This document shows, piece by piece, positions 1 to 28,422 of a stretch of DNA of 28,422 bases (position 1 is its first letter; every line of letters begins with the position of its first letter). A program made the translations under genes and the position numbers. The stretch covers positions 1,658 through 30,079 of the forward strand of contig CAYZPZ010000002.1 of NCBI GenBank assembly GCA_964480205.1, read 5' to 3'. This DNA is from an uncultured Conexibacteraceae bacterium (GTDB lineage: Bacteria > Actinomycetota > Thermoleophilia > Solirubrobacterales > 70-9). A model generated the notes under the pieces. The model ran no database searches and was not told the DNA's origin. It saw only the letters and a program-made list of their open reading frames with translations.

Positions 1-428
1 CCCGACAGACAGACCAGCCCTTCAGCGTGACGCTCCACCTCCTCCAGCGCGACCGAGGGCTGCAGGGGCTCGCGTTGATGCGAGGGTGCGCGACAGCGCA
101 ACCCGTTTGATGTTGATGATGAGGGCCGCGTGTCCCTATGCGCTTCGGTGATCAGCCGGCACAGGTTGGCCCAGCCCCGTGCCGACTCGACCAGCAGGGT
201 GAGGTGGGCGTCGCCGACGGTCAGCTCCGCGCCGTGGATGGGCCGGACACCAACTCCGCGGCAGGCGTGGGCGAACTCCATCGCCCCGCAGACGTTGTCG
301 TGGTCGGTGAGCGCCAGCGCCTCGAGCCCGAGGTCAGCTGCCGTAGCCGCCAGCTCGGCCGGCTCGGAGGCGCCGTCCAGGAAGGAGTAGGCCGAGTGGC
401 AGTGCAGCTCCGCGTAGACCGGCGCCAT
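1..428 (-). CDS. dnaE2: Error-prone DNA polymerase DnaE2/ImuC, N-terminal PHP domain (partial, runs off the window edge)
   Basis: Not in the ORF track; translated by hand from ATG at 428: MAPVYAELHCHSAYSFLDGASEPAELAATAADLGLEALALTDHDNVCGAMEF...PIHGAEL...HLTLLVESARGWANLCRLIT...EGLVCLSG, open to position 1. These are C-family polymerase PHP motifs. It lies downstream of imuB, and its ATG overlaps the upstream stop (TGATG). Confidence 0.87.
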   Translation of the reverse strand, partial: MAPVYAELHCHSAYSFLDGASEPAELAATAADLGLEALALTDHDNVCGAMEFAHACRGVGVRPIHGAELTVGDAHLTLLVESARGWANLCRLITEAHRDTRPSSSTSNGLRCRAPSHQREPLQPSVALEEVERHAEGLVCLS

Positions 429-673
429 CAGTCGCGCTGGCGATACCAGCGCCCCCCACCACCGGACTCGCAGAAGACCACCACGTCGCTGCCGTCCTCC
501 AGCACCAGCTCGAAGTAGCGGCGCCGCAGCGGCCGCCGCGTCCACCAGCCGTCCTCCACCAGCCACTCCTCGCGGACCGACTCCACGGCCAGCCTGCCCA
601 CCGCGCGCGGGACACCGTCGGAGCCGAGGTGGACGGGAACGGGCCAGGGCTTGTTCACGCGACCCGGTTTCAT
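428..673 (-). CDS. 81-aa protein resembling the ImuB C-terminal domain (DUF6504-like)
   Basis: True start is the internal ATG at 673 (MKPGRVNKPWPVPV...VESVREEWLVEDGWWTRRPLRRRYFELVLEDG...RWYRQRD). ATGA overlap with the imuB stop and TGATG overlap with the dnaE2 start indicate coupling on both sides. Confidence 0.75.
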   Translation of the reverse strand: MKPGRVNKPWPVPVHLGSDGVPRAVGRLAVESVREEWLVEDGWWTRRPLRRRYFELVLEDGSDVVVFCESGGGGRWYRQRD

Positions 674-1893
674 CGCCCCGGTTCCTCGGGAAAGGGCATA
701 AGAACCTCGCGCCGCTCGGGCACGCGTGAGTCGGGATCGACCTCGAACACCCGCAGCAGTGCGTCGGCGCCGGCGGCGGCACGGGTCTGGCGCACCGCCT
801 CGGAGATCCGGGCTCGCCGCCGCTCGTCGGGGCCGGCCAGGCTGAGCTGCTCGCCCGTGGCCGGGCCCAGCGCCGCCGCCTCCAGGCGCAGCACCGAGGC
901 CGGGCTGGGCAGCTGCGCGAGCAGAGGGGAGAGGACCGCGGCCAGCCGCTGGCGTTCGCTCGCCGCGCTGCGCAGGGCCACCCTGCGTCGCCACCCTCCG
1001 CCCGCGGCCAGCCTCGCCGAGAGCCGCAGCGCGCGCAGGCTGCGCCCGCGCCGCTGGGAGTGAGCCAGCAGCCTCGCGATCAGCAGCTCGAGCGCCCGCT
1101 CCAGCTGCTGGCCCGAGCTCGCCTCGGGCAGCTCCAGCTCGACCGCGATCTCCTGCCGGACCCGCCGCGGCCGCAGCGGCTCATCCTCGCCCCGTGCCAG
1201 GGCCCGCCCCCGCAGGCCCGCTCGACCGAAGCGATCGGCGACCGCCCCACGCGGCAGGCCCGCCAGCCGCCCCAGTGTGTCGATCCCGAGGCGCTCCAGC
1301 TCGTTGGGCAGATCGTCCTCGGCGTCCTCGGCGTTCCCCCGCCCTTCCGCGCCCAGCCTGCCGTGCAGCAGCGAGACCGGCAGCGGGGCCAGGAAGGAGC
1401 GGGCGTCGGCCTCGACGATCACGTTGCGCCGCCGGCTGCGCCGAGCCGCGGCGAAGGCGCAGAACCGCCCCGGTGCGACCGCCAGCCGCACGGGCGTTCC
1501 CACCGCGGGCCGGGCCGCGGCCAGCACCCCCGATCTGCCGCCCCAGAGTCCCCGCAGGCCATCCACCTCGAAGAAGGCCTCGCCGGCCCGCTCGGCCTCG
1601 ACCTCGGCGCCGATTCCCTCCAGGCCGCGCAGGGCCCGCTCCCAGATGCGCTCGGCCCGCTCGGGATCGGGCGGCACCAGCGCCAGCTCAGGACAGCGCG
1701 AGAGGGCCTCACCCAGCCGCATCCCGGCGCGGACCCCCAGCGCCTCGGCGGGGTCGGACACCTCGCCGAGGAGCTGCGCGGCGCCCGGCTCGGGGGCCAG
1801 CGCCGCCGGCCGCTTCAGGACCTCGCGCCGCTCGCCCAGCGCAGCGACGAGACGGAGGCGAGGGGCGAGTGCGCAGGCGGTCGGCTTCGACAT
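670..1893 (-). CDS. imuB: ImuB, catalytically inactive Y-family polymerase homolog
   Basis: Y-family segments (GVRAGMRLGEALSRCPEL, GEAFFEVDGL, LERLGIDTLGRL, VADRFG) without the catalytic acidic residues; QLSL clamp-binding-like motif; SOS box upstream; dnaE2 downstream. Confidence 0.85.
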   Translation of the reverse strand: MSKPTACALAPRLRLVAALGERREVLKRPAALAPEPGAAQLLGEVSDPAEALGVRAGMRLGEALSRCPELALVPPDPERAERIWERALRGLEGIGAEVEAERAGEAFFEVDGLRGLWGGRSGVLAAARPAVGTPVRLAVAPGRFCAFAAARRSRRRNVIVEADARSFLAPLPVSLLHGRLGAEGRGNAEDAEDDLPNELERLGIDTLGRLAGLPRGAVADRFGRAGLRGRALARGEDEPLRPRRVRQEIAVELELPEASSGQQLERALELLIARLLAHSQRRGRSLRALRLSARLAAGGGWRRRVALRSAASERQRLAAVLSPLLAQLPSPASVLRLEAAALGPATGEQLSLAGPDERRRARISEAVRQTRAAAGADALLRVFEVDPDSRVPERREVLMPFPEEPGR

Positions 1894-1900
1894 CAGCTAT

Positions 1901-1914
1901 CGAACGTATGTTCG
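1901..1914. promoter_or_regulatory. LexA/SOS box (Gram-positive/actinobacterial type)
   Basis: CGAAC-GTAT-GTTCG palindrome 7 nt upstream of the imuB ATG. It overlaps a minus-strand TACGTT -10-like hexamer (1908-1903). Confidence 0.85.
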
Positions 1915-1992
1915 TACAGGGCCCCGAAAAGGTCAAGCGAAATCGCAAAGAAAAGTCGCTCCGAGCGTCGCGCTCGGGTTACCCTGCGCTTG

Positions 1993-2181
1993 ATGCCGAA
2001 GAAGGAGCAGACAACCGAGGAGCTCCGTCAGGTCCAGCACGATCGGACCACCGACGAGCATGAGGCCCTGCAGCGCTCCGAGACCCCCGACGAGGCCGAC
2101 CAGCACCGGCGGCGGGCGGCGAAGTCGGCCTACCTGGAGCGCAAGCTCGCCGAGCGCGAGCGCACCGAGCGCGAGTCCTGA
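1993..2181 (+). CDS. 62-aa charged helical hypothetical protein
   Basis: MPKKEQTTEELRQVQHDRTTDEHEALQRSETPDEADQHRRRAAKSAYLERKLAERERTERES; GC3-rich codons; TACCCT -10 hexamer 7 nt before the ATG (leaderless). Confidence 0.7.
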   Translation: MPKKEQTTEELRQVQHDRTTDEHEALQRSETPDEADQHRRRAAKSAYLERKLAERERTERES

Positions 2182-2214
2182 CCTGGTCCCCGCGTGTGCC
2201 GGCGGCCGGCGCGG

Positions 2215-3285
2215 CTAGCCCACCGCATCGCGCGTCCTCTCGATCACCGCGTCAGTGAACTCGGTGGTGGAGGCGTGGCCGTTGAGGTCGGGGGTGCGGA
2301 TCCCTGCGCCGGTGGCCTCCATCACCGCAGCGTAGATCGCGCGCGAGGGGGCTGCGGCGGCGCCCAGGCCGGCCTCGGCGGCATAGTCGAGCAGCGCCGC
2401 CACCGCCAGGATCATCGCCATCGGGTTGGCGACGTCCTTGCCCTCCAGGGCGGGGGCGGTGCCGTGCGGCGCCTCGGCCATCGCCACCGCCGGGCGCAGT
2501 TGATCATCGAGCGCCAGCAGGATGGACTCCGCCCCCGCGATCGAGCCGAACAGCGGCAGCACCAGATCGGAGAGCAGGTCGCCGTCGCGGTTCAGGGACG
2601 GGATCACCAGAGGCACGTCCGCGCGCCCGCTGATCAGGCCCGCGTAGGTGGCGTCGATCAGCAGCGGCTCGTAGACGACCTCGGGATGACGCTCGGCGGC
2701 GGCGTCCATCTCCTCCTTCAGCATGCCCTCGTAGACCGGGCTGACCGTCCACTTCGGTCCGCCATAGACCTTGCCGCCGATCTTCTCGGCGGTCCGGAAG
2801 GCGTACTCGGCGACGGCCCGGCAATTGGAGCGATGGATCAGCTCGGTGCGGTAGGCGACCTCGTCCCCGTCGGCGTCCTCCCGCCACTGCTCGGCGCCAT
2901 AAGCGTCCTCGATCGCCATCCGCACCACCGAGATCGGATGGTGGATGCCGCCGAGCGGCGTCACCCCCGGGATCCTGCGGCCGGTGCGGACGATCACCTT
3001 GCCCTCGATCCCCTCTCGGATGATCCGGTTCGGGCTGCCCACATCGCTCGCTCCCTCCGGGGTGATCGTCGCCGCCTTGATCCCGTAGCCCGCCTCCCGC
3101 ATGGCGGCGGCCGCCCGCTCGCAGACCTCGTTTTTCGTGACCCGTCGGTTGTCGAGGGAGAGGTCGAATCGCTCCAGCTCGACCTCGATCCCGAGCAGTG
3201 CGGGATCCAGCAATCGCAGTGATTGCTCCAGCAGCTCCTGGCCGGTCTGATCGCCCTCGAGCACGACTATCCTCAGCGCGGGCAT
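2215..3285 (-). CDS. Isocitrate/isopropylmalate dehydrogenase family protein, isocitrate-dehydrogenase-like
   Basis: IVVLEGDQTGQE, GIKAATITP, SPNRIIR, NRDGDLLSDL and AEAPHGTAP...ANPMAMIL are family motifs. Confidence 0.9.
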   Translation of the reverse strand: MPALRIVVLEGDQTGQELLEQSLRLLDPALLGIEVELERFDLSLDNRRVTKNEVCERAAAAMREAGYGIKAATITPEGASDVGSPNRIIREGIEGKVIVRTGRRIPGVTPLGGIHHPISVVRMAIEDAYGAEQWREDADGDEVAYRTELIHRSNCRAVAEYAFRTAEKIGGKVYGGPKWTVSPVYEGMLKEEMDAAAERHPEVVYEPLLIDATYAGLISGRADVPLVIPSLNRDGDLLSDLVLPLFGSIAGAESILLALDDQLRPAVAMAEAPHGTAPALEGKDVANPMAMILAVAALLDYAAEAGLGAAAAPSRAIYAAVMEATGAGIRTPDLNGHASTTEFTDAVIERTRDAVG

Positions 3286-3303
3286 GGCGTGGCGAGCCTA
3301 TCC

Positions 3304-3642
3304 ATGAACGGCGCGGGCGAAAGCTGCACCTGGTGCGGAACGGCGGTGGAGGCCGATGACGGATTCCGGGCCTACGAGCCGGCGGGGGAGCGGCGCGCCG
3401 TCTTCTGCAGGCTGGAGCACGTGATCCCCTGGGCGATCCAGGACGCCCACTGGGAGCCCGGCGCGGTCGACGAGCCGCCCGGCCTCGACCGCGCCGTCGA
3501 GCGCTGCTCGCACTGCGAGGCGGAGCTCGGCGACACCCACGTGCTCCTGGTTCGCCACCGCGGCGAGCACCGCGTGGCCGACGGCTTCTGCTCGGTCGAC
3601 CACATGCAGGCCTGGGCCAGGGCGGGCGGGCGCTGGCAGTAA
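3304..3642 (+). CDS. 112-aa hypothetical protein with two CxxC...FCxxxH (TRASH/treble-clef-like) repeats
   Basis: CTWC...FCRLEH and CSHC...FCSVDH. ATG at 3304 chosen because the longer ORF overlaps the divergent dehydrogenase gene. Confidence 0.8.
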   Translation: MNGAGESCTWCGTAVEADDGFRAYEPAGERRAVFCRLEHVIPWAIQDAHWEPGAVDEPPGLDRAVERCSHCEAELGDTHVLLVRHRGEHRVADGFCSVDHMQAWARAGGRWQ

Positions 3643-3694
3643 GGAGCCGCCCCGCCAAATAGGGTCCGGATGACCACGACCCTGGAGGGACACC

Positions 3695-3853
3695 GTGACA
3701 GTGCTCTGGTTCATCATCTGGCTGATCGCCAACAACATCGGGGCCACCGAGCCGCTCGAGCTCGCCCCCGTGAACGGGTGGGTGGGAACGCTGATCCTCG
3801 CCATCGCCCTCGACCTCAACCGGCCGGTCGAGCTGAGGCTGCGAAGGGGATGA
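3695..3853 (+). CDS. 52-aa two-helix membrane peptide (missing from the ORF track)
   Basis: GTG at 3695 with SD GGAGGG at 3684-3689; MTVLWFIIWLIANNIGATEPLELAPVNGWVGTLILAIALDLNRPVELRLRRG; mostly GC3 codons; TAGGGT -10 candidate at 3660-3665. Confidence 0.7.
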   Translation: MTVLWFIIWLIANNIGATEPLELAPVNGWVGTLILAIALDLNRPVELRLRRG

Positions 3854-3890
3854 ATGCCCGCAGATTGCGGGAAGGCCCGTTCGGCCTCTC

Positions 3891-3919
3891 TTGACAGCGT
3901 CGGCGCCTCGGCGTAACGT
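3891..3919 (+). promoter_or_regulatory. Near-consensus housekeeping-sigma promoter
   Basis: TTGACA (3891-3896), a 17-nt spacer, then TAACGT (3914-3919). Confidence 0.75.
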
Positions 3920-3926
3920 CGCTTTC

Positions 3927-4012
3927 ACAGGGAACGACGCAAGTTGTTCCTTATGGAAAGACCGAAAGGTCGATCCAGACGAAGGGCCCGGGAAACTGGG
4001 CCCTTTCGTTTT
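3927..4012 (+). ncRNA. Candidate ~85-nt small structured RNA of unknown family
   Basis: Promoter upstream; three consecutive hairpins closed by GCAA, GAAA and GAAA tetraloops; G-U pairs are valid only on the + strand; terminator at the 3' end; the next gene is convergent. Confidence 0.65.
3979..4012 (+). terminator. Intrinsic terminator
   Basis: ACGAAGGGCCCGG-GAAA-CTGGGCCCTTTCGT stem, with a U-rich 3' arm and tail (TTTCGTTTT, 4004-4012). Confidence 0.8.
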
Positions 4013-5014
4013 CTACCGCCGCCGCTTCCCCTGCTGCTTCTTGGGTGCAGGTTCCTGCCCCGGCAGCGGCGCCGCGGCGAAGGCCGCGATCAGCGGGGCG
4101 AGCTGGTCGGGTGCCTCCACGTTCGGTGAGTGGCCGACCCCCTCGAGCAGCTGCAGCTGCACGCCGGGCACGTCGTCGAACGCGGCCGACGCCTCCTCCG
4201 CGGGATAGATCTGGTCGTCGGTGCCGAACACGACCAGCAGCGGCACTCCCAGGGCGGCGAGGCGCTCGTCGAGCGGCCGCTCCTCCGAGTAATCGCGCTC
4301 GGCATCAGAGGACTCGACGTAGGACGTGTATGTCATCGCCCGCAGGTCGTCGACGGGCTGGTCGGGGTTCTCGAAGCCGCTGGCGATGTTGAAGTCGGGC
4401 GCGAAGGCCTGCTCGTAGTTGGCGCGGACCGCGGAGCTGGGCGCGATCTGGGCCACCCGCCGCAGGGCCTGACCGAGCACCGGCCAGCGCGCGAGCCGGG
4501 CCGAGAGGGACATGTCCTCGAAGCTGTCGTCGGGCGCCTGGTCGACGTTGACGATCTTGACCGCCAGCTCCGGGCTCTGCTCGGCCAGGGCAGTCGCCAC
4601 CGTGGCGCCCATGGAGTGGCCCACCACAGTGGCGCCGGCGACGTCTAGCCGGGCCAGCGCCTCGGCCATGGCCTGGGCCTGGTCCTCCATCGCATAACCG
4701 CTGCTCGGCTTGTCCGAGCCGCCGTGGCCGAACAGATCGACCCGGATGACGCGATGGTCCGCCTCGAGCAGCGGCGTCAGCCGCTCGAACCAGCGCATTG
4801 AGGACGCATAGCCGTGGATGAGCACAATCGGGGGGCCCTGCGGGTTGCCCTCCTCGAGGACCTGCAGGGTGCCGGGGCCGGTGTCGATCAACTCCGAGCC
4901 CTCGATGTTGCGCTCGGCATTCTTGGTCTCGTTGGAGACCGCGATCGCGTTCAGCCCCAGCAGCACGAGGATGCCAGCCAGCACGGCCAGCGCGATCGTC
5001 AGCCAGCGGTTCAC
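4013..5014 (-). CDS. Membrane-anchored/secreted alpha/beta hydrolase
   Basis: Hydrophobic N-terminus, HGY oxyanion motif, GHSMG nucleophile, GVGHSP catalytic His; GTGA overlap with the upstream HD gene. Confidence 0.9.
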   Translation of the reverse strand: MNRWLTIALAVLAGILVLLGLNAIAVSNETKNAERNIEGSELIDTGPGTLQVLEEGNPQGPPIVLIHGYASSMRWFERLTPLLEADHRVIRVDLFGHGGSDKPSSGYAMEDQAQAMAEALARLDVAGATVVGHSMGATVATALAEQSPELAVKIVNVDQAPDDSFEDMSLSARLARWPVLGQALRRVAQIAPSSAVRANYEQAFAPDFNIASGFENPDQPVDDLRAMTYTSYVESSDAERDYSEERPLDERLAALGVPLLVVFGTDDQIYPAEEASAAFDDVPGVQLQLLEGVGHSPNVEAPDQLAPLIAAFAAAPLPGQEPAPKKQQGKRRR

Positions 5015-5613
5015 GCGGCGGTTTCGCTGCCCGCGTCGGCCTGCTCGCGCGGGCCGAGGCCGAGCTCGTCAGCGTGCTCGGTCAGCGCTCCGATCACCAG
5101 GGTGAGGTGCTCGTCGCGGTCGACCCCGAGCTCAGCGATGCCGCGCTCCACCTGGTCGCGGTCCACGGCCGCCGCGAAGGAGGGCTGCTTCAGCTTCTTG
5201 CGCACGGACTTCGGCTTCATCCCCTCGATTCCGGTAGGTCGGACCAGCGCGCAGGCGGCGACGAAGCCGGAGAGCTCGTCCACCGCGTACAGCGTCTTCG
5301 CAAGTTGGGTCTCGCGGGGTACCCCCATGAAGTCCGCGTGGCCGGCGACCGCGTCGATCACCTCCTGCGGATAGCCGAGCCGCTCGAGCTCGGCCAGCGC
5401 GTGGCGAGGATGACCGGTTTCCAGGTCGGGGTGGCGCTCGTAGTCGAGGTCGTGTACGAGCCCGGTGACCGCGTAGGTCTCCTCATCCTCGCCCCACTTG
5501 CGTGCGTAGGCGCGCATACAGGCTTCGACCCCGAGCAGGTGCTTCCGCAGCGAGTCCGACTCCACCCACTCGGTGACCAGCCGCCATGCATCGTCACGTG
5601 AGATCTCCGACAT
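5011..5613 (-). CDS. HD/HDIG-domain metal-dependent phosphohydrolase
   Basis: SLRKHLLGVE...GLVHDLDYE...AVDELSGF. Confidence 0.85.
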   Translation of the reverse strand: MSEISRDDAWRLVTEWVESDSLRKHLLGVEACMRAYARKWGEDEETYAVTGLVHDLDYERHPDLETGHPRHALAELERLGYPQEVIDAVAGHADFMGVPRETQLAKTLYAVDELSGFVAACALVRPTGIEGMKPKSVRKKLKQPSFAAAVDRDQVERGIAELGVDRDEHLTLVIGALTEHADELGLGPREQADAGSETAA

Positions 5614-5622
5614 CGCGCGGGT

Positions 5623-5629
5623 TACCCTA
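5623..5629. promoter_or_regulatory. Symmetric bidirectional -10 element between the HD gene and murA
   Basis: TACCCTA reads TACCCT on + and TAGGGT on -. The two start codons are only 23 nt apart and neither has an SD. Confidence 0.55.
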
Positions 5630-5636
5630 GACGCCG

Positions 5637-6938
5637 ATGGAGAAGTTCGTAATCCAGGGCGGCACGCCGCTCTCAGGCGAGATCGTGCCCGCCGGGAACA
5701 AGAACGCGGCCCTGCCGATCCTCGCCGCCTGCCTGCTCACCCCAGAGGAGCTGCGGATCTCCAACGTGCCGCGAATCCGCGACGTCGGCTCCATGCTCGC
5801 CCTGCTCGAGGGCCTCGGCGTCAAGGTGGAGTGGACCGGCGAGCACGAGGTCAGTCTGCGGGCCGACTCATTGACCAGCCAAGAGGTCGACGAGGAGCCC
5901 GCCAGCCGCATCCGCGCCTCGTTCCTGGCGGCGGGCCCTCTCTTGGCCCGCTTCGGCGAGGCCAAAATGCCCCCACCCGGAGGCGACACGATCGGCCGCC
6001 GCCGTCTGGACGCCCACCTCGACGCCTTCCGCGATCTCGGCGCGAAGGTCGGCGGCGGGGTCTGGATCGAGCTCTCCGGCCCGCCCAGCGGGCTGAAGGC
6101 GACCCGGATCTTCATGGACGAACCCTCGGTGATGGGGACCGAGAACGCCCTGCTGGCCGCGGCGCTGACGCCCGGCCCGACCACGATCGCCAACGCCGCC
6201 TCCGAGCCTCACGTCCAGGAGCTGGCGCGGCTGCTATGCAAGATGGGGGCCGAGGTGGAGGGGATCGGATCCAACGTGATGACCGTGCACGGCCGCGATC
6301 GGCTCGGCGGCGCCGAGCACCGGATCTGTCCCGACCACATCGAGATCGCGAGCTTCATGGCGCTGGCCGCGGCCACCGGTGGCGAGCTGCGGATCCGCGA
6401 CGCGGTCCCCGAGGACTTGGAGGGGATCCGCCGCCAGTTCCGCCGCCTCGGGCTGCAGTCGATGGTGGAGGGCCGCGACGTGCTGGTGCCGCCGGAGCAG
6501 AAGCTGACCATCCGCGACGACCAGGGCGACGCTATCCCCAAGATCGACGATGGCCCCTGGCCGGCCTTTCCCGCGGATCTGACCTCGATCGCGCTGGCGC
6601 TGGCCACCCAGGCGGACGGCACGATCCTGATCTTCGAGAAGATGTTCGAGAACCGCCTCTTCTTCGTCGACAAGCTGGTGGCGATGGGCGCTCGGATCAC
6701 GCTGTGCGACCCTCACAGGGCGATCGTCAGCGGTCCGAGCCGTCTTCACGGCGCGCGCCTGGAGAGCCCGGACATCCGCGCCGGGATGGCGATGCTCATC
6801 GCGGCGCTCGCCGCTGACGGCACCTCGGAGATCGGCAACATCACGCAGATCGACCGCGGCTACGAGCGCATCGACCTGCGCCTGCGCGAGCTCGGCGCGA
6901 GGATCGATCGCGCTGCCACCGAGAAGGTCCCCGCCTAG
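5637..6938 (+). CDS. murA: UDP-N-acetylglucosamine 1-carboxyvinyltransferase
   Basis: AGNKNAALPIL, IRASFL, PGGDTIGRR, ASEPHV, PAFPADL, MFENR, SPDIRAG, IDRGYE. Confidence 0.96.
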   Translation: MEKFVIQGGTPLSGEIVPAGNKNAALPILAACLLTPEELRISNVPRIRDVGSMLALLEGLGVKVEWTGEHEVSLRADSLTSQEVDEEPASRIRASFLAAGPLLARFGEAKMPPPGGDTIGRRRLDAHLDAFRDLGAKVGGGVWIELSGPPSGLKATRIFMDEPSVMGTENALLAAALTPGPTTIANAASEPHVQELARLLCKMGAEVEGIGSNVMTVHGRDRLGGAEHRICPDHIEIASFMALAAATGGELRIRDAVPEDLEGIRRQFRRLGLQSMVEGRDVLVPPEQKLTIRDDQGDAIPKIDDGPWPAFPADLTSIALALATQADGTILIFEKMFENRLFFVDKLVAMGARITLCDPHRAIVSGPSRLHGARLESPDIRAGMAMLIAALAADGTSEIGNITQIDRGYERIDLRLRELGARIDRAATEKVPA

Positions 6939-6986
6939 CAACCGTCGTCGCAGGGCGCCCGCGCCGGCCGCTCTAAGGTGGCCGAC

Positions 6987-8003
6987 GTGAAGATCCACCC
7001 GATTCCACCGGGAACCCGGGACATCCTCCCGGACGAGATGCGCGAGCTGCGCGCCTTGCAGGCGAGCCTCGAGGAGGTCTTCGAGCGCTACGGCTACGGC
7101 CAGGTGGCCACGCCCACCCTCGAGTACGACGAGGTGCTGAAGCTGGGGGAGGGGCGCAGCGCGATGGGCGCCTATCGATTCTTCGACGAGCGCGGCGACC
7201 TGCTCGCGCTGCGGTCGGACATGACGATTCCGATCGCCCGGCTGGCCGCCAGCCGCTTCGCCGACGCCGACCCCCCGCTGCGCTTCTCCTACATGGGAAA
7301 CGCCTACCGCGCGGTGCGTCCCCAGCGCGCCCAGCTGCGCCAGTTCATGCACGCCGGGGTGGAGCTGCTCGGGGCCCCCGCCCCGGAGGGAACCGCCGAG
7401 GTGATCGAGGTGCTGAGCGCCTCGCTGGACGCGGTGGGGCTGAATCGCGCCGTGGTCGGCCTCGGCGACGCCGACCTCTACGCCCAGCTCCTCGCCGAGC
7501 TGGGGGTGGCCGGCGAGCGGCGTGATCGGATCATCGATCGACTCGCCAGCCACGATCTGGTCGGCCTGGAGATGGAGATCGAGGCGGTCGAGGAGCTGGA
7601 TCCCGGCGGGCGGGAAACGCTCCTGCGCCTGCCTGGCCTGCGGGGCGGTGCCGAGGTGCTCGATCGTGCCGGTGAGCTCGGCGGCGAGGCCCTCGAGCAC
7701 GCGGCGCAGCGCCTGCGCGCCACCTATGAGTCGCTGGTCGAACGCGGGGTCGCCGAGCGGGTGCGGCTCGACCTCGGCCTGCTGCGGGACCTCGGCTACT
7801 ACACCGGGGCGATCCTCGAGGTATACGACCCCGCCCTCGGCCACATCCTCGGCGGCGGGGGCCGCTATGACAACCTGCTCGGCCGCTTCGCCCGCCCGAT
7901 GCCGGCCGCGGGCTTCAGCCTCTATCTGGAGCGTGTCCACCTGGCCCAGATGGAGGAGGAGCGGGTCGCCTCCGAGGGCCTGGTGGAGGAGGGTGCGAAA
8001 TGA
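6987..8003 (+). CDS. hisZ: ATP phosphoribosyltransferase regulatory subunit
   Basis: PPGTRDILP, LRSDMTIPIAR, YYTG, GGGRYDNLL; precedes short HisG. GTG at 6987 is preferred over 6978 because TAAGGT sits 7 nt upstream. Confidence 0.92.
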   Translation: MKIHPIPPGTRDILPDEMRELRALQASLEEVFERYGYGQVATPTLEYDEVLKLGEGRSAMGAYRFFDERGDLLALRSDMTIPIARLAASRFADADPPLRFSYMGNAYRAVRPQRAQLRQFMHAGVELLGAPAPEGTAEVIEVLSASLDAVGLNRAVVGLGDADLYAQLLAELGVAGERRDRIIDRLASHDLVGLEMEIEAVEELDPGGRETLLRLPGLRGGAEVLDRAGELGGEALEHAAQRLRATYESLVERGVAERVRLDLGLLRDLGYYTGAILEVYDPALGHILGGGGRYDNLLGRFARPMPAAGFSLYLERVHLAQMEEERVASEGLVEEGAK

Positions 8004-8695
8004 GTCCCACCGTGGAGGGGGCGATCCGGACCAGGCTCGGTGGCTCGCTGAAGCTGGCGATCCCGCGCGGGGCCCTCTGGGAGCCCACCCTCGACGCGCT
8101 AGACGCGATCGGGGTGGATACCGCCCAGCCGCGCGGCGACTCCCGCGCGCTCGTCTTCCAGACCGCCAACGGCTCGGGCGAGCTGACCCTGGTCACCATG
8201 CGCCCCTCCGACGTGCCCACCTACGTCGAGGCGGGCGCCGCGGATCTGGGCATCACCGGCAAGGACGTGCTGCTGGAGCACTCGGACCGGATCGTGTACG
8301 AGATCCTCGACCTGACCTACGGCGCCTGCCGCATGGTCCTGGCCGGGCGCAAGGGAGACGCAAGCCTCGGCGAGTCGGAGCGGCGGCTGGGCGCGATGAG
8401 GATCGCCACCAAGTACCCCAGGATCGCCGAGCGCCACTTCGAGCGGACCGGTCGCCAGGCCGAGGTGGTCGAGGTCAAGGGCTCGGTGGAGCTGGCGCCG
8501 CTGGTGGGGCTGGCCGATGGAATCGTCGATCTGGTCGCGACCGGACGAACCCTGGAGGAGAACGGCCTGGAGGTGCGAGAGGAGATCGCCGGCTCCACCG
8601 CCCGGCTGGTCGCCAACCGCGTCTCGCACAAGCTCCGCGCCGAAGAGATCGATCGCCTGGTGGGGGCGCTGCGCTCGAACCGGGCGGGCCGATGA
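8000..8695 (+). CDS. hisG: ATP phosphoribosyltransferase, short form
   Basis: RPSDVPTYVEAGAADLGITGKDVLLE, IATKYP, GSVELAPLVGLADGIVDLVATGRTL; no C-terminal regulatory domain. Confidence 0.95.
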   Translation: MSPTVEGAIRTRLGGSLKLAIPRGALWEPTLDALDAIGVDTAQPRGDSRALVFQTANGSGELTLVTMRPSDVPTYVEAGAADLGITGKDVLLEHSDRIVYEILDLTYGACRMVLAGRKGDASLGESERRLGAMRIATKYPRIAERHFERTGRQAEVVEVKGSVELAPLVGLADGIVDLVATGRTLEENGLEVREEIAGSTARLVANRVSHKLRAEEIDRLVGALRSNRAGR

Positions 8696-8708
8696 GGCCG
8701 GAGCGGAG

Positions 8709-9989
8709 ATGAGGGTCACCCGATTCGACTGGGACGGGGGAGATCCCCGCTCCCTGGCCGGCGAGCTGCGGGCGCTGCAGCCGCCGCTGGAGGAAGTCGC
8801 CGACGCGGTCGCGGCGATCGTCGCCGACGTCGCTGACCGCGGCGACGCCGCGGTGCTGGAGGCGGAGCGCAGCTTCGGCGCCGCGGAGCCGGAGGCGCTG
8901 GCGCCCTCGGCGCAGGCCCTGCAGTCGGCGGCCGAGCGGATTCCGGTGGAGCTGCGCCATGCCCTGGAGCTGGCGGCCGAGAACATCCGGCGCGTCTCCG
9001 CGGCCGAGGGGAAGGCCGACGTGAGGGTGACCCTGCGCCAGGAGCACTCCGTGCGGCTGCGCAGCGTGGCGGTCGGGGTCGCGGGGGCCTACGTGCCCGG
9101 CGGCGGCGGAGCCTATCCCTCGACGGCGCTGATGTGCTGCGTGCCGGCGCGGGTCGCGGGGGTGGAGCGGGTGGCGATTGCCACCCCGCCGGGGCCGGAC
9201 GGCCGCGTCCCCGATGCGGTCCTGGCGGCGGCGGCGATCGGCGGCGCGGACCGGCTCTACACGGCCGGGGGCGCCCAGGCCATCGCCGCGCTGGCGCTGG
9301 GCACCGAGAGCGTCGAGCCGGTCGACGTGGTGGTCGGCCCCGGCAACCGCTACGTGCAGGAGGCCAAGCGCCAGCTCTTTGGCCGGGTGGGAATTGATGG
9401 GATCGCCGGGCCAAGCGAGCTGATGGTGATCTGTGACGACTCCGCCCCCTCGGAGTGGATAGCCCTCGACCTCTGTGCCCAGGCCGAGCACGGCGGCGAT
9501 GGCCTGCTCGCGGCGGCTGCCGCGGAGGACCGGCTGCTGGAGGCGCTCGAGGCCGAGGTCACCCGGCTGGCAGGCGAGCGCGAGAGCCTCCCCGATGCCC
9601 CGCTTGCCCTGGTCCGGGTCCCCTCGCTGGGGGCGGGGGTGGAGCTGGCCAACGCGCTCGCGCCAGAGCACCTTCAGATCGCCTGCGTGGGAAATGACGA
9701 ACTGTCCCTGCGGGCGCGCACTCCCGGCTGCGTCTTCATCGGCCCTCGCGCAGCCACCGCCTTCGGGGACTACGCGGCGGGGTCCAACCACGTCCTCCCC
9801 ACCGGGGGTACCGGCCGCTTCACCGGGCCGCTCGGGCCCAGCGTCTTCCGGCGCCGCATCGCCACCGTGAAGATCCCCGAGGACGCCGCCCGGGAGCTGG
9901 CGCCCTCTGTCGCTACATTGGCCCGCTCCGAGGGCTTTGAGCTCCACGCAGAGTCCGCCGAGATGCGAGGGCGCCCCGCGAATGAGTAG
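8709..9989 (+). CDS. hisD: Histidinol dehydrogenase
   Basis: GAYVPGG, GPGNRYV, IAGPSE, AQAEH, APEHL, GDYAAGSNHVLPTGG; start placed at the internal ATG at 8709. Confidence 0.95.
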   Translation: MRVTRFDWDGGDPRSLAGELRALQPPLEEVADAVAAIVADVADRGDAAVLEAERSFGAAEPEALAPSAQALQSAAERIPVELRHALELAAENIRRVSAAEGKADVRVTLRQEHSVRLRSVAVGVAGAYVPGGGGAYPSTALMCCVPARVAGVERVAIATPPGPDGRVPDAVLAAAAIGGADRLYTAGGAQAIAALALGTESVEPVDVVVGPGNRYVQEAKRQLFGRVGIDGIAGPSELMVICDDSAPSEWIALDLCAQAEHGGDGLLAAAAAEDRLLEALEAEVTRLAGERESLPDAPLALVRVPSLGAGVELANALAPEHLQIACVGNDELSLRARTPGCVFIGPRAATAFGDYAAGSNHVLPTGGTGRFTGPLGPSVFRRRIATVKIPEDAARELAPSVATLARSEGFELHAESAEMRGRPANE

Positions 9990-10572
9990 AACAGCCGAGA
10001 TCAGGCGCAGCACCAAGGAGACCGAGATCGTGCTCACCCTCTCGCTCGACGGCGGCGAGTCTCAGATCTCCACCGGGATCGGCTTCCTCGACCACATGCT
10101 CGAGCTGCTCGCTCGGCATGGCCGCCTTGCACTGGCGGTGGAGGCCAAGGGCGACCTGGAGACGGGCGCGCACCACACCACCGAGGACGTGGGGATCGTG
10201 CTCGGTCAGGCCCTGGACCAGGCGCTGGGCGACCGTGCGGGGATCCACCGCTACGGCTTCGCCACCGTGCCCATGGACGAGGCGCTGGCCGAGTGCGCGA
10301 TCGACATCTCCGGCAGGCCGCTGACCATCTACGAGGCGGAGCTGCCCGACGTCAGCATCGCCGGCTTCGACACCGAGCTCGCGGAGGAGTTCTTCCGCGC
10401 GATCGCAAACAACGCCAAGCTCACCCTGCATGTTCGGGTTCGCCACGGCTCCAACGCCCACCACATGATCGAGGCCGCCTTCAAGGCGTTCGCCCGGGCC
10501 CTGCGCGAGGCGGTCTCCCTCGATCCGGGCGAGAGCGGCGTGCCCTCGACCAAGGGGACCCTGACGCAGTGA
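9982..10572 (+). CDS. hisB: Imidazoleglycerol-phosphate dehydratase
   Basis: RSTKET, TGIGFLDHML, HHTTEDVG, PMDEAL, NAHHMIEA, PSTKG; start ATG at 9982. Confidence 0.96.
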   Translation: MSRTAEIRRSTKETEIVLTLSLDGGESQISTGIGFLDHMLELLARHGRLALAVEAKGDLETGAHHTTEDVGIVLGQALDQALGDRAGIHRYGFATVPMDEALAECAIDISGRPLTIYEAELPDVSIAGFDTELAEEFFRAIANNAKLTLHVRVRHGSNAHHMIEAAFKAFARALREAVSLDPGESGVPSTKGTLTQ

Positions 10573-11192
10573 TGAGGATTGCGATCCTCGACTACGGGAT
10601 GGGCAACCTGCGCTCGGTGGAGAAGGCGCTCGAACGGATCGGTGCCGCCCCAGAGATCAGCGCCGAAGCCGGCGCCGCGGCCGACGCTGACGGCGTCATC
10701 CTGCCCGGCGTCGGTGCCTTCCCGAAGGCGATGGAGCGAGTCCGCGAGGCCGGCTTCGACGAGCTGCTCGCCCGCCGCATCGAGGCGAACCGCCCTGTGC
10801 TCGGGATCTGCCTGGGCATGCAGCTTCTGTTCGAAGGCTCCAGCGAGAACCAGGGCGCCACGGGCCTGGGGCTGATCCAGGGACCGGTCGGCCCGCTGGA
10901 GGCCAACGGCTACAAGGTGCCGCACATCGGCTGGTCCCCGGTCAACTGGGAGCGATCCTCGCGCCTGGCGGAGGGGCTCAAGCCCGACGAGCCCTTCTAC
11001 TTCGTGCACTCGTTCGCGCCGCGGCCGGCGGACGCCCGGGACGTACTCGGGACCGCCGCCTACGGCGAGCGGTTCGCCTGCGCGATCGAGCGTCCGCCCC
11101 TCTACGGCGCCCAGTTCCACCCGGAGAAGTCCAGCGCGGCGGGGCTGCGCCTGCTGCGCAACTTCGCCGAGATCTGCGCGTCGCCGGCTTGA
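10572..11192 (+). CDS. hisH: IGP synthase glutamine amidotransferase subunit
   Basis: DYGMGNLRSV, LPGVGAF, GICLGMQ, VPHIGW, YFVHS, QFHPEKS; TGATG coupling to hisB. Confidence 0.96.
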   Translation: MRIAILDYGMGNLRSVEKALERIGAAPEISAEAGAAADADGVILPGVGAFPKAMERVREAGFDELLARRIEANRPVLGICLGMQLLFEGSSENQGATGLGLIQGPVGPLEANGYKVPHIGWSPVNWERSSRLAEGLKPDEPFYFVHSFAPRPADARDVLGTAAYGERFACAIERPPLYGAQFHPEKSSAAGLRLLRNFAEICASPA

Positions 11193-11218
11193 CGCGGCGA
11201 TCGGAGGGGTAACGGGCC

Positions 11219-11944
11219 TTGATCCTCTATCCCGCGATCGACATCCTCGACGGCCGCACGGTGCGCCTGGCCCAGGGCGACTACGAGCGATCGACCTCCT
11301 ACGAGGAGGACCCGGTGGCCGCCGCCCGCCGCTGGGAGGCGGACGGGGCGCGCTGGCTTCACGTGGTCGACCTCGACGGCGCCCGTGAGGGGGGGCCGCG
11401 CAACCTCGACCAGGTGCGTCGAATCGTCGCCGCAGTCGGCGCCCCGATCCAGCTGGGAGGGGGCCTGCGCGACTCCAAGCGCGTGGAGGAGGCGATCTCC
11501 GCCGGGGTGGAGCGCGTGGTGCTCGGCACCACGGCCGCCCGCGATCCCGACGTGGCCGAGGCGATCGCCGCCGCCCATCCCGAACGGGTCCTTGTCTCCG
11601 TGGACGCGCGGCAGGGGAGGGTCGCCGCCCAGGGCTGGACCGAGCGCTCGCGAATGACGCCCAGCGAGCTGATCACCGAGCTTGCGGACCGCGGGGTCCG
11701 CCGGTTCATCTACACCCCGGTGGAGGTCGACGGGCTGATGCAGGGCCCCGACCTCGACTCGCTGCGCCCGCTGGCGGAGGCCACCGAGGCAGAGTTGATC
11801 TACTCGGGCGGGGTGGGCTCGCTGGAGGACCTGCGCGCGCTTGCGGACCTGGGGCTCCCGAACGTGGGCGGCGTGATCGTGGGCAGGGCGCTGTACGAGG
11901 GCCGCTTCAGCGTCGCGGAGGCGATCGGCGCGCTCGGCGGCTGA
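11219..11944 (+). CDS. hisA: ProFAR isomerase
   Basis: LYPAIDI, HVVDLDGA, QLGGGLR, DGLMQGP, SGGVGS, GRALYEG; TTG start with GGAGGG SD. Confidence 0.93.
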   Translation: MILYPAIDILDGRTVRLAQGDYERSTSYEEDPVAAARRWEADGARWLHVVDLDGAREGGPRNLDQVRRIVAAVGAPIQLGGGLRDSKRVEEAISAGVERVVLGTTAARDPDVAEAIAAAHPERVLVSVDARQGRVAAQGWTERSRMTPSELITELADRGVRRFIYTPVEVDGLMQGPDLDSLRPLAEATEAELIYSGGVGSLEDLRALADLGLPNVGGVIVGRALYEGRFSVAEAIGALGG

Positions 11945-11964
11945 CCGGGGGATAGATTCCCGCC

Positions 11965-12327
11965 ATGCGGAGGCTGTTCGGTCCGTTCTTCGTGTTTGCC
12001 GGAGTCATGCACTTCGTCAAGCCGCGCGCCTATGAGCGGATCATGCCGCCGCGATTGCCGCATCCCCGGGAGCTGGTCTACGCGAGCGGCGTCGCCGAGA
12101 TCGCGGGCGGACTGGCCACCATGCATCCGGCAACCCGGAGGGCGGGCAGCGTCTGGAGCATCGCCACCCTGCTGGCGGTATTCCCCGCGAACCTCCACAT
12201 GGCGCTCGAGGCCGAGCGCTTCGAGAAGGCGGTGCCAGGCGGCAGGCCGGCGCTGTGGGCACGGCTGCCGGTGCAGGCCCTGTTCATCGCCTGGGCATAC
12301 GCGGCGGGCGACTGGGACGACTCCTAG
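11965..12327 (+). CDS. DoxX-like small membrane protein
   Basis: FVFAGVMHF...MPP...VYASGVAEIAGG...VFPANLHMA; TAGATT 6 nt upstream of the ATG. Confidence 0.85.
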   Translation: MRRLFGPFFVFAGVMHFVKPRAYERIMPPRLPHPRELVYASGVAEIAGGLATMHPATRRAGSVWSIATLLAVFPANLHMALEAERFEKAVPGGRPALWARLPVQALFIAWAYAAGDWDDS

Positions 12328-12346
12328 CCGCGGCTAGCCTGTACCA

Positions 12347-13126
12347 ATGGTGCTGAAGCGCGTCATCCCCTGCCTGGACGTGGACCGCGGCCGGGTGGTG
12401 AAGGGGACCAACTTCATCGACATTCGTGACGCCGGCGACCCGGTGGAGCTCGCGGCCCGCTACGACGCCGAGGGCGCCGACGAGCTCGTCTTCCTCGACA
12501 TCACCGCTTCGCACGAGAGCCGCGAGACGATTGTCGAGCTGGCCCGCCGCACCGCCGAGGACGTCTTCATTCCGTTCACGATCGGGGGCGGGGTCCGCTC
12601 GGTCGAGGATGCCCAGGCGGTGCTCGACGCCGGTGCCGACAAGGTCTCGGTCAACTCGGCCGCGCTGCGCCGCCCGGAGCTGCTTGGGGAACTGGCCGAG
12701 GTGTTCGGCTCCCAGTGCGTGGTGATCGCGATCGACGCTCGACGCGAGGATGCTGGCTGGGGCGTGTACGCGAACGGCGGCCGCGTTCCGGTCGGCCGCG
12801 AGGCGGTGGAGTGGGCGCGCGAGGCGACCGAGCGCGGAGCGGGGGAGGTCTTGCTGACCAGCATGGACCGCGACGGGACCACCGAGGGCTACGAGCTGGA
12901 GCTGACCCGGGCGGTCGCCGATGCGGTCGACGTTCCCGTGATCGCCTCGGGTGGGGCGGGCGAGCCCGATCACCTCGTCGAGGCGATCAAGGACGGGCAC
13001 GCGGACGCGGTGCTCTGCGCCTCGATCTTCCACTACGGCACCCATACCCTGGGGGAGGCGAAGCGGCGGATGAGCGAGGCGGGGATCCCTGTGCGGCTGG
13101 CCGAGGCCGCCGCGCCCGTCGACTAG
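12347..13126 (+). CDS. hisF: IGP synthase cyclase subunit
   Basis: [58 protein letters not shown]. Confidence 0.97.
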
Positions 13127-14403
13127 CCCTGCTGGGCCTGCCCGCCGGCGCCCTGCGCCCTGCGCTTTTTCTCCTGCTGGGTCAGCGGCCGCAGCGCGTA
13201 AAGCCACTTGACGCCGGTGAGGTAGATGAAGGTTCCGTCGGAGATCACCGGGTTGTAGGCGCCGTCCTTGAAGGTCCAGACCACGTCGCCGTCCTTGGCC
13301 GAGAGCGCGAAGGTGCGCGTCGTCTTCAGCTCGCCGACGTAGACCGTGTCGCCGACCAGGGTGGGGGCGCCGGAGATGTGGGTACCGATGTCACGCTGCC
13401 AGCGGGTGCTGCCGCTGCGGGCGTCCAGCGCATAGAAGTTCCCGTCGTAGGAGCCGAAGTAGACGGTCGGGCGGGTTTTCGACGTGTCGGCGGCGATGGC
13501 CGCCCCGTAGACGTAGCCGCCGGTGGACTTGCTCCAGGCGAGCTTGCCCGTCTCCTTCTCGAAGCTGTACATGCGCCCGTCCAGGCTGCCGACGTAGACG
13601 CGGCCGAAGGCGACCGCCGCGGTCGCGTAGATGCGGCCGGTGCGGCCGAAGGCGCCGCCGGAGGTCCCGGTCTGCCACTTGACCGAACCGTCCTGGAGGC
13701 GAACCGCCGAGAGCTGTCCGCCGTAGTCGCCGACGTAGATGATCCCCTGATCGATCGCGGGCGCGGCCTTGATCTGCCCGCCCAGGTCGCGCTCCCAGAC
13801 GGGCTTGCCGGTCTTCACGTCGAACGCGTACAGGACCCCGCACTCGCAGCCGACGATCACCTTGCCGTCGGCGATCGCGGGCGAGGACTCGCTGCGCCCG
13901 GGCAGGTCGCGCTTCCAGCGAACCTTGCCGAACTTGTCCAGAGCGACGACGCTGCCCGGCTCGAGGGTGGGGGCGACGATTCGCTCCTCACCGACCGCGG
14001 GCGAGGCGGCGATCAGCTCGCCGATCTTGCGCTCCCATCGCTTCTTGCCCTTGTCCGCGTTGATCGCGAAGAGCGTCCCGTTCTTGTTGGTGAGGTAGAG
14101 CGTGCGATTGAGCAGGACCGGGGAGAACTCGAGCAGCGTGCGCCCCTTGAACGGCCAGCGAATCTTGAAGGGGGGCTGCAGGTCGGCCTCGAGGTGTCGG
14201 GTGCGCTCGTTGGTCAGCCCGTAGGTCGGCCAGTTGCCGAAGGTGGGTTCCTCCACGTCCTCCTGCACGAAGACCGCGTCCTCGTTGGTGACGTCGCCGG
14301 GCCGCTCCGCGAAGAGCTTGTAGACCCCGAACCCGGCCAGCAGCAGGACCGCCGCGGTCGCGGCGAGGAGCAGCGCTCGATGTTCCTTCCAAAGGGTCTT
14401 CAT
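13123..14403 (-). CDS. Membrane-anchored PQQ-repeat beta-propeller protein
   Basis: N-terminal TM segment, then repeated (A/S)P...VYVG..dG.lYAld..tG...W units. Confidence 0.88.
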
Positions 14404-14448
14404 CTGTCCCGCAATCTTGGATCCGGCTGCGCAGCTCTGGGTTCGCGT

Positions 14449-14509
14449 TTCAGGAGGGTCCCCCTGCCAGAAAGCCGTCGCGGGGACCCCATGGTAGGAA
14501 ACCCCTGAA
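14449..14509. repeat. Nested inverted-repeat element in the divergent PQQ/cca intergenic region
   Basis: TTCAGG(14449-54)/CCTGAA(14504-09) encloses GGGTCCCC(14456-63)/GGGGACCC(14482-89) and a small GGT-AGGAA-ACC stem. Confidence 0.55.
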
Positions 14510-14522
14510 GGAACCCCTAAAG

Positions 14523-15662
14523 GTGGCCGGATTTCCGGAGATAGACCCAGAGCGCCTACCCGATCGGCTCCGCGCCAACCCCGGGCTGCAGACCGTGCGC
14601 GAAGCGGCCGCGGGGCTGCCCGTCTACGTGGTTGGAGGCGTCGTCCGGGACCTGCTGATCGGCGAGCGGCGGTCCGACCTGGACCTGGTGGTGGAGGGCG
14701 AGATCGGCCCGCTCGCCGAGAGGCTGGGTGGGGAGCTGGTCGAGCACGAGCGGTTCCGCACGGCGACCGTCAGCCTGCCCTCGGGCCAGGTCGACATCGC
14801 CCAGGCCAGGGCTGAGAGCTATCCGCGGCCGGGCGCCCTGCCCGAAGTGAGGCCGGCCACGATCGCGGACGACCTCGCGCGCCGGGACTTCACGATCAAC
14901 GCGATGGCCGTGCCGCTGGCCGAGGGCGCCCTGCTGGACCCCCACGGCGGCGTCGACGATCTGCGCGCGGGGCTGCTCCGCATCCTCCACGCGGGCTCCT
15001 TTCGGGACGACCCGACCCGCGCCCTGCGCGCCGCCCGTTATGTGGCGCGCCTGGGCTTCGAGCTCGCGGCCGAAACCGAGGCGCGGCTCTCGGAGGCCGA
15101 TCTCAGCACCGTCTCGGAGGACCGCGTCACCTCGGAGCTGGCGCGGATCGCCGTGGAGCCCCAACCGAGCGCCGCCCTCGCACTGATCGAGCGCTGGCGC
15201 GTGCTCGAGCTGGGATTGGGCCCGCGGCTGGCGGCGGCGGTCGAGGGACTGCTCGAGCGCGACGCCGACTGGGCCGGTTACGCCGACCGCGACACGGCGA
15301 TCCTGCTCACAGTGGCGTCGGGTGATCACGCCAAGCGGCTGCGCGCTCGCGCCGCCAGGCTCGCTCAGCACGCCCGGCCCGGATCGCCCGCCGAGGTGCA
15401 GATCCTCGCCCACGACCATGTCCCCGAGGTCCTGGCGATCGCCCGCGCCGCGGGCGCCGATTGGCTCGACGACTACGTCGGCCGCCTGCGCCACGTCGAG
15501 CTGGAGATCTCCGGCTACGACCTGATCGAGGCGGGGGTGCCCGAGGGGCCGGCGATCGGCCGCGGGCTCAACGCCGCTCTGGCCGCCAAGCTCGACGGTG
15601 AGGCGTCCGGCCGCGAGCAGGAGCTTCGGATCGCCCTTGCCGCGGCAGAGCAGGGGAAGTGA
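14523..15662 (+). CDS. cca: Class II tRNA nucleotidyltransferase (CCA- or A-adding), without HD domain
   Basis: [42 protein letters not shown]-terminal SGYDL...GPAIG. Confidence 0.85.
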
Positions 15663-15700
15663 GACCGGTCTCGCAGCACGAGGCTCTAGCCTCGGGTCAG

Positions 15701-16450
15701 ATGGAGTGGCGAAAGCAGGACGGGGTGCGCTGGCTCGAGGCCGGACTGCCCGGGGCGCGTGCGACCTTCTCCACGCGCGTCGGTGGGGTGAGCGAGCGAC
15801 CGTTTGACTCGCTCAATGTCGCGATCAAGACCGGGGACCAGCCGCGCAGCGTGGTCGAGAACCGCCGTCGTTTGGCGGCCGCGCTCGGCATCGCCCCTGA
15901 GAACGTGGTGATGGGGCGCCAGGTCCACGGGGCCGAGCTGCATCGACATGACACCCAGCAGGAGCCGCGGGTCTACGCCGACGCCGTGCGCAGCCCCGAC
16001 GAGGTCGACGCCCACGCCACCGAGCAGCCCGGCCTGGCGCCGCTGGTGATGGTCGCCGACTGCCTGCCGATCGCCCTGGTCGGTCCGGGGGGCGTGGCGA
16101 TGGTCCACGGCGGCTGGCGCGGTCTGGCCGGCGGCATCCTCGCTCGCGCCGCCGACGAGGTCGGGGGCTCCGCCGCGGCGATCGGGCCCGGGATCGGACC
16201 CTGCTGTTACGAGGTCGGGGAGGAGGTCCTGGCCGAGTTCGACGACCTCGACGGCGTCGCAGCGGGGCGGATGCTCGATCTGGCGGCGGCGGCGCGGCAG
16301 CTGCTGCACCGGGCGGGGGTCGAGCACATCGAGATCTCCGAGCTCTGCACCAGCTGCAACCCCGAGCTCTTCTACTCCCACCGCCGCGACGGCGAGCGCA
16401 CCGGCCGCCAGGCGGGGCTCGCCTGGCTCGAGCCGGAGGCGAGCGACTGA
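15701..16450 (+). CDS. pgeF: PgeF/YfiH/YlmD family protein
   Basis: FSTRVGGVS, QVHG, ADCLPI, HGGWRG, GPGIGPCCYEVG, CTSC, FYSHRR. ATG at 15701 is preferred (TAGCCT 8 nt upstream); GTG at 15659 is possible. Confidence 0.9.
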   Translation: MEWRKQDGVRWLEAGLPGARATFSTRVGGVSERPFDSLNVAIKTGDQPRSVVENRRRLAAALGIAPENVVMGRQVHGAELHRHDTQQEPRVYADAVRSPDEVDAHATEQPGLAPLVMVADCLPIALVGPGGVAMVHGGWRGLAGGILARAADEVGGSAAAIGPGIGPCCYEVGEEVLAEFDDLDGVAAGRMLDLAAAARQLLHRAGVEHIEISELCTSCNPELFYSHRRDGERTGRQAGLAWLEPEASD

Positions 16451-17085
16451 TGGCGGTTGAGCCCGTCACCGGGCTCGACCCTGAGCGCGTCCGCGCCAGC
16501 CTGGATCGGGTGCGTGAGGTCGCCGGCCCCGAGGTCGAGATCCTCGCCGCCACCAAGTACGTCCCCCTCGAGGAGCTGGGAGCCCTGGCCGAGGCCGGCG
16601 TCGACCTGGTCGGTGAGAACCGCCTCCAGGACCTCGAGGCGAAGCGCGAGCGCTGGGGCGATGCGTTCAGCTGGGACTTCATCGGCAACCTGCAGAGCCG
16701 CAAGGTGAAGCGAATCGCGCCGCTGGTGCGCCTGATCCACTCGCTCGCCTCCGATTCGGCGCTCGAGCAGCTCGCCAAGCACGCCGGCTCCGAGACGGCG
16801 GTGCTGGTCGAGGTCAACCTCGCCGGCGAGGAGAGCAAGGGCGGGATCCAGCCCGAGCGGCTGGGCCAGTTCATCGAGCGCTGCCCCGCCGATGTGCAGG
16901 GCCTGATGACGATGCCGCCGTTCACCGAAGACCCCGAAGCCTCGCGGCCCTACTTCGCGCGGCTGGCGGAGCTGGCGACCGAGCATGATCTGCGACGGCT
17001 TTCGATGGGGACCAGCCAAGATTGGCGGGTGGCCGTGGAGGAGGGCGCGACGATCATCCGCCTGGGCTCGATTCTCTACGCCTGA
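16450..17085 (+). CDS. yggS: PLP homeostasis protein YggS/YlmE
   Basis: AATKY, GENRLQD, FIGNLQSRK, GLMTMPP, LSMGTSQD, GATIIRLGS. Confidence 0.95.
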   Translation: MAVEPVTGLDPERVRASLDRVREVAGPEVEILAATKYVPLEELGALAEAGVDLVGENRLQDLEAKRERWGDAFSWDFIGNLQSRKVKRIAPLVRLIHSLASDSALEQLAKHAGSETAVLVEVNLAGEESKGGIQPERLGQFIERCPADVQGLMTMPPFTEDPEASRPYFARLAELATEHDLRRLSMGTSQDWRVAVEEGATIIRLGSILYA

Positions 17086-17190
17086 GAGCGCCGTGGCCGA
17101 GCGTGGCTGCGTGCCGTCCCGCACTATCCTTGGGGATCGAGGCGGTCCCCGGAAGAGGAATAAGCGCTGGAAAGCCGAATCTGAGCGGTA

Positions 17191-17778
17191 ATGGGCTTCA
17201 AGGACACATGGCGACGCTCCCTGGAGTACTTCGGCCTGGTCGAGGGCGACTACATCGACGAGGGCGAGTACGTCGAGGGGGACACAGGCCAGGAGATGGC
17301 GCTTGACGAGACAGCGGTCGCCCCGCGCGAGCCGGCGCGCGGCATGCGCCCCACGCGCCGCGCGCGCGACGACGACATCGATGACATCTTCGGCGAGGAG
17401 GAGGCAGCTGCGCCGCGGCGCGGACGCCTGCGATCGGTGGACTCCCCACCGCGGCGCTCCCGCCGCCCGGAGGGGGCACCTCGGGGCAACGGGGGCTCGG
17501 ACTTCTCGATGCACGTGGTCACGCCGCGCAGCTTCAACGACGCGCAGCAGGTCGCCGACGAGTTCAAGCGCTCGAAGCCGGTGATCATCAACCTGCAGAG
17601 CACCGATCGCGAGCTCTCCAAGCGATTGATCGACTTCTCTTCGGGCATGACCTACGCCCTCGGCGGCGGCATGCAGCGGATCTCGCAGGGCATCTTCCTG
17701 CTCACTCCCGCCAACGTCGACGTCTCCGCCGAGGAGAAGGCCCGCATCCTCGAGGGCGGCTTCTTCAACCAGTCATAG
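17191..17778 (+). CDS. sepF: Cell division protein SepF
   Basis: PRSFNDAQQVAD, VIINL, RLIDFSSGMTYALGG, FLLTPANV. Confidence 0.95.
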   Translation: MGFKDTWRRSLEYFGLVEGDYIDEGEYVEGDTGQEMALDETAVAPREPARGMRPTRRARDDDIDDIFGEEEAAAPRRGRLRSVDSPPRRSRRPEGAPRGNGGSDFSMHVVTPRSFNDAQQVADEFKRSKPVIINLQSTDRELSKRLIDFSSGMTYALGGGMQRISQGIFLLTPANVDVSAEEKARILEGGFFNQS

Positions 17779-17794
17779 CCATAGAGTGCCGCCG

Positions 17795-18574
17795 ATGAAA
17801 GTCGGCTTTGTCGGCGCGGGCAACATGGCCACGGGGATCGCCCGCGGTTGGGCGGCGGCGCGGGGGGAGTCCGGCGCCCCGGAGCTGATGCTGTTCTCCG
17901 ACGCGGACCCCGAGCGCGCCCGGGCCCTCGCCGAGGAGGTGGGCGGAGAGGCGGTGGACTCGAACCGCGCCCTGGCCGAGGCGGCCGACCTGATGGTCCT
18001 GGCCGTGAAGCCGAAGGTGCTGGACGAGGTCTCGGGCGAGCTGGCCCAGGCCGGCAAGCCGATCATCTCGATCCTGGCCGGGACCTCGCTCGAGCGGCTG
18101 CGGGCCGCCCTCCCCGGCGTGGAGCTGGTGCGGGTGATGCCGAACCTGGGCGCGCAGCTGCGTCTGGCGGTGCTCTGCGTCGCCTATCCCGACGACCTCC
18201 CGGCGGCGCGCCGGCGGGAGACCGGGGTGCTGCTTGCGCTGCTGGGGGAGGTGGTCGAGCTCGAGGAGGGTCTGATCGACGCCGCCACCGCCCTGATGGG
18301 CTGCTCGCCCGGCTATCTGGCCCTGTTCGCCGAGGTTTTGGTCCAGGCGGGGGCCGAGGAAGGCCTGACCACCGAGCAGGCGCGGCGGATGGTCTCGCAG
18401 TCGATGGCTGCCACCGGCGGCCTGCTGGAGCACCGGGAACCCGCCGAGCTGAAGCGCGCTGTGGCCTCACCGGGGGGGATGACCGAGGCGGGCCTGGAGG
18501 CGCTGGAGGAGCGCTCGATCCGCGAGACGCTGCGGGCGGCGGTCGACGCCTCCCTGGCGAGGGTGCGAGGCTAG
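17795..18574 (+). CDS. proC: Pyrroline-5-carboxylate reductase
   Basis: GFVGAGNMA, LAVKP, RVMPN, VASPGGMTEAGL; ATG at 17795 has TAGAGT 7 nt upstream. Confidence 0.92.
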   Translation: MKVGFVGAGNMATGIARGWAAARGESGAPELMLFSDADPERARALAEEVGGEAVDSNRALAEAADLMVLAVKPKVLDEVSGELAQAGKPIISILAGTSLERLRAALPGVELVRVMPNLGAQLRLAVLCVAYPDDLPAARRRETGVLLALLGEVVELEEGLIDAATALMGCSPGYLALFAEVLVQAGAEEGLTTEQARRMVSQSMAATGGLLEHREPAELKRAVASPGGMTEAGLEALEERSIRETLRAAVDASLARVRG

Positions 18575-18579
18575 GGCCG

Positions 18580-18882
18580 ATGGGAACATCAGCCCTGCTG
18601 GCGATCTCGCGCGCCGACGTCGCCTCCTACGTCGAGGCGCTCTTCCTCGTCTACATCATCCTCATCTTCATCCGGGTACTGCTCTCTTGGATCCCCAGGC
18701 TGCCCTACAACCCGACCCTGCGGGCGGTGGTCGAGTTCGTCCACGAGGTCACCGATCCCTACCTCAACATCTTCCGCCGCTTCCTGCCGCCGGTCGGCGG
18801 GCGGCTCGACCTCAGCCCGATCCTGGCGATCATCGTGCTGCTGATCGCGCAGGGCGTGGTCGTTGGGCTGATCGAGGGTTGA
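18580..18882 (+). CDS. yggT: YggT/YlmG family membrane protein
   Basis: IRVLLSWIP...VTDPYLNIFRRFLPPVGGRLDLSPILAII. Confidence 0.92.
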   Translation: MGTSALLAISRADVASYVEALFLVYIILIFIRVLLSWIPRLPYNPTLRAVVEFVHEVTDPYLNIFRRFLPPVGGRLDLSPILAIIVLLIAQGVVVGLIEG

Positions 18883-19337
18883 GCCCGCCGGTTCGCGGCC
18901 TAGCCTTCGCCCTGGCCACCGCGGGAGCCGTGGTCGGCCTCGATCAGGGGGCCAAGGCCGCGGTCAACTCCCACATCGACCGCGGCGACCAGGTGGAGCT
19001 GTTGCCCTTCCTGGAGCTCGCCAACACCAGGAATCGGGGGGTGGCGTTCGGTCTGGCCGGCGACGTGGCGCCGGAGCTGATCGGCGCCACCCTGATCGTG
19101 CTGATCGCCTTGCTCACCTACCTCTCGGCCCGGGTCAAGGGGCCGGGATTGATCTGGTTGCCGGCGGGACTGCTGATCGGCGGGGCACTGGGGAATCTCG
19201 CCGATCGGGTTCGCGACGGCGCCGTCACGGACTTCATCGACCCCCGCCTGTGGCCGACCTTCAACCTGGCCGACGTCGCGATCGTCGCCGGCGTCGCCCT
19301 GCTGATCGTGCTTCCGGATCGCTCCGAGCCCGGATGA
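18879..19337 (+). CDS. lspA: Lipoprotein signal peptidase
   Basis: LDQGAK, NRGVAFG, GGALGNLADR, AVTDFI, FNLADVAI; TTG overlaps the yggT stop. Confidence 0.93.
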   Translation: MSPPVRGLAFALATAGAVVGLDQGAKAAVNSHIDRGDQVELLPFLELANTRNRGVAFGLAGDVAPELIGATLIVLIALLTYLSARVKGPGLIWLPAGLLIGGALGNLADRVRDGAVTDFIDPRLWPTFNLADVAIVAGVALLIVLPDRSEPG

Positions 19338-20011
19338 CCCCGGCCCGGCCGGGGATCGTGCATCGCGACGAGGCGATCGTCGTGGTCGACAAACCGGCGG
19401 GGCTGGTGGTGCACGCGGCGCCCTCGCACAGCGGAGCAACGCTGGTCGACGAGCTGGTCGGCCTGGCCGGGGGCGGCGCCCTGGGCCGGCCGGGCATCGT
19501 CCATCGCCTCGACAAGGACACCTCCGGCCTGATGGTCGTGGCCCGCACCGAGGCGGCGCACCGCGAGCTCGCCCGCCAGATCAAGTCGCGCCAGGTCGAG
19601 CGCGAATACGGAGCGCTGGTGGCGGGCCGGCTGGAGTCGCGCAGCGGCACGATCGATGCGCCCCTGGGTCGGCATCGCCGCAGTCGCACACGCCGGGCGG
19701 TTCGCGGCGCGGGTGAGCGTCCCGCCGTGACCCACTTCGAGGTGATCGAGCTGCTGCCCGCCGACACCCTGGTCGGGGCGCGCCTCGAGACCGGGCGCAC
19801 ACACCAGATTCGGGTCCACTTCGCCGCGATCGGGCACCCGGTGGCGGGCGATCGCGAGTACGGGGAGGCGGGCCGCCACGGGCTCGGGCGCCAGTTCCTG
19901 CACGCGCGACGGCTCGCCTTTCGCCACCCGCAGAGCGGCGAGCGTCTGGAGTTCGCCTCCGAGCTGCCCGAGGACTTGGCCGAGGCCCTGGAACGTGCCC
20001 GCCACCCCTAG
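19334..20011 (+). CDS. RluA/RluD family pseudouridine synthase without S4 domain
   Basis: VVDKPAGLVVH, GIVHRLDKDTSG, LETGRTHQIRVH, GHPVAGD, FLHA; ATGA overlap with lspA. Confidence 0.92.
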   Translation: MTPARPGIVHRDEAIVVVDKPAGLVVHAAPSHSGATLVDELVGLAGGGALGRPGIVHRLDKDTSGLMVVARTEAAHRELARQIKSRQVEREYGALVAGRLESRSGTIDAPLGRHRRSRTRRAVRGAGERPAVTHFEVIELLPADTLVGARLETGRTHQIRVHFAAIGHPVAGDREYGEAGRHGLGRQFLHARRLAFRHPQSGERLEFASELPEDLAEALERARHP

Positions 20012-20012
20012 C

Positions 20013-20051
20013 GGGGTGACTTTTCCGGGATATGGCCGGAAAAGTCGCCCC
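20013..20051. repeat. 16-bp inverted repeat (terminator- or REP-like)
   Basis: GGGGTGACTTTTCCGG-GATATGG-CCGGAAAAGTCGCCCC, one mismatch (a G-U pair on the + strand). Confidence 0.8.
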
Positions 20052-20087
20052 CCTGCGGCCGCTTGGCGCGGTCTGGTCCCGGCGCTC

Positions 20088-20209
20088 TAGAATCCGCGGC
20101 CGACCGTAATCGACCCACGTCGCCAGGCGCGGGGCGCTGCCCGGCTCAGGCCGGGTCCCCACCGCAGCGGCGCGAACTCTGCACAAACACAAGCGAACTG
20201 AGAGGAAAG
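20088..20209 (+). promoter_or_regulatory. rpsB promoter (-10 TAGAAT) and structured ~110-nt leader
   Basis: TAGAAT at 20088-93; stems CCCGGC/GCCGGG (20140-45/20150-55) and CGCTGC/GCAGCG (20135-40/20164-69); A/C-rich single-stranded tract, then GAGG SD. Confidence 0.55.
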
Positions 20210-21145
20210 ATGGCCGAGGTAGACGCGAGCCGACAGCGGACGCGAAGCGGAGCAGTCGGCGTCGGAGTCAAGGAGCTGCTGGAGGCCGGAGTGCACTTCG
20301 GCCACCAGACGCGGCGCTGGAACCCACGCATGCGCCGCTACATCCACGGGGAGCGGGAGGGGATCCACGTGATCGACCTGCTCCAGTCAGAGGAGCTGCT
20401 GCGGGCGGCAACCGACTTCGCCCGCGAGCTCGCAGCGAAGGGCGGGGTGGTGTTGTTCGTGGGCACCAAGAAACAGGCCCGCGACTCGATCGAGGAGTGG
20501 GCGAAGCGCTGCGAGATGCCCTACGTCAGCAGGCGTTGGCTGGGCGGCCTGCTCACCAACTACCAGACGATCCGCAAGCGGATTCAGCGCCTGCACGAGC
20601 TGCGCGGCCTGCAGGAGGACGGCAGGCTCGAGCTGCTCCCGACCAAGGAGCGGATGTCGATGGAGGCCGAGCTCGGCAAGCTCGAGTACAACCTCGGCGG
20701 CGTCGCCGACATGCAGCGCCTGCCCGACGCCGTGCTGATCGTCGACCTGAAGACCGAGGAGATCGCTCTGCGCGAGGCCGAGCGGCTGGAGATCCCGATC
20801 ATCGGCCTGGTCGACACCAACTGCGACCCCGGCCCGGTCAACTACGTGGTCCCGGGCAACGACGATGCGATCCGCTCCTGCGAGCTGGTGATCGGCACCG
20901 TGGGCCAGGCGATCGAGGGGGCCGCGGCGAAGTGGCGCGAGGAGGAGGCCCGCCGGCGCGCCGAGGAGGAGGAGCGGCGTCGCAAGGAGGAGGAGGAGCG
21001 CAAGCGCCGCGAGGCCGAGGAAAAGGCGAAGCGCGAGGCCGAGGAGAAGGCCAAGGCGGAGGCTGAGCAGAAGGCCAGGGCCGAGGCCGAGCAGAAGGCG
21101 AAGGAGTCCAAGCCCGAGCCGGCCGCCAAGGAGGGAGGATCCTGA
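20210..21145 (+). CDS. rpsB: 30S ribosomal protein S2 with N-terminal insertion and long charged C-terminal tail
   Basis: KELLEAGVHFGHQTRRWNPRM, LFVGTKKQA, RWLGGLLTN, VDTNCDP, PGNDDAIRS; ATG at 20210 after SD. Confidence 0.97.
   Translation: MAEVDASRQRTRSGAVGVGVKELLEAGVHFGHQTRRWNPRMRRYIHGEREGIHVIDLLQSEELLRAATDFARELAAKGGVVLFVGTKKQARDSIEEWAKRCEMPYVSRRWLGGLLTNYQTIRKRIQRLHELRGLQEDGRLELLPTKERMSMEAELGKLEYNLGGVADMQRLPDAVLIVDLKTEEIALREAERLEIPIIGLVDTNCDPGPVNYVVPGNDDAIRSCELVIGTVGQAIEGAAAKWREEEARRRAEEEERRRKEEEERKRREAEEKAKREAEEKAKAEAEQKARAEAEQKAKESKPEPAAKEGGS
21011..21106 (+). repeat. Four imperfect 24-nt coding tandem repeats in the rpsB tail
   Basis: EAEEKAKR / EAEEKAKA / EAEQKARA / EAEQKAKE. Confidence 0.85.
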
Positions 21146-21759
21146 TGGCCGCGGCCAAGGCCACGGCCGCCGAGGTGAAGGCGCTTCGGGATCGCACCGG
21201 AGCCGGGATGATGGACTGCAAGCGGGCGCTGGAGGAGGCTGGCGGCGACACAGACGCCGCGATCGAGATCCTGCGTAAGCGGGGCGCCGCCTCCGCGGCG
21301 AAGCGCAGCGGCCGCGGCACCGGCGAGGGCGTGATCAGCACCTACGTCCACGCCGATAGCCGCAAGGGTGCCCTGGTCGAGATCCAGTGCGAGACCGACT
21401 TCGTCGCTCGCAACGAGGACTTCCAGGAGTTCGCCCGCCAGGTCGCGATTCACGTCACCGCGATGAACCCGCAGCACGTCTCCTCGAAGGACATCCCGGC
21501 CGACGAGCTCGAGAACGAGCGCCGCATCCTCACCGAGAAGGCGCAGGCCGACGGCAAGCCTGACGAGGTGGTGGAGAAGATCGTCGAGGGGCAGCTGCGA
21601 AAGTGGGGCTCGGAGCTGGTCCTCCTCGAGCAAAAGCACTTCAACGAGGAGCGCTACGAGGGCAAGACGATCGAGGAGCTGCGCACCGAGATCGCCGCCA
21701 AGACCGGAGAGAACGTGCGGATCGCCCGGTTCGCCCGCTTCGAGGTCGGGGAGGAATAG
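21145..21759 (+). CDS. tsf: Elongation factor Ts, short form
   Basis: [48 protein letters not shown]. Confidence 0.97.
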
Positions 21760-21761
21760 CC

Positions 21762-22517
21762 TTGGCGGAGCCGCGGTTCAAGCGCGTCCTGCTGAAGCTC
21801 TCGGGGGAGGCGCTGATGGGCTCATTGGACTACGGCACCGACCCGGCGCAGATCGAGCGCATCGCCAAGCAGGTCTCGGAGGTGCGGGGACGCGGCGTGG
21901 ACGTCGCGATCGTGGTCGGCGCCGGCAACATCTACCGGGGCCTGGAGGGCGCGGCCGAGGGCATGGACCGGGCCACCGCCGACTACATGGGCATGCTGGC
22001 CACCGTGATCAACGCGCTCGCGCTCCAGGACGCCCTGGAGAACGTCGAGATCGACACCCGCGTGATGTCGGCGATGGCGGTGACCGAGGTGGCCGAGCCC
22101 TACATCCGCCGCCGCGCGATCCGGCACCTGGAGAAGGGCCGGGCGGTGATCTTCGCCGCGGGCACCGGCAACCCGTTCTTCACCACCGACACCGCCGCCG
22201 CCCTGCGCGCCCTGGAGATCCACGCCGAGGCGATCCTCATGGCCAAGAACGGGGTGGAGGGGGTCTACGACGCCGACCCCCGGGACGACCCCAACGCCAG
22301 CTTCCTGGCCGAGATCAGCCACCGCGAGGCGATCGAGCGCGGCCTGCGGGTGATGGACTCGACGGCCCTCTCCCTCTGCATGGACAACGACCTGCCGATC
22401 TACGTCTTCAACATGGCCGACGAGCGGAACATAGATAGGATCGTCAGCGGAGAGCGGGTCGGAACATTGGTCTCGAACACGCTGGCCGCCGATCCGGCGC
22501 AGAGGGTGGGCACCTGA
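21762..22517 (+). CDS. pyrH: UMP kinase
   Basis: [43 protein letters not shown]; TTG at 21762 after GGAGG. Confidence 0.97.
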
Positions 22518-22519
22518 CG

Positions 22520-23083
22520 ATGGAGATCATCGACGAGCTGCTGGCCGATGCCTCGGACCGGATGGGGAAGTCGGTCGAGGCAACCCGCAACGAGCTCGCC
22601 ACCGTCCGCACGGGGCGCGCTTCGCCGCATCTGCTGGACCGTCTGATCGTCGACTACTACGGCGCCGAGACCCCGGTCAAGCAGCTCGCCCAAGTCGCAG
22701 CCACCGACGCCCGGATGCTGACCGTCACCCCCTACGACAAGTCCTCGATCTCGGCGATCGAGAAGGCGGTGATGGAGTCCGACCTCGGCCTCACCCCCTC
22801 CAACGACGGCAACGTGATCCGGCTGCAGATCCCGGAGCTGACCGAGGAGCGCCGCCGCGAGCTCGTCAAGATCGTCCACAGCGTCGCCGAGGAGGGCAGG
22901 GTCGCGGTGCGCAACATCCGCCGGGACGTCATGCACGACCTCCGCGAGCTGAAGAAGGAGGGCGAGGCCGGTTCCGACGAGGAGCACCGCGCGGAGACCG
23001 AGCTGCAGAACCGAACCGACGAGTCGATCGGGCAGATCGACGACCTCCTAAAGGGCAAGGAGGAAGAGATCCTCGAGGTCTAG
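22520..23083 (+). CDS. frr: Ribosome recycling factor
   Basis: VRTGRASP, LGLTPSNDGNVIR, LTEERRRELVK, RVAVRNIRRD. Confidence 0.97.
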   Translation: MEIIDELLADASDRMGKSVEATRNELATVRTGRASPHLLDRLIVDYYGAETPVKQLAQVAATDARMLTVTPYDKSSISAIEKAVMESDLGLTPSNDGNVIRLQIPELTEERRRELVKIVHSVAEEGRVAVRNIRRDVMHDLRELKKEGEAGSDEEHRAETELQNRTDESIGQIDDLLKGKEEEILEV

Positions 23084-23120
23084 GCGGCTGCCGCCGGCTA
23101 GGCCTGGCTCTCGCCGCCCG

Positions 23121-23779
<659 letters not shown>

Positions 23780-23783
<4 letters not shown>

Positions 23784-24826
23784 GCCCGCTCGACGACCTC
23801 GATCCGCCGACCTTCCAGTTCGGCCGCCGCCGCCGCGAGCGCCGGGCGCAGCGCGAGGCCGCGGAGCGCCAGGCCGAGGCGGCGGAGGCGGCCGAGCGGG
23901 GGGAGGCCCCGCCGGAGTCGGATCTCGAGATCCCCAGCTTCGGGCAGCCGCCCGGGGCGCCGGAGATCTCGGTCAGCAGGCCCGGCGAGGAGCCGGCCAA
24001 GCCGCCGCTGTGGCGCCGGCTCCCGTTCGCCCGCTCGGAGACCGGCGCTCGCGTGGTGGTGGCGATCCCCTGGGTGATCTTCGCGGTCTTCATCGTCGCC
24101 GTCGGCGGCCCGATCTTCATGCTCGCGCTAATCGGGCTGGGGGGGATCGGCCTGCGCGAGTTCTTCCGCATGGTCGGCGCGGGCGCGGCGGTCGAGGTCC
24201 CTGCCTATCTGGCCATGGCGGGAATGGTGGTCGCCGCCCACTACGGCAGCTCCTTCCAGATCCTGCTGGTGTTCGCCGCCTCCTTCCCGGTGATCTACCT
24301 GTTCGCGGCGCGCCGCCCCGCCCTGGAAGGCGTCACGGTCTCGATCGCGATCACCTTGCTCGGGGTCGGCTGGCTGGGACTGGGCTTCTCCCACGCGGTC
24401 CTGCTGCGCGAGCTGCCCGACCACGGCGCGGGCCTGCTGATCGACGTCCTGGTGGCCACCTTCGTCGGCGACACCGCCGCCTACGCGGCGGGGCGGCTCT
24501 TCGGTCAGCGCAAGATCACCCCGCGGATCTCACCCAACAAGACGCTCGAAGGGGGAATCGGGGGCTTCATCGGCGCCACCATGGGCTTCTGGTTCGCCGG
24601 GCTCTACCAGGACTGGCTGCCCGGGACCGACGCGCTGCTGATGGGCATGGGAATCGCCCTGGTCGCCCCGCTCGGAGACCTTTTCGCCTCCATGATCAAG
24701 CGCGACCTCCAGGTCAAGGACACCGGCAACCTGTTCGGCCCCCACGGCGGTCTGATCGACCGCCTCGACGCGGTCCTCTTCACCGTAGTCGCCGGCTACT
24801 ACCTCTCGGTCGCGTTCTTGTACTAG
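23780..24826 (+). CDS. cdsA: Phosphatidate cytidylyltransferase with long N-terminal extension
   Basis: DTAAY, ISPNKTLEG, GDLFASMIKRD, KDTG...PHGGLIDRLD. Confidence 0.93.
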
Positions 24827-24894
24827 CCACCGCCGGGCTTGCGGGAGCATCCGACGCTTAGGCGAGCCTCAGGCACGGCCCTACACTGGCGGCG

Positions 24895-26052
24895 ATGACG
24901 ATGGCTGCAAAGAAGGTGCTGATACTCGGGTCCACCGGATCGATCGGAACCCAGGCGCTCGAGGTGATCGCGCGCAGCGATGACCTGCGGCTCGTGGGGC
25001 TCTCGGCCGGGTCGAGCTGGGAGCCGCTGCTCGAGCAGGCCAAGCAGCACGGCGTTCCCACCGTCGCGCTCGCCGATGCCGCGGGCGCGGAGCGGGCCGG
25101 TCGGGAGTGGGGAGGACGCGTGCTCACCGGCCCCGAGGGCCTCCGGGAGCTCGTCGCCGGCGCCGACGCCGACCTGGTCCTGAACGCGATCGTCGGCGCC
25201 GCCGGGCTGGGGCCGACCATCGCCGCGCTCACCGAGGGAATCGACGTCGCGCTCGCCAACAAGGAGTCGCTGGTGATCGGCGGCGAGCTGGTCACCGCGC
25301 TGGCCGAGGCCACCGACGCCCAGCTGATCCCTGTGGACTCCGAGCACTCCGCGCTCTATCAGCTGATCCGCGCCGAGACCCCGGGGAATGTCACCCGGCT
25401 TGTGCTGACCGCCTCGGGCGGGCCCTTCCGCGGGCAGACCGACCTCTCAGGCGTAACCCCCGAGGACGCGCTCGCGCACCCCACCTGGGATATGGGCGGC
25501 CGGATCACGATCGACTCGGCCACCCTGATCAACAAGGGCTTCGAGATGATCGAGGCGCATCATCTCTTCGGGGTCCCCTACGAGCGGATCGACGTCGTAG
25601 TGCACCCGCAGTCGATCGTGCACTCGCTGGTGCACCTCAACGACGGGGCCTCGCTGGCGCACCTGGGCTACCCGGACATGCGGGTGCCGATCTCCTACGC
25701 CCTTCATCACCCCGAGCGCGCGGATGTCGACCTGCGCACGCTCGACCTGGCCGAGGTCGGCGAGCTGACCTTCGAGCGGCCCGATGCCGAGGCCTTCCCC
25801 TGTCTGCGGCTCGCCCGCGAGGCCGGGGAAGCGGGAGGGACCGCCCCCTGCGTGCTGAACGCCGCCGACGAGGTCGCGGTCGGGGCCTTCCTCGATGGGC
25901 GCATCCCCTTCACCGGCATCGCCGAGGTGATCGAGCGCTGCCTGGAGGAGATCCCGACGGACCCGGCCAGCCACTTCGAGCAGCTCTTCCTGGTCGATTC
26001 GCAGGCCCGCGAGCACGCCAGAGCCTTGGTCGAGGGCCTGGCAGTCGCGTGA
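24895..26052 (+). CDS. dxr: 1-deoxy-D-xylulose-5-phosphate reductoisomerase
   Basis: LGSTGSIG, LANKESL, PVDSEH, TASGGPF, HPTWDMG, DSATLINKG, NAADE. Confidence 0.97.
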   Translation: MTMAAKKVLILGSTGSIGTQALEVIARSDDLRLVGLSAGSSWEPLLEQAKQHGVPTVALADAAGAERAGREWGGRVLTGPEGLRELVAGADADLVLNAIVGAAGLGPTIAALTEGIDVALANKESLVIGGELVTALAEATDAQLIPVDSEHSALYQLIRAETPGNVTRLVLTASGGPFRGQTDLSGVTPEDALAHPTWDMGGRITIDSATLINKGFEMIEAHHLFGVPYERIDVVVHPQSIVHSLVHLNDGASLAHLGYPDMRVPISYALHHPERADVDLRTLDLAEVGELTFERPDAEAFPCLRLAREAGEAGGTAPCVLNAADEVAVGAFLDGRIPFTGIAEVIERCLEEIPTDPASHFEQLFLVDSQAREHARALVEGLAVA

Positions 26053-26062
26053 GGGCCGCGGC

Positions 26063-27283
26063 GTGAGCTGGTTCCTGGCCTTCGCCGGGTTCGCGGCGCT
26101 GATCATCCTGCACGAGTTCGGACACTTCCTGGTGGCCAAGCGGACCGGGATGCGCGTGGAGAGATTCTTCCTCTTCTTCCCGCCACGGCTGTGGAGCTTC
26201 AAGCGGGGCGAGACCGAATACGGGGTCGGCGCCATCCCCCTCGGGGGCTTCGTGAAGATCACCGGGATGAATCCCGACGACCTCGAGCCCAAGCCGCCCG
26301 AGGAGGGGGAGGAGGGGACGCCCAACGATCTGCTCAACCGGATCGAGGGCGCGGGCCAAGCCGAGCAGCGCGACCGGCTGCCCGACGGCCGCCTCAAGCC
26401 GGAGATCGCCGCCCGCGCCTACTACAGCCAGCCCGTCTGGAAGCGGATCGCGGTGATCGCCGCCGGGCCGGTGATGAACGTGCTGATCGCCTTCCTGCTC
26501 TTCTTCTTCCTCGCCTTCGGGGTCCAGGAGGCGGTGGGGCCGCGGCTGGAGGTGGCGGAGGTGCTCGAGGGCAAGCCCGCCGAGGGGCAGCTGCGGGAGG
26601 ACGACCGGATCGTCTCGGTCGACGGCATCGCCGCGCGGAACCTCGACGCCTCCGATCGGGCGGAGCGCTTCCGCGATCAAACCGGCTCGCACACCTGCGC
26701 CGGGGAGCCCGCCCAGGGCTGCCCGGCGACCACGCCCGTGCGCATCGTGGTCGAGCGCGACGGCGCCCGGGTGCCGCTCGCCGTCACGCCCGAATACGAC
26801 GAGCAGGCCGGGCAGACCCTGCTCGGCGTCCGCTTTCAGCCGGCCGACATCGCCGACGTCAACCCCTCGCCGATCGAGGCCGCGGACCTGGCCGCCGATC
26901 AGATGTGGTTCATCACCTCGCGCACCGCCGAGGTCTTCGCGCGGATCCTCGACCCCGAGCAGCGCGAGCAGATCAGCGGCATCGTCGGCGGCTACGAGAC
27001 GACGCGCCAGGCGATCGAGTTCGACACGCGCATGGCGCTGACCGTCCTCGCCGTGATCAGCCTCTCCCTGGCGATCATCAACCTGTTCCCGTTCCTGCCA
27101 CTCGACGGCGGCCACATCTTCTGGAGCGCGGTGGAGAAGGTGCGCGGCCGCCGGGTCGCCTTCAGCACGATGGAGAAGTCGGGCGCGATCGGGTTCATGC
27201 TGATCCTCTTCCTCTTCTTCATCGGCCTGAGCAACGACATCGACCGCCTCACCGGCGAGGGGTTCGACATCAGGGACCGCTAG
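26063..27283 (+). CDS. rseP: RseP-like M50 intramembrane zinc metalloprotease with PDZ domain
   Basis: HEFGH, IPLGGFVKI, AGPVMN, NLFPFLPLDGGH. Confidence 0.93.
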   Translation: MSWFLAFAGFAALIILHEFGHFLVAKRTGMRVERFFLFFPPRLWSFKRGETEYGVGAIPLGGFVKITGMNPDDLEPKPPEEGEEGTPNDLLNRIEGAGQAEQRDRLPDGRLKPEIAARAYYSQPVWKRIAVIAAGPVMNVLIAFLLFFFLAFGVQEAVGPRLEVAEVLEGKPAEGQLREDDRIVSVDGIAARNLDASDRAERFRDQTGSHTCAGEPAQGCPATTPVRIVVERDGARVPLAVTPEYDEQAGQTLLGVRFQPADIADVNPSPIEAADLAADQMWFITSRTAEVFARILDPEQREQISGIVGGYETTRQAIEFDTRMALTVLAVISLSLAIINLFPFLPLDGGHIFWSAVEKVRGRRVAFSTMEKSGAIGFMLILFLFFIGLSNDIDRLTGEGFDIRDR

Positions 27284-27900
27284 GCGCGGCCGGGGGCAGC
27301 TCCGGCCACGCCCTGCAGCCAGTCCCCGACCGCCTCGCCAACTGCGTCCAGGTCCCCTTTGAGGCCGTGGTTGCCGGGGACGGTGACGATGGTGCGGCGG
27401 GCGCCCTCGGGCGGCATTCCGAAGGGATCACGGTCGCCCTGGACGGCGAGGGTGGGCACCTTGACCGCGTCGAGCTCCGACAGGCGCGACTTCTCCGGCT
27501 TGCCGGGTGGGTGCAGCGGGAAGGCGAGGCAAAGCACGGCGACCGCGCCGACCTCAGCGGCCGTGCGACAGGCGACCCGCGCGCTGGCCGAGCGGCCGCC
27601 GGCGATCAGCGGCAGGCCCTTGAACTCGCCGTTCCTGAGCGCCGAGGCGACCGCGATCCACGCCTCATCCAGCTTCGACGCCGCCGGCTGCGAGCGCTTG
27701 CCGGCGACGCGGTAGGGCTGCTCGACCAGGCCGACGCTCACCCCAGCAGCAACCCCGGCCTTGGTCGCGGCCAGGAGGTCGGGGGCGTCGACGCCGCCGC
27801 CCGCCCCATGGCCGAGCAGCAGCGCCCGGCTCGCCCCCTCCGCAGGGCGCAGATGGACAGCGGCCGGGCCGTGCGGGGTCTCGATCTCTATGGGCGTCAC
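27280..27900 (-). CDS. Small alpha/beta-fold hydrolase (KANL3/Tex30-like)
   Basis: GHGAGG, EQPYR, GGRSASAR, LAFPLHPPGKP, QGDRDPFG, GNH; GTG at 27900 overlaps the osmC stop. Confidence 0.85.
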   Translation of the reverse strand: MTPIEIETPHGPAAVHLRPAEGASRALLLGHGAGGGVDAPDLLAATKAGVAAGVSVGLVEQPYRVAGKRSQPAASKLDEAWIAVASALRNGEFKGLPLIAGGRSASARVACRTAAEVGAVAVLCLAFPLHPPGKPEKSRLSELDAVKVPTLAVQGDRDPFGMPPEGARRTIVTVPGNHGLKGDLDAVGEAVGDWLQGVAGAAPGRA

Positions 27901-28322
27901 CCGCTCAGTTTCGCCTCGAGCGTGATCTCGACGCCGCCGAGCGCGCGCGAGACCGGGCAGGTCCGCTTCGCCTCCTCGGCTTGGCGCTCGAACTCCTCGT
28001 CGTCGATACCCGGCACCTTGGCCTCGGCACTGAGCTCGCTCCGCGTGATCGTGAAGCCCTCGCCGTCCTTCTCGACCGTGACCCGAGCCGTGGTCTTCAC
28101 CGCCTCCGGCTCGTGCCCGGCCTTGCCGAGCACCCCCGAGAGCTGCATCGAGAAGCATCCCGCGTGCGCGGCCGCGATCAGCTCCTCGGGGTTGGTCCCC
28201 TCGCCCTCCTCGAAGCGTGAGGTGAATGAGTACTGCCCCTCGAAGCCGCCACCGAAGGCCATACGCCCGCCGCCTTCGGCCAGGCTCCCGTCCCACTGAG
28301 CCTCTGCTGTCCTGACTGGCAT
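27897..28322 (-). CDS. osmC: OsmC family peroxiredoxin
   Basis: YSFTSRFE, TNPEELIAAAHAGCFSM, CPVSRAL; ATG at 28322 with AGGAG SD. Confidence 0.93.
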   Translation of the reverse strand: MPVRTAEAQWDGSLAEGGGRMAFGGGFEGQYSFTSRFEEGEGTNPEELIAAAHAGCFSMQLSGVLGKAGHEPEAVKTTARVTVEKDGEGFTITRSELSAEAKVPGIDDEEFERQAEEAKRTCPVSRALGGVEITLEAKLSG

Positions 28323-28422
28323 TCCTGCTCCTTTCCGGTGATCTGCGCTTCTCCGGTAGCTTTCCACGCAGGTTCCGAGGAGAGGAGAGGCCGGTGGAAG
28401 TCACGACTGCTGAGCGCTATGC

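Follow-up and report, generated by a model that had tools for sequence, protein, structure and literature searches.

The described systems closest to the locus analysed here are the following. RsmX/Y/Z and CsrB/C are small, protein-sequestering RNAs of gamma-Proteobacteria whose genes are activated by GacA/UvrY via an upstream palindrome; the density of GGA motifs in RsmZ or CsrB is about 6 per 100 nt. Qrr RNAs (Qrr1-5) act by base pairing, depend on Hfq and have a conserved single-stranded seed, sigma-54 promoters and a dedicated regulator, LuxO. ANTAR-target RNAs are defined by two adjacent hairpins with hexanucleotide loops, in which A is found at position 1 and G at position 4. The locus compared with them here is carried by a stretch of DNA of 28,422 nucleotides from an uncultured Conexibacteraceae bacterium (the window: the whole stretch that was analysed). 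Judging from the sequence comparisons given below, positions 3857-4014 of the window are very probably a real stand-alone small RNA (sRNA) gene, with a product of ~86 nt, that belongs to an undescribed hairpin-array family of Solirubrobacterales. DNA of the window is present in soil metagenome runs; a search with a 93-nt query listed no RNA run.

The genes surrounding the RNA gene are given by position, strand and nature.

3223-3642, + strand: gene encoding a Cys-rich protein (139 aa) with a repeated CxxC...FC..H motif; weak DUF7576 match.
3695-3853, + strand: 52-aa ORF between the Cys-rich gene and the RNA gene, taken from the ORF list.
4013-5014, - strand: alpha/beta-hydrolase gene (Abhydrolase_1, E = 2e-27), convergent, with a stop codon that abuts the terminator tail.

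The neighbours found on the other strand are the hydrolase and an HD-domain protein. The preliminary description of this DNA had noted that the next gene is convergent and leaves nothing for a riboswitch to control. This agrees with the position of the hydrolase gene on the - strand: a riboswitch or attenuator is characterized by a co-oriented downstream gene, and a ToxI-like type III antitoxin by a repeat array with a co-transcribed endoribonuclease toxin gene directly downstream, and no co-oriented gene follows here. The 52-aa ORF is preceded by GGAGGG, 6 nt before its GTG, and 48 of its 52 codons end in G or C. It has no match in Pfam and is absent from the homologous loci that were read. 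It probably encodes a real small membrane protein with two helices, outside the RNA gene.

The 139-aa Cys-rich protein was used as a syntenic handle to gather loci, to which others were later added. Its relatives were found at 54 loci, most of them from soil and almost all of them in MAGs annotated as uncultured Solirubrobacterales, as Thermoleophilia or, more broadly, as actinobacterial; about 30 of these loci carry one to three sRNA units just downstream. Within the order, 84 of 151 genomes encode the protein, independently of the promoter box described below. It was considered as a regulator or partner of the RNA and rejected, many carriers being devoid of the promoter and some genomes with the promoter being devoid of the protein. 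Since its occurrence does not track the promoter, it is regarded as a syntenic neighbour only. Many relatives lack any unit at this locus, the hydrolase gene following directly. Homologous units precede differing genes or another unit, and the sequences upstream of them differ too.

The elements of the transcription unit that lie upstream of the RNA are listed here.

3857-3871, + strand: upstream palindromic box CCCGCAGATTGCGGG, a perfect palindrome (read directly).
3891-3896, + strand: -35 hexamer of the promoter, TTGACA (read directly).
3914-3919, + strand: -10 hexamer of the promoter, TAACGT (TAnnnT type), 17 nt after the -35 (read directly).
3926-3927, + strand: predicted transcription start, 7-8 nt after the -10, according to promoter geometry.

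The promoter TTGACA-17 nt-TAACGT had been proposed in the preliminary description; it lies where it was placed, and its key bases are conserved in an alignment of 34 homologous promoters, which come from different species. In this alignment, the T, T and A of the -35 are invariant and its G and C are at least 90% conserved; T3914, A3915 and T3919 of the -10 are invariant. The -10 of the relatives is mostly TAGGGT or TAGGTT, and the pattern of the family is CTTGAC, then 17-18 nt, then TAGGGT/TAGGTT. By its hexamers and spacing, the promoter is of the housekeeping type (TTGAC, 17-18 nt, TAnnnT). A generic promoter scan based on TATAAT reported nothing in positions 1-12000 of the window, because TAACGT agrees with TATAAT at three of six positions only.

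The palindrome is absent from the preliminary description. Its centre lies ~62 nt before the predicted start, and its GCGGGA ends 18 nt before the -35. The window thus carries the arrangement that defines the family, CGCA-n3/4-(T)GCGGGA ending 18 nt upstream of a -35 TTGAC; in the collected units, the box is CCGCAGATTGCGGGA or the variant CGCAAAACGCGGGA, likewise ending 18 nt before the -35. The stretch of the window that contains the box aligns gap-free with the 33 other promoters. G3860 in the left half-site and G3867-C3868-G3869 in the right one are invariant among the 34 promoters, and the flanking C, C and A show at least 90% conservation. The spacer between box and -35 is free in sequence and fixed in length in nearly all rows. 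Because its sequence is kept without covariation, the box is most likely recognised at the DNA level. It is presumed, solely from the conserved palindrome, to be the site of a dimeric transcription regulator.

Rather than being a primary transcript, the RNA could belong to the mRNA of the 52-aa ORF or of the 139-aa gene, as its 3' UTR or as a fragment processed from its 3' end. It shares its orientation with both upstream ORFs, and only 38 nt separate the stop at 3853 from the -35. This reading is extremely improbable, given that the promoter and the box are kept in more than 30 species devoid of the 52-aa ORF, that the distance to the upstream gene is variable and that some loci hold two or three successive units, each with its own promoter.

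Three hairpins follow the promoter.

3929-3952, + strand: hairpin 1, 10-bp stem with a base GGAAC/GUUCC, a GCAA loop and two G-U pairs (MFE fold).
3954-3977, + strand: hairpin 2, a single repeat module UGGA-AA-GACC-GAAA-GGUC-GA-UCCA (MFE fold).
3979-4014 (hairpin 3979-4009), + strand: hairpin 3, intrinsic terminator with a 14-bp stem, a GAAA loop and a TTTTCT (UUUUCU) tail.

Hairpin 2 is composed of 4+4 bp around an AA/GA internal loop and is capped by a GAAA loop. The stem of hairpin 3 includes one G-U pair and one bulged U; a terminator scan reported 3981-4006 followed by CGTTTTCTAC on the + strand. The three hairpins with GNRA loops had been read by eye, and RNAfold returns exactly these three when 3926-4015 is folded on the + strand (-49.8 kcal/mol, z = -7.59, no shuffle out of 200 being as good). 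The RNAfold structure of the - strand is far weaker (-36.4 kcal/mol, z = -4.66), which fits the earlier remark that the G-U pairs work on the + strand only. Outside the tetraloops, ~5 of the 86 nt are unpaired in the MFE fold. All loops being tetraloops, the dual-hairpin feature of ANTAR-target RNAs is not found. The segment had also been described as AT-richer than its surroundings: with a G+C content of 56.6% (3891-4012), it lies well below both the flanking genes (70-73%) and the window as a whole (71.1%).

The preliminary description had failed to match the RNA by eye to tRNA, 4.5S, 6S, tmRNA or a known riboswitch. A search of the whole window with the covariance models of Rfam 15 bears this out, no family being found at the gathering threshold; permissive E-values gave noise only, the best scores (15-19 bits, for thresholds of 39-106) resting on the terminator. 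Full-text literature on sRNAs of Solirubrobacterales and on actinobacterial GNRA or tandem-hairpin sRNAs yielded no description of such an RNA. A divergent 6S or SRP RNA was considered and rejected, both being found at other loci in relatives. A peptide gene was rejected likewise: the frame that starts with the ATG at 3953 crosses the terminator and extends to 4129, and relatives lack this ATG and do not keep the frame.

A BLAST search of 60 related genomes returned incomplete matches from several genera of this family, and whole units were recognised when these matches were read. About 45-46 distinct units were collected, from uncultured Solirubrobacterales. All have in common the box, the promoter, a 5' hairpin with a GAAC/GUUC base and a near-identical terminator. 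Type A, to which the window belongs, is defined by hairpin 1 (GGAAC...GNRA...GUUCC), then 0-6 modules, then the terminator; in the unit of the window, the module is present once. Of 19 type A units, 16 have a hairpin 1 loop that starts precisely 19 nt downstream of the -10, and that of the window (GCAA, 3939-3942) is also found at index 19. With this spacing, the predicted RNA would have its 5' end 2-3 nt ahead of hairpin 1.

The consensus of the module is ACGGAGAAGCCGCAAGGCCAAUCCA. Each module is built of an outer stem GGA/UCC of 3-4 bp, a 2x2 or 3x3 purine-rich internal loop, an inner stem of 3-4 bp and a GNRA loop; the copy of the window (3954-3977) has this form, namely GGA, purine loop, GNCC-GNRA-GGNC, purine loop, UCC, and aligns gap-free to 26 modules of relatives. 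In relatives, the period of the modules is 23-29 nt. The terminator ACGAAGGGCCCGGGnnACyGGGCCCUUUCGUUU closes homologous units in other genera. That of the window, 3979-4014, shows the diagnostic arrangement (A)CGAAGGGCCC-loop-GGGCCCUUUCGUUU and is 88-95% identical to those of units in genomes G010 and G033 and 82-83% identical to those in G026 and G015.

Changes within the helices preserve pairing. In hairpin 1 (19 homologues, 17 of them distinct), 88.8% of the cells are paired, versus 35-56% when the partner strand is slid, four of the ten pairs are changed on both sides (the apical pair is CG in 9 sequences and GC in 8) and the covariation score is reached by no shuffle, and in the modules (27 modules, 7 genomes) 79.6% of the cells are paired, versus 12-43% when slid, with compensatory changes at 7 of the 8 pairs; the sequences are related, so that pair counts and shuffle statistics overstate their independence, and the slid controls, which keep this relatedness, still separate cleanly. 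The core CC-GNRA-GG of the module is nearly invariant and the apical stems covary, while the GGAAC/GUUCC base of hairpin 1 is kept in sequence. The preliminary description had made its call depend on conservation and covariation in relatives. Both were observed: the unit and its own promoter are kept whatever gene lies upstream, and compensatory changes affect hairpin 1 as well as modules of the hairpin 2 type. Its view of the segment as an independent small-RNA unit, neither riboswitch nor 3' UTR, is well supported by conservation, by the presence of an own promoter and by covariation. The trans action and the protein-binding internal loop that it also put forward are conjectures. As judged from the alignments, promoter, box, RNA helices and terminator are evidently under purifying selection as an independent transcription unit.

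The RNA product could nevertheless be functionless, the unit acting in cis or at the DNA level, as a strong promoter-terminator pair that insulates the convergent genes or as a sink that captures the regulator or RNA polymerase, or being a neutral remnant in which the hairpins persist as a terminator-like structure. The convergent intergenic position and the many relatives that have no unit there are compatible with this reading, as are the free variation in module number and the possibility that the loops act as generic stability elements. Indeed, GNRA and UUCG loops alternate in sibling RNAs and in terminators, so that the loops may serve stability and not recognition. A role confined to the DNA level would leave unexplained the helix-preserving compensatory changes, the constant spacing between the -10 and hairpin 1 and the strand asymmetry of the G-U pairs. 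Furthermore, the same promoter always precedes a folded RNA, of several unrelated shapes, across the class. A unit with a functionless RNA product is thus considered quite unlikely.

The mechanism that is tentatively preferred involves the binding of a protein. A dedicated dimeric regulator would bind the box centred near -62 and turn the gene on; the transcript would start 2-3 nt before hairpin 1 and end at the terminator. It should resist nucleases, because it is almost fully base-paired. The RNA would then bind, and probably titrate, a protein in trans. This protein would recognise the GGAAC/GUUCC helix, the module (GGA, purine loop, GCC-GNRA-GGC, purine loop, UCC) or both, and the number of modules would set the valency. 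That the RNA works by protein binding or titration is quite possible, though short of probable. It is favoured over pairing because ~5 of 86 nt are unpaired, because the base of the helix and the core of the module are fixed while the apical stems covary, and because the modules are multiplied. Since the RNA of the window has a single module, the argument from valency rests on the relatives.

A classical base-pairing sRNA, in which a conserved segment would pair with mRNAs once the helix opens, is the rather unlikely alternative. The candidate segments are the 3' arm of hairpin 1, GUUGUUCCUU, which is pyrimidine-rich and anti-Shine-Dalgarno-like, and the purine-rich linker that precedes the terminator. 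Among stand-alone bacterial sRNAs whose promoter is regulated and whose terminator is intrinsic, base pairing is the commonest mode of action; hairpin 1 and the terminator both have a CU-rich 3' arm, and relatives with zero modules retain a linker of 5-7 nt (UUAGAGA, CCAGAGA) between hairpin 1 and the terminator. However, only ~5 nt of the RNA of the window are unpaired outside the tetraloops, kissing contacts would require loops longer than these, the covarying apical half of hairpin 1 is free in sequence, and Hfq was not found in five genomes.

The promoter and box extend beyond type A. Types B and C have the promoter, 5' bases, GAAC/GUUC helix, linker and terminator of type A, with a longer or different apical part, and are often found beside a type A gene. 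By these shared parts, types B and C are evidently paralogues of type A. The genome of the window (86% complete) carries this one copy only. A promoter model based on sequence only matched 23 of the 151 genomes of the order, with 1-3 copies each, and matched the genome of the window once. In genomes with two or three matches, these are mostly located within ~4 kb of each other. Strong matches correspond to type A and B genes; weaker ones have the same box and spacing and precede other RNA bodies, which are listed here.

Type D: three-way-junction RNA of ~135 nt, present in further genera of the family; among 5 sequences, 9 of its 36 pairs show compensatory changes.
Type E: RNA of 125-150 nt, found in two other families.
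Type F: RNA of ~120 nt, found in 12 of the 23 genomes of family f9, which belongs to a different order of the class.

Every match of the promoter profile that was read is followed by a short structured RNA with a U tract after the box, and never by a protein gene. The other RNAs found behind the same promoter have no match in Rfam. Type D was not found in the genome of the window, nor by BLAST in five genomes with the hairpin type. A genus seems to carry either the hairpin-type RNA or type D, the negative evidence for this exclusion being weak. In five g55 genomes, the bare box outside these genes is no commoner than its reversed control. A regulon of the box in the genome of the window was considered and rejected, the sole other plausible sites having 3 mismatches; a recurrent near-match to the box lies inside the nrdR coding sequence and is attributed to chance. 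A regulator gene adjoining the loci of type D, E or F was also sought and rejected, the neighbours changing from locus to locus.

It is conceivable, and held here as a doubtful proposal, that throughout the class Thermoleophilia one dedicated regulator acting via the TTCGCAnnnTGCGGGA box activates non-homologous stable RNAs (types A, B and C; three-way-junction types D, E and F). These would be functional equivalents acting on one conserved partner, as a Gac/Rsm- or 6S-like global switch without CsrA, in which the RNA would have been repeatedly replaced and the promoter kept.

CsrA is the partner that the layout of the gene first brings to mind, by analogy with sponges of the RsmX/Y/Z-CsrB type: the GGA in the 5' arm of hairpin 1 and in that of each module would bind the CsrA of these bacteria, which lack FliW. 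CsrA is encoded by the genome of the window (G000 C124:3835-3987, 89 bits, 74 aa) and by 138 of the 151 genomes of the order. FliW is found in 16 of these 151 genomes only and in none of family f1, to which the genome of the window belongs; in the pairs compared, it adjoins a second copy of csrA. In a published survey, FliW or BarA-UvrY was found in 340 of 346 CsrA-bearing genomes (PMC4682653). Because CsrA is present here mostly without FliW, an antagonist of another kind would be expected, and a modular sRNA activated through a palindrome is an obvious candidate for it. The upstream palindrome, housekeeping promoter, modular hairpins and paralogues recall rsmY/Z. In addition, GGA outnumbers UCC (71 to 26) in type A array RNAs, and 24 of the 27 aligned modules hold at least one GGA. 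CsrA, whose presence is unexpected for Actinomycetota, is the only global regulator with RNA-binding activity that was found.

The placement of the motif argues otherwise. No GGA is found in a hairpin loop, the loops being GNRA, and most GGA are paired with UCC; GGU/ACC substitutes preserve the pair and not the GGA. The RNA of the window has 3 GGA, only 1 of which is mostly unpaired in the MFE fold. The density of GGA is 3.7 per 100 nt, and falls to 1.4 per 100 nt in the sibling type B, several copies of which have none. The distribution of CsrA departs from that of the RNAs as well. It was not found in the RNA-bearing genomes G097, G010, G015 and G009 (81-95% complete), three of which have multi-module arrays. 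Of the 23 genomes of family f9, 12 have the promoter and the RNA and 2 have CsrA, whereas of the 26 genomes of family f7, 17 have CsrA and none has a promoter match. Because CsrA and the RNAs do not co-occur, and since the placement of the motif is also unfavourable, a CsrA sponge is considered very unlikely.

The capture of a protein other than CsrA thus stays the tentative reading, and the gene can be summarized as a probable newcomer to the databases: a member of a lineage-specific family for which, on present comparisons, a protein-titration mechanism is plausible. RNA regulation is almost undescribed in Thermoleophilia, a large group of mostly uncultured soil Actinomycetota that apparently lack Hfq, and this gene offers a clean entry point. 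Because of its specificity, the promoter signature allows the full set of regulated RNAs (1-3 per genome) to be located in whichever genome of the class is examined. An expandable array of one kind of hairpin module, with few unpaired bases, points to protein capture over base pairing. The retention of the box while the RNA behind it changed between genera constitutes a natural experiment on the replacement of regulatory RNAs. If the partner protein and the regulator were found, they would define a new post-transcriptional circuit of a major lineage of soil bacteria; should there be no partner, the family would still be a useful case of a strongly selected RNA structure.

Among known structures, the module presumably resembles helix 27 of 16S rRNA (GGGGAGUACGGCCGCAAGGCUAAAACUC), with an outer stem that starts with GG, a purine-rich loop, a GGCC/GGCY stem and a GCAA tetraloop. 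The helix 27 string is present in the 16S genes of the relatives G079 and G111, and the core GGCCGCAAGGC is identical in some modules. The two differ in the internal loop (GAGUA/UAAAAC in helix 27, GA/AA in the module) and in the outer stem (GGG/CUC in helix 27, GGA/UCC in the module). This likeness is a resemblance only, a GC-rich GCAA hairpin of this size being one that can arise by chance.

The likeness to Qrr1-5 and LuxO lies in the paralogous short RNA genes that share promoter architecture, the base of the 5' hairpin and the terminator, here types A, B and C, which are often adjacent. Unlike Qrr RNAs, those described here have no obvious seed and a promoter of the housekeeping type, and are found in a lineage where the search for Hfq in five genomes was negative.

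RsmX/Y/Z and CsrB/C differ from the present RNAs by their GGA loops, which are replaced here by GNRA loops with GGA mostly paired, by the co-occurrence with CsrA, which is not found here, and by their host lineage, the present RNAs being those of Actinomycetota. Two of their defining features that were tested are thus missing, and the likeness is one of working principle only, not of membership. It is nonetheless extensive: in both cases a stand-alone gene is preceded by an upstream inverted repeat and a housekeeping promoter and ends at an intrinsic terminator, the RNA consists of similar hairpins whose number varies, each genome carries one to three paralogues, and the site of the regulator is nearly exclusive to sRNA genes, as reported for the targets of UvrY (PMC4682653).

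The box and promoter of the window's hairpin-array sRNA gene (type A), i.e. a palindromic box ending 18 nt before the -35 TTGAC, followed by a TAnnnT -10, are found upstream of five other types of RNA (types B to F) in related genomes (loci given as L-numbers).

Types B and C are sibling sRNAs that have the promoter, the 5′ bases and the terminator in common with type A but differ from it in the hairpin. The type B sequence is strongly conserved (CACUUGAACAAGACAGGUUGAUCGAAAGGUCAAUCAGGUCAGUUCAAACAG) and often has an additional distal box, about 55-60 nt farther upstream. In type C, the internal loops present one or two exposed GGA, and three copies of this type lie inside about 1.4 kb. Examples are:

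L043:3010-3101, type B sRNA
L060:3060-3151, type B sRNA
L031:3634-3723, type C sRNA
L033:3667-3756, type C sRNA

Type D, hosted by other genera of the window's family, is a conserved RNA built around a three-way junction and about 135 nt long, with invariant segments CGAAGGCUACG and GGCAGGC and a U tract 3′ of the closing stem. Compensatory changes are found at 9 of the 36 pairs; a comparison with Rfam gave no match.

L092:1575-1713, +, type D RNA behind window-type box and promoter
L093:1368-1502, -, same
L094:1368-1502, -, same
L097:1364-1498, -, same
L100:1335-1475, -, same

Types E and F are unannotated structured RNAs. The pattern of type E, from two further families of Solirubrobacterales, is GAGACGCGGA...GCAAAGAGCGAGGCC...CGCGUCUC; that of type F, from one family of a different order of the class Thermoleophilia, is GCACCGAG...CCGGCUCGGUG, then a U tract.

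L095, L098, L101, L105, L106 (each ~1500-1720) and L130-L133, type E or F RNAs downstream of window-type box and promoter

A tmRNA gene lies about 1 kb or less from the structured RNA in L101 and L106.

Two ORFs precede the sRNA gene in the window:

3223-3642, +, Cys-rich protein (weak DUF7576 match only), true start probably near 3304
3695-3853, +, 52-aa ORF with a GGAGGG ribosome-binding site

The Cys-rich protein, common in Solirubrobacterales (84/151 genomes), contains the motif CxxC...FC..(E/D)H twice, which suggests two zinc ribbons. The 52-aa ORF (G or C ending 48 of its 52 codons; two hydrophobic stretches in its product) probably encodes a real small membrane protein; the homologous loci read lack it.

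Elsewhere, long inverted repeats (CAGUUUGCGGG...CCCGCAAAYA) mark a possibly regulatory leader, about 150 nt in length, that follows nrdR and precedes a gene whose product starts MPRATSKAP... and was read by eye as a putative ribonucleotide reductase.

L115, L119, L122 and the window's own genome (G000) C42:560-860, -, nrdR, then leader

The latter genome, an actinomycete one, also has a bona fide csrA with a divergent neighbour:

C124:3835-3987 (L129:1436-1660, +), csrA
C124:3177-3722 (L129:778-1323, -), 181-aa protein gene

The neighbour's product has a helix-turn-helix-like segment at its N terminus and a domain at its C terminus, with an acidic linker and the arginine run RPRRRRRRRRGGRGRRRKRG between them; it has no match in Pfam. 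This protein may bind nucleic acid, as a partner or a regulator of csrA; the gene pair recurs in two related genomes (G024, G026). Among 151 Solirubrobacterales genomes, CsrA is found in 138 and FliW in just 16; in the pairs compared, FliW adjoins a second csrA copy. CsrA without FliW and without BarA/UvrY is unusual.
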